From an uncultured Anaerolineales bacterium (GTDB lineage Bacteria; Chloroflexota; Anaerolineae; Anaerolineales; UBA11858): 64,000 nt of DNA. Below, piece by piece: positions 1 to 64,000 of this stretch. The translations under genes were made by a program, and so were the position numbers. The DNA lies in the NCBI GenBank assembly GCA_964458115.1, contig CAYWIC010000002.1, forward strand, positions 5,936 through 69,935, read 5' to 3'. The notes beneath the pieces were generated by a model. It was not told the origin of the DNA and ran no database searches. It saw nothing but the letters and a program-made list of their open reading frames with translations. Positions within the stretch are counted from its first letter, which is position 1, and every line of letters begins with the position of its first letter.

Positions 1-2
1 TA

Positions 3-770
3 AAGCTTAGCCAGGGCACGGTCAAACTGGCCAGTGTTGGCCGCATTACCTGTGTAACTGCTGAACCAACGAAGCATAAACACTCCCTGAACTATCGTCA
101 TGTATTGGATGGTTTATGGTATCCCGGCACATCGACGAAATATGCTTCCTCTGCATTCCGCTGGCTACGCGATGCCGTTTGGGACGCCGTAACTTTTGGT
201 GAAATGGATGAAAACGCAGCTCAAGTATCCCCAGGGTGCGATGGTCTAATTTTTCATCCTCATCTGCAAGGGGAGTGGGTTCCATATTGGGATAACCGCT
301 TGCGAGGGGATTTTCTTGGACTGACAGTGAGACATAACAGAGCGCATCTGACTCGGGCGGTGATGGAAGGTGTCGCTTTTGCTTTGCGTGCTGGTGTGGA
401 TTTTGCCAGCCGCATGGGGCTGAGTTTCAATATTATGTCCCTGATAGGACGCGGCAGTATCAGTAATATCTGGGCTCAGATAATTGCAGATACGCTCAAC
501 CGCACAATTCGAGTACCAGCTGAAAGAGATGCAGCGTATGGTACGGCTTTGATTACTGGAATGGGTGTCAATCTGTTCCCATCGGACCCCGCCGAATTAT
601 CAAAATTAATTATCTATGAAGAAGAAAGACAGCCACTACCCGCATCGGTAGCAATCTACAATGAACTTTACGAGATCTACCAGGATGCTGATTATCTCTT
701 GAAGACGATATCCCATCGCCTGAATGATTTTGATGAAAAGTACTCAACGGTTGGGGATTCCGCGAGGTAA
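3..770 (+). CDS. FGGY-family carbohydrate kinase (xylulokinase-like), 5'-truncated by window edge
   Basis: Frame is open from base 3 (KLSQGTVKLASVGRITC...). FGGY C-terminal motifs PHLQGEWVPYWD, RAVMEGVAFALR, AAYGTALITG. Confidence 0.85.
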   Translation, partial: KLSQGTVKLASVGRITCVTAEPTKHKHSLNYRHVLDGLWYPGTSTKYASSAFRWLRDAVWDAVTFGEMDENAAQVSPGCDGLIFHPHLQGEWVPYWDNRLRGDFLGLTVRHNRAHLTRAVMEGVAFALRAGVDFASRMGLSFNIMSLIGRGSISNIWAQIIADTLNRTIRVPAERDAAYGTALITGMGVNLFPSDPAELSKLIIYEEERQPLPASVAIYNELYEIYQDADYLLKTISHRLNDFDEKYSTVGDSAR

Positions 771-817
771 AGGTCGGATTTGGTGATTTCCCGCAACTAG
801 GAATATGTTTTGGAGGC

Positions 818-2275
818 ATGTACGTGAAAATTAGTGAGATGCAATTTCGGATGATACTCCATGAATTGATTGCCATCGTTGGGAAGGAGCATGTCATCAC
901 ACCAGAAGCCGACCGCACTGTCTACGGCGTGGATGTTTATTGGGCGCCGCGGTTGATGATTGACCGGGGAAAATTGCCTCCCCTCGGGGATGTGATCGTC
1001 CTCCCTGCAAATACTGAGCAAGTTTCGGCGATTGTAAAGCTGGCCAATATCTATCGTATTCCAGTGATTCCCTGGGGGGGCGGTTCTGGTTCTCAGGGCG
1101 GCATTATGCCCATGTATGGCGGCATCATGTTGGATTTAAAGCGCCTCAATCTGATTACTGAGATTAATGATATTGCTGGTACGGTCACAGCTCAGGCGGG
1201 CATAAATGGATATGAGTTAGAGAATGCCCTCAACGCAGCCGGTTGGACATTGCCGCACTACCCGGCTTCGGTTCATTCTGCAACCCTGGGTGGGTATCTG
1301 GCATGCCGGGGATCTGGTACCGTCTCGACGAAATACGGCAAGGCCGAGGATATGGTGCTTTCGATGCAAGTGGTTTTGCCCACTGGTGAAATTATTCAGA
1401 CCTTGCCGGTTCCCAATCATGCTGCTGGTCCTGGCATCTTGCAGTTGTTTGTAGGAGCCGAGGGCAGTTATGGCATCATCACCGAAGTTACCATGCGCCT
1501 GGAGCGCCTGCCAGAAGTGCGCCGCTTCCGCTCATTCTTGTTCCCAGATATGGGTGCCGGACTGGATGCCGGGCGCAATATCATGCTAGACCGCTTACAG
1601 CCCCTGGTGATCCGCCTATATGACGAGCGCGCCACCATCAAGACCGTGAAGCGTGTGCTCGGACAGGATGTCGATTCAGGTTCGTATATGGTGATTGGTT
1701 TCGACGGCTTTGAAGACATCGTTGATGCCCAGGAACGCCATGCTTTCGAGATCATTGATCGCTATGGTGCAGAAGATCTGGGGGCCGAGGCCGGCCGAAA
1801 TTGGTGGGAACACCGCTACGATTTCTACTTCCCACCCAAGGTTTTAGATTTCCCCTGGATGTTCGGCACCCTGGACACTGTGGCCACCTTTGACAAGTTG
1901 GAACCACTCTACTGGGCCAAGAAGGAAGCCCTGGAAGAGGCCTATAAAGAATGGGATCTGTTTTACTACGCTCATTTTTCGCATTGGTATTTGTGGGGAG
2001 TGATGGCCTACGACCGCTTCATTATCGAGAAGCCTCCCGAAAATCCCGACGAAGCGCTGGCCTTACATGATGAAGTCTGGAACCTGGCCGTAAAGGTCAA
2101 CCTGGAATATGGTGGTGTGATCAACGAGCATCATGGCGTGGGATTGAAACTGTCCCGCCATGTACGGGAACAGTTTGGTGCTTCATTCCAGGTTCTCGAA
2201 GGATTGAAAAATACCCTCGATCCCTACCATTTGATGAATCCTGGCAAGATGGGTTTTGGGCCTCCGCGATTATAA
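818..2275 (+). CDS. FAD-binding oxidoreductase (GlcD / alkyl-DHAP-synthase-like, FAD-linked oxidase family)
   Basis: PWGGGSGSQGG FAD loop, HYPASVHSATLGGYLA, GAEGSYGIITE, C-terminal NEHHGVG and MNPGK. Confidence 0.88.
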   Translation: MYVKISEMQFRMILHELIAIVGKEHVITPEADRTVYGVDVYWAPRLMIDRGKLPPLGDVIVLPANTEQVSAIVKLANIYRIPVIPWGGGSGSQGGIMPMYGGIMLDLKRLNLITEINDIAGTVTAQAGINGYELENALNAAGWTLPHYPASVHSATLGGYLACRGSGTVSTKYGKAEDMVLSMQVVLPTGEIIQTLPVPNHAAGPGILQLFVGAEGSYGIITEVTMRLERLPEVRRFRSFLFPDMGAGLDAGRNIMLDRLQPLVIRLYDERATIKTVKRVLGQDVDSGSYMVIGFDGFEDIVDAQERHAFEIIDRYGAEDLGAEAGRNWWEHRYDFYFPPKVLDFPWMFGTLDTVATFDKLEPLYWAKKEALEEAYKEWDLFYYAHFSHWYLWGVMAYDRFIIEKPPENPDEALALHDEVWNLAVKVNLEYGGVINEHHGVGLKLSRHVREQFGASFQVLEGLKNTLDPYHLMNPGKMGFGPPRL

Positions 2276-2285
2276 CGGTGTAATC

Positions 2286-3389
2286 ATGAGTCGATTATTA
2301 GAACATCAACAAGCCTTATATGAACTACGCTTCTCACCGATGTGCAGACCGGCCGCCGAAGTAGCCAACTTCACGCAGCTAGAGAGCCACTCTGTGCGCT
2401 CCCGCACGATGATCATGTGGCGAGTTTGCGCCGGCCACCTGACATGGGGGCCGCGTGAAGTGGAGCTTCTTTATGAATCCACATTGGACAGCATCAGCGA
2501 AGCCTTCGATGTATTCCATTACCCCGTTAGCCAGTATATGCTGGACGCCCGGGCGGATGTTTGGGAAGCGGGGTTGGCCCCACAGAATGTAAAGGATGTC
2601 GTAAGCAGCGCATCCGAGAAATCGGTTGACGCGCTACCCAAAGCCAGCGCAGATGTGCTGCTGCTGGGCGGTGAGATCGCCCAAGCGGAAGGGGCTGACT
2701 TTTCGGAGACGCTCACTAATAAATTGCCTGATATTCCTCTTTGGGTTACCCCAAGCGGCGTGCTGCCTTATGTCCTGGGCGCTCAAGATATCGCCAGGGC
2801 GCAGGCCGAGGTGATCGTAAATGGCATCCAGGAATCGGGTGCCAAAACGGTCATCGCCGATGGACCTGAAACCGCCTGGGGATTGACGAAAGTATTTCCC
2901 ACGCTAGGTGTTGACCTGCCCAATGGCGTGCAAGTGCAATTGCTATCGGACTATCTTGAGAAGAATGTGGAGGTCAAGAGTAAAGGTACTGTCAAAACGA
3001 TGGTGCATGACAGCCGTCCGGCTTGTCTGATTGCCGATGAACTGCCCAATCACCTGGCCGTGATGCCTGGCTATCTTGAAGATGAAGCTGTGTTTGGCAA
3101 GGGTCTGGTTTTCGACGCTCCCCGGCAGATCGTTGATGCCCTGGGTGGGGAAAGGGTGTATGGTGCCTGGACGCGTTGTCTGGCGAAAACTTGCGGCGCG
3201 GATGACGGGTTATGGCTGACTTATCCTGACCTGGCCAAGGGCTTAGCCTGGCAGCGGTTGGCTTATGCCAAAGAGCTGGGGGCCGAGAAGATCGTCGCCG
3301 ATTCGCCATTGTGCGCGGCATATTTGTCTGCTCAGGCTGGTGAAGATGATCCCGCAGTTTATTGGCTGCCAGAATTGGTTTTGGCATAG
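2286..3389 (+). CDS. GlcF/HdrD-like (Fe-S)-binding/CCG-domain protein with most Cys ligands substituted
   Basis: Degenerate ferredoxin motifs (LRFSPMCRPAAE; YESTLDSISEAFD) and CCG remnants (HDSRPAC, KTCGADDG, ADSPLC). Directly follows the FAD oxidase. Confidence 0.7.
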   Translation: MSRLLEHQQALYELRFSPMCRPAAEVANFTQLESHSVRSRTMIMWRVCAGHLTWGPREVELLYESTLDSISEAFDVFHYPVSQYMLDARADVWEAGLAPQNVKDVVSSASEKSVDALPKASADVLLLGGEIAQAEGADFSETLTNKLPDIPLWVTPSGVLPYVLGAQDIARAQAEVIVNGIQESGAKTVIADGPETAWGLTKVFPTLGVDLPNGVQVQLLSDYLEKNVEVKSKGTVKTMVHDSRPACLIADELPNHLAVMPGYLEDEAVFGKGLVFDAPRQIVDALGGERVYGAWTRCLAKTCGADDGLWLTYPDLAKGLAWQRLAYAKELGAEKIVADSPLCAAYLSAQAGEDDPAVYWLPELVLA

Positions 3390-3504
3390 GAGTCTTTTGT
3401 GAAGGCTTTGAGAATTCTTGGTCCCGGACAAATGGCCTGGCAAGATTGGCCCGAACCTCAATAAATTCAGAGCATCTAAGCAGTCTTGACTATTGGAGAA
3501 GTAG

Positions 3505-4416
3505 ATGGCTGAAACAAGAAGCAAAAAGATAACCGATCGCAGTGGCCGGTCGTATACGTTGACATATGAAGAGATCAAGCATTGGGAGTACCAGAGCGAG
3601 TCTACCCGCCGGGTTTTACTAGACACTTTGCATCGCTACGGGCGCGGTCACTCTGGCCCTTCATTATCGTTGATAGAAATATTAACCACGCTGTACCATA
3701 AGGAATTACGTTTAGATCCATTGTTCCCTAAGTGGGAAGATCGTGATCGCTTCATCCTCTCGAAGGGGCACGGCGCTTTGGGGTTTTATTGTTCCCTGGC
3801 GCAGCGCGGACTGATTCCCATGGAAGAGTTGGCCACCTTTGAATCCCTGGGCAGCCGCTTGCAAGGGCATGTCGATTCGATCTGGCTGCCCTGGGTGGAA
3901 CTGACTACCGGCTCGCTGGGGCAGGGTTTGTCGGTTGGCTTGGGTGTAGCCCTGGGGGCTAAGAAGCTGGAGAAAGATATTCGAGCTTATGTCGTCATCG
4001 GCGATGGCGAATCCGAGGAAGGTAATATCTGGGAAGCTGCCATGGCGGCCGCGAAATTCGAGGCCGATAATTTATGCTGCATTGTGGATTTCAACGCTCT
4101 TCAGGGTGGTGTCACCTTGGAAGTGATGCCCAGTTTGGAGCCATTTGCCGATAAATGGAAGGCCTTTGGCTGGCACGTCATCGACATCCCCGGCCATGAT
4201 ATCGAGGCCCTGTTGTGCGCATATCATGAAGCCCGTCAGTCAAAAGGCAAACCGACGGTGATTATCGCCCGTACCGTCAAGGGCAAGGGGGTCTCTTATA
4301 TGGAAAACAAAGTCGAATGGCATGGCGGCACGGTTTCCAAGCCATTATATGAGCAGGCCATCGCAGAGATCGATAGTCGCCTGAGTGCATTGCGCGATTA
4401 CGCGGTCTGGAATTGA
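3505..4416 (+). CDS. Transketolase, N-terminal (ThDP-binding) subunit
   Basis: RFILSKGH, LQGH, GSLGQG, ThDP motif GDGE...N. Confidence 0.93.
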   Translation: MAETRSKKITDRSGRSYTLTYEEIKHWEYQSESTRRVLLDTLHRYGRGHSGPSLSLIEILTTLYHKELRLDPLFPKWEDRDRFILSKGHGALGFYCSLAQRGLIPMEELATFESLGSRLQGHVDSIWLPWVELTTGSLGQGLSVGLGVALGAKKLEKDIRAYVVIGDGESEEGNIWEAAMAAAKFEADNLCCIVDFNALQGGVTLEVMPSLEPFADKWKAFGWHVIDIPGHDIEALLCAYHEARQSKGKPTVIIARTVKGKGVSYMENKVEWHGGTVSKPLYEQAIAEIDSRLSALRDYAVWN

Positions 4417-4427
4417 GGAGACTGGTA

Positions 4428-5384
4428 GTGGATTGGGAATATTCATCCTTACGGGAAGCATTGGGTAAGACGTTGCTAGAGTTGGGCGGCGAAGTGGACA
4501 AAATGTTGGTGATCAACGCCGACCTGCGAAACTCTGTCAAGACGGTCTATTTCATGAACGCCTACCCGGAGCGCACCATAGAAGTGGGCATTGCCGAGCA
4601 GAATATGGTCGGCGTGGCAACGGGGCTTTCGATGATGGGGTTCATCCCCTTTTGCGTGACCTTCGCCCGTTTCGCCAGCAAACGTGCTGCCGACCAGATT
4701 TCGATGTGCGTGGATTATTGTCAGAATAATGTGCGTATCATCGGGGCTTATGCCGGCATCTTCACTGGCATGCAGGGCGTCAGCCAGCAGATGATCGATG
4801 ATACCGCCGCAATGCGGGCAATGCCCAATATGACCGTCATCGATACGGCCGATGCCATCGAGACGCGCGCCGTGCTGCGCTATGCCGTTGAGCACGTCGG
4901 CCCGCTCTATATCCGTGTTGGCCGGGACGAATGGCCTGTGGTCTTTGATGAGAACTATAAATTCGAGTTGGGAAAGGGGCAGTGGGTGCGCGAGGGAGGC
5001 GATGTTGTACTGATGAACTCCGGCGTGCTCTTACCTTATGCCGTTGAAGCTGCAGAAAATCTAAAGGCGGAGGGCATCGACGCAGGCGTGATAAATATGC
5101 CGACTGTCAAACCCATCGATGTAGAAATGATCAATGAAGTTTGCCGGAATGTGGGCGCTATCGTGACCCTTGAAAATCACAACGTCCAGGGCGGCTTTGG
5201 CAGTGCCGTGGCTGAAGTCGCGGCCCAAAATTACCCCACACCGATGGAATATATTGGTATTCGGAATGAATACAGCGAGTCAGCTCCAAATGATGAGTTG
5301 GCAGAAAAACATAAATTGACTGCACCGCATGTTGCTGAAGCAGCCAGGAAAGTACTTCAAAGGAAAATTGGGTTTCCAAGGTAG
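4428..5384 (+). CDS. Transketolase, C-terminal (pyrimidine-binding + C-terminal) subunit
   Basis: EVGIAEQNMVG, AMRAMPNMTV, GPLYIR, TVKPID, ENHNVQGGFG. GTG start follows GAGGAG RBS at 4415-4420. Confidence 0.92.
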   Translation: MDWEYSSLREALGKTLLELGGEVDKMLVINADLRNSVKTVYFMNAYPERTIEVGIAEQNMVGVATGLSMMGFIPFCVTFARFASKRAADQISMCVDYCQNNVRIIGAYAGIFTGMQGVSQQMIDDTAAMRAMPNMTVIDTADAIETRAVLRYAVEHVGPLYIRVGRDEWPVVFDENYKFELGKGQWVREGGDVVLMNSGVLLPYAVEAAENLKAEGIDAGVINMPTVKPIDVEMINEVCRNVGAIVTLENHNVQGGFGSAVAEVAAQNYPTPMEYIGIRNEYSESAPNDELAEKHKLTAPHVAEAARKVLQRKIGFPR

Positions 5385-5554
5385 AGAGCCTGGGTGCCTA
5401 CGGATGAGCACCGATGGAAAGGGAGATACCACTAAACTAGGTCAAGTGGTATCTCCCGGGGGCAGTAGGAGCCATCCAGAGCCGATTGTAATAATCGGAA
5501 TTCAGGCCGACCTACCCCAAGATTATAAACCATTCAAGAGTTCTTGGAGAGATA

Positions 5555-6439
5555 ATGACGGAAATTAGTATGACCAGGCAATCTTCAAAACTGAGCATGA
5601 CCACAGCAGGTGTGCTGAAACGTATCCGCCGGATTGTCGCATATCTGATGGTGATCATTGTGGTCGGATCGATGGCTTTCCCTCTGATATGGATGGTGCT
5701 TTCATCGTTCAAGCCAGAACGTGAACTCTTGGGATATCCGCCAACATTTATTCCAAACGAATGGAGCCTGGCCGCTTATCAGGCATTATTCAAAACAGAT
5801 TTCAAAATATGGTTCCAAAATAGCTTGTTGGTTTCTGTTGTAGCGACGTTTACGGCAGTGCTTATCTCTGCGTTTGGAGCCTATGTATTATCGCGGGCAC
5901 GTTATCGCTTCGTAGATTGGTTTTCCAGAATTGTTCTTTTTACCTATCTCTTACCCACCATTCTTTTGATCATTCCAATATTCAGGATCGTTATCACGCT
6001 CAATCTGGCCAATTCCTTGGGTGGGTTGATCGTTGTTTACAATTCCATTTTGCTCCCCTATGGTTTGTGGACGTTACGCTCCTATTTTGCGGGCGTCCCT
6101 CATGAAATTGAAGAATCAGCCTTAATTGATGGAGCCACGCGTTTTCAAGCTTTCTATAAGGTTGTTCTTCCTCAAGCGCTTCCAGGTTTGATTGCTACGG
6201 CACTCTTTGCTTTCAATGTTTGTTGGAATGAGTATCTCTTCGCTGTCATCCTGATAGGCAGCGGAAAGAAGTGGACATTAAATCCAGGTATTCAATCATT
6301 AGTGGGAGCATTATCGGATCAGTCTATGACGGTTGTCATGGCTGCATCAACATTGGCTACTGTTCCAGTTATCCTGCTCTTTTCGATTCTACAGAGATAT
6401 TGGGTAGCTGGTTGGGGCAGTGGAGCTGTAAAAGGCTAA
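5555..6439 (+). CDS. Carbohydrate ABC transporter permease (MalG-like)
   Basis: Multiple TM segments, EAA loop EIEESALIDGA, WNEYLFA. Confidence 0.93.
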   Translation: MTEISMTRQSSKLSMTTAGVLKRIRRIVAYLMVIIVVGSMAFPLIWMVLSSFKPERELLGYPPTFIPNEWSLAAYQALFKTDFKIWFQNSLLVSVVATFTAVLISAFGAYVLSRARYRFVDWFSRIVLFTYLLPTILLIIPIFRIVITLNLANSLGGLIVVYNSILLPYGLWTLRSYFAGVPHEIEESALIDGATRFQAFYKVVLPQALPGLIATALFAFNVCWNEYLFAVILIGSGKKWTLNPGIQSLVGALSDQSMTVVMAASTLATVPVILLFSILQRYWVAGWGSGAVKG

Positions 6440-6550
6440 TGAAAACTTCATTTTTGAGTTTTCCCTCTTGAAAGGAGGTGTAGAGTATCCAGAGTCGATT
6501 GGTTAGTCCTGACGAGTTTTGAACACAATTCTAATGATAAGGAGTAGAAA

Positions 6551-7951
6551 ATGAATTTCCGAAAAAAATTCTCAATGGTTGCAATTTTGCTTGTGCTGTC
6601 GATGGCACTTTCCGCGTTTGCACCTATGGCTGAAGATCCCGATGGGCCAATCGTCATCCCATTCATTACACAGGAAACCGATGCCGCATCAATTGCCGTC
6701 TATCAGACCATCATCAAGCAATACCAGACTGACAATCCTGGAATAGTGATCGACCTGGTCGTCACCAGTGACCCTGACACGATGGGCGAGCGCATGATCG
6801 CAGCTGCTGCTGTCGGTGCTGATATGGGCATTGTCTCCATCAATGCAGCCCAATTCCAGGAGTTCTACGATGCTGGTCTCCTTTTAGCCCTCGATCCTGT
6901 AATCGAAAGTATTGGTGAAGAAAATTTCATTCCTGGATCGCTGGTTTATGGCAGTGATGAAAGTGTATATATGATGGGCTACAACGGTGGCGCATACGGC
7001 GTTCTGTGGGTCAACACCGAGATGCTTGATGCAGCCGGATTAGCTCTCCCCTCCTCCTATGAAGAAATTCTGGCCGCGGCTGAAGCCATGACCGTAGATA
7101 CCGATGGCGATGGTGAAATCGATCAATATGGTATCGCCCTGCCCGCTCAGGCGCATGCCATGACCGGCTATGTGCTCATGGATATGATGTACGAAAATTG
7201 TGCCGGTTTCTTCAACGGCCAGGGTGAGGTGATCTTCGACCATCCCAATACTTTGGAAGCTATTCAACGCTATTCAGATTTGCTGCAATTCGCTCCTGAG
7301 GCTGCCAGTGCATGGGCCTGGGGCGATGTGATCAATGCCGTGATCGGTGAGCAGGCTGCCATGGGCTGGTACTATGGACGCCTTGGTGTGAATGCCTTCA
7401 ATGCAGATCCAGCGATACGCGACAAGTTAACCCCGATCCATTTCTATGCTGGCCCGAATTATTCGAGCTTCCAGGGATGGGATTATTTCGAGGTATACAG
7501 CGGTGTGAAGCATCCTGCCGAAACCCTAGATTTCTTGACGTACTTGATGCAGGGTCAACCCATGGTTGATTTCTTGCTGACTGTCCCCGGTCACCTGGCT
7601 GCGGCAACCTACGGTTTGGATGATGCCATTCTGGCTTCTGAGAACGAATATGTCCAGCGCTACCCGGATGACGTTCTCTTCCTGTTCGGCGAAATGGGTT
7701 ACGGAGCGAATGCATCCGTCCAGATGGGTGCCATGGATCCGTCTTCCTGTGAGATGGATTTCAGTCTGAATACGATGCCTTGGAGTTCTGCCGTGTTTGG
7801 CGCAGACAACATCCCAGGTGCCGTAATCCATCAGGTCTTCATGGGCGAAATGACTCCTGAAGAAGCCTGGAAATGGGGCGCAGAACAGTTGAAAGCTGTC
7901 TCCGATGAATGGAAAGCCGACAATCCGGATTGGGTTCCCCCCGAAGGATAA
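6551..7951 (+). CDS. Sugar ABC transporter substrate-binding protein (family 1)
   Basis: Signal peptide, LWVNTEML..AGL..P.SYEE, DTDGDGEIDQYG motif. Located between two permeases. Confidence 0.88.
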   Translation: MNFRKKFSMVAILLVLSMALSAFAPMAEDPDGPIVIPFITQETDAASIAVYQTIIKQYQTDNPGIVIDLVVTSDPDTMGERMIAAAAVGADMGIVSINAAQFQEFYDAGLLLALDPVIESIGEENFIPGSLVYGSDESVYMMGYNGGAYGVLWVNTEMLDAAGLALPSSYEEILAAAEAMTVDTDGDGEIDQYGIALPAQAHAMTGYVLMDMMYENCAGFFNGQGEVIFDHPNTLEAIQRYSDLLQFAPEAASAWAWGDVINAVIGEQAAMGWYYGRLGVNAFNADPAIRDKLTPIHFYAGPNYSSFQGWDYFEVYSGVKHPAETLDFLTYLMQGQPMVDFLLTVPGHLAAATYGLDDAILASENEYVQRYPDDVLFLFGEMGYGANASVQMGAMDPSSCEMDFSLNTMPWSSAVFGADNIPGAVIHQVFMGEMTPEEAWKWGAEQLKAVSDEWKADNPDWVPPEG

Positions 7952-7970
7952 GTCAAGGCTTCACGAGAGT

Positions 7971-7999
7971 TGAGGGAGATCAAATCTTGATCTCCCTCA
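7971..7999 (+). terminator. Stem-loop after SBP gene (terminator or mRNA-stabilising hairpin)
   Basis: TGAGGGAGATCA-aatct-TGATCTCCCTCA, a perfect 12-bp stem with no strong U-tract. Confidence 0.6.
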
Positions 8000-8087
8000 T
8001 CCTATTATCGCTATTGTAGTGAGGAGATAACTACTCAGTACTTCAGAGTATTCTCATCAAAACTGATTTGCTTCTTGAGGAGTTTGA

Positions 8088-8984
8088 ATGAAGCTAACCC
8101 GCAAACAACAAGATTTACTATTTGTTGTCCTGATGATTTCCCCGGCTGTAATCACCCTTGTGGCCCTGAATGTTTATCCCTTATATGCTGCCCTGGAGAG
8201 TAGCTTCTATAAAATCCATCCGGTTACACGTGAAATGAGCTGGAAAGGCCTAGCAAATTTTCAGAAATATATTGTCAACCTTGATTTCTGGAAGGCAGTC
8301 TGGCGCTCTGCATTGTGGACGGTTGGTGGCGTATCTTTGCAAATAATCGCCGGAATTGCCATTTCTCTTTTATTGCATACCGAATTTAAAGGAAGATCAA
8401 TTGCGCGTGCAGTTGTCTTATGGCCTTATGTTGTCCCAACTGTGGTTGCAGCGGTTCAGTGGCGCTCGATGCTAAACCCGTTGACTGGCATTATAAATTA
8501 TATTTTCCATGATCAACTTGAGATTCTTCCGGATATCAACTGGTTAGGCGATTCGGATTATGCGATGTGGGCCGTTATTGGCATGGGAGCTTGGAAACTG
8601 GTACCCTTTATGATCATCATGTTCCTGGCGCGTTTGCAAACCACTTCTCCGGAGCTTTATGATGCTGCCAAGATCGATGGTGCTAATCCCTGGCAAGAAT
8701 TCTGGCATATCACAATCCCTTGGCTGCGTCCGACGATCCTTGTGGCAGCATTGCTGCGCACGATGTGGCTTTTTAAAGACTTCGACATGATCTACCTGAT
8801 GACCCAAGGCGGTCCATTAGCTTCCACCCGAACACTCCCGTTGCTGATCTTCTTTGCTGCCTTTGATAAGCGCAAGATGGGTGAAGCGGCTGCTATTAGC
8901 ATAATGATGTTGGTGCTAATCTTGCCGCTGGCTTTTTTCATCATGCGCTATTACAAAAAATCGGAAGATCAGATTACACTTTAG
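8088..8984 (+). CDS. Carbohydrate ABC transporter permease (MalF/UgpA-like)
   Basis: EAA loop ELYDAAKIDGA, FDMIYLMTQGGP, TM segments. Confidence 0.93.
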   Translation: MKLTRKQQDLLFVVLMISPAVITLVALNVYPLYAALESSFYKIHPVTREMSWKGLANFQKYIVNLDFWKAVWRSALWTVGGVSLQIIAGIAISLLLHTEFKGRSIARAVVLWPYVVPTVVAAVQWRSMLNPLTGIINYIFHDQLEILPDINWLGDSDYAMWAVIGMGAWKLVPFMIIMFLARLQTTSPELYDAAKIDGANPWQEFWHITIPWLRPTILVAALLRTMWLFKDFDMIYLMTQGGPLASTRTLPLLIFFAAFDKRKMGEAAAISIMMLVLILPLAFFIMRYYKKSEDQITL

Positions 8985-8992
8985 TTGAAGAG

Positions 8993-9733
8993 ATGACGAT
9001 CATCGACACCCACTGCCATTTTGGGACATCTATCCTTTCTGATTTGAATATTACCAGAGAAGATTTGGTGAATTCCATGAACGAATTTGGGGTTCATCTT
9101 GCTTTGGTGATGCCTCATGCTGTTAGTGATGATCCTGTTTTCGAACATGACCGAGTTGCCGACCTGTGTAGCCAATATCCAAAACGCTTTCGCGGCATTG
9201 TCAATCTGACTCCCTTGTGGGGTGAAGACAAGTATTATGTAGAAGCTCAACGTTGCGTAAAAGAACTGGGCTTTGTGGCGATAAAGCTAAACCCCATGCA
9301 GCACCTGGCATCGCCAATCATGAAGAATGCCCACAAGGTTTTTTCAACTGCGTCCGCCTTGGGTGTGCCGGTGATCGTTCATACCGGCCTGGGGGTACCC
9401 TGGGCTTTGCCGAGTTTGTGCATCCCGCCAGCAAGGCAGTTTTCAGACACCCCAATTATTCTTGCTCACGCAGGTTACGGAGTCTACACAGCGGAGGCCT
9501 ATGTGGCTGCCAGCGTCTGTGAGAATATTTATCTGGAGCCCTCCTGGTGTACAGTAGAAGACCTGAAAATGTTGACCAACAAAGTGGGCGCGCAGCGCAT
9601 CATGTTGGGCTCCGATGTGCCTGCTAATCTGCCAGTGGAACTGGCAAAATATCGCGCCGCTAATCTATCTGATACCGAACTAGAAAATTGTTTCTGGAAG
9701 ACCGCAAACCGGATGTTTCAACTCAATTGGTAG
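8993..9733 (+). CDS. Amidohydrolase_2 family TIM-barrel metallohydrolase (possible lactonase/decarboxylase)
   Basis: IDTHCH (HxH), VHTG, LAHAG, GSDVP. Confidence 0.85.
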   Translation: MTIIDTHCHFGTSILSDLNITREDLVNSMNEFGVHLALVMPHAVSDDPVFEHDRVADLCSQYPKRFRGIVNLTPLWGEDKYYVEAQRCVKELGFVAIKLNPMQHLASPIMKNAHKVFSTASALGVPVIVHTGLGVPWALPSLCIPPARQFSDTPIILAHAGYGVYTAEAYVAASVCENIYLEPSWCTVEDLKMLTNKVGAQRIMLGSDVPANLPVELAKYRAANLSDTELENCFWKTANRMFQLNW

Positions 9734-9783
9734 CAGTAGTCCAAAATATCCGCTAAGAAGAAAAATAATTGTAGGAGCAAATA

Positions 9784-10536
9784 ATGATCGATCTATCTGG
9801 AAAAGTGGCTTTAGTTACGGGTTCCTCGCGTGGCGTGGGATCTGGCATTGCCCCGGTGTTAGCAGCTTGTGGCGCAGATATTGCCATCAATTATCGCTCT
9901 GCCGGAGAAAAGGCGGAGCAGGTTGCTATACAAGCCAGGGAAGCCGGAGTGCGTGCAGTTACCATTCAAGCGGATGTAACCGAACCGACTGAGGTAGAGC
10001 GGCTGGTTCAAGAGGTTGAGGGCAAACTCGGTCCCGTCGATATCCTGGTCAATAATGCCGGCTTCAATTGGCTGAAACCAATCTTGGAGATCTCTGTTGA
10101 GGATTGGGATCGCACATTGAATTTGAATTTGCGTTCCCATTTCTTATCATCGAAGGCAGTCTTGCCGAGGATGATGGAGCGCGGCTGGGGGCGCATCATA
10201 GGGATATCATCCATCTCTGGGCAGCGTGGGGGCCTCTCTGGCGATGTGGACTATTCCGCTGCCAAAGCGGGTATCCTGGGATTAACACGCTGCCTGGCAC
10301 GACATGTGGCCGAGCATGGCATCACGGTAAATGCTGTGGCTTTGGGATATATCTGGACCGATGGTTTGGTTGCTGTGCCCGAGGAGAAGCGTAATCGCCT
10401 CACCAGCCAGATTCCGCTTGGCAGATTTGGTTCTGTTGATGAATGTGGTGAGGTTGTGGCTTTCTTGGCCTCGGATGCCGCGGCTTATATCACAGGAGAA
10501 GTCATGACTGTTAATGGTGGCGTGCACATTGCTTGA
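9784..10536 (+). CDS. SDR family NAD(P)-dependent oxidoreductase (FabG-like)
   Basis: TGSSRGVG, NNAG, YSAAK, ITGEVMTVNGG. Confidence 0.92.
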   Translation: MIDLSGKVALVTGSSRGVGSGIAPVLAACGADIAINYRSAGEKAEQVAIQAREAGVRAVTIQADVTEPTEVERLVQEVEGKLGPVDILVNNAGFNWLKPILEISVEDWDRTLNLNLRSHFLSSKAVLPRMMERGWGRIIGISSISGQRGGLSGDVDYSAAKAGILGLTRCLARHVAEHGITVNAVALGYIWTDGLVAVPEEKRNRLTSQIPLGRFGSVDECGEVVAFLASDAAAYITGEVMTVNGGVHIA

Positions 10537-10582
10537 GCAAAAAAACTCGAAGGAACAACTCAATCTCAAGGAGAATAGCCCG

Positions 10583-10631
10583 AAAAATAGGTGTGCAGGG
10601 GGCGCAGCGCACCCCATGCACACCTATTTTT
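10583..10631. repeat. Long intergenic palindrome (family A, copy 1)
   Basis: AAAAATAGGTGTGCA...TGCACACCTATTTTT arms around GGGGGCGCAGCGCACCCC. Confidence 0.9.
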
Positions 10632-10676
10632 TGGAAATTTTCTCTCGAAGTAATATACTTTTCTATGAAAGCATAT

Positions 10677-11702
10677 ATGACCAAAACTAAAAAACTCAGA
10701 GTCGGCTTTATCGGCTGCGGCAGACATGCTACCAAGGTGCTCTACCCCAGCCTGCGTTATTCTCATATCAACCTGGTCGCCGTGTGCGATCTGGATGAGC
10801 GTCTGGCGAAACGCAACGCCCAATGGTTTGGGGCGGAAAACTATTACACAGACTACCAGCGCATGCTCAGTGAATCTCAGTTAGATGCAGTGATCATCGT
10901 CACGGGGCCTGCCAGTCATGCCAGTTTGGCAGGAGAAGTTTTGTCTCGGGATATCCCAGTATTCATAGAGAAACCCCCGGCATATACTTTGGCAGAAGCT
11001 GAGGATCTTTTGGAACTGAGTATGAGGAAGGGAATTCCCGTCACGGTCGGGATGATGAAGCGCTGGGCTCCGGCATACCAGCGAGTGAAAGCAATTATCG
11101 CAGAAAATGAATTCGGGGCAATTAGCCACATTCAGGCCACGTTCAGGGTGGGCAATAAGCTCTGCTCAGGGTATGCGCTGCTGTTAGATGCCGGTATCCA
11201 CATCCTCGATCTGGTTGACTTTCTTGGTGGCGGTATTGATTCAATCCAATGTGAAAAATACCAGGGAGAAATAGGCATTGCCTATGCCCTCACATTGCGA
11301 TTTTCAGGTGGCGCGATTGGAAATGTTCATATATCCGACCAAGGTTCCTGGTCTTATGCCAATGAGTCTGTTGAAATAACCGGCTGTGGTGCTTTTGTGC
11401 GCGCTGAGAACCTGACTTCCGTGAGCTATACTAGAAAAGACGGCACAATATCCGTTTATGATCTAGGTTTCTCGATCCCACAAAATCAAAATAATAGCCT
11501 GTTCATCCAAGGATACGCACACCAATTTCAGGCCTGGTCACAGGCTTTACTCAGTGGCAACGAGCCTGAATCGACCCTGGAGGATAGTTGTCGTGCGATT
11601 GGCCTGATTAAGACCCTTGAACCTGATCAAGAATATTCGAAGAAGCCACAGCATTTCCCACATTGGCAGGCTGAAGAAGCCTGGCTAAATGTTGAAGATT
11701 GA
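10677..11702 (+). CDS. Gfo/Idh/MocA family oxidoreductase
   Basis: RVGFIGCG Rossmann fold, EKP, DAGIHILD. The longer ORF start (10533) runs through the palindrome and is unlikely. Confidence 0.9.
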   Translation: MTKTKKLRVGFIGCGRHATKVLYPSLRYSHINLVAVCDLDERLAKRNAQWFGAENYYTDYQRMLSESQLDAVIIVTGPASHASLAGEVLSRDIPVFIEKPPAYTLAEAEDLLELSMRKGIPVTVGMMKRWAPAYQRVKAIIAENEFGAISHIQATFRVGNKLCSGYALLLDAGIHILDLVDFLGGGIDSIQCEKYQGEIGIAYALTLRFSGGAIGNVHISDQGSWSYANESVEITGCGAFVRAENLTSVSYTRKDGTISVYDLGFSIPQNQNNSLFIQGYAHQFQAWSQALLSGNEPESTLEDSCRAIGLIKTLEPDQEYSKKPQHFPHWQAEEAWLNVED

Positions 11703-11713
11703 AAGGGTGATAA

Positions 11714-12694
11714 ATGCCTGATACACATGCCAGTGTCGTAGTCAGCGGAGTGATTGTTAGCCCCGAGATCAGTCTGCACTGGGAAAAACTCAAGCAGCAA
11801 ACAGATTTGACCATCCTGGAAGAGAATACTTCTCAGGCTCTGCATCAGGCGTTGCGAGATGCTGAAGTTTTAATCATCCGCCCAATCATGCCGGTATCCA
11901 GGAAGATGATCGAAGCGGCTGATAACTTGCGGGGGATCGTTGTCTGGGGAGTGGGATATAACACTATCGATGTTCCAGCGGCAACAGAAAGCGGTCTGCC
12001 GGTGGTCACGCTGCCTGTCTTTCTGGCATCAATAGCCGAGGCGGTAGTTTATTACCTCTTTTCGATTACCAAAAAGTATCAGCACCTCAATAATTTGGCC
12101 CGAACGGGACAGCGGCCTACATTGCATGATCGCAGCGATGCGCTCGAAGGCAAAGTGTTGGGCTGCATTGGCCTGGGGCGTATCGGCAGCCGGGTAGCTC
12201 GCATTGCTCAGGCTCTTGATATGCAAGTTATTGTATTTGACCCCTTTCTAGACTCAGCACAGGTCGCTGGACGTGATCTGTCTCTAGTTTCACTCGATGA
12301 GCTGCTGAAACGATCCCATTTTGTCTCATTGCATGCACCCCTGACTGCTGAAAACCAGCATCTGATCGACGCCGTTGCCCTGGAAAAAATGCGGTCGGAT
12401 GCCTACCTCATCAATCTGGCACGGGGGGGCTTGGTGGACGAAGCTGCGTTATTCCGCGCCCTGACCGATGGCCAGATTGCCGGCGCTGCCCTGGACACTT
12501 TTGAAATTGAGCCAGTTTCTCCTGATAATCCACTCTTAACCCTGGATAATGTCTGGGCGACGCCGCATTATCTGGGAGCAACCTGGGAAGGCCTTGCTCA
12601 ATTGGCTTCAGCAGCCCAAGATGTCACTCTAAAGCTGCTAAAGGGTCAATATCCAGGATATAACATCGTCAACCCAGAAGTGTATCAAGAATAA
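11714..12694 (+). CDS. D-isomer-specific 2-hydroxyacid dehydrogenase
   Basis: GCIGLGRIG, HAPLT, NLARG, DTFEIEP, TPHY (catalytic R/E/H present). Confidence 0.92.
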   Translation: MPDTHASVVVSGVIVSPEISLHWEKLKQQTDLTILEENTSQALHQALRDAEVLIIRPIMPVSRKMIEAADNLRGIVVWGVGYNTIDVPAATESGLPVVTLPVFLASIAEAVVYYLFSITKKYQHLNNLARTGQRPTLHDRSDALEGKVLGCIGLGRIGSRVARIAQALDMQVIVFDPFLDSAQVAGRDLSLVSLDELLKRSHFVSLHAPLTAENQHLIDAVALEKMRSDAYLINLARGGLVDEAALFRALTDGQIAGAALDTFEIEPVSPDNPLLTLDNVWATPHYLGATWEGLAQLASAAQDVTLKLLKGQYPGYNIVNPEVYQE

Positions 12695-12790
12695 ATTCAA
12701 CCACTCAGGACATCGAGCGTGAATTTCCGAACAAACAGATGTGCACGGGCTGTGTAGTTGCCTCTTGCACATCTACACAGGAGCAGAACT

Positions 12791-13525
12791 ATGATTATCG
12801 ACTGCGAACTTTACTTACTCGATTTTCCAGTTGCCGGACGGATTTACACAATTCCTGACTTTGAGAATATGTTGGATGAAGCCAATATTGATAAAGCTGT
12901 GCTTATGCCTCCCATTACGCTAAAACCTGATAATCAATGGATGGTTGAGCAAATCAAAGACAACCCACGCTTTATCCCCTGCGCCATGCATAATCCTCAC
13001 TTTGGCGCTGAAGCCGTCTCCGATCTTGAAATTGGAGTGCGTGAGCGGGGTATCAAAGGCTTGAAACTTAACCCGACCAAACATGGCTTTCATGCCGCCT
13101 CTAAGCTTGTCTATCCGCTAATGGAAAAATGCGCTGAGTTAGATATTCCTGTTTCGATTCATTCTGAAGGAGGTTACGCTCACCCCCTGGTTATTGCTGC
13201 GTTAGCTAGGGCATTTCCGGATGTACCAATCATCATGGACCACATGGGGTACCGTTACTGGGTTGCTGATGCTATCGAAGCGGCGCGGCAAGCGCACAAT
13301 ATCTATCTGGCAACAACCGCGGTCATGGAACCCCATTTCATCAAGCTGGCTATTGACGATATTGGCGTGGACCGGATCGTTTTCGGCTCAAATGGCCCCA
13401 TCACAGTTCCAAGAATACAAGTAGACGTGATCAAATTCCTGGATCTTTCTCCAGAAGATGAAAACAAAATCATGGGTGGGACGCTAGAGAAATTATATAA
13501 AATTGATCAACAAGAATCATATTAA
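12791..13525 (+). CDS. Amidohydrolase_2 family protein with degenerate metal site
   Basis: Paralog-like fold motifs (IHSEG, MDHMG, RIVFGSN) but IDCELY replaces IDxHxH. Confidence 0.78.
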   Translation: MIIDCELYLLDFPVAGRIYTIPDFENMLDEANIDKAVLMPPITLKPDNQWMVEQIKDNPRFIPCAMHNPHFGAEAVSDLEIGVRERGIKGLKLNPTKHGFHAASKLVYPLMEKCAELDIPVSIHSEGGYAHPLVIAALARAFPDVPIIMDHMGYRYWVADAIEAARQAHNIYLATTAVMEPHFIKLAIDDIGVDRIVFGSNGPITVPRIQVDVIKFLDLSPEDENKIMGGTLEKLYKIDQQESY

Positions 13526-13712
13526 GTGGACTGTGGAAATACGTTTAGAGACCGCGAATGTAGCTCAGGAAAGTGCCGGGATTATCAGCTTCGCTTCCCT
13601 ACCAAAAGCAGTTCGCGGTCCTCTTTACGAGTTTGAAAAAATCCAAGCTAATCATACATCATGACTAATTGGTTGGCATGCTGACCATGGACAACATTGC
13701 CTTGGAAGTTGG

Positions 13713-13763
13713 CAGCTATGGAGGTATAGGGCGTGCGGAGCACGCCCTATACCTCCATAGCTG
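13713..13763. repeat. Long intergenic palindrome (family A, copy 2)
   Basis: Perfect 24-bp stem CAGCTATGGAGGTATAGGGCGTGC-GGA-GCACGCCCTATACCTCCATAGCTG. Confidence 0.95.
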
Positions 13764-14069
13764 GAATTCACCACAGGAAATCCCAGACTCCCAAGGCGCA
13801 TAGTATCTTTGTAAACTGGGAAGGGGATTTAATATAGGCGTTTCAGGAAACGCCGTGAAACTACCCAGATTTAGGGGAGCCCCCGAAAATTCTTATAGAC
13901 CCATAATCAAATGTTCACCAAATGATTTATTAATCATGTAAAATTGATTGGATAGAATTGAGCGCAGCCCAATTTCCAACATCTATTGCTAGCTATCTTG
14001 AAGCTCAGATCTCCGTCAACTTGTCAGACGGGGAAATCTAATGAGTTTTTACAAAGTGAGAATTATTCG

Positions 14070-16823
14070 ATGAATGCAGATAACTTTCCCAAACCCTGGC
14101 ACACATTGTCCAAAGAGACTGTCCTCGACCAACTGAAGGTTGATGCCGATCAAGGCCTTACTTATTCTGAGATTGAGTCACGCTTGTTAGAGTTTGGCCC
14201 TAATGAATTGATTGAGCATGGAGTCATAAACCCATGGCGCATACTGTTCGATCAGTTTAAAGAGACCATGGTGTTGGTTCTGATCATTGCGGCGGTGATC
14301 TCAGCTCTGCTGAGTGACTGGAAGGATGCGATCGCCATTTTAGCGATAGTGATCCTGAATGCGATTTTGGGATTCGTCCAAGAATACCGAGCTGAGCAGG
14401 CTATGCAAGCTCTCAAGCAAATGGCTGCGCCAATTGTCCGAGTCCGTCGCGACGGGCAGGTAATGGAAATCGAAGCCCATGAACTTGTCCCGGGAGACGT
14501 GATCCTGTTGGAGGCTGGAAGTGCTGTCCCCGCGGATGCACGTCTGATTGAAACTGCCAGCCTGCGAGTAACAGAGGCTTCCCTAACAGGCGAATCACAT
14601 GCAATCGATAAATCCATCGAAACCTTAGAAGGTGATGATATGCCCTTAGGCGATCGCATCAATTTGGTTTACATGGGTACCGCCGTCAACTATGGGCGTG
14701 CTGTAGCCGTTGTGGTCGAGACCGGGATGCGCACACAGTTGGGCCGGATCGCTGAATTGATTCAATCGGTGGAAGGTGAGCAGACCCCTTTGCAAAAGCG
14801 AATGGCCCAATTGGGCCGCTCCTTAGCATTTGCTTCCTTGGGGATTGTTGGGATCGTTTTTGTTTTGGGGCTATTGCGAGGCGAAAACATCAGTGAAATG
14901 TTCATTACCTCCATTGCCATGGCCGTGGCTGCCATCCCGGAGGGGTTGCCAGCTGTTGTAACGATTTCTCTGGCCTTAGGCGCGCAAAGGATGTTGCGCC
15001 GTCAGGCTTTGATCCGCAAACTGCCTGCGGTCGAAACTCTCGGATCTGTCACCACGATATGCTCTGATAAAACAGGCACCCTGACTGAAAACCGTATGAC
15101 CGTAACCGTTCTGGATGTTATGGGTGAAAGCCAACAGGTCGAAGCCATGTTCGAAAAAGGTTTACCGGTCTTGGATGCCGAATTTCGCCGTCAAGAAAAA
15201 CCGCCCGTGCGCAGCCTGGGATTACTGCTCAAAGCCGCCGCCCTGGTCAACGATGCCGCTTTACAAGAAGCCTTCAGCGAAGATGATTGCTGCAAAGCCG
15301 TCGGAGATCCTACGGAAGGCGCCCTCTTGATCGCGGCTGCCAAAGCAGGTTTGTGGAAGGACGACCTTGACCAACGCTGGCCACGGGTTGCTGAAGCGCC
15401 ATTCACTTCTGAACGAAAGCGCATGACAACTGTTCACCATGTTAACGTCCCCGTTGACGATCCCAGTGATGCTCCCTGGCGCAACAGCCCTTATGTCGCT
15501 TTTTGCAAAGGCGCAGTTGATGAAATGCTGGCGATTACTAGCCATGTATGGTCGGGAGATGAAGCTGTACCACTGAATGATGAATTCCGGGAACGAATTA
15601 TAACTGCTAACAACGAACTGGCTGATGATGGCCAACGTGTATTGGGGGTGTCTTTCCGCCCGTTGGATGAGGTCCCAGAAAAGCCTGATGAGAAGATATT
15701 GGAAACTGAAATGACGTTCATCGGCCTGGCAGCCATGATCGATCCCCCACGTCCCGAGGTCGAGAGCGCAGTTGACACCAGTCAAAGAGCGGGGATCCGC
15801 CCCGTGATGATCACCGGTGACCACCCCCTCACAGCTCTGCGGATCGCAAAAGATCTGGGGATTGCCAAAGCCGATGCGGTTGCAGAAAGCGAGATACTTT
15901 CGGGCCAACAGCTGGCCAAAATGTCTTCAGATGACTTAGAGGCAGTTGTCGAAGATGTCTCCGTATATGCCCGAGTTTCACCAGAACATAAACTCAAAAT
16001 CGTCGGAGCCCTGCAAAAGCGCGGCCACATTGTAGCCATGACGGGGGATGGGGTCAACGATGCGCCTGCTCTGAGGAAAAGCGATATCGGGGTAGCCATG
16101 GGAATTACCGGCACTGATGTCTCCAAAGAAGCGGCTGACATGGTGTTATTAGATGATAATTTTGCAACGATTGTCCGGGCTGTATCGGAAGGCCGCACCA
16201 TCTATGACAATATTCGCAAGTTCATCCGCTATACCATGACGAGCAATGTCGGTGAGATCATCGTAATGCTGCTGGCACCCTTCTTTGGTATGCCGTTGCC
16301 CTTAACAGCGATCCAAATTTTGTGGATTAATCTGGTCACAGATGGCTTGCCAGGTTTGGCATTGGGAATAGAACCTCCCGAACGAAACACGATGAATCGG
16401 CCACCTCATCCCCCAGATGAGAGTATTTTCGCCCGCGGTTTAGGTTTCGATATCATATGGGTGGGGCCGTTTATGGGGTTTGTATCACTTTGCGTTGGGC
16501 TGTGGGGTTACCTGACTGGTAACCCATATTGGACGACCATGGTCTTCACAACACTAACCCTCTCACAAATGGGAAACGCTCTGGCTATCCGCTCCGATCG
16601 AGATTCGCTCTTCAGCATTGGACTGCTTTCCAACAAACCGATGTTGGGGGCCGTGCTGCTAACCCTGATTTTACAGATGTTCATCACCTATTGGGGTCCA
16701 GCCCAAAACCTGTTTGGCACGAAGCCCTTACCGCTGCCGGAACTGCTCATCAGCTTGGTTGCCAGCACTCTGGTCTTCTGGGCAGTTGAGTTAGAAAAAT
16801 TGATCAAACGCCGAAAACAGTAG
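14070..16823 (+). CDS. Cation-translocating P-type ATPase, type II (Ca2+-ATPase-like)
   Basis: [33 protein letters not shown]. Confidence 0.96.
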
Positions 16824-16919
16824 TTATTGAATTTAAGATTGATCTTGAAACTATCGGTGAAAGAAAAAAGGAGTGTGAGTGGAGCTCACAATCCTTTTTC
16901 CTTTGGGTTTATGAATAAA

Positions 16920-18776
16920 TCAGGCATCAACTGATTTCGGCTTCTTGGATCGTTTTTTCTCGATTGGTTTGGCACCATTATCAGAGAATTCAGCAGCTTC
17001 TGTTGCTGCCCCTTCGGAGACGAGCTCTTCGATGGATTCGTCTTCGCCTTCGCGCACATCCACGCCGGTGACTTCCTGGATGATCTGGATGATCTCTTTG
17101 CCGGAGAGGTCGTCGTGCTCCAGCAAGGCGTGGGCAACCGCCTCGACTTCGACCCAATGCTCGCTGAGCAAGTTCTCGGTTTTCTCTTCAGCCTGTTTCC
17201 AGAATCTCGTGAACTTGGATTCGTGATCGCTGACCTTCCACTGCATGGTGGTGGGATCTTGCACGGGGGGACCAAAGAAACCTTGACCGGCCAAGGCTTG
17301 CAGCATATTGCGCACATTCTGGAAATCACCACCGGTACCAGACCAGGGCTCTCCGCTCCAGAGTTTGGTAGCTACATCACCGCATAAACTTACCATGATG
17401 CGGCGCACAAACCAGTTCAAAGGCGTGGCATAGATTTCATAATTGGAGGCGGGCAGGACATATCCCAAGGCATCTGAGCGCCGGATGATGGTAGCACGCA
17501 CGATGCGCTGCTCGGGCATCAGGTAATAGATACCCACAGCGTGACCGGCCTCGTGGTAGGCAACCTGTTCTCGCTGATCCTCCTGCATATCCTCGATGGG
17601 ATTTTCGAGTCCCATCATTTGTTCTTGGAAAGCTAGGTCGATATCGCGCTGGCAGACTTGGAGGCGGCCGTCAAAGATGGCCATACGTACGGCATCTTTG
17701 GTGATCGCCGACATGATCTGTGCTGGGGTGTAGCCCGTTGTGTCGGCAACGATGGCGGCGGTATCGATGCTGTCGTCGTGGTGGATTTTGCTCAAGTAGT
17801 ACTCGATAATTGCCTGGCGACCGGTGCGGTCGGGTGGGGCAACCTGGATTTTGCGGTCGAAGCGGCCGGGACGGGTCAGCGCGGGATCGAGCACGTCAGG
17901 ACGGTTGGTAGATCCCATAAAGAGCACGTGCCAATCTCGTTCGGGAATCGGTCGCGTAAGCCACATCAGGATCTTATTGCGAATGCGTTCTGAACGCGTG
18001 GGGTCTTCGACGCCGTCCATTTCGTATAGTAAACGCGTCAGGGCACCCGTCCCTCCTCCCATCATTCCGCCGGCTCCCCCTGCGCCCATGGTGTGCCGTC
18101 CGCCCCCCATAACGCTGCCGCGTGAGGCGCCCACGGCATCGATCTCATCGATAAAGGCAATACAAGCGCCCCACTCACGGGCCAGTTTGCGGGCTTTATT
18201 AATAAAGGAGATCATTTTGAGTACATCCACCCCCCAGAACATCGCCCTGAAACCCGAGCCCTCAATGGAGATGAAGGCAATGCCCGATTCACCAGCCATG
18301 CATTTCGCCAGCATGGTTTTCCCTGTGCCGGGAGGGCCATAAAGCAGCAATCCATTGATATATTGACCGCCCATCTCACGAAACTTGGCTCGGTCAGATA
18401 GCAGGGAGATCCACTGCTTGACCAGTTTGAGTAATTGGGGTTGGCCTTTGTAATCGTCGAAGGTCAAGGATTTGGGGTCTTCGGGTGTGATGACCTCAAC
18501 CTTCGAGCGAGCCATGAACCAGAAGATGGCTATGAACTGAATGAGCACCAGAGCCACCATCGAGAGCATGCGCGCCGCGCCACTAAGGGCAACGAGAACG
18601 AGGTTCAGAAACTCAGGGCTGACAAGGGAGCCAATGATGATGAACGCAAGTAAGAACCAATACCAGGTTCGTCGGGCGAAACGCAAGGCCCGTTGTTCAG
18701 GCCGGTTGCGTTTTTCAATGATCGTCTCGCTATCTCTTTCCTCATTTACCGTGGGATCGATGAATTCTGTGGTCAT
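16920..18776 (-). CDS. FtsH-like membrane AAA+ metalloprotease (peptidase M41), compact form
   Basis: Two N-terminal TMs, GPPGTGKT, FIDEID, TNRPDVLDPALTRPGRFDR, HEAGH. Confidence 0.9.
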   Translation of the reverse strand: MTTEFIDPTVNEERDSETIIEKRNRPEQRALRFARRTWYWFLLAFIIIGSLVSPEFLNLVLVALSGAARMLSMVALVLIQFIAIFWFMARSKVEVITPEDPKSLTFDDYKGQPQLLKLVKQWISLLSDRAKFREMGGQYINGLLLYGPPGTGKTMLAKCMAGESGIAFISIEGSGFRAMFWGVDVLKMISFINKARKLAREWGACIAFIDEIDAVGASRGSVMGGGRHTMGAGGAGGMMGGGTGALTRLLYEMDGVEDPTRSERIRNKILMWLTRPIPERDWHVLFMGSTNRPDVLDPALTRPGRFDRKIQVAPPDRTGRQAIIEYYLSKIHHDDSIDTAAIVADTTGYTPAQIMSAITKDAVRMAIFDGRLQVCQRDIDLAFQEQMMGLENPIEDMQEDQREQVAYHEAGHAVGIYYLMPEQRIVRATIIRRSDALGYVLPASNYEIYATPLNWFVRRIMVSLCGDVATKLWSGEPWSGTGGDFQNVRNMLQALAGQGFFGPPVQDPTTMQWKVSDHESKFTRFWKQAEEKTENLLSEHWVEVEAVAHALLEHDDLSGKEIIQIIQEVTGVDVREGEDESIEELVSEGAATEAAEFSDNGAKPIEKKRSKKPKSVDA

Positions 18777-18909
18777 GCTCTTTTCTCCTTAGCTTAGGGT
18801 ATACCAACATTGTTATTTTGACAAGAAATATCTGATTAATTCTAAATGAGTAATTTTCTACACATATTATCCAAATTACCTACTTTGTGCACCAAGGGTT
18901 CACTCTACA

Positions 18910-20874
18910 TTATGGGTAATATATGCCAATAATTTCGGTTTCAGCCAAAGCTTTACCTCGAATTGCCTGCTTGAGAGGGATTTTCATCACGCCATCCTCT
19001 AGATCGAGGGTTGTGTCCAGCGCATAAAGCCTAAAGCGATATTGGTGGGATTTGGGAGGCGGGCAGGGGCCCATGTAGCCCAGGGCCAAGCGATTGTTTG
19101 TGCCGTGTTGACTGCCGTCGTCAAAATGCGCTGATGGTGGAACTCCCTCTGGAAGAGAGCGGGTATCAGGGGGAATGTTGAATAGCAGCCAGTGTGTGAG
19201 ATTATCATCGGCGGAGAGATCCTCAACGACGAGAACGAGGCTCGCGGTACCATCAGGGGGCTCTCCCCACTCGAGGGGTGGAGAAATATCCTTGTCGTCG
19301 CAGGTATAGGTGACGGGGATTACTTCCCCATCTCCGAAAGCCGGGCTGCTTATCTGGAAAACGGATGGATCAGTGATTGATGTGGTATCAGAAGATTCTG
19401 TATCCAAAGGGATTTCGTACATGTGCCCTGCGCCGCCTTCGACATAATCTTCGTCGTAGAATGAAGCGAAAACCTGGATTTGCTCTTCGCCAGTACAATG
19501 AGCGGGTGTTATTTTTCCGACATCCATCCCGCGGAAAAGCCCGGCGATGTCACGCACAGAATCTGCGGCCATTCCCCCAAGATGGAAGCCACCCATCACC
19601 CAGGCGATATCATCATCGAAAAGGCTCTTGGTTTTTCGTACCATGCTCAAGATGCCGGGATGCGCGCAGCCGGTGATGAGCACTACCCCCTGTTCTGTCT
19701 GGATGATCAAACCTTGCTCAGGGATCGTGCTGCCAAGCTGCCCAGTTGAGTATATTCCTGGAACAATTTCGATATGTTCGCTGACAGTCACCAGGTCCGT
19801 CTTTGCCCGGATACTATTTTTGATATTTTCTGGGAAGGATTCAGGTGCATAGACAGGAGGCGTGATCCCCAAATCCAATACTTCGTCCAATCCTCCGATA
19901 TGATCGAGATGTTCGTGGGAGAGCACGACGATATCGACCTCAGTCAGATCAATTCCCAAAATCTCAGCATTTCCTTTGAGAATCTCCCCGTTGTGACCTG
20001 TATCAAAAAGGATGGAATGCTCCCCGGTCTCTATCAATGCGGAGAAACCCCAATCAGAGGTCAGGCGAGTGTCGAAACTGGTGTTGTCATATAGGTAAGT
20101 GATGCGTATCGGTTGCACCCCACTCGCTTCGATAGCCTTCTCTTCCAATAGAGTTTGCAATATGGTCTCGCCAAATTCCCTTGATGTCGGTGGCCCCCCG
20201 GCGGTGATGATATTCCCATCTCTCTCGACGCGCGCTTTGGTACAGGTTGCTCCATTGGCTTCGAGAATACTGCATGTATCAGCGGGATTCACCATGGTGG
20301 CGTTTTTGCCCTCTAAGATGCCCGCTTCAACCAGAATCCTGACCCCGTTACAGATCGCGGCCACAACGATATTCTCATCCAGCGCCCTGTGAATAAGATC
20401 GTGGACTTCTTCTGATCTTGTGTAGTATAAAGGGTTGTCGAGAGAGCCAACGAAAATGATGGCATCATAATCGGCTGGGTTAGCTTCTGTGAGGATTAAA
20501 CTGGGTTTCACTTTCGTCGCCCCATCCAAGCCAGTGATTTGCTCCAAACTCGGCCCGCCAACAAAAACACGATACCCCGCGGCCTCGAGCAATTTGCGAG
20601 GTGCGCCGTACTCTGTGGTTTCAAAACCGGAGCTGACAGTCATCAACACGCTGCAGGTTCGCTCATCCGAAGGTTGGCATTGAGGAATTGGTGTTGGGCT
20701 TGACTGGATTGTTCTTGTGGGTGTTGGAGAAATGGTGCTTGTTAATGTTGGGTGAGGCGTTGACGTATTTGGTGCAATTTCAGTATTGGCGGAGGGATTG
20801 GTTGTGACATTGGCACTCGTGCAGCCGGACGTCAATATTAGGATTGTTGATAACAGAATGAGAATTTTCTGCAT
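18910..20874 (-). CDS. Lipoprotein fusion: DJ-1/PfpI + MBL-fold hydrolase + YbhB/YbcL (PEBP) domain
   Basis: Lipobox TSGC; DJ-1 motifs GFETTE and AICNG; MBL SHEHLDH/TGCAH/GGFHL/HCTG; PEBP SPPLEW, THW, YMGPCPP, HQYRF. Confidence 0.85.
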   Translation of the reverse strand: MQKILILLSTILILTSGCTSANVTTNPSANTEIAPNTSTPHPTLTSTISPTPTRTIQSSPTPIPQCQPSDERTCSVLMTVSSGFETTEYGAPRKLLEAAGYRVFVGGPSLEQITGLDGATKVKPSLILTEANPADYDAIIFVGSLDNPLYYTRSEEVHDLIHRALDENIVVAAICNGVRILVEAGILEGKNATMVNPADTCSILEANGATCTKARVERDGNIITAGGPPTSREFGETILQTLLEEKAIEASGVQPIRITYLYDNTSFDTRLTSDWGFSALIETGEHSILFDTGHNGEILKGNAEILGIDLTEVDIVVLSHEHLDHIGGLDEVLDLGITPPVYAPESFPENIKNSIRAKTDLVTVSEHIEIVPGIYSTGQLGSTIPEQGLIIQTEQGVVLITGCAHPGILSMVRKTKSLFDDDIAWVMGGFHLGGMAADSVRDIAGLFRGMDVGKITPAHCTGEEQIQVFASFYDEDYVEGGAGHMYEIPLDTESSDTTSITDPSVFQISSPAFGDGEVIPVTYTCDDKDISPPLEWGEPPDGTASLVLVVEDLSADDNLTHWLLFNIPPDTRSLPEGVPPSAHFDDGSQHGTNNRLALGYMGPCPPPKSHQYRFRLYALDTTLDLEDGVMKIPLKQAIRGKALAETEIIGIYYP

Positions 20875-20894
20875 TGCTATTCTCCCTTTTAGTT

Positions 20895-22376
20895 CTAAGG
20901 CAACGTCCAGCTCTCCATTTCTTCACGGAATACAACTGCATCAGGGAAGTTGGTTTCCATTAGATCATAATTTGGCTGGATAGTCGAATATTCATAGTGC
21001 ATCGGGATCAGGGTATCGGCATGGAATCCTTCTGCGAGGAGTTGGTGATCTGTCTCATGAATTAGTGAGAAGTGAGGCACGAATGCTACATCGATGTTCT
21101 TTTCGGGCAAATCATAGTTTTGGAAATAGCGAATGCTGACATCGTTTGTGGAGATATCGCCGGTGTGGAAGTATCGGTGCCCTCCAACGGTAAGGATGAA
21201 TCCCAGATTGAGTATGCCCCCACCATGCGAGATGTGTATGGCCTCCACGCCAATCTCGTTGACGATCCCTGCCCAGCGTCCGCCCCTATTGATATTGATT
21301 GATATGATTTGGTCGCGATATTCTTCCGCTTGAGGGATAGTGGCTGTTGCTTCGAAGGATGAGATAAAAATCGCTTCAGGGTGGTTTTCCAGGACTTGAC
21401 GCACTAGTCCATTGCTGAAGTGGTCTGCGTGGTTATGTGTTGCTAAGATGAGATCAACCCCATCGAAAGGTGGTTCCCCGTTGATGATGGCATTGGTGAC
21501 CTCTTCAGGGGGCGCGTATCCCGGTGGAAAACCATGAAAGAGGGAGTCGATGATGATCTTCTTTTCCCCGGCGGTGATCAGAAATCCGGCGTTGCCAACA
21601 TAGGTGACACTGCTCTCGATACCGGTATCATCCATCACCCAGAATTTGACCTCTTTGGCATCGCAGGCTACTTCGGGATCACAAGCTTCGAAATGCACCA
21701 TCTCAGCGCCGCGCCAATCAGAACTGGGAGGTGAAATGGATACATTGTCTTCGGCCATCTCCACCGTTAGCTGGCCCTCGCTAGCGATTGTCCAACTGAT
21801 TTCTTCAACAGCATGATCTTCGTCTATGGCCGCTTTCGATAGTTTAATTTCTGGAAAAGGCTCATTTGGGAGGATAACTTGATCGACGACTTGAATGATC
21901 GGTGGGTCATTCTCGGCCACAATAGTGAAGGCAATCTCTACAGAGTCGCAGGCTCCATCAGGGTCACAGGCCTGGATTTGCAGACTTTCTGATCCAGTCC
22001 AATCCGCGTCTGGGGGTGTGACCATCAAGATACTGCCCAACAGGCGCGTTCGAAGCTCCTCGTTGCCAGAGATTTCCCAGCGGATGCGCGTTACAGGATA
22101 GTTGGCGTCGGTGACATAATCACTCAGTTTGATCTGTTCGAAGCGCTCACCATCGGAGATGGATTGATCCGTCAATCCGGCGATCACCGGGGGAACATTT
22201 TCTACAACTTCTGTTGGAGGAGCTTCTTCCTGGGATGTTTCTAGATGTGGTTGCGCGGTCAGCTCTTGTGTAAGAGTGGGTAATTGAGCTGCACTGTTAC
22301 AACTCCCCATCAGATAACCGCCGAAAATGATTAGTAGTAGGCTAAACGGCTTTTTCATTTTGTGTCCTGATTTCAT
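20895..22376 (-). CDS. Lipoprotein with two Ig/cadherin-like repeats and C-terminal MBL-fold hydrolase
   Basis: Lipobox MGSC; two ~95-aa repeats (N.PP.I...W.G.E....ACDP..AC); YVGNAGF, THNHADH, PMHY. Confidence 0.8.
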   Translation of the reverse strand: MKSGHKMKKPFSLLLIIFGGYLMGSCNSAAQLPTLTQELTAQPHLETSQEEAPPTEVVENVPPVIAGLTDQSISDGERFEQIKLSDYVTDANYPVTRIRWEISGNEELRTRLLGSILMVTPPDADWTGSESLQIQACDPDGACDSVEIAFTIVAENDPPIIQVVDQVILPNEPFPEIKLSKAAIDEDHAVEEISWTIASEGQLTVEMAEDNVSISPPSSDWRGAEMVHFEACDPEVACDAKEVKFWVMDDTGIESSVTYVGNAGFLITAGEKKIIIDSLFHGFPPGYAPPEEVTNAIINGEPPFDGVDLILATHNHADHFSNGLVRQVLENHPEAIFISSFEATATIPQAEEYRDQIISININRGGRWAGIVNEIGVEAIHISHGGGILNLGFILTVGGHRYFHTGDISTNDVSIRYFQNYDLPEKNIDVAFVPHFSLIHETDHQLLAEGFHADTLIPMHYEYSTIQPNYDLMETNFPDAVVFREEMESWTLP

Positions 22377-23539
22377 GGTGTGGTTGCCGGGATTATGTAT
22401 TGCCAGAGGAAATCTAGAGAGTCGAAAATGTCTGGCTGACCCTGGTAGGATGCATCGGAAGTGGTCACGAAGACCAGGTCTAGCGCCGGAATGATGTAGA
22501 TCATCTGCCCGCCCCCGCCCCGGGCAGAATATACATCATAATTCCACATCGAGGCTAGCCACCACCAGTACCCGTAATAGGTATCCTGACCGGAACTGGC
22601 CGTGGTGTGATAGGAAAGGGAATCTTCTACCCAGGTTTCGGGCAGAATCTGGTTTCCATGCCACTCCCCTCCATGCAGATACAGCAGCCCAAATTTGGCC
22701 AATTCGCGTGGTGTCAGATACATGTTCCAGCCCCCGGTGAAATATCCATCCTTATCCTGGTTCCACCATTCAACCGTTATGCCCAACGCATCGAAGAGAT
22801 ACTTGTAAGCGAATGTGCATATGTCCATCCCGCTTGCCTCGCTGATCACAGCCGACATCAGATGGGTAGCTCCCGTGTTGTACAGAAAAACATCGGGTGT
22901 CACTTGTGAAGGAGTATCAAGTATTCTTTCCAGGGATACCCGGTCTTTCTGTGATTTCCCGCCGATGATCTGCGGTTCCCAGGCGAATCCGGTGCGCATG
23001 GTCAGTAGGTCTTCCAAGTTGAGATGGGCTCTGTCGGGTTGCTTGTGATTTTTGAGAATTTCCGGTAGCAGCTCGCCTAAGGTTTGGGAAGTACTTTCCA
23101 GGTAACCTTCCCGCAAAGCGATCCCCGTTAGCGCAGATAGGATGCTCTTGGAAGCTGAAGCGATTTCGTGGCTGCTGTTTTTTGTTTGTCCATTGAAGTA
23201 CTTCTCGTAGACGATGTGGTCGTTTCTGATGATCAAGATACTATAAAGGGCCGGATATTGATCCAATGTTTCCAAGCCTTGCGCCAGCAAGTCAGTATCC
23301 ATGCCGCTCTCTTCGTGGGTAGAGAATTGCCAATCCGGGGCGTCATCCACTGGGTCGCGGAAGGTCAGACTGTTGGGAAGGCCGCCAAATCGACAGCGTT
23401 GATCTGTATTGGTCTCGGTTGCGGTTGGTTCAATTTGTGACAGCGAATCAACCACTGGTGGTGTCGCAGGTTGACACCCGAGAAACACAAAGGCTGCCGC
23501 CAGTAGAAACATGGATGTCCTGAGTTGGGATGGTTTCAT
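22373..23539 (-). CDS. Serine hydrolase (beta-lactamase class C / esterase family) lipoprotein
   Basis: Lipobox FLGC; SASK (SxxK), LLTMRTG, YNT, ARGGGGQ. Confidence 0.88.
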   Translation of the reverse strand: MKPSQLRTSMFLLAAAFVFLGCQPATPPVVDSLSQIEPTATETNTDQRCRFGGLPNSLTFRDPVDDAPDWQFSTHEESGMDTDLLAQGLETLDQYPALYSILIIRNDHIVYEKYFNGQTKNSSHEIASASKSILSALTGIALREGYLESTSQTLGELLPEILKNHKQPDRAHLNLEDLLTMRTGFAWEPQIIGGKSQKDRVSLERILDTPSQVTPDVFLYNTGATHLMSAVISEASGMDICTFAYKYLFDALGITVEWWNQDKDGYFTGGWNMYLTPRELAKFGLLYLHGGEWHGNQILPETWVEDSLSYHTTASSGQDTYYGYWWWLASMWNYDVYSARGGGGQMIYIIPALDLVFVTTSDASYQGQPDIFDSLDFLWQYIIPATTP

Positions 23540-23605
23540 ATAGTAATCGAAGCTAGAGAAGGTTAATACATATATCGTCAGATATCGCGGATGGGTCGTT
23601 AATTG

Positions 23606-26539
23606 TTATTCGAAAAGCATCTTGCCAATCTCATCGCGGATCGCTCTGATGTCGGTTGTCTCCCGATTGCAAAGCACGATTATCGTGGATTTCGAAACTG
23701 GAAAACGTTCAATCATGGTGACGAACCCATCCCCGCCGCCCCCATGCCAGATGGCGCGTTGAGTGTGCTTTTTTCCCAAGAACCATCCATAGCCGTACCC
23801 CCCGATGGGAGTTTCCGTATACGATGTGAATATGCTGTCCAAAATATTTTGAGGAATGAGCGTTGTGGAATAGAGAGCCTGGTCCCAAAGATACATATCT
23901 TCGACGGTGGAGTAAAGCGCGCCCGCGGCATAGGGGATGGACATATCCACATAATCTGCATCACGCCAGGCTGTTCCATGACCAGCATATCCCTTGGCAA
24001 TATCCTCCAAATTATGATCGTAGCCACTATCCATCATCTGCAACGGCTCAAAAATATTTTCTTTGATGAAAGCGTCATATGTCTGGCCAGAAACTTGTTC
24101 AATGATATAGCCCAAGATGATATATCCCGAATTGCTGTATTCCCATTGGCTACCCGGAGTGAAATCGAGTTCCAAAGGTGCGAAGCGCGCTATGGTTTCG
24201 AGCGGAGTTGTTGGGAAATCGTCAGTCTCTTCGTAATCGTCAAAATCTGTGAAGTTTGGAATTCCCGAAATATGGGTTAGCAGATGATGTAAGGTGATTT
24301 TTCCCCAGTTTACTGGGCATTCAGTAATGTAGTTGCAGATGTTGTCATCGACATTGAGCGCCCCTTGATCTTGCAAGATCATGATTCCCATGGCCGTGAA
24401 TTGCTTGGTGACAGAAGCCAGCCGAAATTTGGTTTTCGATGAATTTGCAATATTATTTTCGCGGTCTGTAAAACCATAGCCTTTGCTGAGGATGACATCC
24501 CCATTCTGAGCGACCAGAATCGCCCCTGAAAAGCGGTTATTCTCAGTCAGGGAATTGACAAACACATCGATTTCAGAGGCGAGTTCGTCCTTATGCCCAA
24601 TTGAAGCTTCTGGCGAGTTGGCATCGATAAATTCCTCCACTCGCTGTTCGAGGATCTCCAGCGGCAAGCTGCCATTTCCGATGACCACATTGTGGAATTC
24701 TTTGATATCAAATTTCTCACCGAGGGCATCCATGACCTGCTGGCGCAGCTCTAGGATCTTTAACATGCCGACCTTGTATCCTGTGGCCTGGGCGGGGAGC
24801 ACAATGTAGCGATCGATCTCATGGTAGTACCATCCCCTTTTGGTTGGCATGGCCTGATCCATATATCCTTGGGCTTCTGCACGCGTCCAGCCCATGGCAT
24901 GGATGCCGGTATCTACTACCAGGCGCACGGCGCGCAGCAGTTCATATTGCAGACGACCAAGATTTCCGTAGGGGCTATCGTCGTATAAACCCATTTCCCA
25001 GGCCAGCCGTTCGGCATAGAGCGCCCAACCCTCGACATACCCGTTGAAATGGATGAAATTGCGAAAAGCTGGCAGATCCAACTCTTGGGCCAGGGCGATC
25101 TGATAATGGTGCCCCGGGATAGTTTCGTGATACGCGATGGTTTGGGCCGAATATTTGGGTCGGTACCCGCCACCGGTGCTGACATGATACGAACCAGGCC
25201 TGGAGCCATCGGGAGTGCCAGGGACATAGTACCCACCCATCGGTCCTCCCAGAACAACCACCTCACCACGCGGGCGCAGATCGAAGAGCTCGCTCACGCG
25301 CGTGTCGGCTTCATCAATGATCCTTTCGATGCTGTGGATGTAATTCGCCTGGCTACTGGGTGAGTTGACATCGTAATATCCTGCCACATCGATGGCTAGC
25401 TGGAAGTTCTCACGTAAGCTGGCCTCTTCGGGGTATTCCAACTCGATCAGAGCCTGGCGCATTTCTTCCTGGATGCGCTCAACCTCAGCCAACCCTAGTG
25501 CGTGGATCTGCTGCGGGGTTAGGTCGGTGCTGGTTTCCTGGCGCAGCATATAGGCGTAGTACGCCTCACCATTGGGCAGCTTCCATGCCCCCGCATCGGT
25601 TGTGGACAGCGGTAACAGGTGATCCTGGTATTCGATCAGCTTGATAAAAGCTGGAATGAGCGACACCTCGATCGCGCCGCGCGCCGCTTCACGGAAGGCA
25701 GTCTTTTCTTGGTCGCTCAACCCGGGGATCCCCTCGATCTCTTCGTCAAAACGAGTGTAAACGCGCAGCGATTTGGTGTTAACTTGCATTTCGACCGAAT
25801 ATATTCCCAGGTAATTGAGCAGTTCACCCTTGGTGAGCGTCAGGATGAAATCCGGTGGGATGATGCCCATTTCTTCCCGAATTTGCAGTCCCTCCATCAG
25901 CTGGTTGACCTGAGTGCTGACCTTGGAGAGTCTGGCGATATAATCTTCAGCGTTCGCGCGGGTCTTGAGCGGGTGTACCTCAGTCAGCAGGTTGTCCAAC
26001 TCAAAGTGATAGCTGCCGATAAAATGCGTTAAGGGGTAATTGTGGTACATGAACTCGTGGCCGTGCACCTGGTTATCCAAATACCAGGCATAGACATCGT
26101 AGGAAATCTGTTGTTCGGGGGTCAGGGAGTCCTGATCGTACGCGCGTAATCGCTCCAAAATTCCTGTTTCCAACTTCTGTGTGTCGCGCAGATACGCATC
26201 GGAGAGGTTGTTAAGTTGATCATCGCGCAGCCCGAATAATGCCGATACCCCCGCATGGGTCAGCCCCTCTGGATTGCGGAGTGAAAGCTGGTTGAAGGAT
26301 TGCTCGAAGAAGGCGTCGATTGAGAGGCCTTGTAAGGAATTAAGAATCTCCACCACTGTTCTCTCGGGCGGCGTTTCTGACTCAGAGTTTAGCTTGGTCG
26401 GTGTTTCCTGAACTGGGTTCTCAGCTTTAGGGCTGGCTGTTACTGTGTGCTCTGACGAAATGGTTTCTGATGAACACCCTGAAGAAAAAGTCCCCAGCAG
26501 GATTATCCCCAGGGTAGCAATATAATTCCCTATTTTCAT
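23606..26539 (-). CDS. DUF885 + serine hydrolase (beta-lactamase family) fusion lipoprotein
   Basis: Lipobox SSGC; DUF885 motifs HETIPGHH, EGWALYAE, LVVDTGIH; then SVTK, YSN, HGG. Confidence 0.88.
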   Translation of the reverse strand: MKIGNYIATLGIILLGTFSSGCSSETISSEHTVTASPKAENPVQETPTKLNSESETPPERTVVEILNSLQGLSIDAFFEQSFNQLSLRNPEGLTHAGVSALFGLRDDQLNNLSDAYLRDTQKLETGILERLRAYDQDSLTPEQQISYDVYAWYLDNQVHGHEFMYHNYPLTHFIGSYHFELDNLLTEVHPLKTRANAEDYIARLSKVSTQVNQLMEGLQIREEMGIIPPDFILTLTKGELLNYLGIYSVEMQVNTKSLRVYTRFDEEIEGIPGLSDQEKTAFREAARGAIEVSLIPAFIKLIEYQDHLLPLSTTDAGAWKLPNGEAYYAYMLRQETSTDLTPQQIHALGLAEVERIQEEMRQALIELEYPEEASLRENFQLAIDVAGYYDVNSPSSQANYIHSIERIIDEADTRVSELFDLRPRGEVVVLGGPMGGYYVPGTPDGSRPGSYHVSTGGGYRPKYSAQTIAYHETIPGHHYQIALAQELDLPAFRNFIHFNGYVEGWALYAERLAWEMGLYDDSPYGNLGRLQYELLRAVRLVVDTGIHAMGWTRAEAQGYMDQAMPTKRGWYYHEIDRYIVLPAQATGYKVGMLKILELRQQVMDALGEKFDIKEFHNVVIGNGSLPLEILEQRVEEFIDANSPEASIGHKDELASEIDVFVNSLTENNRFSGAILVAQNGDVILSKGYGFTDRENNIANSSKTKFRLASVTKQFTAMGIMILQDQGALNVDDNICNYITECPVNWGKITLHHLLTHISGIPNFTDFDDYEETDDFPTTPLETIARFAPLELDFTPGSQWEYSNSGYIILGYIIEQVSGQTYDAFIKENIFEPLQMMDSGYDHNLEDIAKGYAGHGTAWRDADYVDMSIPYAAGALYSTVEDMYLWDQALYSTTLIPQNILDSIFTSYTETPIGGYGYGWFLGKKHTQRAIWHGGGGDGFVTMIERFPVSKSTIIVLCNRETTDIRAIRDEIGKMLFE

Positions 26540-26621
26540 CGGTGCTCCTTTGGATCTCCACTAATGTGTTGATAAATTAGTTCTAGCTGATTTGGGTCTT
26601 AGGGAAACATCGTGAGACTAT

Positions 26622-26674
26622 CCAGATTTAGGGGTGAGTGGGGTACGGAGCACCCCACTCACCCCTAAATCTGG
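26622..26674. repeat. Long intergenic palindrome (family A, copy 3)
   Basis: 23-bp stem CCAGATTTAGGGGTGAGTGGGGT / ACCCCACTCACCCCTAAATCTGG, one A.C mismatch, C-GGA-G loop. Nested in an outer imperfect IR at 26589-26708. Confidence 0.95.
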
Positions 26675-26724
26675 GGGATCACCCTGGCAATCCCTAGAGA
26701 ACCAAATCTTCGTATCTTAGTGGT

Positions 26725-27666
26725 TTACTTATTCAACAGCCCTGAAAGAAAAGTTTCAACCAATTGCATAGATTCATCGCTCTTGGCGATGGTCTGGTGG
26801 GTGCCGCCTGGGATGATATGCAGTTCAACAGATACTCCGGCATTTTCCAATACTTGGGCGAAGGCTCGAGATTGGGAGGGGAGAATAGTATTGTCATTGC
26901 CACCATGGAGCAGCAAAAAGGGTGGCTCGCTCCCATCAATGGCATTGATCGCGGAACCCGCAACCCATTTTTCCTGGTCCTTTCCAAAGAGCATGATCAC
27001 GTATTCTTCATGGGCAGGAGTACTCTCAACAAAACTTTCATAATCGAAGATACCCGTAAGGGCTGCAACTCCCTGGATCCAATTGTCTTCGGGTAAGGAA
27101 TGTGGGCAATCGTTCATGAATTCTGCAGGATCATCTGTGACGCCCAGTAAGGTGACCAATGTGCCCCCTTCAGAATGCCCCATTGTGAAAATATTTTCGG
27201 TATCCAGTCCATAGCCATCTTTGTTGGTGTGCAGCCATGCCAAAGCGCAAAATGTATCCGAAACCATTTCCAAATGACCAAAATCCGGTGTACCTCGGTG
27301 ATTGATGGATACCGTGGCGTAACCTTTCTCGGCGAAGGTGCGCGCCCAAAAAGCGAGCTGTTCTTTGGTTCCACCGCCGGCATGGATCATTAGGATCACA
27401 GGATAGGGCGGTTCGGATAAATTGGGAAGGTAGATATCCAGCTTGTGTTTGACGCCTGAATCAGGGATATACAAAATGTTCTTGGTTACTTCAACTGGTT
27501 TGATCGTTGGGGTGATTGTGGGTGAAATCTCCGCAGTAGGGGATGGTGCCGGTGTTGTAGGTGTTGGTGGAGTAATCTCTGGCTTAGGTGTACAGCCACA
27601 TAAAATAAAGACTATTGTCAGCATGATCGCTGTTGGAAAGATTGCTTTGCGCATATTTGGCATCAC
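26725..27666 (-). CDS. Alpha/beta hydrolase (carboxylesterase, BD-FAE-like) lipoprotein
   Basis: Lipobox LCGC, P/T linker, IHAGGG, GHSEG, HGGND, GTH. Confidence 0.88.
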   Translation of the reverse strand: MMPNMRKAIFPTAIMLTIVFILCGCTPKPEITPPTPTTPAPSPTAEISPTITPTIKPVEVTKNILYIPDSGVKHKLDIYLPNLSEPPYPVILMIHAGGGTKEQLAFWARTFAEKGYATVSINHRGTPDFGHLEMVSDTFCALAWLHTNKDGYGLDTENIFTMGHSEGGTLVTLLGVTDDPAEFMNDCPHSLPEDNWIQGVAALTGIFDYESFVESTPAHEEYVIMLFGKDQEKWVAGSAINAIDGSEPPFLLLHGGNDNTILPSQSRAFAQVLENAGVSVELHIIPGGTHQTIAKSDESMQLVETFLSGLLNK

Positions 27667-29994
27667 TCATTCAGAGAAGTAGTATTCATCGGGTTGGTTA
27701 TCAGTGAAAGTATTTGTACCGATCTGCTCGACGAGTTCGGGGTCCGGTGTTTTCAGCCAGATTCCCCCACCGACATCCTCAGCAATATTATCTTTGAAAT
27801 AGTTGTCAGTTAAAGATGCATTTATGGCTGCCTGCCCATACAATCCAGCGCCAGAAGTGGCTCGATTGCCCGTAAAATGATTCAGTTCGACACGCACTTG
27901 GTTATTCCCCAGGATGTGAACACCCCCTCCGAATTGGGCCTCATTCTGGGTGATCTGATTGTCCCGGATCTCGGTAGCGATCGCCCCGCTGACATCGATA
28001 CCCCCACCTTCCATCCCAGCTTTATTTTGGCTGATCAAGTTATCTTCGATGATCAGCGTGGATTCAATCTCTATGAATATCCCCCCACCGAATCCGGCCT
28101 GATTATGCGTGATTTCATTTCCGATTACCGTGACCAGCACATTTGCCCCGGCGAAGAGGCCTCCGCCTCCCGCCTGGCTGAGGTTATCTGTGATGATATT
28201 GTCTAATACTGTAACTGTGGAATGATTGAAGATCATGACCCCCGCTCCGGATTGTGCTGAATTATTGGTAACAGTATTCCCTTTGATCGTCGGAGCAGCA
28301 CCCCAATCGATGAGCATGCCCCCGCCTGTTTCGGCTTGATTCCCCTCGACGAAATTGCCTCCGAGGGTGGGAGCGGATCCATCCACAATGTAAAGTGCCC
28401 CTCCACCCAGAGCCCGATTGTCGCGCAAGGTGTTATTCCGGATGATAGGATAGGAGCCACTTGCTATATAAATTGCGCCTCCCCCATGGGTGACTTGGTT
28501 GTCAATGATGACATTGTTTTCGATCAACGGCCAAGATCGATTTTCGACAACAATACCGCCGCCACAATGTCTGATTGTGTCTTGGGTGTCGAAAACCCCT
28601 CTTCGGCAAGTTTGGATTTCGCCCTCTTCAGAAGCCTGTTGATATTCTGTCCCGCTTCCATTGGTGATGGTAAAACCCAGTACATGCGCTTTGATGGTTT
28701 CGCCGTTTTGAAAGGTGATTACACTCCCACTTCCGCCGCCGTCAAGGATGGTGGCATTCACGATGTCTGGATCCTCGGGATCCCAGCTGCGGAGGGTGAT
28801 ATTCACCCCATTGAAGTTGATGTTTTCCTGGTAGGTGCCCGGAGCAACTATTATCTCATCCCCCTCTTCGGAGGAGTCGATGGCTTCCTGAATGGTCGCG
28901 TAATCTTCAGGCACATGGATTGCGGCTGACACTGGCATTGGCATCCAGTCAATTCCTGAGTTCATGTCGAGAGATAAACCTGCATCTATAGGTTGGACAT
29001 CGCTTCCATCACTCGACATCAAGTAGAGGGCATATCTCCCCTCACGGTTTGATATGAAAGCGATTCGATCTCCCCCTGGAGACCATACCGGCCACCAATC
29101 CTTTCTGTCGTTGTCGGTTAGCTGTTGGATATTCTCCCCCTTTGTGTCCATCACATAGATTTCGAAATCTCCATCTTGATCGGATACATATAGGATTTTT
29201 GAGCCATCCGGTGACCAGTTTGGACCCGCTTCAGAGACATCATTTTTTGTGATCACACGCTGGTTATGTCCATCAATATCCATCATATAGATATCATCAT
29301 CGCCGTCGCGCGGGGACATGAAGATAATGTGCTCTCCATCGGGGGACCATGCTGGCCAGGCGTCGTAGACATCGTTGTCAGTGAGCACTCGTTTATCCCC
29401 CCCATCAGAATTCATGATCACGATCTCCGAATCGGCTCCTCGTTGAGATGAATATACGATATTACTTCCTGTGGGTGACCAGGCAGGTTCGTATTCCCCT
29501 ATGCCTGTTGCAATCGCGTTTTGATCCGTGCCATCTGAGTTCATCACATAAATCCCCCAGGAATCACTCCGGTCTGACATGAAGACGATTTGTTCCCCAT
29601 CTGGCGACCAGGATGGCCAGCTATCTTTGGAGTCATTGTCTGTAAGTTGGCGTACGTCGCCGCCGTCGGCATTCATGAGATAGATCTCGTAGTCGCCGTC
29701 ATGTTTGGAAGCTATTGCCAAAACTCCGCCTCCGCTCCCGCTGAGTGGGGGAAAGGCCATTACTGTGGGAGTCGGTGAAATATCCTGTTTTTGAGTGTTT
29801 TCTGGTGGAATGATCGTAACAGTTGCTTCTGTCTCTTCGATTTTCAGATCAGTGAATTGAGTAGAGTCAGTGGGGGATTTGTCCGAAACTAGGGAACAAC
29901 CATACAGGAGCGTGTTCAATAGCACGAGTAGAGCCGAACTAAATTTCCAAGCAAAGGTCAGAGAGAATTCCCGCCCGGTCGATTTGATAGGCAT
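27667..29994 (-). CDS. TolB-like PD40 beta-propeller + right-handed parallel beta-helix lipoprotein
   Basis: Lipobox LYGC; five PxWSPDG repeats; VPEDYATIQEAID then repeated GGG...N.I..N.A units. Confidence 0.85.
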   Translation of the reverse strand: MPIKSTGREFSLTFAWKFSSALLVLLNTLLYGCSLVSDKSPTDSTQFTDLKIEETEATVTIIPPENTQKQDISPTPTVMAFPPLSGSGGGVLAIASKHDGDYEIYLMNADGGDVRQLTDNDSKDSWPSWSPDGEQIVFMSDRSDSWGIYVMNSDGTDQNAIATGIGEYEPAWSPTGSNIVYSSQRGADSEIVIMNSDGGDKRVLTDNDVYDAWPAWSPDGEHIIFMSPRDGDDDIYMMDIDGHNQRVITKNDVSEAGPNWSPDGSKILYVSDQDGDFEIYVMDTKGENIQQLTDNDRKDWWPVWSPGGDRIAFISNREGRYALYLMSSDGSDVQPIDAGLSLDMNSGIDWMPMPVSAAIHVPEDYATIQEAIDSSEEGDEIIVAPGTYQENINFNGVNITLRSWDPEDPDIVNATILDGGGSGSVITFQNGETIKAHVLGFTITNGSGTEYQQASEEGEIQTCRRGVFDTQDTIRHCGGGIVVENRSWPLIENNVIIDNQVTHGGGAIYIASGSYPIIRNNTLRDNRALGGGALYIVDGSAPTLGGNFVEGNQAETGGGMLIDWGAAPTIKGNTVTNNSAQSGAGVMIFNHSTVTVLDNIITDNLSQAGGGGLFAGANVLVTVIGNEITHNQAGFGGGIFIEIESTLIIEDNLISQNKAGMEGGGIDVSGAIATEIRDNQITQNEAQFGGGVHILGNNQVRVELNHFTGNRATSGAGLYGQAAINASLTDNYFKDNIAEDVGGGIWLKTPDPELVEQIGTNTFTDNQPDEYYFSE

Positions 29995-30068
29995 GTATTG
30001 AGCTCCTCCCCCCAATATTCAGGTTGCTATTTTGAACAGTGACCCAGTCAATGTGGTTTCATTATTCG

Positions 30069-30680
30069 TTAGATTTCTCGATTTGGGAAGAAAAGTTCTT
30101 GGATCTCGATGTTAAGCCCGGCACTTGTTTCGGGTACACCAGCGAGCGAAGTGTTCAACTGGCGGCGTAAGTTTTCACGGCCATAGTGAAGGTGTGATTT
30201 CACCGTTCCTGGCGAACACGCTAAAATGGTTGACATTTCATCGATGTTCAGCGCATTGTAATAATGCAACACTACGACGACGCGTTGCTGGATCTCTAGG
30301 TTTGCCAAGGCATTGATCAATGCCCCTGGCGATTGAATTACGTTTTTGGAATCGTTAAAAAATCCATCAGCAAGCTGGCGCTGCCAGTCCATGGTCAATG
30401 GCCAGCGCTGGCGTTGTTTGGCCCAATCGGCTGCCTTGTGCGTAGCTTCTCGAATCAACCAATGATTTACCGAATTCGACCTATCGAATGTATGGATACT
30501 ACCATTTAATTCGAGAAAACATTCCTGGAGAACCTTTTCAGCTGCTGCCTGGTTACAGGTGATGGCCAGCGCAGTGCGATACACAATGGAGTTGTAACGA
30601 TCGTAGAGTTCCCCCAATGCCTCCAAGTCACCAGCTCTGAGTCGCAGGATCAATAATTCATCTTGATCTAAGGTAGGCAT
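30069..30680 (-). CDS. ECF-type RNA polymerase sigma factor
   Basis: GDLEALGELYDRY, region 2 QECFL/WL, region 4 EMSTILACSPGTVKSHLHYGR. Confidence 0.88.
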   Translation of the reverse strand: MPTLDQDELLILRLRAGDLEALGELYDRYNSIVYRTALAITCNQAAAEKVLQECFLELNGSIHTFDRSNSVNHWLIREATHKAADWAKQRQRWPLTMDWQRQLADGFFNDSKNVIQSPGALINALANLEIQQRVVVVLHYYNALNIDEMSTILACSPGTVKSHLHYGRENLRRQLNTSLAGVPETSAGLNIEIQELFFPNREI

Positions 30681-30801
30681 AGCGCATCCCTGTTTGGTGA
30701 AATAAATTTGAAAAAGACTCCAGGCTAAATGATATTCTCGAGCCTATCAAATTGACACGACCCCAGGGTGTTATTTGGCACCCCTCTTAAGTATGGTATA
30801 T

Positions 30802-30850
30802 GGAAAAAACACTTGCTAATTCGCGGAGCGGGGGAGCAAGTGTTTTTTCC
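30802..30850. repeat. Long intergenic palindrome (family A, copy 4)
   Basis: GGAAAAAACACTTGCT...AGCAAGTGTTTTTTCC around a GCGGAGC core. Confidence 0.85.
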
Positions 30851-30873
30851 AATGGATTATGTGCGAAAACGGT

Positions 30874-32655
30874 TTATGGCGCTTCGGGCATTGGATGCGC
30901 AGCGAAGAACTCCCAGATCAGGTCGTTTACAGTAACAGCAGGCTCGAATCCTCCACCGCCAAACGTCGTTGTGGGCCAGTTATGGCCATCCAAAGCCAAA
31001 GAATATAGAATCACATCGCTATCCTCCTCGCACCCTGGCCAGATGTCTGTTGTGATCACACCACCCTTGGATACGCTCTCGACTTCGGGCGAGCAGCCAT
31101 TCCTTTCCGCCCAGGCCGCAGCCCAAACGGGAATTTCTGGCACATTGACGACCCCCTCATGGTCTGTCCCCTCGTAGGGAATGACCTCGTCTCGCAGCCC
31201 ATGAAATGAGATCACCGAGATTGGCCGATCGGGGTGGCAATCTTCCCAGTAATAGTACGCGCCTCCAACAGGAGCTATCGCTGCGATTGCCTCGGAAAGG
31301 TCACACCCCAAGCGGTTTGCCATGCCACCGCCATTCGAGAAGCCTACTGCGAAAATGCGTTGGGGATCGATGCTCAGGTGGCTATTCAGATAAATAATTA
31401 AATCCTCGACAAATTGGACATCATCGACATCGGATTGAGATTCCGCCTCGGGCAGGTCTTCCCAGGTTGTGGGTGAGCCTGTTGCCTGGGGGTACGCGAC
31501 AATGAACCCGTGCTGGTTGGCAAGCGGGTTGAGTTGGAAATATATCTCAGCGTCGAACGCATTGGAGCCGCGCCCGTGGAAGACCAGCACCAATGGCATC
31601 AAGGTGCCTTGTTCATAACCTGGTGGGATGTGCAGCTTGAAGGTGCGGTCGTGTTCACCCGAAGAGATCACATCGAAATAGTCACCTGAGACAGGGTATG
31701 CAGTCTCGGAAGCTTGAGCGGTTGTATCTGGTGCTTGCACTTCAGCCAGGCTGGTTTTTGGGTGGGCGACGAAGAAATCCCAGATGACCTCGGTGGCATC
31801 CATGGCCTGGGTGGTTCCGTTAATTTCGATAGCGAACTCGGATCCCGGCCATGAGTGCCCGGCATCGGCAATGGAGTAGAGCGCTACCAGAGTATCTCCG
31901 CGGCACGCCTCCCAGGATTCCAGAGTGAGTACATCGCTAAGGCGTTGGGTAGTTGGAACGATATTACAACCATCCCGTTCACCCCAGGCTTCAACCCAAT
32001 CGTGAACCAGGGGGTTGTTCTGGTTACCCTCGTAAGGGATGATCGAATCCAAGAGCCCGTGGATGGCCAGCACCGAAACCGCGTATTGCGCTTCGCAATC
32101 GTAATAACCAACGTGCCCGCCAGAGACAGACGCGACAGCCGCTAAAATGTCCGAGCGTGAACAGGCTAGCCGGTTGGCAAAGGAGGCGCCATTCGAAAAG
32201 CCCGTGGCATAGATTCGGGTCGAGTCGATATTGAGTTCTTCCTGCAGGTGTGCCAATAATGCATCGAAGAAGGCCATATCGGGGTCGCCGATCTCGGTAG
32301 GGACTGCGCCCCACCAGGTGGGCGGATTGTCGATTGCTTGGGGCGCAACTACCACAAACCCAGCTTCATCGGCCTTGGCGTTCATCTGGGTCATCGCTTG
32401 TTGCTGAACGGCGGTCGCTGTGCGGCCGTGGAGGTTGAACACCAATGGTATCGCGTTCTCAGGCTGATAGCCGGGGGGAATATGTAACAGGAAGATGCGT
32501 TCTGTGCCATCAATGTCCAAAGTTTCAGAATAGTCGCCGGGTCCTGTGTATTTGCTTGGGGTTGGTGAAGGGGTAGGCTCCGCTGGGACCGCGGATGGGC
32601 TGCAGGCAGTCAAGGCTGCTATAAAAATGAGGAGGAATATTGTTGTGTATCTCAT
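30874..32655 (-). CDS. Tandem two-domain PHB-depolymerase/LpqC-like esterase lipoprotein
   Basis: Lipobox LTAC; two domains each with LHG/FHG, GFSNG, GHxWP. Confidence 0.88.
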   Translation of the reverse strand: MRYTTIFLLIFIAALTACSPSAVPAEPTPSPTPSKYTGPGDYSETLDIDGTERIFLLHIPPGYQPENAIPLVFNLHGRTATAVQQQAMTQMNAKADEAGFVVVAPQAIDNPPTWWGAVPTEIGDPDMAFFDALLAHLQEELNIDSTRIYATGFSNGASFANRLACSRSDILAAVASVSGGHVGYYDCEAQYAVSVLAIHGLLDSIIPYEGNQNNPLVHDWVEAWGERDGCNIVPTTQRLSDVLTLESWEACRGDTLVALYSIADAGHSWPGSEFAIEINGTTQAMDATEVIWDFFVAHPKTSLAEVQAPDTTAQASETAYPVSGDYFDVISSGEHDRTFKLHIPPGYEQGTLMPLVLVFHGRGSNAFDAEIYFQLNPLANQHGFIVAYPQATGSPTTWEDLPEAESQSDVDDVQFVEDLIIYLNSHLSIDPQRIFAVGFSNGGGMANRLGCDLSEAIAAIAPVGGAYYYWEDCHPDRPISVISFHGLRDEVIPYEGTDHEGVVNVPEIPVWAAAWAERNGCSPEVESVSKGGVITTDIWPGCEEDSDVILYSLALDGHNWPTTTFGGGGFEPAVTVNDLIWEFFAAHPMPEAP

Positions 32656-32682
32656 GAAATTTTCCTTAATCGAGTTATCGCC

Positions 32683-32713
32683 TTTTCCCGGAATCTCACA
32701 ATTTCCGGGAAAA
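32683..32713. terminator. Intergenic inverted repeat
   Basis: TTTTCCCGGAA-N9-TTCCGGGAAAA between two esterase genes. Confidence 0.5.
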
Positions 32714-32723
32714 TATTCGGTGG

Positions 32724-33677
32724 TTACTCTGATCCAACAAATCTCTTTGGATGGGATTTAAAAAAATCCCAAATGATATCAGTGGCGTACACATCAGGAG
32801 CGGGACCGTCCAGGTAGGGACCTGGCCCAAACCCTGAGCCAGGCCAGACGTGACCGCCACCTTCAATGCTGTAAAGCACCACAGTTGCATCCCCGGTGCA
32901 ATCTTCCCAGGATTCCACTTTGATGGCTGCCTGGGACTGTTCGGTCTCAGGCGTCAAAGCACATTGATTGCGCTGTGCCCAGGCTGCCACCCAGGCAGGG
33001 ACCGATGGAAGATAACCTCCATCTCCCAGGTATGGAATGATGTGGTCTTCGGTGCCATGGATAGCCAGCACAGCTACCGGGAATGCTGGCTCGCAGGTCT
33101 CCATTTGCGGATGGGCGCCCGCGACCACGGCGATAGCGGAGATCTTCTCTGACATCACACACGCCAGGCGATTGGCCATGGCCCCGCCATTTGAGAAGCC
33201 AGTCACGTAAATCCGGGCAGGATCGATGCTGTGCTGACTTTCCAGAGTGGCGATCAACTCTTCAAAGAATACCAGATCTTCCTGACCCTTTGGTCCTGGG
33301 GCTGGCCACCAGGTTGCTGGCTCTCCCAACGCCTGGGGAGTGACAACGATGAAGCCGTGTTGATCTGCCTGAAGGCTCATTTGGCTGATCTGATCATGCT
33401 GGGCGATGTCACTGCCGCGCCCGTGCAGATTGAGCACCAGAGGGTGGGGTACGCCAGACTGATATCCGGCAGGTATGTGGGTGACAAACTCCCGGTTGGT
33501 TCCGTTCACGCTGAGCGTTCCATAGTGATCCCCCGGCGGACGATGATATTCCTTTGGGATGGGAGTGTATGCTGGCTGCAGTGTAGCGATTTTCGAGGTG
33601 CTTTGGCATCCAAACATGCAAGAGCAAGCCCATGCAATGATGAGTAGTACTGGCAAATGAAGTTTACTTTTTATCAC
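32724..33677 (-). CDS. Single-domain PHB-depolymerase/LpqC-like esterase lipoprotein
   Basis: NLHG, GFSNGG, HGTED, GHVWP. N-terminal signal ending ...MFGC. Confidence 0.88.
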   Translation of the reverse strand: MIKSKLHLPVLLIIAWACSCMFGCQSTSKIATLQPAYTPIPKEYHRPPGDHYGTLSVNGTNREFVTHIPAGYQSGVPHPLVLNLHGRGSDIAQHDQISQMSLQADQHGFIVVTPQALGEPATWWPAPGPKGQEDLVFFEELIATLESQHSIDPARIYVTGFSNGGAMANRLACVMSEKISAIAVVAGAHPQMETCEPAFPVAVLAIHGTEDHIIPYLGDGGYLPSVPAWVAAWAQRNQCALTPETEQSQAAIKVESWEDCTGDATVVLYSIEGGGHVWPGSGFGPGPYLDGPAPDVYATDIIWDFFKSHPKRFVGSE

Positions 33678-33766
33678 TATCCTTTTTACCTGATCCGCAA
33701 GTATTAATCAAATTTCTGTCATCCTGAGCCGCCCAATCCGCTTCAAGTGCGTAACTCCGTATTGTT

Positions 33767-35578
33767 TCACTCTTCAGAAGACCGTGGGTTTGCCTCGAAG
33801 AACTCCCAAACCACATCCGTGGCGTTGATCTGAGATTCGACATTCTCGCGGAAAACGGCCACTGAGGAGCCTGGCCAGACATGCAGACCACCAATGCGAG
33901 AGATCAACTGGACAGTGACATCCTCATCACACCCCACCCAAGTTTCGATCTTGAGCGATGGGTCTGGATGTTCGACCTGGGGTTCGGGTTGGCAGCCGTT
34001 GCGTTGAGCCCAGTACTCCACCCAAAGGTGTACCGGAGGGACTTCGTCCCCGCGGCCTTCGTAGGGGATGGTGGGATCATCCGTGCCGTGAATGACCAGC
34101 ACAGAAACAGGACGCTCGATATTGCAGTTGGCGAAGTCGGTGTGACCGCCTGCTATCGGGGCGATTCCGGCAAAGGTCTCAGACATGAAGCAGCCCAGAG
34201 CATTGCTCATGGTGCCGCCGTTGGAAATTCCCGTAGCGTAGATGCGCGCCGGGTCGATATTGATCAAGGCTTGCAGATAGGCCATCAGCACCACAAAGAA
34301 ATCCTTATCAGCTTGGCCGTGAAGCCCTGGCAGCGGACCATGCCAGGAAGCAGGCTCTCCCAGGGCTTGCGGGTGAACGACGATAAAGCCTTCTTGATCG
34401 GCTTTGGCGTTCATACTTGTATATTCCTGCTGGTCGAACATGGTGCCGGTATAGCCATGCAAGTTGATCATCAGAGGTGTGGGGATTTCGGGGTCGTACC
34501 CGAGGGGGATGTGGACCGTGAACCAGCGCGTATAGCCATCTACGGGGAGCATATCGACGTAGTCGCCGGGATTCTGATAGCGGGCCAATAATACAGGATC
34601 GATGGTCGGTTCGGAGATGACGATATCGGACTTGGGATGCGCTTCGAAGAATTCCCAGATCACATCAGTAGCGTAAAGGTCGGGTTCCAGGCCAGCCTCG
34701 TAGGGACCAGGTCCGTAGGCTGAGCCGGGCCATTCGTGCAGCCCGCCCTTGACGGTGTAAAAGGTCACCAGGGAGTCTCCCGCACAATTACTCCAGGTTT
34801 CTTGTAGAAAGTCTTGATTGTCCTGGTCGATGCTGGGGGACAGATCACAGCCATTTGATTCGGCCCACGCTTCCACCCAGTCATGAACAGCCGGTGTATT
34901 TCGTTGCGCGTCCCCCTCAATAGGGATCGTGCCGTCATCTGTACCATGCATCACCAGCACCGAGACCGGCTTCTCCAACAGGCAGCCCCCGGAATGGGCA
35001 TTCCCGGCCGCGATGGGCGCGATAGCGGCGATCTTGTCAGACAGGATGCAGCCTAGATGGTTGGTCATCGTGCCGCCGTTGGAGATCCCGGTGATGTAGA
35101 TGCGGGCGGAGTCAATGCTCATCTCCTCGCTAAGATATTCGATCATCTCCTCGAAAAAGTGATTGTCATTGGCACTGGCTGGGCCGGAGACGGGGCCCAA
35201 CCAGGTGGCCGGTTCGTGCAGCGCTTGGGGGTAGACCAGCAGGAAGCCCGCCTGGTCGGACTTGGCGTTCATGTGGCTGCGGTTGGCTTGCCCGTGAGCC
35301 GACCCGCCAGCCCCATGCAGATTGAATAGCAGGGGAGTGAGTTCGCCGGGCTGGTAACCGGGCGGGACGTGCAGCAGAAAAGTGCGCTCCATCCCATATA
35401 CCGTGATGACAACGGTGTAGTCACCGGGGATCTGGTATTGTTGGACAATCTCGGGAGTGGTGTTTGGTTCCATGTGGGACACTTCTGTCAGCGGTTCTTC
35501 CAAATCATCAGTTGGGCTACAACCGGAAAGGAATAAAATTGCGATGCAGAGAATGATGATCAATGATTTGTGATTCAT
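33767..35578 (-). CDS. Tandem two-domain PHB-depolymerase/LpqC-like esterase lipoprotein
   Basis: Lipobox LSGC; two GISNGG nucleophile motifs, HGTDD x2, LHEWP/LHVWP. Confidence 0.88.
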   Translation of the reverse strand: MNHKSLIIILCIAILFLSGCSPTDDLEEPLTEVSHMEPNTTPEIVQQYQIPGDYTVVITVYGMERTFLLHVPPGYQPGELTPLLFNLHGAGGSAHGQANRSHMNAKSDQAGFLLVYPQALHEPATWLGPVSGPASANDNHFFEEMIEYLSEEMSIDSARIYITGISNGGTMTNHLGCILSDKIAAIAPIAAGNAHSGGCLLEKPVSVLVMHGTDDGTIPIEGDAQRNTPAVHDWVEAWAESNGCDLSPSIDQDNQDFLQETWSNCAGDSLVTFYTVKGGLHEWPGSAYGPGPYEAGLEPDLYATDVIWEFFEAHPKSDIVISEPTIDPVLLARYQNPGDYVDMLPVDGYTRWFTVHIPLGYDPEIPTPLMINLHGYTGTMFDQQEYTSMNAKADQEGFIVVHPQALGEPASWHGPLPGLHGQADKDFFVVLMAYLQALINIDPARIYATGISNGGTMSNALGCFMSETFAGIAPIAGGHTDFANCNIERPVSVLVIHGTDDPTIPYEGRGDEVPPVHLWVEYWAQRNGCQPEPQVEHPDPSLKIETWVGCDEDVTVQLISRIGGLHVWPGSSVAVFRENVESQINATDVVWEFFEANPRSSEE

Positions 35579-35641
35579 TGTAAGTGTCCTTTCTAGTGTC
35601 AATATTGTTGGAGCAGAGGAACTCCTGTGGTATGGGATATC

Positions 35642-35690
35642 CGCTGGAATATGGGGGTGATGGCGTAGCCACCACCCCCATATTCCAGCG
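35642..35690. repeat. Long intergenic palindrome (family A, copy 5)
   Basis: CGCTGGAATATGGGGGTG-A-TGGC-GTA-GCCA-C-CACCCCCATATTCCAGCG. Confidence 0.93.
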
Positions 35691-35701
35691 AAACAATCTT
35701 T

Positions 35702-36637
35702 TTAAGGTAGTGATTTTCCATCCATCGCGCAGCGGAAGCCGATGCTGTTCTCGTATTTATCCGGTAAATACCAGTTGCGGAACGGGTTGCGTGCGTGACC
35801 GCGAGCGGTGTCCCAACTGGCGCCGCGCAGCACGCGGTAGGTTTCTTTGGCGTCGGAGTTGGGATGCTCCAGCCATTCATGACCTTCATAGAGGGCATGC
35901 CAGTCCCAGTTCCACTCCCAGACGTTGCCCAGCATATCCAATGCGTCGATCCAGCTTGTGCCTGTGGGGTAATTGCCCACGGGAGATGTGTCTGCAAAGC
36001 CATCATTGCCGCTGGGGTCAGGGTGGGGCATATCGCAGTTGGCGTCACAGTAGTTGGCCAGGGTGCTATCGAACTCATTTCCCCAAGGATAGTACAGAGA
36101 ATTTGGTCCACGGGCGGCGAAAGCCCATTCAGCTTCCAAGGGCAGGCGCGCGCCAGCCCAAGTGCAATATGCCACGGCCTGATACCAGGTCACGTTGATT
36201 ACGGGAAACGCTGCAAATGCTGGATCATCATAATATGCGCTTCGTGTTCTGGAACTGTAATCCTTGGGAGCAGAACAGTGCCCGGCGTGCACGCAGAGGT
36301 CGTATTGGGCGTTGGTGACTTCGGTCTGGTCTAGCCAGAAGGCATCGACAGCCACTTGATGGTGTGGGTATTCATTCTCGTAGATCCTGACACCCATGGC
36401 TGCGCCATCATCATCTTCTGAGCCCATCAGGAAATCCCCCGCGGGAACGTAAACCATGACCATGTCATCAGCCCCTCGAGTTTGGGTGGCACCAATCTCA
36501 AATGTAATTTCCGATACCCCTTCTGTGGAAATAGGGTGTGCGGCCCGTGGTATTGTGCCACACCCACCTATCCCCAACACCAGGAGGAGAAGTATCCAAA
36601 AGCATTTGACAATCGTATCTTTCATCTTGCTATGCAT
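35702..36637 (-). CDS. FGE-sulfatase (SUMF1/EgtB/PvdO) domain lipoprotein
   Basis: Lipobox IGGC; FLMG, EVTNAQY, PVINVTW, RLPLEAEW, GNVWEW, RGASW, IGFRC. Confidence 0.9.
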   Translation of the reverse strand: MHSKMKDTIVKCFWILLLLVLGIGGCGTIPRAAHPISTEGVSEITFEIGATQTRGADDMVMVYVPAGDFLMGSEDDDGAAMGVRIYENEYPHHQVAVDAFWLDQTEVTNAQYDLCVHAGHCSAPKDYSSRTRSAYYDDPAFAAFPVINVTWYQAVAYCTWAGARLPLEAEWAFAARGPNSLYYPWGNEFDSTLANYCDANCDMPHPDPSGNDGFADTSPVGNYPTGTSWIDALDMLGNVWEWNWDWHALYEGHEWLEHPNSDAKETYRVLRGASWDTARGHARNPFRNWYLPDKYENSIGFRCAMDGKSLP

Positions 36638-36855
36638 ACCAATAATGAGCTTTGTATGTTCAGTTATCAACGAATCACTATCTCGCTGCCCCGGCAAAGG
36701 AGTGCAGGGAGAAATGGTTACCGAATATCTATATAATATTGGTGTCTCCTTGTTAAAACCGAATTATTCTTGGATAACAACCTTTATCGGCTCTCTAGTG
36801 CACAACCGGCGCAGATGGTTTGAAAAATGTTGTCGTTCAAATTGATTGATGTTCA

Positions 36856-36942
36856 CCCTCACCCTGACCTTAGCTGCGCTGCGGTCTGTCCCTCTCCCAC
36901 GCCGTAGGCGCGCCTCTGGCGGGGAGAGGGGTTGGGGTGAGG
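36856..36942. repeat. CCCTCACCC...GGGTGAGGG palindromic repeat (family B)
   Basis: Outer arms CCCTCACCC/GGGTGAGGG, inner CCCTCTCCC/GGGAGAGGG. Confidence 0.85.
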
Positions 36943-37060
36943 GCGAGTCAGAACACTCAAACTTTCGGCACCGAAGCTGCACTAGGAATTGCCGGAGTGA
37001 GACTTTTTTATCGATCTTGCGTATACATCAACGAGGATCACGCAAGATACCAAATACATC

Positions 37061-38599
37061 ATGGAGATGAGAATGCGTAAACAACATGCCCTGGTGATCG
37101 GAGCCGGGATCGGAGGGATCGCGACCGCTATTCGAATGGCTCAGAATGGCTTCCAGGTAACCGTAGTGGAAAAATGCCAACGCGCCGGGGGACGCTGCAA
37201 TATCATCGAGAAAGACGGTCACCGCTTCGATACCGGACCGACCCTGTTCCTAATGCCCGAGTTGTACAAACAGGCTTTTGCCGATATCGGCGAGCGTATT
37301 GAGGATCACATCGAACTGGTGCGCATTGACCCCACCTACCAGATCCATTTTGAAGATGACACACTCCTGCGCCTGACTTCAGATCTCAAGGAGATGCAGG
37401 ATCAACTGGAGCATATCGAGCCGGGTAGCTTCAGCCAGTACATCCATTACCTGGCCGAGGGACAGCTTCATTACAACCTGGCCCTCCCCAACGTCGTCCA
37501 GCGCAACTTTGATCACTGGTACCAGTTCTTCACTCTCAAGAACCTGCTGCTCATGCTGCGCTTGAAAGCTATCAAGAAACATTACAAACACATCGGTAAA
37601 TATTTCCAGGATGACCGCCTGAAAGTAGCCTTCACCTTTCAGAACATGTATATGGGCGTCAACCCCTGCGAGGCTCCGGCCATCTTCTCGCTGATGCAGT
37701 ACACCGAACTGGCCGATGGCGTCTGGTTCCCGCGCGGTGGCATGTACAGTGTTATCGAAGCGCTGGAGAGGATCGCTCGTAAATGGGGTGTGGAATTCGT
37801 CTTCGATACCACCGTAGAGAAAATCATGGTCGAAGGCAACCGGACTACTGGCGTTCTGATGGAGAGGAACCAGCAGCTCGCAGCCGATTTCGTTATCGCC
37901 AATGCCGACCTGCCATATGTCTACCGCGAGATGCTGCCCGATGACGGTTCTGCCGCTCGACTGGATGAAAAGAAGTACGGCTGCTCTGCCCTGGTCATGC
38001 TGTGGGGATTGGATAAGCAGTACCCCCAGATTGGCCCTCATAACCTGTTCATCGCAGAAGATTTCCGTGAGAGCTTCGAGGCTTTGTTCGATGGACGCAC
38101 CATCGCTGCCGAGCCCAGTTTTTATATGCATGCCCCCTCCCGTGTTGACCCCAGCATGTCCCCCAATGGTCAGGATACCCTGATGGTCGCCTTTCCTATC
38201 GGCCATTTGAATGGGGATCGTTCGGAAGATTGGCCTGCCATCAAGCAGCACTGCAAAGATTTCGCCATCCAACGCCTGAAACGGTTGGGCATCACAGATA
38301 TAGAAGAACACATTAAATTCGAGATCAACCTGACCCCAGAATATTGGGAGAACCGCCACAATCTGACCAAAGGATCGGCTCATGGATTGAGCCACGACTT
38401 GTTGCAGATGGGCTACATGCGCCCGCACAACCGTCACAAGGAGTATCGAAACCTGTACTTTGTGGGTGCCAGCACCCACCCAGGGACGGGCTTGCCCACG
38501 GTGCTGGTCTCTGCCAAATTAGTCTCCGAGCGGATTCTGAGAGAGGTGGAAGCCCCCCATTCTATGATGGCGCAGGTGCCGGCAGCTGTGAAAAATTGA
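37061..38599 (+). CDS. crtI: Phytoene desaturase family protein
   Basis: GAGIGG, GHRFDTGPT, WFPRGG, YFVGASTHPGTGLP. Confidence 0.9.
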   Translation: MEMRMRKQHALVIGAGIGGIATAIRMAQNGFQVTVVEKCQRAGGRCNIIEKDGHRFDTGPTLFLMPELYKQAFADIGERIEDHIELVRIDPTYQIHFEDDTLLRLTSDLKEMQDQLEHIEPGSFSQYIHYLAEGQLHYNLALPNVVQRNFDHWYQFFTLKNLLLMLRLKAIKKHYKHIGKYFQDDRLKVAFTFQNMYMGVNPCEAPAIFSLMQYTELADGVWFPRGGMYSVIEALERIARKWGVEFVFDTTVEKIMVEGNRTTGVLMERNQQLAADFVIANADLPYVYREMLPDDGSAARLDEKKYGCSALVMLWGLDKQYPQIGPHNLFIAEDFRESFEALFDGRTIAAEPSFYMHAPSRVDPSMSPNGQDTLMVAFPIGHLNGDRSEDWPAIKQHCKDFAIQRLKRLGITDIEEHIKFEINLTPEYWENRHNLTKGSAHGLSHDLLQMGYMRPHNRHKEYRNLYFVGASTHPGTGLPTVLVSAKLVSERILREVEAPHSMMAQVPAAVKN

Positions 38600-38606
38600 G
38601 TATACA

Positions 38607-38693
38607 CCCTCACCCTACCCCTCTCCCATTGGGAGAGGGGACAAATAGGGATATTGCAACTCCCTCTCTTTAGGGAGATGGCAGGGGTGAGGG
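38607..38693. repeat. CCCTCACCC...GGGTGAGGG palindromic repeat (family B)
   Basis: CCCTCACCC-TA-CCCCTCTCCC-ATT-GGGAGAGGGG ... GGGTGAGGG. Confidence 0.88.
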
Positions 38694-38741
38694 AGAAATA
38701 TAGCTCGAAACAAAAAAAACCGAATATGAGAAGAAACGCCC

Positions 38742-39695
38742 ATGACCGCTAAACTCGCCCGCACTATTACTTGGAACAGCAGTAAACAGACCTATCTCAC
38801 CGCCCGCTTGCTGGTCGACCAGGGCATGACCGACGACTGCTACCGGGCTTACGGCTATTTCCGCTGGGCTGATGATGTCATCGACGAAGAATGTCAGACC
38901 CAAGCCGAGCGCCTGGTCTTCATCCGGCGCCAGATCGATCTGGTGGACGCGCTTTGCCTCGGAGAGCAATTCAATGATCTAGCACCTGAAGAAGAACTCA
39001 TCGCCGACCTGATCGATCACGAGCGCGGCGAGAGCTGTAAACTGCGCTCTTACATTCGCAATTTCCTGGCCATCCTGGAGTTTGACGCCTGGCGCAAAGA
39101 CAGCCTGATAAGCCAGAAAGAGTTGACCTGGTATTCAGATCGTTTAGGCGTGGCGGTCACCGATTGCATCCAGCACTTCATTGGTCACGATCACCCTTAC
39201 CCCGATGATGAGCACCGTTACCTGGCTGCTACCGCAGCCCATATGGTTCATATGCTACGAGATATGCTGGGAGACATCCAGGAAGGTTATATCAATATTC
39301 CCCGTGAATACCTGGCTGTACAGGGCCTCACCACCAAGGATACGCAAAACCTGGCCGCGCAATACAAGCCGGTTGTTCTGCGAGACTTCGTCAAAAGACA
39401 GATCGAAATGGCGCGCAGCCACTTTGCTGTTGGTAAAGAATATCTGGATACTCTGGATATCCTGCGCTGCAAGCTCGCCGGTCACCTGTATTGCTTGCGT
39501 TTTGAGGGGGTAATGGATGCCATCGAAAATGATGGCTATATACTGCGCCTTGAATATAGAGAAAGACACAAACTTCGAACGATGTTGAAAGCCCTTGGAA
39601 TAATTATAAACATTTCGATTCGACATGCTTTAGGGCTAATTGGCAGCATTTTCAGGGATCAGAATCAAGCTTGTGAACTTAAACCCAGCAGGTGA
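38742..39695 (+). CDS. crtB: Phytoene/squalene synthase family protein (divergent)
   Basis: AYGYFRWADDVID, HMLRDMLGD...YINIPRE. Adjacent to crtI. Confidence 0.75.
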   Translation: MTAKLARTITWNSSKQTYLTARLLVDQGMTDDCYRAYGYFRWADDVIDEECQTQAERLVFIRRQIDLVDALCLGEQFNDLAPEEELIADLIDHERGESCKLRSYIRNFLAILEFDAWRKDSLISQKELTWYSDRLGVAVTDCIQHFIGHDHPYPDDEHRYLAATAAHMVHMLRDMLGDIQEGYINIPREYLAVQGLTTKDTQNLAAQYKPVVLRDFVKRQIEMARSHFAVGKEYLDTLDILRCKLAGHLYCLRFEGVMDAIENDGYILRLEYRERHKLRTMLKALGIIINISIRHALGLIGSIFRDQNQACELKPSR

Positions 39696-39807
39696 TTTGA
39701 TGGCGAAAATTCCCCCCAGCGTGTATCTATTCTTACAATACTCAAATGAAAAACTTCCTCCGAGGAGAGCAAAATCTCGGAGGACTGGCATTTCATTTCC
39801 AAAAATA

Positions 39808-40392
39808 TCATTTTAGAAGGGGGATGCTAAAGCGGTAGCGGATAGGCTTATCGGCTAGCGCCCGGGATGCGTTGATCGCACCCTGATAGATCGAGAACAT
39901 TCCGATCAAGACAAAAGGTAGTGCACCTACAAGACCCAGGCCCACATAGAATAGATCAGTGGCTCCACGGTCCGTCTCTTCTAAGATGACTACCCCGCCT
40001 AACAGGATCAATAGAAAAAACAGCGCAGCAAACAACACCAAGGTGACAGTGATCTGGAAATTTAGAACATGGCGGCCGTGTTGGTTGATCTTGAAGCTGT
40101 GTTGTTTCTTCCGAGACCAAATCCACAGGGGAACAAAGACATTGCCCAGCGCACAACTGAGATGCAAGGCTGTCAGCCACATGGCCTCGTTTTGTGTGTT
40201 CTCTTCGGTAAAGTCGAACTCCAGAATATTACTCAAGTTGTTGACGGTGAAAGCCCTGGGTTCAACCTCGCCGCTTTCAATGCGCTGGATGGTACGCTTG
40301 CTGACTTCACAGTATTCGGCCAGCTTCTCCTGGGTCAAGCCTTTTTGTGATCGCAGGTCAGCGATGGTTATGCCTAAATCTGGTTGATTCAT
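39808..40392 (-). CDS. XRE helix-turn-helix + DUF4870-like membrane domain protein
   Basis: LTQEKLAEYCEVSKRTIQRIESG; LHLS...PLWIW...GRHVLNFQIT. Confidence 0.8.
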   Translation of the reverse strand: MNQPDLGITIADLRSQKGLTQEKLAEYCEVSKRTIQRIESGEVEPRAFTVNNLSNILEFDFTEENTQNEAMWLTALHLSCALGNVFVPLWIWSRKKQHSFKINQHGRHVLNFQITVTLVLFAALFFLLILLGGVVILEETDRGATDLFYVGLGLVGALPFVLIGMFSIYQGAINASRALADKPIRYRFSIPLLK

Positions 40393-40579
40393 AGTTCACT
40401 CCTCTGTTGAAATTCTACTGATCTCGTTCAAGTTTTGTTCAATATTATAGGGAGAGATATTTACATTTCAATGTCGCCCTGGCGTCATTATGGCGTCATA
40501 TGCCTTTTTCGCGCAAAAATCGTTTAGGTTTCTTGAGGCATATATTATTTAGTTAGGGGTTACGTGCTTGAGGCTTGGT

Positions 40580-40631
40580 TTGCTGGGAACAGGGGGTGGG
40601 GGCAAAGCCCCCCGCCCCCTGTTCCCAGCAA
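40580..40631. repeat. Long intergenic palindrome (family A, copy 6)
   Basis: TTGCTGGGAACAGGGGG...CCCCCTGTTCCCAGCAA with C-AAA-G loop. Lies between divergent genes. Confidence 0.92.
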
Positions 40632-40729
40632 TTTCCTCGCTGAACTTCGTGAAAGGTTATTGATAGGTACTATCCGGTGTAAAACCGAAATTATGATATA
40701 TGATTATTTAAACACTTCAATCCATCCAG

Positions 40730-41734
40730 ATGATGATTATGTCCATTAAAAAATCACAAATCTCTCAGGTAACTCCCGTTGATCTTGATCGCATCCTCTC
40801 CGCTATGGATCAACTACCCACGGCATCCGAAGAAGAGATCATCTTGGGGCAGTTGATCTATCACCAGTATGCGCAATGGTCGCACCTCTTCGAAAAATGC
40901 AAGTTCGAAGCTGGGCAGGTTATTTTCGCTGAAGGTGATCCTGGTGATTCGGCCTTCATCATTATGTCTGGCAAGTTGGCGGTGATCAAGGGGGATATCT
41001 CCTCACCGATTGTCTTGGGATGCCGAATCAAGGAGCAATCCATTGGAGAGATGGCCTTGCTGGAAGAATCTCCCCGGTCAGCGACGGTAGTGGTATTAGA
41101 ACCGGCTACTCTGATGGAGTTCAACCGCCAGAATTTCCAGGTTTTAATAAAAGAGTCTGCCAGCTTCACACAGGGGATCTTGCGTATCCTCAGTATGCGA
41201 TTACGGGAGGCTTCCGAAGCCGTTGAAATTGCCACAGTCGAAAAGATTCAGGACCCCTTGACCAGTTTATACAACCGCCGCTATATGGAGACCATGCTGA
41301 CCCATGAGTTACAACGTGCCGAGCGAGCCGGATACCCGGTCAGTTTGATCATGATGGACATTGACCATTTCAAGAAGCTCAATGATACCTATGGACATCC
41401 CGCTGGAGATGAAGTGTTGCGCCATTTAGCAGTCCAGATGAAATCGCAGGTGCGCCGGGCCGATGTGGCCTGTCGATATGGAGGCGAGGAGTTCCTGATC
41501 ATTTTGCCTGAAACGCCCCTCGATGTTGCCGCAGTACGCGCCGAAAGGCTGCGTGCAGCATTTGCGGAATTGTTGATTGAATACGAAGGGCAGGTTATCC
41601 AGGGTAAATTGTCTCTTGGGGTTGCAGTTCATCCTCATGATGCCGAAACCCCAGCGCAACTGATTCAGGCAGCGGATACTGCCTTATACGCAGCCAAAAC
41701 TGGTGGTCGTAATCAGGTTGTCATCGCGGAGTGA
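40730..41734 (+). CDS. cNMP-binding domain + GGDEF diguanylate cyclase
   Basis: GEMALLEESPRSAT phosphate-binding cassette; DPLTSLYNRR, DIDHFK, RRAD I-site, GGEEF. Confidence 0.92.
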   Translation: MMIMSIKKSQISQVTPVDLDRILSAMDQLPTASEEEIILGQLIYHQYAQWSHLFEKCKFEAGQVIFAEGDPGDSAFIIMSGKLAVIKGDISSPIVLGCRIKEQSIGEMALLEESPRSATVVVLEPATLMEFNRQNFQVLIKESASFTQGILRILSMRLREASEAVEIATVEKIQDPLTSLYNRRYMETMLTHELQRAERAGYPVSLIMMDIDHFKKLNDTYGHPAGDEVLRHLAVQMKSQVRRADVACRYGGEEFLIILPETPLDVAAVRAERLRAAFAELLIEYEGQVIQGKLSLGVAVHPHDAETPAQLIQAADTALYAAKTGGRNQVVIAE

Positions 41735-41787
41735 TTTTTTTGACTCTCACGATATTGACAAGAAATTATCGATTTGGTAACATTTGA

Positions 41788-41807
41788 CATACCAGTCGTT
41801 CAGTATG
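41788..41807. promoter_or_regulatory. Putative TetR operator overlapping a TTGACA box
   Basis: CATAC-N10-GTATG upstream of tetR; near-copy at 42456-42475. Confidence 0.65.
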
Positions 41808-41824
41808 CGTAATGTGTTAATCAA

Positions 41825-42433
41825 ATGACGAAAACGCAAAAGCAACTCCAAAGTGAGCAAACTCGCCAGCAGATCATTGGCGCGGCCTCTCTACTTTTTG
41901 TCCGCAAAGGATTTTTTGGGACATCGATTGCTGATCTGGCAAAAGCCACAGGATTGACCAAGGGCGCGCTCTACCATCACTTCGAGAACAAAGATGCCAT
42001 CTTTTTCGCCGTCATCGAATCAGTGCGCCAAACCTGGGACGAGCAAGTCGTCCGAGATGTGTTGTCTACAAAGAACGCACAAACCCGGCTTACCACGCTG
42101 ATCGAGAGGCACACACGGTTGCTTTGTGAAAATGAACACCTCTGTTTGCTTTTGAACGGCCTGGTCATGGAAATGGATGAAATAAATCCACAATTTATGG
42201 ATGCATTACTAGAAATCTACAGCGACTTGACCCAATTTATCCAGCGGATTATCCAAAAAGGGCAGGCGGTAGGTGAGATTCGGGCCGATTTGGATCCGAG
42301 ATTAGTAGCGTTCAATATCGTTGGCATGTTACGTGGAATCGGATGTTCTCCGGTATTCAAGCTCATGGGCGCTGACCATGCACAATTGGCAGCAACATTG
42401 AATCAAATCCTTTTAGATGGGCTAATTCCATAG
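41825..42433 (+). CDS. TetR/AcrR family transcriptional regulator
   Basis: GFFGTSIADLAKATGLTKGALYHHFENKDA. Confidence 0.93.
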   Translation: MTKTQKQLQSEQTRQQIIGAASLLFVRKGFFGTSIADLAKATGLTKGALYHHFENKDAIFFAVIESVRQTWDEQVVRDVLSTKNAQTRLTTLIERHTRLLCENEHLCLLLNGLVMEMDEINPQFMDALLEIYSDLTQFIQRIIQKGQAVGEIRADLDPRLVAFNIVGMLRGIGCSPVFKLMGADHAQLAATLNQILLDGLIP

Positions 42434-42455
42434 CCGTCTTTTTTTGTCTATTATA

Positions 42456-42475
42456 CATACTAAACGTTCAGTATC
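42456..42475. promoter_or_regulatory. Putative second TetR operator
   Basis: CATAC-TAAACGTTCA-GTATC, sharing CGTTCAGTAT with the 41788 site. Confidence 0.62.
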
Positions 42476-42489
42476 GATAGATCAGAAAG

Positions 42490-43449
42490 GTGATGAAAAT
42501 GGAGTTTAAAAACTTTTTGATTATCTCGATTTCTTCTTTGGGAATGGTATTTATCGCGAGTGTGGGTATCTCCTGGCTGTTTGCCAGGCAGTTCTGCAGA
42601 CCCAAGCGACGTTTGCCAAAGAAAACCCCTGGGGTTTATGGATTAGATTACGAGGAGATCAATTTCTCCAGCCAGGGAGTATCCATAGACGGATGGTTCA
42701 TCCCGGCCAGAGGGGATGCGCGCCGAAGACCGACCATCGTTGTCGCCCACGGTTGGTCAGCAAATGCGGCGCAAGTGTTACCCATTGCCCGATCAATCAT
42801 TGAAGCCGGCGGTAATACTCTTTTGTACAATGCGCGAGGCCATGGCACCAGCGCAGATGATGGGCCTATTACTCTCCAAAAATTCGCCGAAGATCTAATC
42901 GCTGCTATCAGCTACCTTGAGCAGCGAAAGGATGTCGATATGGATCGAGTAGGGGTGGTCGGCCACTCAATGGGCGGCTCGGCCTCGATAGTAGCTGCAT
43001 CAATGGACGGGCGCATTCGCGCACTTGTTAGCAGTGCGGCTTTTGCAGATCCAGAAGCGTTGACCAGAGAGTTCATGAAGGTTCATCGCCTTCCTCGCGG
43101 CCCGTTGTTTCATCTGGTTAGCTTCTTTATCAATCGCTGGCTGCATACCTCGATGAGTGATATTGCACCGAAAAATCGAATTGGACGAATACAAGCCCCC
43201 ATATTTCTCATCCACGGCGACGCTGATGCGGTAATTTCACCGAAGAACATGGAAATACTTCAGTCCCAAAGTTCAAATGGGGTTGTAAATTCCTGGCTGA
43301 TGAACGGTGGGTTGCATCACTCAACAATTATCCGGGATCCTGAATATGCACCCCGGATTGTTGAGTTCTTTGATCAACACTTATTTTCAGGCCACACTGG
43401 CGGCGCCCACCAAATTTATCTTGCTGAATTTCAAGATGTCACAGCATGA
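42490..43449 (+). CDS. Alpha/beta hydrolase (membrane-anchored)
   Basis: N-terminal TM, AHGW, GHSMGG, IHGDAD, His motif GLHH. Confidence 0.88.
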   Translation: MMKMEFKNFLIISISSLGMVFIASVGISWLFARQFCRPKRRLPKKTPGVYGLDYEEINFSSQGVSIDGWFIPARGDARRRPTIVVAHGWSANAAQVLPIARSIIEAGGNTLLYNARGHGTSADDGPITLQKFAEDLIAAISYLEQRKDVDMDRVGVVGHSMGGSASIVAASMDGRIRALVSSAAFADPEALTREFMKVHRLPRGPLFHLVSFFINRWLHTSMSDIAPKNRIGRIQAPIFLIHGDADAVISPKNMEILQSQSSNGVVNSWLMNGGLHHSTIIRDPEYAPRIVEFFDQHLFSGHTGGAHQIYLAEFQDVTA

Positions 43450-43637
43450 GAGGTTTATTCTGGCCGATACCATCCTTAATGCTACAGAAGGAGAGCCGTG
43501 TGAAGTTTCGAGCGTGCACCAAGCTTCTGGGTTGGTCAGATTGGAATTGTTCATCGCAAATATACGAAGATTGTGCAGTGGAATTTACTCGCTGTCAAAA
43601 ATACGCTTGACAACGAGTAAATTCCCCACAGACTGAA

Positions 43638-44066
43638 TTATTTAGCTTCTAGGGGACTAATAATGATGATCTCCGTCCCGAAGGGGTCAGTGACCGGGCA
43701 GTAACGGATGGGTACGTACATCAATTGGTCGGAAGGATCCTCCCCCTGGCCACCGGCTTCGATGAAAGCGCGTTGTAGCGCTTCCGCCTCTTTGGCGGTC
43801 TTCACCTCAAAGGTGATCTCCACATTGCTGGGAGTGCCTGCTTTGGCTTTGAAGAGCGTCAACCAGCCGTTGCCAATGCGCCAACCGTGCGTCCCGGTGC
43901 CTTCCTTGTAAGCAGGGGGTCCCAACACCTGAGAATAATAGGCGATTACTTCTTTATAATTCTCATAGAACAGCGCGATGCCGAAGGCGCCGGTGAATTT
44001 ATATCTCGGCTCTGGGGGTGGGTCCGTGTAAAATTTTTTCTTGTAGGTTTCGAAATCCATCATCAT
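43638..44066 (-). CDS. VOC/glyoxalase family protein
   Basis: Two beta-alpha-beta-beta-beta halves, C-terminal VTDPFGTEI. Confidence 0.75.
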   Translation of the reverse strand: MMMDFETYKKKFYTDPPPEPRYKFTGAFGIALFYENYKEVIAYYSQVLGPPAYKEGTGTHGWRIGNGWLTLFKAKAGTPSNVEITFEVKTAKEAEALQRAFIEAGGQGEDPSDQLMYVPIRYCPVTDPFGTEIIIISPLEAK

Positions 44067-44070
44067 CCTT

Positions 44071-44829
44071 TCAGGGGCTCAATTGGACATTCAATACGAT
44101 ATCACGTACGCCAGCCCAGATGGGACTGCCAGCAGCGTCCATGCCCTCGACCAGGCTGATGATCAAATGCTGTCCCTCGCCACCAGTTTGGGTAAACATG
44201 GCCTCGTTGAGAAGGTCATCGTCGCCCTCGAAGTAAAATTGAGTGGTGAGAATCTCTTGGGCATTGTACTTGATCTTGACGTGGATATGGCGCGGGCGCG
44301 GCTCGTACCTGCCTGGCAGAATAGTTCGGAAATTGTAATTCCCATCCTCATCTGTGATCGCTTCACCATAGAACTGAAAATTCGGATCGCGCCGACTCGT
44401 GCCGGGGTCATTAGGATGTAGATATACGCCATTGCTGTCTGTCTGCCAGATTTCGATGACCACATTGGGAACGGGAATCCCATTGGCATCATAGACCACC
44501 CCTGAGAATTCGATCGCTTCACCTTGGGGGAGGCCATCCGCTCCATCAAAGTCTATGAGATCGTTGTCCCTGTCTTCCGGCTTGTCCACCGGATAATAAG
44601 GTCCCTCGGCTTGAGGGGGGGTGAAATAGGTTACCTCGATGGATTCCGGTGTCGATTGAGGTGTGTCCGGAGATTCCAAAGAGACCATGATCTCTGTGGG
44701 AATGGTTTCTGAGGGTGTGGGTGCGGTTTCCCTGCCAATAGACTGGCTGGTAGTGATCACGTTTTTTGCGCAACCTGCTAGTACAAGAGCAAAAAAAAGC
44801 GTAATTGTTTGGATATTGTATGTTTTCAT
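44071..44829 (-). CDS. Intradiol ring-cleavage dioxygenase-like lipoprotein
   Basis: Lipobox LAGC; EGPYY, EIWQTDSNGVY, RTILPGRY, RPRHIH (2 Tyr + 2 His iron ligands). Confidence 0.85.
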   Translation of the reverse strand: MKTYNIQTITLFFALVLAGCAKNVITTSQSIGRETAPTPSETIPTEIMVSLESPDTPQSTPESIEVTYFTPPQAEGPYYPVDKPEDRDNDLIDFDGADGLPQGEAIEFSGVVYDANGIPVPNVVIEIWQTDSNGVYLHPNDPGTSRRDPNFQFYGEAITDEDGNYNFRTILPGRYEPRPRHIHVKIKYNAQEILTTQFYFEGDDDLLNEAMFTQTGGEGQHLIISLVEGMDAAGSPIWAGVRDIVLNVQLSP

Positions 44830-44859
44830 TTTTAATTGGATATATTTTACCCGAAAACC

Positions 44860-44920
44860 TTGACAATTTAGAAAAAACTAATAGAATTAGCTAAAACTAA
44901 TAATGTTAGAAAAAACTAAT
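44860..44920 (+). promoter_or_regulatory. Sigma70-like promoter with three 15-bp operator-like repeats
   Basis: TTGACA 44860-65, TAGAAT 44882-87; TTAG(AA/CT)AAAACTAAT at 44868, 44887, 44906 (19-bp period). Confidence 0.7.
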
Positions 44921-44932
44921 CATATTAGAAAT

Positions 44933-45568
44933 ATGACTGATGAATCTTCCCCCACAAGATTGACCCGCCGCCAGCGCAATCACGAAGCCATGAAACAGAC
45001 CATACTCGAGACGGCGCGCATGATCATGCGTGCTGAGGGTGTGGCTGCGCTGACCATCCAGGAACTGGCCCGCCGCCTCGAGATCCGCCCGCCCTCGCTG
45101 TACAACTATTTCAAGGGGAAGATGGATATCTACGATCACCTGTTTCGGCAGGGATTCGAGTTGTTTGCTAGGACCATGCAGGCGGTGGGAGATACATCAG
45201 AAACTTATTGGGATGATATGCGCCTGAGCATGGAGGCCTATATGAGTTTTGCCCAAGAAAACCCAGAGTTATTCCAGCTATGTTTTGAGCGCCACGTGCC
45301 TGGTTTCGAGCCCTCTGAGGAAAGTATGCAGGTTGCTAATCAAGCGCGCGAGATTTCAGCCACGCGGATTGCTGCTCTCATAGAAGGAGGTGATTTCGTC
45401 CCGCGAATACCCTTTGAAAAAATGTTTTATTTAGTTTTTGCGCTTATGCATGGGCTCACAGCCCTGCATCTGGCCAATGAGCCGCAGCTTCCCCAGGGTC
45501 AGGGCAGGTACGGCAGTTTGATTCCCGAGGCTGTTGAGGTTTTCGAAAAGGCCTGGAAATACGACTGA
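44933..45568 (+). CDS. TetR/AcrR family regulator (WHG-like C-terminus)
   Basis: GVAALTIQELARRLEIRPPSLYNYFKGK; ALMHGL. Confidence 0.92.
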   Translation: MTDESSPTRLTRRQRNHEAMKQTILETARMIMRAEGVAALTIQELARRLEIRPPSLYNYFKGKMDIYDHLFRQGFELFARTMQAVGDTSETYWDDMRLSMEAYMSFAQENPELFQLCFERHVPGFEPSEESMQVANQAREISATRIAALIEGGDFVPRIPFEKMFYLVFALMHGLTALHLANEPQLPQGQGRYGSLIPEAVEVFEKAWKYD

Positions 45569-45600
45569 CAAAATTATTGGTATGTATGGAGGTTACAGCA

Positions 45601-46188
45601 ATGTCCCGCATCAAAACAATCTCACCCGAAAATGCTTCTGGTGTGCGCCGATTTATGGTACGTATACTCAAGCGGCAATATGGTGGATTTCTCCCAGGGA
45701 TTATGAGGGTTGCATTAGTCGATATGAAAGTCGGCCGCCTAACGGGAAACATCTACCAGCATTTACATTTACGAAAGAACTCTCCGCTGACGCGCCTGCA
45801 GCGTGAGATGATCGCCACTGTTGTCAACGGGGTGATCGGCGGCGCGCCCTGACTGGGTTTGCATACGGCGGCAGTTCGCCGCCTCACTGGAGACGAACAC
45901 CTTTCTCACGAGTTTGCTACAACCTGGCCAACATACGATTTAAATCCCCAGACCAAAGCCATGTTAGCGTACGCCAAGAAACTGACCGAGATGCCAGCCT
46001 TTATCGACGACGCAGATATCGAAGATCTACGCACAACTGGATGGGATGAGGATGCCATCTATGAAGCCACCGCCCTGGTATCATTTTTCAACTATTCTGG
46101 TCGTATGGAAGCCGCCTCTGGCCTCCCGATGGATGAAGTTCCCGCGGATGCCAAGTTTGCTGAAGCAACCCCTGATAATCGCAATTAA
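45601..46188 (+). CDS. AhpD/peroxidase-related protein with in-frame TGA (probable selenocysteine, U84)
   Basis: ORFs 45577-45852 and 45859-46188 are in the same frame. The TGA at 45850-52 sits in REMIATVVNGVIGGAP-U-LGLH, aligning with family EmIAvvVS..NgCxYCxxxH. GGAGGT RBS precedes 45601. Confidence 0.8.
45853..45890 (+). promoter_or_regulatory. Putative bacterial SECIS element
   Basis: GGCGGC-AGTTC-GCCGCC stem-loop. The loop begins 20 nt after TGA and has G in its second position. Confidence 0.6.
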
Positions 46189-46216
46189 GATTGATTCTTA
46201 ACCCGTAAGGGGATTT

Positions 46217-46270
46217 GTGAAAAAATAGGCGTGTGCGGCGCTTTGCGCCAGCAAGCACCTATTTTTTCAC
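46217..46270. repeat. Long intergenic palindrome (family A, copy 7)
   Basis: GTGAAAAAATAGG...GGCGC-TTT-GCGCC...CCTATTTTTTCAC between convergent genes; may also terminate transcription. Confidence 0.88.
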
Positions 46271-46279
46271 CTTTTGGGG

Positions 46280-47230
46280 TCACCCATTTTTGACACTTTC
46301 ATACGCCTCTCTAATCACCTCTGCGCTGGCGTGCAGGGCTGCTTCTTCCGACTTGTTCAAAGACAGGGGGAGTAAGATCGTATCCAAGATACCTTGCCCG
46401 CCCACCAGGTGCGGCAGCGACAGGGTCACATTAGCAACGCCGGCCACATCAGGAACTGGTGTACAGACCGTCAGCAGGGCGCGCTGGTCTTTGAGAATGA
46501 CTTCAACGATCCTGGTGAGAGCGCTGCCGATGCCGTACGAGGTGCTGCCTTTGCCTTCGATGATGTGGTAAGCCGCGCTGCGTACTCGCTGCTCGATATC
46601 GGCGCGCACGGCTTCATCAGTGCAAATATCCCATTGGCGGCAGAACTCCTCCAGGGGCACTCCTCCCACCGTCACCAGAGACCAGGGAAAGACCTCTGAG
46701 TCACCATGTTCCCCCAACACATAGCCATGCACGTGGGGTGGGTCGACTCCCAAGTGACCCCCCAGTAAAGCGCGAAAACGGGCAGTGTCCAGCGTTGTCC
46801 CCGAGCCGATCACCCGCGAGCGGTGGATCCCATACTTATCAGCGATGTCAGCGGTGAGGTGCGTCATCACATCAACCGGGTTGGTCGCGACCAGGATGAT
46901 CGCATCCCGGGCGAATTCCAACACCTGGGGAACGATCTGGTTGAAGATCGCGGCATTGCGAGAGAGCAATTCCAACCTGGTTTCCCCTGGATTCTGCGCC
47001 ACCCCGGCGGTTATCACCACCACTTTGCTGCCTGCCAAATCCGAATAGTCCCCTGTGGACACGCGCACCGGATGGGCAAAAGGCACTGCGTGAAGAATAT
47101 CATCGGCCTCGGCCAGTGCGCGTTGCTGGTTGAGATCGACCAAAACGATTTCACGTACCACTCCACGCATGACCATAGCATACGCGGCTGTAGCGCCGAC
47201 AGCGCCTGCTCCGATAATCCCTACTTTCAT
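46280..47230 (-). CDS. ldh: L-lactate dehydrogenase
   Basis: [52 protein letters not shown]. Confidence 0.94.
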
Positions 47231-47275
47231 AGCTGTTTTCTCCTGTTGTAGTTTCCCAAGATTATATCCTCAAGG

Positions 47276-48477
47276 CTATGTCGATTCAGCCCAACGCACG
47301 ACGATTAGGGACAGCCCAGACAGAACTGTAATCCCTAGGATTAATGGCAGAATCGTGCCATCGTAGCTTCGCCCGATAATCGTGCCAAGCGGCATCTGTA
47401 TCAGGGTCGAAAGCGAACCAACCACGGCAGAACCAATTCCTGCAAGGTGGCCCAAGGGCTCCATGGCCAGTGAATTCTGGTTGCCAAAAAGAACTCCGAC
47501 ACAAAAGAAGGTCAACATCAGGTAACTCATTGGGAACCATAAGGGAGGTTGGATGATCCAAAATGTCATCAGCCCTAAGGCAGTCAGCGATAAACCAAAA
47601 ATAAGGGTCAGGGACCAATTCACCAGGAAACGCATCCCAAAGCGTATCACCAGGCGTGAGTTCGAGAAAGACGCCAGCCCGAGTGAGAATGCAATGATCG
47701 CAAAGATGAGGGGGAAGCGATCTCCCAGGGCATACTGTTCCTGAAAAATTTGTTGAGCAGAATTGAGGTAGCCAAGAAACGCGCCGCCAATCAGACCAGC
47801 CGACACGGTATAGCCTATTGCGGTTCGTATGTTCAAGATTTCAAGGGTTGCTTTGACAATGCGCTGCAGTGAGAAGGGTGCGCGGTGCTCTTGGGCCAGA
47901 GTTTCTGGCATACGTAGTGCGAACCAGGCCAGTGTGATCAGCGCGATCAGCACAAAGCTAACGAAGATCCCTCGCCATCCCGAAAACACCATGACCGCCT
48001 GCCCCAATGATGGTGCCAACATCGGGACAAGGATGAAGACAGTCATGACGAAGGACATTACCCGGGCCATTGCTCGACCTTCATACCGATCCCGTACCAG
48101 AGCCAATATCACTGAGCGAGGTGCTGAAACCCCTACTCCCTGCAAAAGCCTCCCTGCGAGCATCATTGGAAAATTGGATGCAAATATTGATAAGCAGGCG
48201 CCAGCTATATATATGGCATACCCAGCGATACCGCAGGTTTGCGCCCTGTTTTATCTGAAAGCGGCCCAAAGAATACCTGACCAATGGCTAATCCCAAGAA
48301 AATTGTCGAAACGATTAGTTGCCGGTCATTGGTATTCTGAATGCCCAGATCGCTACCAATTTGAGCCAGAGCTGGCAGCATGGCATCGATGGATAAGGCG
48401 GTGAGCGACATCATCAACGAAATGATGATGACAAATTCAGTGAAGGAAGTTTTTGATTGATGAATTTTTAGTTTCAT
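47276..48477 (-). pseudogene. Bcr/CflA multidrug-efflux MFS transporter, frameshifted
   Basis: The N-terminal part (SIDAMLPAL...GPLSDKTGRKP) and the rest (AGRLLQGVG...) are joined by a 1-nt deletion at about 48227. Confidence 0.85.
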
Positions 48478-48492
48478 GGTGCTTCGAGGGCC

Positions 48493-48849
48493 TTATTGGG
48501 CGTTGCTTTCTTCATGCAAAAGGTCTATGGTCTCCACAGCGTGACGCAAGTGGGGGATAACGATGCTGCCCCCGACTAATAAGGCGACATTGAGCGCGTC
48601 GTACAACTCTTCATCACTCCAACCAATTTCAATGCATTGATCGAGATGATAGTCGATGCAGTCGTTGCAGCGCAAAACAGCGGAGGCCACCAGTCCGAGC
48701 AGCTCCTTGGTTTTTGCATCCAAGGCGCTGTCGCGGTATGCGGCTGTATCCAGGTTGAAGAAGCGCTTGATGCCCAGGTGATCGATCTCGGAAATGCGCT
48801 CGTTCATTTTCTGGCGGTAAGCTCGGAATTCATCCAGTCGGTTTGTCAT
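48493..48849 (-). CDS. Carboxymuconolactone decarboxylase / AhpD family protein (Cys form)
   Basis: LDAKTKELLGLVASAVLRCNDCIDYH. Confidence 0.88.
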   Translation of the reverse strand: MTNRLDEFRAYRQKMNERISEIDHLGIKRFFNLDTAAYRDSALDAKTKELLGLVASAVLRCNDCIDYHLDQCIEIGWSDEELYDALNVALLVGGSIVIPHLRHAVETIDLLHEESNAQ

Positions 48850-48875
48850 TATTTGCTCCTGATAATCAATTTATA

Positions 48876-48937
48876 ACCGGAGATGAACAGAGATGAACGG
48901 GATAAGAATCTTTCTTTCGTTCATCCCATTCATCTCT
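48876..48937. repeat. AGATGAAC tandem/inverted repeat hairpin
   Basis: GGAGATGAACAGAGATGAACGGGAT...CGTTCATCCCATTCATCTC. Confidence 0.6.
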
Positions 48938-48948
48938 AGTATTTAAAT

Positions 48949-50187
48949 CTATTTTGTTGCAGAACGGCCAGCCAGCCAGCCGGTTGAGAAGGCGGCTTGC
49001 AGGTTATAACCACCCGTGTCGGCATCGACATCCAGAACTTCGCCCGCGAAATAGAGCCCCTCGACCAGACGTGAACTCATTGTTTTGGGATCAACCTCAC
49101 GCAAGTCAACGCCCCCGGCCGTGACGATGGCCTGGTTGAATTTGCGGTGATCTTTGATATCCAAACGGAAATCTTTGAGCCATTTTCGGAGGCGTTTTCG
49201 TTCGGCCGCGCTGATCTGATGGCCAGCTTTTTCGGCGGAGATGTCTGTCTGTTGGATGCACACCGGGATGAGGGTTTTTGGCAACAGCTCTTTGAGGATG
49301 GTCTTGTACCGCTTGTTGCTGAAGGTTTTGAGATCGCGTAGCAAGCGGGCATCGAGTTTGCCCTCGTCCAGGGCTGGTTTGAGGTCGATGGATAGGGCGA
49401 CTTTCTTTTTGGCTCGCAACGAGTCAACTACCCCGCGACTGAGTGTCAGGATGATGGGGCCTGAGACTCCAAAGTGGGTGAAGAGCATTTCGCCGAAAGC
49501 GGTGGCGGTTTTCTTGCCGTCCGTCCAGACTATGACCCGGACATTTCGCAGGCTGAGACCCTGGAGTTGCTTGGCGATATTCCCAGCCGTAACTAAGGGA
49601 ACTAATGCAGGTCGAATAGGTACAATCGCATGCCCTGCATGTTGTGCGAAGGTATAGCCATCCCCTGTGGAGCCTGTGCCTGGATAAGAAGCACCGCCAG
49701 TGGCGATGATGACAGAGTCCGCATCGAGTTGAGTATGTTCTGTTCTGACTCCAACCACGCGCTCCTCATTGATCACGATCTCTTGCGCGGGTGATTGGGT
49801 CCAAATTTTGACTCCCTCGCGCGTGGCCCAATTGACCAGAGCATTGACTACGTCCGAGGAGAGTCCACTGGCGGGGAAGACACGCCCGCCGCGTTCCGTT
49901 ATCGTATTGACGCCTAAATCGTGGATAAAGGCCAGTAAATCATCAGAGAAGTAGCGATGGAAAGCCTGCCGCAAAAAGCGCCCGTTGCGACCAAAATGCT
50001 CGATGAACTCGTTGATGGGGGCAACATTGGTGATATTGCAGCGGCCTTTGCCGCTAATGAAGAGCTTACGGCCGGGTGAATCCATTTTTTCGAGCAGAGT
50101 GACCCTGGCCCCAAACATGGCAGCCTGACCGGCGGCCATCAGACCTGCTGGCCCGCCGCCGATTACGATGATCTGGCGATGTGACAT
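48949..50187 (-). CDS. HI0933/YhiN/BaiN family NAD(P)/FAD-dependent oxidoreductase
   Basis: GGGPAG, ISGKGRCNITN, GRVFP, ATGGASYP..GSTGDGY, GGYNLQAA. Confidence 0.93.
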   Translation of the reverse strand: MSHRQIIVIGGGPAGLMAAGQAAMFGARVTLLEKMDSPGRKLFISGKGRCNITNVAPINEFIEHFGRNGRFLRQAFHRYFSDDLLAFIHDLGVNTITERGGRVFPASGLSSDVVNALVNWATREGVKIWTQSPAQEIVINEERVVGVRTEHTQLDADSVIIATGGASYPGTGSTGDGYTFAQHAGHAIVPIRPALVPLVTAGNIAKQLQGLSLRNVRVIVWTDGKKTATAFGEMLFTHFGVSGPIILTLSRGVVDSLRAKKKVALSIDLKPALDEGKLDARLLRDLKTFSNKRYKTILKELLPKTLIPVCIQQTDISAEKAGHQISAAERKRLRKWLKDFRLDIKDHRKFNQAIVTAGGVDLREVDPKTMSSRLVEGLYFAGEVLDVDADTGGYNLQAAFSTGWLAGRSATK

Positions 50188-50225
50188 GGGCGTTATTCTA
50201 TCCTGAAATGCAAACAGGAGACTTA

Positions 50226-50924
50226 TCAGTTTTCAATCTTCGTGACCCCGTATTTGCTGAGCAGATCATCCAGGGCTTCACGCAGCAGCACGGCTTCACC
50301 GACACCTTGCTCTTCGGCCAATTGAGAAAGCCTTTCGAGTTGAGTCATGGTGAAATGGGCCGTTTTGGGAACCATGCGCTCTTCGTAAGCCAGCTTAATC
50401 CTGTTACGGCCCGTTTTCTTGGCCTTATAGAGCGCCTGGTCGGCTTTGCGTAAGATTTCATTGGCTGTGTTGCCGTCCACTGGGTACGAGGCGATGCCAC
50501 AACTGATGGTGAGCTGGGTTTCGAAGCTGGTATCGTCATTTTGATAGTTTGCGATCGCTTCGATCTCGGCGCGCAGACGCTCCATCAGCAGCAAGGCGCC
50601 CTCACGCTCAAGGTTGGGGAAGTAAATGACGAATTCATCTCCCCCATATCTCCCGGCAACGGGCTCGGATGGAGCGGCAGTTGCCTCTGCTCCAGTGACC
50701 TGGCGGATTTTCTCGGCAACGGTTTCCAAGACCAGGTCCCCGCCACTGTGACCGAAAGTCTCATTGACTGCCAGGAAATGGTCGATGTCCAGGAATGCCA
50801 ACGAAAAAGCATCGTTGCTCTTTATGGATTCCGCTAGAGCTGATTCAAAAAATTCATCGAATGCAGTCCTGCGTAGAAAATGGGTGAGCGGGTCAAGGGT
50901 ATCTGCCATCTCAAATGCCTCCAT
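50226..50924 (-). CDS. GGDEF domain protein with C-terminal ribbon-helix-helix (CopG-like) domain
   Basis: DIDHF, GRYGGDEF, ADQALYKAKKTGRN; tail PKTAHFTMTQLERLSQLAEEQGVGEAVLLREALDDLL. Confidence 0.85.
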   Translation of the reverse strand: MEAFEMADTLDPLTHFLRRTAFDEFFESALAESIKSNDAFSLAFLDIDHFLAVNETFGHSGGDLVLETVAEKIRQVTGAEATAAPSEPVAGRYGGDEFVIYFPNLEREGALLLMERLRAEIEAIANYQNDDTSFETQLTISCGIASYPVDGNTANEILRKADQALYKAKKTGRNRIKLAYEERMVPKTAHFTMTQLERLSQLAEEQGVGEAVLLREALDDLLSKYGVTKIEN

Positions 50925-51003
50925 TATGTGTATGATTATATAATATATTAAAATATTATATGATCATATTACCGTTAAAGATGATGTCTGTCAAGTGGTG
51001 TGA

Positions 51004-51056
51004 CCAGATTTTGGCGTACATGGGGTGATCCGTATTCTATGCACGCCAAATTCTGG
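51004..51056. repeat. Long intergenic palindrome (family A, copy 8, degenerate centre)
   Basis: CCAGATTTTGGCGT...ACGCCAAATTCTGG plus the conserved tail GGGATCACCCCGGCAATTCTTAGAG. Lies between divergent genes. Confidence 0.85.
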
Positions 51057-51232
51057 GGGATCACCCCGGCAATTCTTAGAGCAACCGCAATATTCAATAT
51101 AGGTAAATGCATTGCGCGATATACTTGAAGATCGGAGCATCATTGTTGATGTTACGGCATTCATTCGATATTGAAGCTTTCTGCGGATACGGTAGTGAAA
51201 GTTGCTATTCGCTGAAATGAAAGGGAACCAAA

Positions 51233-52027
51233 ATGAAAAGCGTTGTAATCACAGGCAGCACTCGGGGAATTGGATTTGGGCTTGCAGAATCATTCTTGGA
51301 AAGGGGCTGCGCAGTTGTCGTCAGTGGTCGGACTGAGGCATCCGTTCAGAAAGCAGTGAAGACGTTGGGGGACAGGCACCCCCCAGAACGGATTCTGGGC
51401 ATCCCCTGTGATGTGCAGGATAACCATCAACTGCAGAATCTCTGGGATCAAGCTAGCGCTAATTTTGACCAAGTCGATATCTGGGTCAATAATGCCGGGA
51501 TCAGCGGCCCGCAAGGGGCAGTCTGGGAACTCTCCAATGAAGATATCCAGGAAGTGATTTCAGCGAATATTCTGGGGACGATCTTTGGGAGCAATGTTGC
51601 AATTAGGGGGATGCAGAAGCAGAGATCGGGCGCGCTCTACAATATGGAAGGCTATGGCAGCGATGGCACTGTGCGTCCAGGTATGGCAGCAGTCTATGGT
51701 ACGACCAAAGCTGGAGTGCATTTCTTCACCAAATCATTAGCTAGAGACCTCAAAGATAGCCATTTGATCATCGGCTCTCTCCGCCCTGGCATGGTGATCA
51801 CCGAATTTGTGATGCAGCATTTCGAGGGTGATCCTGAAAGATTAGAGCGCGTCCGAGGGGTGTTCAATATCATCGCAGATCGACCCGAAAATGTGACCCC
51901 CTGGCTGGCGCGTAAGATTTTGGCAAATCGAAAATCTGGTGCGGTTATATCGTATCCCTCTCCCTGGAGATATTTGGGGAGACTGTTGAGTTCCCCATTC
52001 ACGAAACGAGATGTGTTTGATTCGTAA
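51233..52027 (+). CDS. SDR family oxidoreductase
   Basis: TGSTRGIG, WVNNAG, YGTTK, PGMVIT. Confidence 0.9.
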   Translation: MKSVVITGSTRGIGFGLAESFLERGCAVVVSGRTEASVQKAVKTLGDRHPPERILGIPCDVQDNHQLQNLWDQASANFDQVDIWVNNAGISGPQGAVWELSNEDIQEVISANILGTIFGSNVAIRGMQKQRSGALYNMEGYGSDGTVRPGMAAVYGTTKAGVHFFTKSLARDLKDSHLIIGSLRPGMVITEFVMQHFEGDPERLERVRGVFNIIADRPENVTPWLARKILANRKSGAVISYPSPWRYLGRLLSSPFTKRDVFDS

Positions 52028-52029
52028 AG

Positions 52030-52380
52030 CTATTCTTTTGCCTGAATGAGTTCGATTAGCTGTCCATCTGGCGCGCGCAGGTAGGCCGAGCGCCCCCAGT
52101 AATACTCTTGGGGTTCCACTTCGATAACAATGTCTTGCTGCCTCAGTTTTCGGCACTCGTCATCGATATCCTCTACTGTAAATGCAATGTGATTCTCTGG
52201 GGAGAGTTCTCCTGCTCCAGGAGTGTAAGTCTTGTGGATGAATATCTTGGTCCCGCCGGACATGAAAATGGCCATCCCTTCAGATTCGGCAACAGGATCC
52301 CCACCCAGGAGCGTGCGGTAAAACGCCGTCATCGCCTCGATATCCTCCACGAAAAACGCCAGTTCGGTTACCTTTTTCAT
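52030..52380 (-). CDS. VOC/glyoxalase family protein
   Basis: LAFFVEDI...FY, HIAFTVEDID, WGRSAYLRAPDGQLIEL. Confidence 0.88.
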   Translation of the reverse strand: MKKVTELAFFVEDIEAMTAFYRTLLGGDPVAESEGMAIFMSGGTKIFIHKTYTPGAGELSPENHIAFTVEDIDDECRKLRQQDIVIEVEPQEYYWGRSAYLRAPDGQLIELIQAKE

Positions 52381-52736
52381 TTTGATTCTTTTCCAATCAT
52401 CCCCAAGTGCGTGTGCTGGAATGAATCTGGGAATTTCAGGCCATAGCCAAATACTCGATCGAGGCTGGAGTGACCCAGCATGATCAGGCCAATGAGTTGG
52501 ACCACCTGGATCCCCAGGATTGCGCCGCCCATGAAAACAGCAACGGCAATGGCTTTGTGATGAGCGATATTATAGGCCATGGCTCCAGTCTGTGAGTTGT
52601 GCAGGTAGCCTAACATGCTGAGATCGGGTGCTAACAATAGCACAAGGAACCACCACCAGGCGTAGTCAAGGGTGGAGAACAGGTAAATCGAAAGGAAGAA
52701 GAGGAGCAATTCTTCTAGTTTAATCAGATTCTTCAT
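52377..52736 (-). CDS. DUF4260 family membrane protein
   Basis: LLAPDLSMLGY, YNIAH, HSSLDRVFGYGLK...THLG. Confidence 0.85.
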   Translation of the reverse strand: MKNLIKLEELLLFFLSIYLFSTLDYAWWWFLVLLLAPDLSMLGYLHNSQTGAMAYNIAHHKAIAVAVFMGGAILGIQVVQLIGLIMLGHSSLDRVFGYGLKFPDSFQHTHLGMIGKESK

Positions 52737-53190
52737 GGGATGCTTTCCGGGCTCTGATGATCAATATTGTTGAAATTATGAAAGATATAGGCAGGGTGAT
52801 CAGTGTGGCAACCATATATGCCGGCAGGACAATGAAGCCGATTATATTTCCTTCGAGTTCGCTGAACATGAATGTCGAGGTGGCAAATAGAAAAGGAAGG
52901 TAGGGCAGGTGGGCGATTGAATCCAACCAGCGGTACTTCGGGTAGGGGACTTTTACTACTATTCTTACGATTAGATACTGTAGCGCAATCAGAACAGCGG
53001 CAATGAATAAACCCGCCAGTATCCAAATGGGTATGGACCAACCCGGCAAACGGCTGACATTCGTTGACGTCTCCTGGGCAAGATTGGTCCATACCAACAC
53101 AAAATTGATCGCGATCACAAAGGGATTTGTGATTGATACGAACACGATATGCAAAAATGTTTTGAGCCAGTTGGGGATGAAACTTATCAC
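52720..53190 (-). CDS. Hypothetical integral membrane protein
   Basis: About 4 hydrophobic segments; co-oriented with and overlapping the neighbouring gene. Confidence 0.6.
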   Translation of the reverse strand: MISFIPNWLKTFLHIVFVSITNPFVIAINFVLVWTNLAQETSTNVSRLPGWSIPIWILAGLFIAAVLIALQYLIVRIVVKVPYPKYRWLDSIAHLPYLPFLFATSTFMFSELEGNIIGFIVLPAYMVATLITLPISFIISTILIIRARKASHEESD

Positions 53191-53265
53191 TTTAACCTGC
53201 AGGGGGCCAATTTGAAAAATGTCATTTTATATCCTTATCACATGATTCCATTGGTAAAAAGATGC

Positions 53266-54183
53266 TCAACTCATCAAGTCCACGTAATTCACTCTGGTAA
53301 GTTCTACGCTCAGGTCCCATAACCTTTTTGCATCGGCTTCGTCATAAGCGGAGTCGCTGGCTTGTGTTTCCACGGGATACCCTTTTTGGTCATGTTCTGG
53401 GCCATAATAGCCTCCATTTTTCGCCCCTGTATCTACTGCGGCATAGAGCTGGGATAATGCCCCCATGGCTGCACTTTGGAAGAACATATTGCCCATTTTC
53501 CCAAAAAGAAATCCCATAAATCCACCAAAATTGTTTTGTGCCCAATTGGTTGCCGCTGTACCCGGATGCACAGCAATCGATCTGGTCTTTGTCCCTTTGG
53601 CATCCAACCTGCGACCTAACTCAAATGCGAACAGCAAGTTGGCGAACTTACTCTGACGATATGCCGTCCAGCGGTCATATGACTTCTCGCTCATTAGGTC
53701 ATCCCAGCCCATTTTTCCATCGACGTGCATCTGACTACTGACGGTCACGACGCGACTGGAGGGTGTATTCAGCAACGTTTTTAGCAACAGGCCTGTTAGC
53801 GCGAAATGACCTAGGTGATTGATGCCAAAGTGAGATTCAAATCCATCCTCAGTCAAGTTCCGCGTGGCGCCCATTACGCCGCCGTTATTGATCAACACAT
53901 CCAGCCGGTCGACCTTATTGGTGAATGTGTTGGCGAAAGCCGGAATGGAATCTAGACTCGCCAGGTCGAGTGCTATCAAATCTAAATCAGCAGTAGGAAC
54001 AAGGTTTTTGATTGCTTCCAAAGAGTTTTGGCCTCGTTCAAGGTTCCGACAGGCCATTACCACTTTGGCACCTTTTTCTGCCAGCATCAAGGAGCTTTCA
54101 TATCCTAATCCACTGTTCGCACCGGTAACAATAAAAACCTTTCCATCGAGCTTGGTAATATTATCCTTATTCCATTCTGTCAT
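53266..54183 (-). CDS. SDR oxidoreductase (retinol dehydrogenase/WWOX-like)
   Basis: TGANSGLG, INNGG, NHLGHF, YRQSK, HPG. AAGGAG RBS before ATG 54183. Confidence 0.92.
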   Translation of the reverse strand: MTEWNKDNITKLDGKVFIVTGANSGLGYESSLMLAEKGAKVVMACRNLERGQNSLEAIKNLVPTADLDLIALDLASLDSIPAFANTFTNKVDRLDVLINNGGVMGATRNLTEDGFESHFGINHLGHFALTGLLLKTLLNTPSSRVVTVSSQMHVDGKMGWDDLMSEKSYDRWTAYRQSKFANLLFAFELGRRLDAKGTKTRSIAVHPGTAATNWAQNNFGGFMGFLFGKMGNMFFQSAAMGALSQLYAAVDTGAKNGGYYGPEHDQKGYPVETQASDSAYDEADAKRLWDLSVELTRVNYVDLMS

Positions 54184-54229
54184 TTCGGTATCTCCTTTGG
54201 GTTGGACCTTGATCTTAGAATCGGCTTCC

Positions 54230-55258
54230 CTAGATATCGCCATCCGGCCTGAGCAATATCTTGCCGCCTGACATTTGCTCTTGATATTCTTTGATGGCTT
54301 TCTGAACGTCATGTAATGGATATTGGCTGCGAACTTCACTTGTGAGATCCGTTGTCAATAGCCTTTGCGCTCGCCGCCACAGTTTTAAACTATTCAAAAT
54401 ATTCACTTTTCTCATCCAATTCGTTAGCCAGAATCCTTCGACTGATTTATCTTGAAAGATTAGTTGCCCAGGATCAGCCAGCACTGGCTCGTAGGATAAG
54501 GCACCATAGACGATGACCTTGCTACTGCGGGGCATAGCTCCTAACATTTGCATCGTCATGCTTCCAGCAACCGCATCAAAACCTAATAGCGTTTCGTGTC
54601 GCAGGCAGACATCTGTTAAGGATTGGTCAAAATTGGGATCACTGCTGTTTAAGACTATCTCTGCCCCTTGATTTTTGAGCAATTCCACCTGTGATTCCCG
54701 TCGAACGATATTGATAACCTGAATCCCTTCGGTTTGGCACAATCGAGTTACCATTTGTCCCAGCGCGCTAGCAGCTGCGCTTTGTACAATTGATTTGTGT
54801 CTTCCATCTTTCGCGATTACTAGAAATGCCATTGCGGTCAGAGGATTGACCACAGACATAGCCCCTTGTTCGAGGGTCACCTCTTCAATAAGAGGATAAG
54901 CAGAACTTGTCCTAATGACGGCGTATTCTGTCCATATGCCACCACCCTGCCCTACTACAGCCACGCGCTTGCCGTTTAGGTATTTTCCCATCATTCCGCT
55001 CCCGGCAGCTACAACCGTTCCAGATCCCTCAATTCCGGGAACTACAGGCGTTGATGGCTTGAAGCCGTAGAATCCAGCCAAAAATGCGAGATCGGATGGA
55101 TTGATAGGAGACGCAGAGATCTTTACCAGAACTTCGTCAGGTCCCGGTTGAGGAATTGGCCGCTGTTCCACCCTTAGCGCCTCAACTCCATTATAGTTTT
55201 CCAGTACAACCGCAGTCATTTGATCCGGTATCATCTCATTTCCCATAGTTTTCTCCAT
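54230..55258 (-). CDS. MDR superfamily (zinc-binding dehydrogenase / quinone or enoyl reductase-like)
   Basis: SPINPSD, PGIEGSG, VNPLTA, AAASALG, GKILL. Confidence 0.9.
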   Translation of the reverse strand: MEKTMGNEMIPDQMTAVVLENYNGVEALRVEQRPIPQPGPDEVLVKISASPINPSDLAFLAGFYGFKPSTPVVPGIEGSGTVVAAGSGMMGKYLNGKRVAVVGQGGGIWTEYAVIRTSSAYPLIEEVTLEQGAMSVVNPLTAMAFLVIAKDGRHKSIVQSAAASALGQMVTRLCQTEGIQVINIVRRESQVELLKNQGAEIVLNSSDPNFDQSLTDVCLRHETLLGFDAVAGSMTMQMLGAMPRSSKVIVYGALSYEPVLADPGQLIFQDKSVEGFWLTNWMRKVNILNSLKLWRRAQRLLTTDLTSEVRSQYPLHDVQKAIKEYQEQMSGGKILLRPDGDI

Positions 55259-55315
55259 TTTTTAAATGATGTTAGATTTGAAGCACAACTTGTGAAAAGT
55301 TTGTAATGCTTACGC

Positions 55316-56110
55316 CTACGGCATCTGGATGCCTGATCCGACTTCAATGTCATGCTCTTTGCAGTGGTTTCCACCTTCGGGATTGGTGAAATCGAAATCT
55401 ATGAAGGCCAGGCATTTCAATTCCAATCCAGCTTCCTCTAAATAACGCATCACCGGACTGCCCTCAGCATTTCCGCTAGCAATGTAGTCATATACTTGCT
55501 CTGTAGATAGGATACTGCGCCCATTGACTTCGGGGGCAGCTTGCGTTTTGATACTGTTGAGGGTCAAGATTTCAGTGATCGCCAACCATTCTTCTTTCGA
55601 AGTTTCTTCGAAGTGGTATAGGATTGTATCCCTGATAGGGGCCATAATTGTATAGATGCGCGCATATTCACGGGTGTTGTGATCGGTTTGATATTCATCG
55701 GTGAGAATGAGTTGTTCGCCACCCTGAAGCGGCGCGCCGCGGGGTGTGAGCATATTGCCGGTCTTATCGACTACCAGATTGTATCCATAGGAGATCACGC
55801 CCTGATCGAGGTTATGCTGACCACCTTCCTCGATCAAAGGCTCACCGGTGCGGATACTGGTCAAGCCATAAGACCATAGTTGGGTGAGATCAAGTGATTC
55901 ATTAGAAGCTGCCTCGCTCTCTGGATTTCCTATTGTGGCGGTAATCGCCAATGCCTCGCTGGGATCGCTTTCTGGGGATGGCGTTGTTTCCGTATTATCC
56001 GTCACATCCGTGTCAGACAGGGTGACAGAAACAGAATTCTCTGCAGGTGTTATATTATTACAACTGACTAAAAAAGTTAGGCCTATCAGCAGCCAAGTGA
56101 GTCTGTTCAT
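55316..56110 (-). CDS. Hypothetical lipoprotein
   Basis: Lipobox LVSC followed by a T/E/S/P-rich linker; no family recognised. Confidence 0.65.
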   Translation of the reverse strand: MNRLTWLLIGLTFLVSCNNITPAENSVSVTLSDTDVTDNTETTPSPESDPSEALAITATIGNPESEAASNESLDLTQLWSYGLTSIRTGEPLIEEGGQHNLDQGVISYGYNLVVDKTGNMLTPRGAPLQGGEQLILTDEYQTDHNTREYARIYTIMAPIRDTILYHFEETSKEEWLAITEILTLNSIKTQAAPEVNGRSILSTEQVYDYIASGNAEGSPVMRYLEEAGLELKCLAFIDFDFTNPEGGNHCKEHDIEVGSGIQMP

Positions 56111-56318
56111 TTTATATTTATTAGATTCTTTCCGATATTTAGGACCCGACACTTTTGTTTTGGACGCTGATTTACGCAGATATTCATGATTTTTGGGGGA
56201 TTTTCAATTTATTTTCACACATCAAATCTGAGAAAATCTGCATCCTATTTGAAAACTGTCAGGTTGATAGTCCAAGATTAGAAGCTCGATTTATATTTGA
56301 GAGAAACTCCAATGGCTC

Positions 56319-57143
56319 TCAGGCATTTTGCCATTCAACTGAATGTACACAAATTGCATGATCAAATCCCTTAGGAGTGAATTCTTCAAATTCAGAGAAT
56401 CGAATACCCACGTTTCTACAGAAATCTTTCACCTCTGGGGCGACAAGTATCTGATTCGCATCGGCATGATCACAAAGGCGTGCGGCTAAATTGACAGCAG
56501 CTCCAAAAAGATCACCACCATCTTCTATGGGTTCGCCGGTTGTCATGCCTATCTTGAGATACAGAGAATCTTCGGGGTTTTCCTGGTTGTGGGTATTAAA
56601 CGCTTTTTGAATAGCTATGGCACATTCGACCGCATTCGGCACCGATGCGAAGGATGCCAAAAAACCATCACCGGTATGTTTGACTTCATTCCCTTGGAAT
56701 TCCCGGAGAATGTTTCTGGTAAGCAAATTGTGCACATGGAGCAGATGCAAAGCTCTAGAATCACCTAATTCTGTAGACATGCGAGTCGAATCTTTTAGAT
56801 CTGTGAACATGATTGTCCGAAAAGCAGAATCAATTGGTATCTCCCCCGTAGATTCGACTGGGTTAGGGTCCTTGACCCTGCCGAGGAAAGCCTCCACAAT
56901 GGTGGGATCAACTTCGATGATCTCATGAGGGACCGATCCATGGGCTTCGTCATGGGCATTCTGGATGGTTTCTTTGTCGGGAGCATCAACCAGGCAGAAG
57001 GCTGTGCTACGGGCATCATCGAACCAATAGGTCAAGAATTTAACGCTATGTTTATCTTGGATTACAAGATCCTTTTCGTGAGCGTCCGCGATGGCATGTT
57101 TTGATGCACCTTCAATAAAATGACGATCCATATAGATAGGCAT
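56319..57143 (-). CDS. DUF4242 (SCO4226-like) + class III adenylate/guanylate cyclase
   Basis: N-terminal YMDRH...AFCLVDAP...AHG..PHEI; FTDLKDST, KHTGDG, DLFGAAVNLAARL. Confidence 0.88.
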   Translation of the reverse strand: MPIYMDRHFIEGASKHAIADAHEKDLVIQDKHSVKFLTYWFDDARSTAFCLVDAPDKETIQNAHDEAHGSVPHEIIEVDPTIVEAFLGRVKDPNPVESTGEIPIDSAFRTIMFTDLKDSTRMSTELGDSRALHLLHVHNLLTRNILREFQGNEVKHTGDGFLASFASVPNAVECAIAIQKAFNTHNQENPEDSLYLKIGMTTGEPIEDGGDLFGAAVNLAARLCDHADANQILVAPEVKDFCRNVGIRFSEFEEFTPKGFDHAICVHSVEWQNA

Positions 57144-57154
57144 GGCGAGTCTCC

Positions 57155-57670
57155 TTAGAATGTAATGTATTGCGAAATAGCCATACCAATCAACGAAATG
57201 GACACCAGGATTGTGGAAGCAATCCCATCTTTGCTGAGTTTATCTGCCAGATGCTTCATTTCTGCAAGCTGCTCTGGTTGTGGTGGACCGCTTGTAGCAG
57301 CAATTTCATCCGATAGGGCTTTCATGTGTTTTCCGGTAGGCTGCTGGTTCAAGATTCCCATAACCCAGGCGATTGCACCCGCCAAAGAACCCAGCGTAAG
57401 TGTTAGTCCGCGGCCCGAGACGATAAAGGATCCCCGGAAACCCGATAGCATCCAATAGAGCACAAATCCTGAGAGAAATGTCAACGTTGCGGCAACGGCC
57501 ATATACGGATGAAACTTCGAGCGCGTATTTAGCTTTTGCATGAACAATCGAACGGATTCGTCATCTTGCGCCATTGGGGCGATGATACTCGCGACGAAAA
57601 ATGCTGCGCCAGCCCAGGCTACCCCCGCGAAAATATGTACTATCCTAAGAATAATTACCAGTGCAGCCAT
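57155..57670 (-). CDS. Hypothetical membrane protein (DUF2269/CopD-like)
   Basis: LRIVHIFAGVAWAG plus 4 TM segments. Confidence 0.65.
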   Translation of the reverse strand: MAALVIILRIVHIFAGVAWAGAAFFVASIIAPMAQDDESVRLFMQKLNTRSKFHPYMAVAATLTFLSGFVLYWMLSGFRGSFIVSGRGLTLTLGSLAGAIAWVMGILNQQPTGKHMKALSDEIAATSGPPQPEQLAEMKHLADKLSKDGIASTILVSISLIGMAISQYITF

Positions 57671-57764
57671 TTCGATCTCCTTATATGACAAATAGGATAA
57701 TATCTATCCTATAATAACACAAATGTTACATTTTTGGTTCTCTGGGAATTTCATGGTGAACTCA

Positions 57765-57813
57765 AGATTTGAGGATAAGGGGTGTGCGGAGCACGCCCCT
57801 TATCCTCAAATCT
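57765..57813. repeat. Long intergenic palindrome (family A, copy 9)
   Basis: AGATTTGAGGATAAGGGG-T-GTGC-GGA-GCAC-G-CCCCTTATCCTCAAATCT, inside outer IR 57736-57843. Lies between divergent genes. Confidence 0.95.
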
Positions 57814-57877
57814 ACTCACTTCCGCGGTGATTCCTAGAGAGCCTACATCTTTGGCGTGCGATCATAGAAATGTTTAG

Positions 57878-60001
<2,124 letters not shown>

Positions 60002-60072
60002 CATATCCTGGACTCTGAACTAAACTTCCTCCATATATTATTGATTGACGAACGCACATTCGGACTAGTTTC

Positions 60073-60124
60073 CGAAATTTGGGGGTGCAGGCGGGGTTCC
60101 ACCCGCCTGCACCCCCAAATTTCG
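60073..60124. repeat. Long intergenic palindrome (family A, copy 10)
   Basis: Perfect 23-bp stem CGAAATTTGGGGGTGCAGGCGGG / CCCGCCTGCACCCCCAAATTTCG. Confidence 0.95.
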
Positions 60125-60180
60125 ATTTTCTTGTATGCGATGTGATTGTAGTCAATGTTAGCTATTATTCGAGGTGTAAA

Positions 60181-61389
60181 ATGGATTTGATCAAGAACAA
60201 CGACGCGGTTACGCGCCGGGTTGCCGCCATGGTGGACCGGGTAGCGGGGATGAAGGAAAACGACGAGTATTACTACAATATGCCAGTGACTGAAATGCGT
60301 GGCGGGTCCAAGGTAATGGTGGACGGCCGTGAGATGGGGATGTACGCCTCCTACAGTTACCTGGGTTTGGTAGGTCATCCGCGCATTAACAAAGCTGCCC
60401 AAGACGCTGTGGCAAAATACGGGACTGGCACGCACGGTGTCCGCACTTTAGCGGGCACTTTGGATTTGCATCGCGAGTTGGAAGATACGATTGCCGAATT
60501 CAAGAACGCCGAAGCTGCAGTGACGTACACCTCAGGGTATGTCACCAACCTGACGGCAATCTCTACCCTGGTGGGTCGTGGTGATTATGTTTTCTCAGAT
60601 AAACTCAATCACGCCAGCATCGTTGATGGCTGCATGACCTCGGGGGCCAAATTCCGCCGTTTCAAGCACAACGATATGGAAAGCCTAGAGCGCATGGTGG
60701 CCAGCGCGCCTGCCGACGCAGCGAAACTGGTCGTGGCAGATGCAGTCTTTAGTATGGATGGTGATATCATCGACCTGCCGCGCATGGTGGAGATCTGCCA
60801 GAAGTACGACGCCTGGCTGATGATGGACGAGGCCCATTCGGTAGGAGTTTTGGGAAAGAATGGACGTGGCATCGAAGAGCACTTCGATATGCCAGGCACA
60901 GTCGATATCAAGATGGGCACCCTGAGCAAGACCATCCCTTCGGTGGGCGGCTATATCGCCGGCAAGAAGGATATGATCACGTATTTGCGACACGCCAGCC
61001 GGGCCTATATCTTCTCGGCGGCGCTGCCTCCCGCACAGGCTGCGGCGGCAAAAGAAGCCTTCAAGGTCATCCTGGATGAACCCTGGAGGATCGAGAAACT
61101 CAATGCCAATACCGAGCAGTTCATCGGGGGCTTGAAGGCGCGCGGCTTCGATACCATGTTAACCGAGACTGCTATTGTGCCGGTCTTGTGCGGCGCAGAT
61201 GAGACTGCTTATGCGGTCACCCGTCACGCCCAGAAGAACAATCTCTTTGTGCTGCCGGTGGTCTCGCCAGCTGTACCGGTAGGCCTAGCACGTTTGCGGG
61301 CGACGGTATTGGCCTCGCACGAGCCGGATGATATTGAATACGCCATGGATGTGATTGCTGAGGCGGGGAAGGATATTGGGATCATATAG
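60181..61389 (+). CDS. PLP-dependent alpha-oxoamine synthase family (BioF/Kbl/serine palmitoyltransferase-like)
   Basis: SYLGL, NHASIVDG, FSMDGD, DEAHS, GTLSK. Confidence 0.9.
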   Translation: MDLIKNNDAVTRRVAAMVDRVAGMKENDEYYYNMPVTEMRGGSKVMVDGREMGMYASYSYLGLVGHPRINKAAQDAVAKYGTGTHGVRTLAGTLDLHRELEDTIAEFKNAEAAVTYTSGYVTNLTAISTLVGRGDYVFSDKLNHASIVDGCMTSGAKFRRFKHNDMESLERMVASAPADAAKLVVADAVFSMDGDIIDLPRMVEICQKYDAWLMMDEAHSVGVLGKNGRGIEEHFDMPGTVDIKMGTLSKTIPSVGGYIAGKKDMITYLRHASRAYIFSAALPPAQAAAAKEAFKVILDEPWRIEKLNANTEQFIGGLKARGFDTMLTETAIVPVLCGADETAYAVTRHAQKNNLFVLPVVSPAVPVGLARLRATVLASHEPDDIEYAMDVIAEAGKDIGII

Positions 61390-61432
61390 CATATAAACGT
61401 GCAAACGCACACCGTTATGATGAGAAAAAAAG

Positions 61433-61483
61433 AAAAAAATGGGTGCGTGAAAGCGCAAAGCGCTTTCACGCACCCATTTTTTT
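61433..61483. repeat. Long intergenic palindrome (family A, copy 11)
   Basis: Perfect 24-bp stem AAAAAAATGGGTGCGTGAAAGCGC-AAA-GCGCTTTCACGCACCCATTTTTTT. Confidence 0.95.
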
Positions 61484-61522
61484 ACACCCCAAGTGTTTCA
61501 AGTTTTCGTATAAAATAGACCT

Positions 61523-62746
61523 ATGGATACCATTGTCTTAAAACCCGGCCGTGATAAAGCCTTACTTCGCCGCCACTCTTGGGTCTTTTCGGGAGCGGTT
61601 GCAGAAGTCGAAGGGAACCCTGGGATGGGGGAGACGGTAGATATTGTCGATGCCCAAGGAGAGTTCCTTGCAAGGGGAGCCTTTTCGCCAGAGTCGCAGA
61701 TCAGGGTGCGGGTGTGGACGAGGAATCCTTCAGAGCGGGTGGATACTAATTTCTTTCGTAGGAAACTAGAGCGGTCAATTTCTTTGCGAAGTGACCGGGG
61801 ACGGGGGACCGAAGACTGGGCTAAAGGTTTTCCCGCCCCCGGTCTTCCTTCATCCGTCCGACTAGTCCACGCTGAATCTGATGGCCTGCCTGGCCTGGTG
61901 GTGGACCGCTACGCTGGCACATTGGTGATGCAGGTTCTGAGCGCGGGGGTTGAACGCTGGCGGGAGACGATTGCCGATTTGTTATTTGAGTTGACCGATG
62001 TCCAGCATATCTACGAACGGTCGGACGCGGAAGTTCGCAAATTGGAAGGTCTACCCTTGCGCATAGGCACAATTCGGATTGATGAAGCCTTTGAGCGCGT
62101 CCAAATCGAAGAGGGAGGCCTGAAATTCTGGGTAGATGTGGAGAAGGGGCACAAGACTGGATTTTACCTGGATCAATGCCTCAACCGTGCTCGAGTGCGA
62201 GCCCTGGCTGCTGGGCGCGATGTTCTAGATTGTTTTTGCTATTCTGGTGGCTTCGCCCTCAATACCCTGGCGGGCAGTGCAACATCTGTTACCGCAGTGG
62301 ACTCATCGGTAGACGCGCTAACTTTGGCTGAGGAGAATCGCGCTCTCAACAATCTGCCTGAGGAGAAGATCGAGTGGTTGGAGGGGGATGTCTTCCAGGT
62401 ATTGCGCTCATTTAGGGACGCGCGCCGTGATTTCGATATGATCATTCTCGACCCACCCAAATTTGCGCCGACTTCATCCCAAGCCCAGAAAGCCGCCCGA
62501 GGCTACAAAGATATAAATCTGTTAGCATTCAAACTCTTACGGCCGGGTGGTTTATTGGTGACATTCTCCTGTTCTGGGGGGATCTCAGCGGATTTCTTCC
62601 AAAAGATTATCGCTGGCGCAGCGCTTGATGCGGGTGTAAATGCCCAAATTGTCGATCATCTTCATCAGAGTCCAGATCATCCTGTGGCTTTGAATTTTCC
62701 TGAAGGGAAATACTTGAAAGGATTGGTTATTCGAAAAAATAATTGA
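61523..62746 (+). CDS. rlmI: 23S rRNA m5C1962 methyltransferase (RlmI/YccW family)
   Basis: PUA-like N-terminus, ESDGLPGLVVD, GHKTGFYLDQ, DPPKF, FSCSG, YLKG. Confidence 0.9.
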   Translation: MDTIVLKPGRDKALLRRHSWVFSGAVAEVEGNPGMGETVDIVDAQGEFLARGAFSPESQIRVRVWTRNPSERVDTNFFRRKLERSISLRSDRGRGTEDWAKGFPAPGLPSSVRLVHAESDGLPGLVVDRYAGTLVMQVLSAGVERWRETIADLLFELTDVQHIYERSDAEVRKLEGLPLRIGTIRIDEAFERVQIEEGGLKFWVDVEKGHKTGFYLDQCLNRARVRALAAGRDVLDCFCYSGGFALNTLAGSATSVTAVDSSVDALTLAEENRALNNLPEEKIEWLEGDVFQVLRSFRDARRDFDMIILDPPKFAPTSSQAQKAARGYKDINLLAFKLLRPGGLLVTFSCSGGISADFFQKIIAGAALDAGVNAQIVDHLHQSPDHPVALNFPEGKYLKGLVIRKNN

Positions 62747-62864
62747 GAACTCATCTACCAAACTCAAAGTAGATATTCATGCGCGTATTTCCAAAATTGA
62801 TATTAGTAACGTGTATGTGGGTTCTCTAAAACCAAAAACTCTCCAAGAAAAAGCAGAAATATAG

Positions 62865-64000
62865 ATGCAGCAAATCGCTCTCGATATTAGAACCTTGAGT
62901 TTTATAACAATGTGCATATCCTTGATATTTGCATTAGGAATTTACATATATGGGATCATGCAAAAAAAGTTCAAGGGGTTTACATTATTGGCATTAGCCA
63001 ATACAGCTACTGCGGCAGGACTGGCCCTGCTTGGTCTTCAGGATGCACTCCCAGCCTTGTTCACAATTGTAGCTGCTAACACCTTAGTAATTGCAGGGTA
63101 TGTGCTATATTTTGAGGGCTCCCGGCGCTTTCTTGACACTGCAGACTCGGTTCACCCAATCGGGATAGCAGCGATTCTCCTGAACATCGGATTATTTATC
63201 TATTTCACCTACCAGTTCCCATCCGTAAATCACCGCATCATAGGCGCATCTGCCATTGCTGCGTTTGTTAGTGTTTTGAGTGCACGAGAATTTATCCGAG
63301 TGATGCCAGATTACTGGCGAGTACCAGGAACTTTGATGGCGTTGATATTCGGCGGGTCTTCCATACTCCACGTGAGTCGTATGATCTGGACATTGGGGGA
63401 GAACAGAATTCAATCACTAATGACCACAAGCACTGTTCATGCCTTTCCATTCATTTTTGGTGTAATGTTTATTGCTGGGATGACATTTGGTTTTATCTGG
63501 ATGGTAAGTAAAAAACTTGAGTTTGAATTAACAGAACTCGCTAACCATGACCAACTAACAAATATATTGAATAGAAGAGGAGTGGAAACCCTTGTTGATT
63601 GGGAACTATCGAAATTGAGCAGGATAGATACTGCGTTATCGATAATTATGATAGATCTGGATCACTTTAAAAACGTAAATGATTGCTTTGGACATCATAT
63701 TGGAGATGAAGTTTTGGCAGGTTTTGCCAAGTTAGTCAGTCAAAATTTGAGAGTTCATGATATTTTTGGCCGAATGGGTGGCGAAGAGTTTATTATGGTT
63801 TTGCCAAGCACAACCCTAGATCAAGCGCTAATCCTTGCTGAACGTTTGAGGATGTGTGTAGAAGAATTTGTTTTTGAGTTTGAGGGGCATAAAATTCAAA
63901 TCACGGCCAGTTTTGGTGTAACACATTATGTTTCTGAAACGCGCTCATTGCAAAAGATGATTCAGTTCGCAGACAAAGCACTTTATTTGTCAAAACAACA
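62865..64000 (+). CDS. Membrane-bound GGDEF diguanylate cyclase, 3'-truncated by window edge
   Basis: Read by hand: MQQIALDIRTL..., about 7 TM, DQLTNILNRRG, DLDHFK, RVHD, GRMGGEEF, ADKALY. No stop before 64000. Confidence 0.9.
   Translation, partial: MQQIALDIRTLSFITMCISLIFALGIYIYGIMQKKFKGFTLLALANTATAAGLALLGLQDALPALFTIVAANTLVIAGYVLYFEGSRRFLDTADSVHPIGIAAILLNIGLFIYFTYQFPSVNHRIIGASAIAAFVSVLSAREFIRVMPDYWRVPGTLMALIFGGSSILHVSRMIWTLGENRIQSLMTTSTVHAFPFIFGVMFIAGMTFGFIWMVSKKLEFELTELANHDQLTNILNRRGVETLVDWELSKLSRIDTALSIIMIDLDHFKNVNDCFGHHIGDEVLAGFAKLVSQNLRVHDIFGRMGGEEFIMVLPSTTLDQALILAERLRMCVEEFVFEFEGHKIQITASFGVTHYVSETRSLQKMIQFADKALYLSKQ

Follow-up and report, generated by a model that had tools for sequence, protein, structure and literature searches.

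What is the palindromic repeat at positions 26595-26703 of this window, the 64,000-nucleotide stretch of an uncultured Anaerolineales genome analyzed here? An earlier note had described a shell of conserved outer inverted repeats around variable hairpins, and had proposed a nested, non-autonomous mobile element. The comparisons described below make it very probable that the repeat is a copy of a miniature inverted-repeat transposable element (MITE), whose family descends from an ISL3-family insertion sequence (IS) common in Anaerolineales and most likely depends on it for movement in trans.

The window has a G+C content of ~50%, and encodes ordinary metabolic and housekeeping functions, among them the NAD-dependent DNA ligase LigA, a P-type ATPase, components of ABC transporters and dehydrogenases. 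No tRNA was found in the window, and a Pfam scan of 50 of its ORFs recognized no transposase. Part of the window is matched at 99.96% identity by a 5.1-kb contig from a JGI metagenome, and the sequencing runs containing the window are marine or seawater metagenomes. In the species-representative collection, the nearest genome is the uncultured Anaerolineales MAG CAYTKR01, which is syntenic with the window at ~88-93% nucleotide identity.

Read directly, the window carries GATTTGGGTCTTAGGGA at 26589-26605 and TCCCTAGAGAACCAAATC at 26691-26708, and the strings that had been quoted for this copy (copy 3 of the earlier note), as well as for its copies 9 and 8, were all found where it had placed them. 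Comparison with other copies sets the family boundaries at ~26594/5 and 26703, and shows that the outer GATTT/AAATC lies outside of them and is peculiar to this locus. The segment between these boundaries is one copy of a dispersed family of ~108-nt palindromic repeats: the family profile (nhmmer) matches 26592-26705 with an E-value of 2e-34, and the copy is 93% identical to the consensus of the copies from CAYTKR01, which is a 109-nt palindrome. No ORF of at least 100 aa lies inside 26595-26703.

The copy is intact, with a central hairpin between a left and a right arm. The left arm, of the IRL type, occupies 26595-26634 on the plus strand, reads TCTTAGGG...CGTGAGAC...CCAGATTTAGGGG, and is matched by the arm profile at 26594-26640 (E 1.9e-9), while the right arm, of the IRR type, occupies 26662-26703 on the minus strand, reads GGTTCTCTAGGGATTGCCAGGGTGATCC..., and is matched at 26703-26656 (E 1.1e-10). 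These arms are homologous to the left and the right terminal repeat, respectively, of the IS described below, with which they are collinear (alignment A3). The central hairpin (26622-26674) has a perfect 23-bp stem and the loop ACGGAGC; an inverted-repeat search pairs 26622-26644 with 26652-26674 at 100% complementarity around this 7-nt loop. A 128-nt stretch at this copy folds as a single long hairpin, at -74 and -75 kcal/mol on the two strands (z of about -10). An apparent strand bias, in which the G-rich arm always came first on the plus strand, was rejected because a perfect palindrome reads alike on both strands.

The window holds a second intact copy at 57736-57843 (nhmmer E 3.6e-23), with a divergent core, a hairpin at 57765-57813, and both arms matched by the arm profile (E ~2-3e-8). 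Its ends read GGTTCTCTGGGAAT at 57736-57749 and ATTCCTAGAGAGCC at 57830-57843. A degenerate copy at 13683-13795 (E 5e-20) has decayed terminal repeats around a hairpin at 13713-13763 with a perfect 24-bp stem and a GGA loop. The ACCACAGGA..TCC tails that the earlier note had seen in its copies 2 and 5 proved to be decayed arms, one at 13764-13795, where the arm profile gives an E-value of 0.019, and the other at 35608-35641, recognized by eye only. Likewise, the tail-like fragment it had reported at 13865-13901 is present, but forms the right half of a copy that spans 13838-13902 and has lost its centre, so that the left arm up to CCAGATTTAGGGG is fused directly to a decayed right arm (blastn match 13846-13877 at 91%; arm profile E 7.7e-7 for the left arm and 0.032 for the right).

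A further copy at 50978-51087 (nhmmer E 1.7e-21) has a decayed left arm, an imperfect variant hairpin at 51004-51056 and a canonical right arm at 51057-51086 (E 6e-4), which also matches the tail pattern. This pattern, a right-tail 25-mer with three degenerate positions, occurs twice in the window, at 26675-26703 and 51057-51086, and in none of 100 shuffles. The stretch at 35608-35690 is a probable remnant without a right arm, spotted by eye only: it comprises a hairpin at 35642-35690 with the loop GTA, a decayed left arm GGAGCAGAGGAACTCCTGTGGTATGGGATATC, and a stem base, CGCTGGAATATGGGGGT, resembling CGCCAGATATGGGGGT of the IS terminal repeat, and the profile searches returned nothing significant for it. 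Finally, CACTAGGAATTGCCGG at 36980-36995 on the plus strand is a short arm fragment and probably also a remnant (blastn, 19 nt at 95%; weak arm-profile match, E 0.46). The window thus contains two intact copies, one degenerate copy and several remnants, or about one copy or remnant per 9 kb.

Several of the hairpins that the earlier note had counted as copies do not belong to the family. Those at 10580, 16860, 30801, 46217 and 61433 are flanked by A-runs and T-runs, show no significant match to the arms, and combine a G+C-rich stem with a T-run, the criterion of an intrinsic terminator; orthologs of those at 16860 and 30801 exist in a related genome. They look like ordinary, fast-evolving terminators outside the MITE family. 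The hairpins at 40580 and 60073 likewise lack a significant arm match. A weak resemblance to the family core was noted for the hairpins at 10580 and 60073.

The MITE itself might be regarded in a similar light, as a structured RNA gene or transcription terminator that is kept for the functional hairpin of its transcript: its predicted fold is very stable, all copies are intergenic, and long hairpins with A-runs and T-runs probably serve these genomes as bidirectional terminators. However, the stem at 26622-26674 is followed by GGGATCACCC, which has no T-run, so that by the same criterion it is not an intrinsic terminator, and some copies lie between divergent genes. Both strands fold equally well, and a search of the window against Rfam 15 gave no matches at the gathering threshold, while the E-value mode produced only sub-threshold matches to models resembling microRNA precursors, which is generic hairpin noise. 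In three metatranscriptomes of the same study there were no reads on the MITE, which is uninformative either way. This explanation also leaves the target-site duplications and the IS homology unaccounted for and, together with the pattern of stem variation described below, these points render it very unlikely.

Outside the window, hairpins bounded by these termini are present in at least six related genomes and in two other metagenomes or projects. The right tail alone identified 11 loci in CAYTKR01, and a looser pattern, consisting of an arm and the start of the stem, identified 96 stretches, ~50 of them in MAG CAZUSV01 and others in four further Anaerolineales genomes; in unrelated phyla, this pattern matched about as often as chance predicts. 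A first scan of metagenome contigs with the right tail yielded 0 matches, and a second scan added copies from two more projects. The family profile has 94 non-overlapping matches in the 2.2 Mb of sequence collected, of which 62 are near full length. In marine metagenomes, contig depth is 50-800 across 26590-26705, compared to 3-8 in the single-copy flanks, and more than 100 contigs per marine run carry the MITE. No family copies were found in ~75 more distant Anaerolineales genomes sampled around LigA (~1.3 Mb), and the family is therefore confined to a clade. It comprises dozens to hundreds of copies across a small group of uncultured marine Anaerolineales.

The earlier note had seen no target-site duplication, and this is correct for the copy at 26595, where the flanks, CTGATTTG and AAATCTTC, differ in 6 of their 8 positions. 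Its ortholog in locus L013 lacks one as well, and a few further copies have no recognizable duplication. Yet the statement fails for the copy at 57736-57843, which lies between the direct repeats TACATTTTT (57727-57735) and TACATCTTT (57844-57852), identical at 8 of 9 positions, and it fails for the family as a whole. Among the 40 copies with both ends recognizable, which are 107-111 nt long and have GGYTCTYTRGGAAT and its complement at their ends, a direct repeat of 8-9 bp abutting the ends is perfect in 8, has one mismatch in 17 and two mismatches in 5. At most one mismatch is therefore seen in 25 of the 40, compared to 0.1% of left flanks when paired with the right flanks of other copies. 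Perfect 8-bp duplications also flank the three copies L194, L195 and L199 (JGI Ga0154795).

Filled and empty sites were found at both of the loci that are intact in the window. At site B, upstream of LigA, the 108-nt element at 57736 lies between direct repeats in the window (TACATTTTT / TACATCTTT) as well as in CAYTKR01 (TTCATTTAT), the site being filled in L020, while L024 and L028, in which LigA is 82% and 80% identical, have a single copy of the target each and no element. At site A, the location of the 26595 copy, the two neighboring genes are 185 nt apart in the window and 12 nt apart in L016-L019, relatives with 72% identity in the neighboring esterase. Together with the copy number and the IS homology described below, the duplications and the empty sites bear out the proposal of a non-autonomous mobile element, with boundaries that can be defined and 8-9-bp duplications that flank the element as a unit.

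The comparison of site B between the window and CAYTKR01 is less straightforward. The left flank is 95% identical and the 64-nt right spacer 80%, whereas the elements themselves are merely 70% identical, with different cores belonging to different subfamily members and a right arm of a different type. Neither simple vertical descent nor simple insertion accounts neatly for this mismatch, which could have arisen by in-situ divergence with homogenization of the arms, by conversion from other copies, or by replacement.

Several other candidates at individual loci were discarded. Insertion into pre-existing, locus-specific palindromes had been considered for L002, L003, L005 and L007, but their inverted-looking flanks are mostly direct 8-bp duplications of partly self-complementary targets, or due to chance. 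The copy in L010 had appeared to be syntenic with site A, and the match turned out to be inexact. A 5-kb insertion in L021 contains ordinary genes, and a solo end in L157 belongs to a truncated copy.

Related MAGs and metagenomes proved to contain a transposase gene flanked by matching ends. Searches of 1.5-2.2 Mb of loci for IS-sized pairs of terminal repeats with duplications identified none, and self-comparison of the clade loci showed synteny only. It was the second metagenome scan that led to contig Ga0209642_10028170 (L193), where the IS was first found. This IS spans 1882-3272 of the contig (1391 bp), is bounded by identical inverted 14-mers, GGCTCATTGGGAAT, and contains an ORF of 422 aa (1964-3232) that matches PF01610 DDE_Tnp_ISL3 (E 1e-69) and PF14690 Zn_ribbon_ISL3 (E 9e-8). 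A MITE adjoins the IS both on L193, where a truncated MITE abuts it, and on the 131-kb contig L203. Homologues of the transposase are numerous in metagenomes (6,421 at E <= 1e-30), the best 120 being 75-99% identical, and they typically lie on contigs of ~1.4 kb, as expected of a multi-copy IS. In the genome collection, this IS group is nearly confined to MAGs of Anaerolineales and 'Chloroflexia'.

In 16 copies or loci, the IS has terminal repeats of ~43 bp with the left end GGCTCATTGGGAATCNCCGTGGTACCCGCCAGATATGGGGGTAG, and perfect 8-bp duplications flank 8 of the 16. The repeats read GGCTC(A/T)(T/C)T(G/A)GGAAT...CCAGATATGGGGG, and the MITE arms are collinear with them through to CCAGATTTAGGGG (alignment A3). 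By eye the two are roughly 70-80% alike, and not identical. A profile built from 99 MITE arms alone nevertheless matches the IS termini with E-values of 2e-8 to 1e-5 in 91 kb, and spans all 43 positions at the IS left ends. The correspondence extends to the difference between the two ends: the IS of L201 has the left end TCTTTGGG and the right end TCTCTAGG, and the same asymmetry separates the left from the right arms of the MITE. Published ISL3 elements similarly have repeats starting GGCTCTTCG and 8-bp direct repeats (PMC6305408, PMC11448079).

An IS that is ~88-90% identical to that of L209 is present at a depth of 140-200 in runs X1-X3, which also contain the window's genome; in run X4 the MITE is abundant and the IS barely seen. 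No transposase match was obtained in MAGs CAYTKR01 and CAZUSV01, the IS being known here from related MAGs and metagenomes, and this is possibly due to the loss of a multi-copy IS from short-read bins.

The relationship to the IS also bears on whether the element is nested, that is, whether a palindromic shell, itself mobile, was present first and received the inner hairpin in its centre as a distinct mobile or cassette-like unit. Several observations appear to favor such an arrangement. Site A has shell and core in the window and the shell only in CAYTKR01 and Logan contigs, with exactly 58 central nucleotides missing, and a second shell-only copy exists at 285-345 of L004. In addition, site B is an orthologous site with different cores in two species, and free hairpins without arms, such as that at 3582-3655 of L021, have a similar grammar and the same GC-GGA-GC apex. 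However, the ~43-bp IS repeat aligns collinearly not only with the shell but also with the initial ~13 bp of the inner stem (CCAGATTTAGGGG), and the hairpin is therefore not a separate insert. Judging from this alignment, the shell and the base of the inner stem are IS terminal repeat, and only the inner ~12 bp and the loop appear specific to the MITE. Furthermore, the target duplications flank the shell and not the core, and no family core was found in unrelated flanks within the 2.2 Mb.

Loss of the hairpin-prone centre by deletion, in what would be independent events, is the better explanation for the shell-only copies. Centre-deleted copies are found in L013 (site A), at L004 285-345, in L002, L010 and L011, and at 13838-13902 of the window. 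In L002, L010, L011 and the window copy some of the stem remains, and the junctions fall at short G-runs and vary between copies, as deletion predicts; for this reason, the shell-only state is attributed to deletion. The nested arrangement proposed in the earlier note is thus very improbable, although its observation that the outer repeats are conserved while the centre varies was confirmed across the family copies.

Another way for such a repeat to spread would be as a REP/REPIN-type element, in the form of single-stranded DNA mobilized by a RAYT (a HUH tyrosine transposase) that recognizes the hairpin. The element is indeed palindromic, intergenic and high in copy number, and both of its arms co-vary, as those of REPINs reportedly do. 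Yet the regular 8-bp target duplications and terminal repeats homologous to those of a DDE (ISL3) IS are at odds with this mechanism, as is the lack of a Y1/HUH transposase among the window ORFs. In addition, the 25-nt arm is not self-complementary, and its consensus contains TTAG or TTGG, with GTAG found in a minority variant only. A REPIN origin is accordingly the least credible of the alternatives, and close to negligible. The literature does describe REPs lying within longer palindromic repeats, in a Chloroflexi genome among others (PMC3733652).

While the arms tie the MITE to the IS, its centre shows a distinctive pattern of variation. Among 60 near-full-length copies, the stem is a perfect 25 bp in 26, with one mismatch in 11 and two in 9, and yet the stems differ widely between copies. 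Most copies have a 25-bp stem with a GGA or TCC triloop, unlike the 26595 copy with its 23 bp and 7-nt loop. Relative to the two major consensus stems, 33 distinct types of variant, mostly singletons, are mirrored on both arms, and the 31 types that affect one arm fall mostly in the first and last five positions of the stem. In an ungapped alignment of 39 cores, 97.3% of the cells are paired, a percentage that is inflated by the omission of cores with more than three mismatches, which does not inflate the covariation. In this alignment, both partners have changed in 16 of the 25 pairs (121 cells), and wobble pairs make up just 4 of 975 cells. The covariation was not reached in any of 500 shuffles, and a slid control was also far off. 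The loop is GGA in 19 copies and TCC in 17, so that in about half of them its orientation is reversed with respect to the arms. Together with the pairs that close it, the loop forms the apex GCGGAGC, or in some copies GCGTAGC, which fits the d(GCGNAGC) mini-hairpin, a structure that is extraordinarily stable as DNA (PMC13037366, PMC3201870).

Because G-U intermediates are nearly absent, transversions are mirrored as readily as transitions, and the loop flips freely, the pattern points to a process acting at the level of DNA rather than selection on RNA, and this further weakens the RNA and terminator explanation. Template switching by a polymerase between the arms of an inverted repeat is known to homogenize the arms and to invert the spacer (PMC8604942, PMC7202029). 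To judge from the pattern of variation, this is the most likely, and on balance the probable, cause of both the mirrored stem changes and the loop flips. The main alternative, that the mirrored changes reflect selection for intact hairpins in transposing lineages, each of them sampled once, appears possible, but only about half as likely.

These considerations suggest how the family may have originated and changed. Each arm (~43 nt, GGYTCTYTRGGAAT to CCAGATTTAGGGG) is a terminal inverted repeat of an ISL3-family IS, with the left and right arm types mirroring the left and right IS repeats, and the two are joined head to head via a MITE-specific centre, such that the whole MITE forms one long, hairpin-forming palindrome. 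By analogy with its family, the DDE transposase would bind both terminal repeats and cut the target with an 8-bp stagger, so that insertion gives rise to a target duplication of 8 bp or, occasionally, 9 bp. Following insertion, copies would decay in two ways, by deletion of the hairpin-prone centre and by point mutation. Mismatches in the 25-bp stem would be resolved by intramolecular template switching, in which a change is either removed or copied to the other arm, and switching between the arms would also flip the 3-nt loop. The outcome would be the observed arrangement of conserved outer ends around perfect inner stems that vary by copy.

A more tentative proposal concerns the perfection of the stem itself. 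The 25 bp may be kept perfect in situ by efficient arm-to-arm copying on a DNA hairpin or cruciform or, alternatively, the DNA hairpin may be a required intermediate or cofactor site in the transposition of this ISL3 group; it is doubtful whether either of these holds. If the former were true, the family would preserve, in its many natural copies, a record of template-switch correction and of spacer inversion from an uncultured bacterium, and if the latter were true, the hairpin would add something new to the transposition mechanism of the ISL3 family. The central stem offers a clean natural data set on the upkeep of perfect inverted repeats, which are otherwise studied mostly with reporter constructs.

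The MITE is frequent in these marine Anaerolineales and breaks short-read assemblies, with many MAG contigs ending inside copies, and recognizing it helps the assembly, binning and annotation of a poorly known lineage. The insertion between genes that were once only 12 nt apart may affect operon expression. In addition, the family is tied to a widespread Anaerolineales ISL3 group with unusually long terminal repeats.

Intergenic elements of ~100-150 nt that, like the MITE described here, fold as one long hairpin are known from other bacteria, such as Correia in Neisseria and ERIC/IRU in enterobacteria, but these have different termini and targets (Correia duplicates TA) and are not known to be related to it in sequence. 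REPs, whose stems measure 5-13 bp, carry a GTAG or CGTC tag, are associated with a HUH transposase and are not known to produce a target duplication, in contrast to the 25-bp stem, 8-bp duplications and DDE-IS ends found here. The resemblance to REP/REPIN-RAYT systems, and to REPs in longer palindromes (PMC3733652), lies in short, intergenic, multi-copy palindromes with correlated arm changes and an outer palindrome around a hairpin. As for the centre, both signatures of template-switch homogenization and quasipalindrome mutagenesis, homogenized arms and an inverted spacer, match the cores (PMC8604942, PMC7202029), but the process has been described for single loci and in experiments, whereas here it would have acted across some 40-60 copies of a transposon family.

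The closest known systems are the ISL3 elements and their derivatives. ISL3 insertion sequences such as ISArsp7 (GGCTCTTCGCGG..., 8-bp direct repeat; PMC6305408) share with the MITE the GGCTCT start and the 8-bp duplication. The relatives found here encode a PF01610 transposase with an ISL3 zinc ribbon, while the window MITE has no gene, and the Anaerolineales group differs from other ISL3 members in that its repeats are long (~43 bp) and resemble theirs only in the first six bases. An ISL3-derived MITE is also known: the 187-nt element of Microcystis aeruginosa (PMC11448079) is likewise non-autonomous and multi-copy, with ISL3-type repeats, 8-nt direct repeats and a predicted stem-loop. It belongs, however, to another phylum, is longer than the ~108 nt seen here, and has no similarity beyond GGCTCT; moreover, the element described here forms a palindrome over its entire length, with 25 perfectly paired bp at the centre and a triloop of the GNA type. 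It is thus a new MITE family of an already known, ISL3-derived type from an uncultured lineage, with a palindromic centre that is neat but explicable.

The MITE at window positions 57736-57843 and the copy at positions 2652-2759 of L020, the filled orthologous site upstream of LigA, are orthologous insertions with common flanks and a common duplication. Yet while their left flanks are 95% identical, the two elements themselves are only 70% identical, and they differ both in their cores and in the type of right arm that they carry.

The MITE interior is also the end point of many MAG contigs. In several copies from CAZUSV01, a related Anaerolineales MAG, a run of 15-25 G followed by C stands where the central stem would be (L116 305-442, L176 4170-4294, L184 2416-2467 and L166 2186-2260). 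These G-runs are probably artefacts of short-read assembly at the hairpin.

Five long hairpins with A-run and T-run flanks lie at gene ends in the window (10580-10634, 16860-16904, 30801-30851, 46217-46270 and 61433-61483). Their stems range from 17 to 26 bp, and the 5' arm is G-rich in all five. For two of them, at 16860 and 30801, a related genome has an ortholog in which the position of the hairpin has been kept and its centre has diverged. Together, the five are probably bidirectional intrinsic terminators.

At the equivalent site in a second species, 3' of an aminotransferase gene, the perfect hairpin at 61433-61483 has as its counterpart an unrelated hairpin that is also perfect (L021 3582-3655). 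The apex of the latter, GTGC-GGA-GCAC, is MITE-like, and the sequence directly after this hairpin, GGGGATCC, resembles the way in which a MITE right arm begins. Because of these two features, free hairpins may be remnants of MITEs, or the reverse. A MAG from the Black Sea has a further long hairpin upstream of its LigA gene (L023 9870-9940), with three tandem GGGTGTGCGC units in its left arm versus two in its right, and adjoining it is a tiny remnant consisting of terminal repeats only (GGTCTCTCACGGGAGTTCCCAAAGACC).

Other repeats were also observed in the window. Three tandem 19-nt units, similar to TTAGAAAAAACTAATAGAA, occupy 44868-44928 and resemble an array of operators. They lie where two genes diverge, a dioxygenase gene on the minus strand (44071-44829) and a gene of the TetR family (44903-45568). 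At 38607-38693, an inverted repeat with imperfect arms, CCCTCACCCTACCCCTCTCCC ... GGGAGATGGCAGGGGTGAGGG, and a spacer of 45 nt separates an amine-oxidase-like gene from one for a phytoene/squalene synthase. The three adjacent esterase-like genes at 30874-35602, which encode 593, 317 and 611 aa and have repeated blocks of 60-86% identity in common, are a paralogous cluster, and the cluster is conserved in the related genome represented by L013.

Finally, the 131-kb contig L203 carries a second transposase gene, of the DDE_Tnp_1 type (4008-5078), which is unrelated to the ISL3 copy and lies 1 kb upstream of that copy and its adjacent MITE. The three form a small mobile-DNA cluster.

Follow-up and report, generated by a model that had tools for sequence, protein, structure and literature searches.

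The window, a 64,000-nucleotide stretch of one contig from an uncultured marine Anaerolineales bacterium, includes an AhpD-like gene that is divided by a single in-frame TGA codon. The gene starts with ATG at 45601 and ends with TAA at 46186-46188; reading through the TGA at codon 84 gives a protein of 195 residues with no cysteine. A gene for a TetR-family regulator lies upstream on the same strand, with its true stop (TGA) 32 nt before the start of the AhpD-like gene, while a lactate/malate dehydrogenase gene converges from the other side. The features of the locus are as follows.

44860-44887, forward strand: promoter-like site TTGACA-16-TAGAAT, matching the consensus at 11/12 positions, upstream of the TetR gene.
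44903-45568, forward strand: gene for a TetR-family regulator of 221 aa (Pfam TetR_N, 39.4 bits; TetR_C_33, 32.7 bits).
45588-45592, forward strand: Shine-Dalgarno sequence GGAGG, 8 nt 5' of the ATG, read directly from the sequence.
45601-46188, forward strand: predicted selenoprotein gene, AhpD-like (TIGR01926, peroxidase-related), of 195 codons including UGA-84, followed by TAA.
45805-45807, forward strand: codon for Glu69 (Sec-15), 12 residues before position 81, invariant in 94/94 homologs.
45841-45843, forward strand: codon for Gly81, in place of the first (resolving) Cys of CxxC, Gly in 94/94.
45850-45852, forward strand: UGA, the putative selenocysteine (Sec) codon 84, at the second Cys of CxxC, TGA in 94/94.
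45862-45864, forward strand: codon for His88 (Sec+4), the conserved active-site His, aligned with the His of CxxCxxxH, 94/94.
45867-45883, forward strand: candidate SECIS hairpin GGCGGC-AGTTC-GCCGCC, with a 6-bp stem and the 5-nt loop AGUUC, identified with comparative data.
46218-46268, no strand assigned: hairpin with a flanking A-run and T-run (-33.2 kcal/mol, z = -4.3, equalled by 0/200 shuffles).
48493-48849, reverse strand: CxxC AhpD-domain gene of 118 aa, 2.3 kb from the predicted selenoprotein gene.

Standard gene callers miss the gene or halve it. The ORF finder returns two pieces (45577-45852 and 45859-46188), the public gene calls on identical contigs are split likewise (88 and 109 aa on locus L082), and dozens of 'alkylhydroperoxidase family' database entries of 107-114 aa are the C-terminal halves of this predicted selenoprotein. 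The 588-nt gene has the same sequence, base for base, in two metagenome assemblies made independently (ENA and JGI), and the identical locus is carried by metagenome contigs no longer than 9 kb. Among the species-representative genomes searched, the best match is 76% for the gene and 92% for LigA.

The read-through product belongs to the family TIGR01926, 'peroxidase-related enzyme' (94.5 bits over residues 28-176, where the cut-off is 81.8), and matches the Pfam CMD model at 25.2 (cut-off 23). The AF2 model of the full read-through is a confident prediction of nine helices (pLDDT 95.6, pTM 0.91), consistent with the all-helical AhpD/CMD fold of about 180-200 residues, and Foldseek places it at TM 0.74-0.83 to the TIGR01926-type structures 3c1l, 6k40, 2pfx, 2oyo and 2prr. 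In ungapped alignment to the solved CxxC homologs 3c1l, 2oyo, 6k40 and 2pfx, residue 84 (U84) falls on the second Cys of the family motif; in 3c1l (...NHCYYCLTAH...), Gly81 corresponds to the first Cys and His88 to the His. The motif thus reads G-A-P-U. The TIGR01926 arrangement of Glu...CxxC...His with both Cys residues is absent from this protein, in which Glu69, residue 84 and His88 are present and the first Cys is Gly81; the canonical C-terminal FFNxxNR reads FFNYSGR. Across the branch of homologs that share the G-x-x-U motif (GxxU), E(-15), G(-3) and H(+4) are invariant (94/94 for all three). Cys is absent altogether from 82 of the 93 proteins, and where it does occur it holds no conserved position. 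An earlier note, made from the letters of the window, had described two ORFs in one frame parted by TGA alone, a gene that standard annotation would split and a 195-aa peroxidase-related AhpD protein on read-through, with U84 on the second Cys of the motif, no other Cys, and GR in place of the C-terminal NR. The description is borne out in each of these respects.

An in-frame stop could be a nonsense mutation or a sequencing or assembly error in an ordinary Cys-type AhpD-like gene that makes no full-length protein. A single stop does divide the gene, and the window offers no Sec machinery: selA, selB and selD are not detected in the 64-kb window or the homolog loci (tblastn with E. coli SelA, SelB and SelD, E <= 1e-3), ARAGORN finds no tRNA or tRNA-Sec in the window, and an Rfam gathering scan of it gives zero matches. 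Among the homologs, one copy (L063) is truncated after the TGA, the only such case apart from cuts at locus ends, and one natural variant has Leu (TTA) at the site. Against this explanation are the identity of the two independent assemblies and the conservation of the codon itself, which is TGA in 81/81 distinct close homologs and, in a later, larger set, in 94/94, with both flanks conserved and no other stops. These homologs span at least 12 phyla (Calditrichota, KSB1, Gemmatimonadota, Actinomycetota, Acidobacteriota, Chloroflexota, Bacillota, Desulfobacterota, Bacteroidota, Myxococcota, NC10, Verrucomicrobiota and Eiseniibacteriota), and their mean identity to the window protein is 56% upstream of the TGA and 69% downstream. 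Six more distant relatives have TGC at this codon, so that the site is a UGA at the second Cys position, conserved, with Cys homologs at the same position, as in the AhpD-like selenoproteins of the literature. By comparison of sequences, and given that the synonymous constraint on the hairpin described below is confined to the TGA forms, a pseudogene or sequence error is effectively refuted and is extremely improbable. A scan of the window for further pairs of ORFs joined by TGA gives 26 mechanical candidates; judged by eye from the flanking peptides, the pair at 45850 is the only one that is coding-like.

The hairpin 14-31 nt past the TGA has features of a SECIS element. Bacterial SECIS elements are modelled by their distance from the UGA and by their loop. 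A conserved G in the loop is described for them (PMC1088965). The loop of the window hairpin begins 20 nt past the UGA, and the branch consensus is GGCGGC-NGUNC-GYCGCC, with an invariant GU at positions 2-3 of the loop. The hairpin folds at -13.0 kcal/mol in a 27-nt context (z = -3.6); in a 61-nt context after the UGA it is not significant (z = -1.4), and because single-sequence folding is this weak the case for a SECIS is built on comparative data. Of the stem cells in the alignment 98.1% are paired, compared to 32-76% when the partners are slid. Compensatory stem variants include AACGGC/GCCGUU, GACGGC/GCCGUC and GUCGGC/GCCGAC, although only 6 cells, in 2 pairs, show true double compensation. 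Selection at the RNA level is apparent at synonymous sites: the Ala codon in the stem is GCG in 83/83 genes, compared to 36% elsewhere in these genes (p = 7e-36), and the Arg codons are CGY in 93/93 and 92/93, compared to a background of 46% (p about 1e-30), whereas wobble sites outside the stem vary freely. In the six TGC homologs the Arg codons are CGG or CGA, and both the hairpin and the synonymous constraint are gone. Because the hairpin nucleotides also code for a conserved peptide, T-A-A-V-R-R-L, the protein accounts for part of their conservation. With an element that is near-identical across at least 12 phyla and overlies an invariant AAVRRL, the locus is a clean example of dual protein/RNA coding. 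The stem, loop GU, distance, pairing, frozen wobble positions and loss in the TGC forms together support the view that the hairpin behaves as a bacterial SECIS placed inside the coding sequence. The earlier note had pointed to this GC-rich hairpin as a possible SECIS, and had named close homologs with Cys codons and no conserved hairpin as grounds for rejecting a selenoprotein; the opposite is found, with TGA and the hairpin in the close homologs and TGC without it in the distant ones.

The UGA could in principle be a sense codon (Trp or Gly in an alternative code) or a true stop that separates two polypeptides of 83 and 109 aa, the second starting at TTG 45859, which would come together to make up the fold. 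Some database entries do translate the codon as W, and the ORF finder offers that TTG start 6 nt past the TGA. The codon beneath each such 'W' is TGA as rendered by the gene caller, and TGA is in ordinary use as a stop in these genomes: it ends the upstream TetR gene and 60/91 of the homologs, from which the genetic code is taken to be standard. A second start is equally hard to sustain: Leu, Met or Phe is found just after the gap, neither a start codon nor a ribosome-binding site is conserved there, and those homologs that carry Cys in place of the TGA consist of one chain. Either reading also leaves the conserved hairpin, its invariant loop GU and its SECIS-like distance unexplained. Both are very improbable. 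The preferred reading, that 45601-46188 is one real gene for a selenium-containing AhpD-like redox enzyme rather than two genes, has a probability of about 0.8; Sec would be inserted at the UGA in the host organism.

AhpD-like selenoproteins (COG2128/TIGR01926, 'AhpD-like 1') are known from the Sargasso Sea and GOS metagenomes (Zhang, Fomenko, Gladyshev 2005; Zhang, Gladyshev 2008), and their published motif is CxxU (PMC1088965, PMC2398784, PMC13188914). The window protein shares with them the HMM family, the fold, Sec at the second Cys position, a SECIS just downstream within the coding region and the existence of Cys homologs. By contrast, the Cys three residues before Sec that defines CxxU is absent from this gene, and the branch has G-A-P-U, with Gly(-3) in 94/94 and no conserved Cys. 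A classical member (P0181/L216) reads C-F-Y-TGA and lies outside the GxxU branch, and its SECIS has another sequence than the one in the branch. The branch is set sharply apart: its full-length representatives score 265-278 bits, whereas other full-length members of the family reach 116 bits at most. There is no dedicated NCBIfam model for the branch. The gene is thus a GxxU variant of a long-known selenoprotein family, and the missing partner Cys appears to be an undescribed feature. As the family is long known and the GxxU branch is common (94 distinct genes), the novelty is lower than a first reading of the locus implied.

Among the Cys enzymes of the family, DR1765 (6k40), an AhpD-like protein of Deinococcus radiodurans, and its structural-genomics relatives (3c1l, which is Mlr4105, 2oyo, 2pfx and 2prr) share 28-34% identity, a TM of about 0.8 and the REM...C...H framework with the window protein. 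Unlike the GxxU branch, which has FFNxSGR, they retain both Cys residues of CxxC and FFNxxNR. Loss of DR1765 sensitises D. radiodurans to H2O2, and complementation depends on its CxxC, according to a review (PMC8945050). The spacing of Glu...CxxC...His is also the same in M. tuberculosis AhpD (TIGR00777, the reductant of AhpC; 1gu9), with Glu 12 residues before the first Cys and His at +4 after the second. The spacing of Glu69 to position 81 equals that of Glu118 to Cys130 in that enzyme. In M. tuberculosis AhpD, Cys133 acts as the nucleophile on AhpC, and Cys130 then resolves the mixed disulfide; without Cys130 the mixed disulfide is trapped. The window protein resembles a natural 'C130G' form of this enzyme, and as loss of Cys130 traps the mixed disulfide, it would need an outside thiol. 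The likeness is a distant one: unlike the family members above, M. tuberculosis AhpD is a remote structural match (TM 0.35-0.43, E above 0.1), the window protein has no TIGR00777 match, and neither ahpC nor another peroxiredoxin gene is among the recurrent neighbours in 80 loci.

Comparison of these 80 homologous loci provides limited functional context. The recurrent neighbours are TetR-family regulators (31/80 loci), a cupin, an ODP-type metallo-beta-lactamase-fold protein and an unknown protein. Orthology of the window TetR to the TetR neighbours elsewhere was considered and rejected, since the similarity is limited to the HTH region. In the window, the predicted selenoprotein gene probably shares a transcript with the TetR gene upstream of it and is probably controlled by the TetR protein. 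The operon layout, with a strong promoter-like site ahead of the TetR gene, the gap of 32 nt and the terminator-like hairpin beyond the second gene, makes the TetR control proposed in the earlier note reasonable, and the promoter-like site at 44860-44887 is the probable promoter of this two-gene operon, judging by its match to the consensus. No conserved redox partner (AhpC/Prx, Trx or lipoamide enzymes) is noted among the recurrent neighbours of the 80 loci, and a peroxide-related role is therefore suggested by family resemblance only.

The mechanism considered most likely is a one-Sec redox cycle with recycling by an external thiol. UGA-84 would be read as Sec by means of the SECIS hairpin at 45867-45883, and Sec would take the nucleophilic second-Cys position at a helix N-terminus, with Glu(-15) and His(+4) kept. 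As the resolving Cys is Gly and no other Cys is conserved, an intramolecular selenenylsulfide is not possible. The selenolate may instead react with a peroxide or an oxidised partner thiol to form a selenenic acid or mixed selenenylsulfide, after which an external thiol, either of low molecular weight or on a partner protein, would recycle the Sec; this substrate and reductant are those that we infer. With a lone Sec and presumed regeneration by an external thiol, the enzyme would be analogous to glutathione peroxidases and iodothyronine deiodinases. Those enzymes have a thioredoxin-like fold, unlike the all-helical AhpD/CMD fold, and no sequence kinship to the branch, so the likeness is one of analogy only.

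The lone selenolate could serve another end. The protein may be a genuine selenoprotein without a role in peroxide or disulfide redox chemistry, in which the selenolate acts as the nucleophile on a small molecule sensed by TetR, such as in reductive dehalogenation or in detoxification of electrophiles or metalloids. The GxxU branch would then be an undescribed class of the AhpD fold, with a lone Sec made obligatory by the lack of a resolving Cys and with TetR-controlled nucleophilic or reductive chemistry on a small molecule in place of peroxide removal. Deiodinases provide a precedent as single-Sec enzymes recycled by external thiols. TetR-family regulators, which are usually small-molecule sensors, recur beside the gene; its neighbours in the window include an intradiol-dioxygenase-like gene, a glyoxalase-fold gene and an MFS transporter; both the resolving Cys and a conserved AhpC/Prx or Trx neighbour are absent; and Foldseek lists the CMD-fold debrominase Bmp8 (6ohj, 6ohi) at TM 0.67. 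The Bmp8 match is, however, weak (18% identity, E about 1e-4) and well under those to the TIGR01926 structures, and no bmp-like genes neighbour the gene. The protein has the complete Glu/His relay of peroxidase-type AhpD proteins, its gene neighbours are too poorly conserved to suggest a substrate, and the sole studied close relative has an H2O2 phenotype (PMC8945050). A small-molecule role is thus unlikely, though clearly less so than the readings that do away with Sec. If it were correct, the branch would be the bacterial equivalent of the deiodinases, with chemistry of that type on another fold, and if the lone Sec is obligatory, about 93% of the species with a member of the branch have kept selenium.

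Under the preferred reading of a one-Sec redox enzyme, the branch is a natural experiment on selenium versus sulfur, in which the resolving Cys is gone and Sec is kept in almost all genomes. Sec forms far outnumber Cys forms (94 TGA genes vs 6 TGC genes in species-representative genomes), which fits the idea that Sec may guard a lone redox residue against irreversible over-oxidation. One carrier is cultured, Neobacillus massiliamazoniensis LF1 (locus L052), and makes this idea directly tractable.

Two features lie beyond the gene. The hairpin at 46218-46268 was not called by a simple terminator scan; it sits between the convergent predicted selenoprotein and lactate/malate dehydrogenase genes and is a probable bidirectional terminator. 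The conventional CxxC AhpD that the earlier note had placed 2.3 kb away is the 118-aa gene at 48493-48849 on the reverse strand.

The gene is a genuine but routinely mis-annotated selenoprotein gene, and its sequence and fold make it a member of a family of selenoproteins recognised for two decades. The features of the locus are:

44860-44887, forward strand: strong promoter-like site (consensus match 11/12)
44903-45568, forward strand: TetR gene, upstream of the selenoprotein gene
45588-92, forward strand: Shine-Dalgarno GGAGG, 5' of the ATG (direct reading)
45601, forward strand: start ATG of the selenoprotein gene (direct reading)
45850-52, forward strand: in-frame TGA, codon 84, the sole one before the frame ends
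45867-45883, forward strand: hairpin GGCGGC-AGTTC-GCCGCC, beginning 14 nt past the TGA
46186-88, forward strand: stop codon TAA, the frame end of the selenoprotein gene
46218-46268: long hairpin with an A-run and a T-run on its flanks (-33.2 kcal/mol, z = -4.3)

The earlier note had described one frame broken only by the TGA, a 195-residue read-through protein devoid of cysteine and a gene that standard annotation would split; direct reading and translation of 45601-46188 bear out the first two, and the third is evident in that a mechanical ORF list cuts the gene in two (45577..45852 and 45859..46188). Protein searches return (i) full-length proteins, many of which have 'W' as residue 84, and (ii) many proteins of 107-114 residues that span the C-terminal half only, a pattern typical of a family regularly cut at codon 84. 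One 'W' entry was traced to its DNA, where the codon is TGA. Sequencing error is excluded, since ENA ERZ23498658 and JGI 3300009128, two independent public assemblies, agree at all 588 nt of the gene. An alternative genetic code is likewise rejected, as TGA is an ordinary stop in these organisms, terminating the upstream TetR gene and 60/91 of the selenoprotein homologs themselves.

Scanning a single genome for each species (GTDB) yielded 80 homologous loci, and further loci came from a second scan that started from the Cys forms. TGA is present at exactly codon 84 in 94/94 distinct close homologs, from Calditrichota, KSB1, Gemmatimonadota, Acidobacteriota, Chloroflexota, Desulfobacterota, Myxococcota, NC10, Verrucomicrobiota, Eiseniibacteriota, Actinomycetota (many Rubrobacteraceae), Bacteroidota/Ignavibacteriales and Bacillota. 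The protein is conserved on both sides of the TGA, judging by a mean identity to the window protein of 56% upstream vs 69% downstream. The only truncated copy among 93, cuts at locus ends aside, is L063 (CP070650.1, a Myxococcales MAG; TGA at 3250), which stops 53 codons past the TGA; a pseudogene or an assembly error could account for this.

Several individual homologs are noted. In a Rubrobacter-like homolog on four metagenome contigs (loci L133 2199-2801 and L134 115-717), TTA (Leu) replaces the Sec codon, the downstream hairpin is kept with a compensated A-U pair and there is a DDE transposase gene in the vicinity; the copy may have been inactivated recently. A 95-residue fragment (protein P0137) has Arg at the Sec position (..NGAP-R-LGMH..), as read at the protein level. 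A Gemmatimonadota MAG (L058, on the same contig as L114) carries two copies of the gene ~3 kb apart (TGA at 3250 and 6319), both with TGA and hairpin. The Bacillota carriers include cultured Neobacillus massiliamazoniensis LF1 (L052, NZ_CVRB01000006.1; TGA at 3250, compensated hairpin AACGGC/GCCGUU), a possible experimental host.

The GC-rich hairpin downstream of the TGA had been proposed as a bacterial SECIS element, with conservation of codon and hairpin among homologs as the check, and the comparative data uphold this. Folded alone, the hairpin has an energy of -13.0 kcal/mol (z = -3.6), while its 61-nt context is not unusual (z = -1.4). In a gap-free alignment of 81 sequences covering 60 nt from the UGA onward, 98.1% of cells across the six proposed pairs can pair, vs only 32-76% with slid partners. 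The element is conserved too strongly to offer much classical covariation (6 double-change cells in 2 pairs); compensatory stem variants are AACGGC/GCCGUU, GACGGC/GCCGUC and, in locus L108, GUCGGC/GCCGAC. Synonymous sites provide the stronger argument, since the hairpin is written within the codons T-A-A-V-R-R-L. The stem Ala codon is GCG in 83/83 cases vs 36% over the rest of these genes (p = 7e-36), and the two stem Arg codons are CGC/CGU in 93/93 and 92/93 vs 46% elsewhere (p ~ 1e-30), the sole exception being L108, with a CGA that compensates. Free variation is seen at the wobble positions that flank the stem and at two loop positions; loop positions 2-3 are always G-U. As a control, six TGC relatives (from Dormibacterota, Chloroflexota, Ktedonobacterales and Gaiellaceae) still encode EA(V/L/M)RRL, with CGG and CGA codons, and have lost the hairpin. 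The 6-bp stem, the 5-nt loop with a conserved G and the loop start 20 nt past the UGA fit the bacterial SECIS consensus reported by Zhang and Gladyshev. A conserved G in the bacterial SECIS loop is also stated in PMC1088965. On these comparative grounds, RNA-level selection acts on the SECIS-like hairpin and UGA-84 is under strong selection. Because UGA and hairpin are conserved across phyla, UGA-84 is very probably decoded as selenocysteine (probability about 0.95). The 64-kb window contains no detected selA, selB, selD or tRNA-Sec, and no selenoprotein candidate besides 45601-46188.

Scored with Cys at position 84, the protein matches NCBIfam TIGR01926 'peroxidase-related enzyme' (94.5 bits; cut-off 81.8) and passes the Pfam CMD cut-off; no more specific selenoprotein model of NCBIfam release 20 fits, the YciW-related (seleno)protein model reaching only 17 bits. 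This agrees with the earlier note's assignment to the peroxidase-related AhpD family; the alignments below also bear out its placing of the TGA at the second Cys of the family motif and its missing partner Cys. PDB sequence matches (3c1l, 2oyo, 6k40, 2pfx and 2prr; E 1e-22 to 1e-11) align without gaps over the active site (VVNGVIGGAP-C-LGLH vs AVSSINHCYY-C-LTAH), with G81 at the first Cys of CxxC, residue 84 at the second and H88 at the conserved His. AlphaFold2 models the full read-through with confidence (pLDDT 95.6, pTM 0.91) and has residue 84 immediately preceding helix 86-96. Foldseek retrieves the same TIGR01926-type structures (TM 0.74-0.83) and more distant CMD-fold proteins, among them the debrominase Bmp8 (TM 0.67); M. 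tuberculosis AhpD is only a remote match.

The gene and its close homologs form a GxxU branch with the motif R-E-M-L-A-T-V-V-N-G-K-V-G-G-A-P-U-L-G-L-H-T-A-A-V-R-R-L (94 genes), in which all 94 have Glu(-15), Gly(-3) and His(+4). Cys is absent altogether from 82/93 proteins, and the remainder have one at non-conserved places. The AhpD-type framework of Glu, His and nucleophile position is thus retained and the resolving Cys is absent. Among the Cys-type relatives, too, the first Cys is missing (G-A-K-P-C, G-G-S-C), or the motif is C-S-C.

In an outgroup search of 1.84 billion representatives, full-length GxxU-branch proteins score 265-278 bits vs <= 116 bits for the next full-length family members, which are classical C-x-Y-C proteins. 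Some outgroup proteins read C-x-Y-W; in one (P0181, at marine metagenome locus L216 29-583) the DNA reads C-F-Y-TGA, called as Trp by gene callers, so that AhpD-like selenoproteins of the classical CxxU type do exist and lie outside the GxxU branch. The downstream hairpin of this gene (GACUUC-CGGGAU-GAAGUC) is unlike that of the branch. AhpD-like proteins (COG2128/TIGR01926) were reported in 2005 as Sargasso Sea selenoproteins and ranked among the most abundant families of GOS, with the motif invariably given as CxxU (PMC1088965, PMC2398784), as in a 2026 review ('AhpD-like protein, TIGR01926, CxxU'; PMC13188914). No description of the GxxU form was found in the searchable literature, and database surveys may have counted such genes under 'AhpD-like'. 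The GxxU form appears to be a distinct, widespread branch, the missing resolving Cys of which seems undescribed.

Of the relatives studied by experiment, the closest is D. radiodurans DR1765 (PDB 6k40), deletion of which causes H2O2 sensitivity that is complemented only with its CxxC intact (PMC8945050). In the GxxU branch, a selenolate at the N-terminus of helix 86-96 would attack a peroxide or an oxidised thiol, and an external thiol would then resolve the resulting selenenic acid or mixed selenenylsulfide, since the protein offers no intramolecular partner. M. tuberculosis AhpD uses its second Cys (Cys133) as nucleophile, and a mixed disulfide with AhpC becomes trapped when Cys130 is lost. 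The GxxU branch is, in effect, the natural counterpart of this trapping mutant and thus would need an outside reductant. Among species representatives, 94 genes have TGA vs 6 with TGC, and the partner Cys is missing; such near-exclusive Sec use fits a role in which Sec would guard the lone redox residue against irreversible over-oxidation. The recurrent neighbours at the 80 loci are a divergent TetR-family regulator (31/80), an unknown protein (16 loci), a cupin (7 loci) and an ODP-type metallo-beta-lactamase-fold protein (7 loci), with no peroxiredoxin, thioredoxin or lipoamide gene. This lack of a recurrent redox partner leaves room for a small-molecule substrate instead (e.g., a halogenated or electrophilic compound), which is rated improbable; the one-Sec, external-thiol redox mechanism is given even odds.

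The host is an uncultured marine Anaerolineales, its LigA 92% identical to that of MAG CAYTKR01. The promoter-like site, the 32-nt gap between the TetR and selenoprotein genes (with the Shine-Dalgarno inside) and the hairpin at 46218-46268 are evidence for a two-gene operon, from which we infer TetR control of the selenoprotein gene. This hairpin, missed by a simple terminator scan, sits between the selenoprotein gene and the convergent lactate/malate dehydrogenase gene and is probably a bidirectional terminator. Orthology of the window TetR to the TetR neighbours at other loci was rejected.

Other genes of the window include the conventional CxxC AhpD noticed earlier at 48493, found here as a 118-residue AhpD-core-domain gene (48493-48849, reverse strand; C-N-D-C; TIGR00778 36.1 bits, cut-off 27.8) that adjoins an HI0933-like flavoprotein (48949-50187) and an MFS transporter gene (47276-48477, reverse strand). 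The latter consists of two reverse-strand ORFs in different frames, both PF07690 (48477..48205, 90 residues; 48166..47276, 296 residues); the split recurs in the independent contigs L081 and L082, which points to a genuine frameshift/pseudogene or to a gene in two pieces. An unusual 654-residue fusion of DJ-1/PfpI, metallo-beta-lactamase and PEBP domains is encoded at 18910-20874 on the reverse strand.
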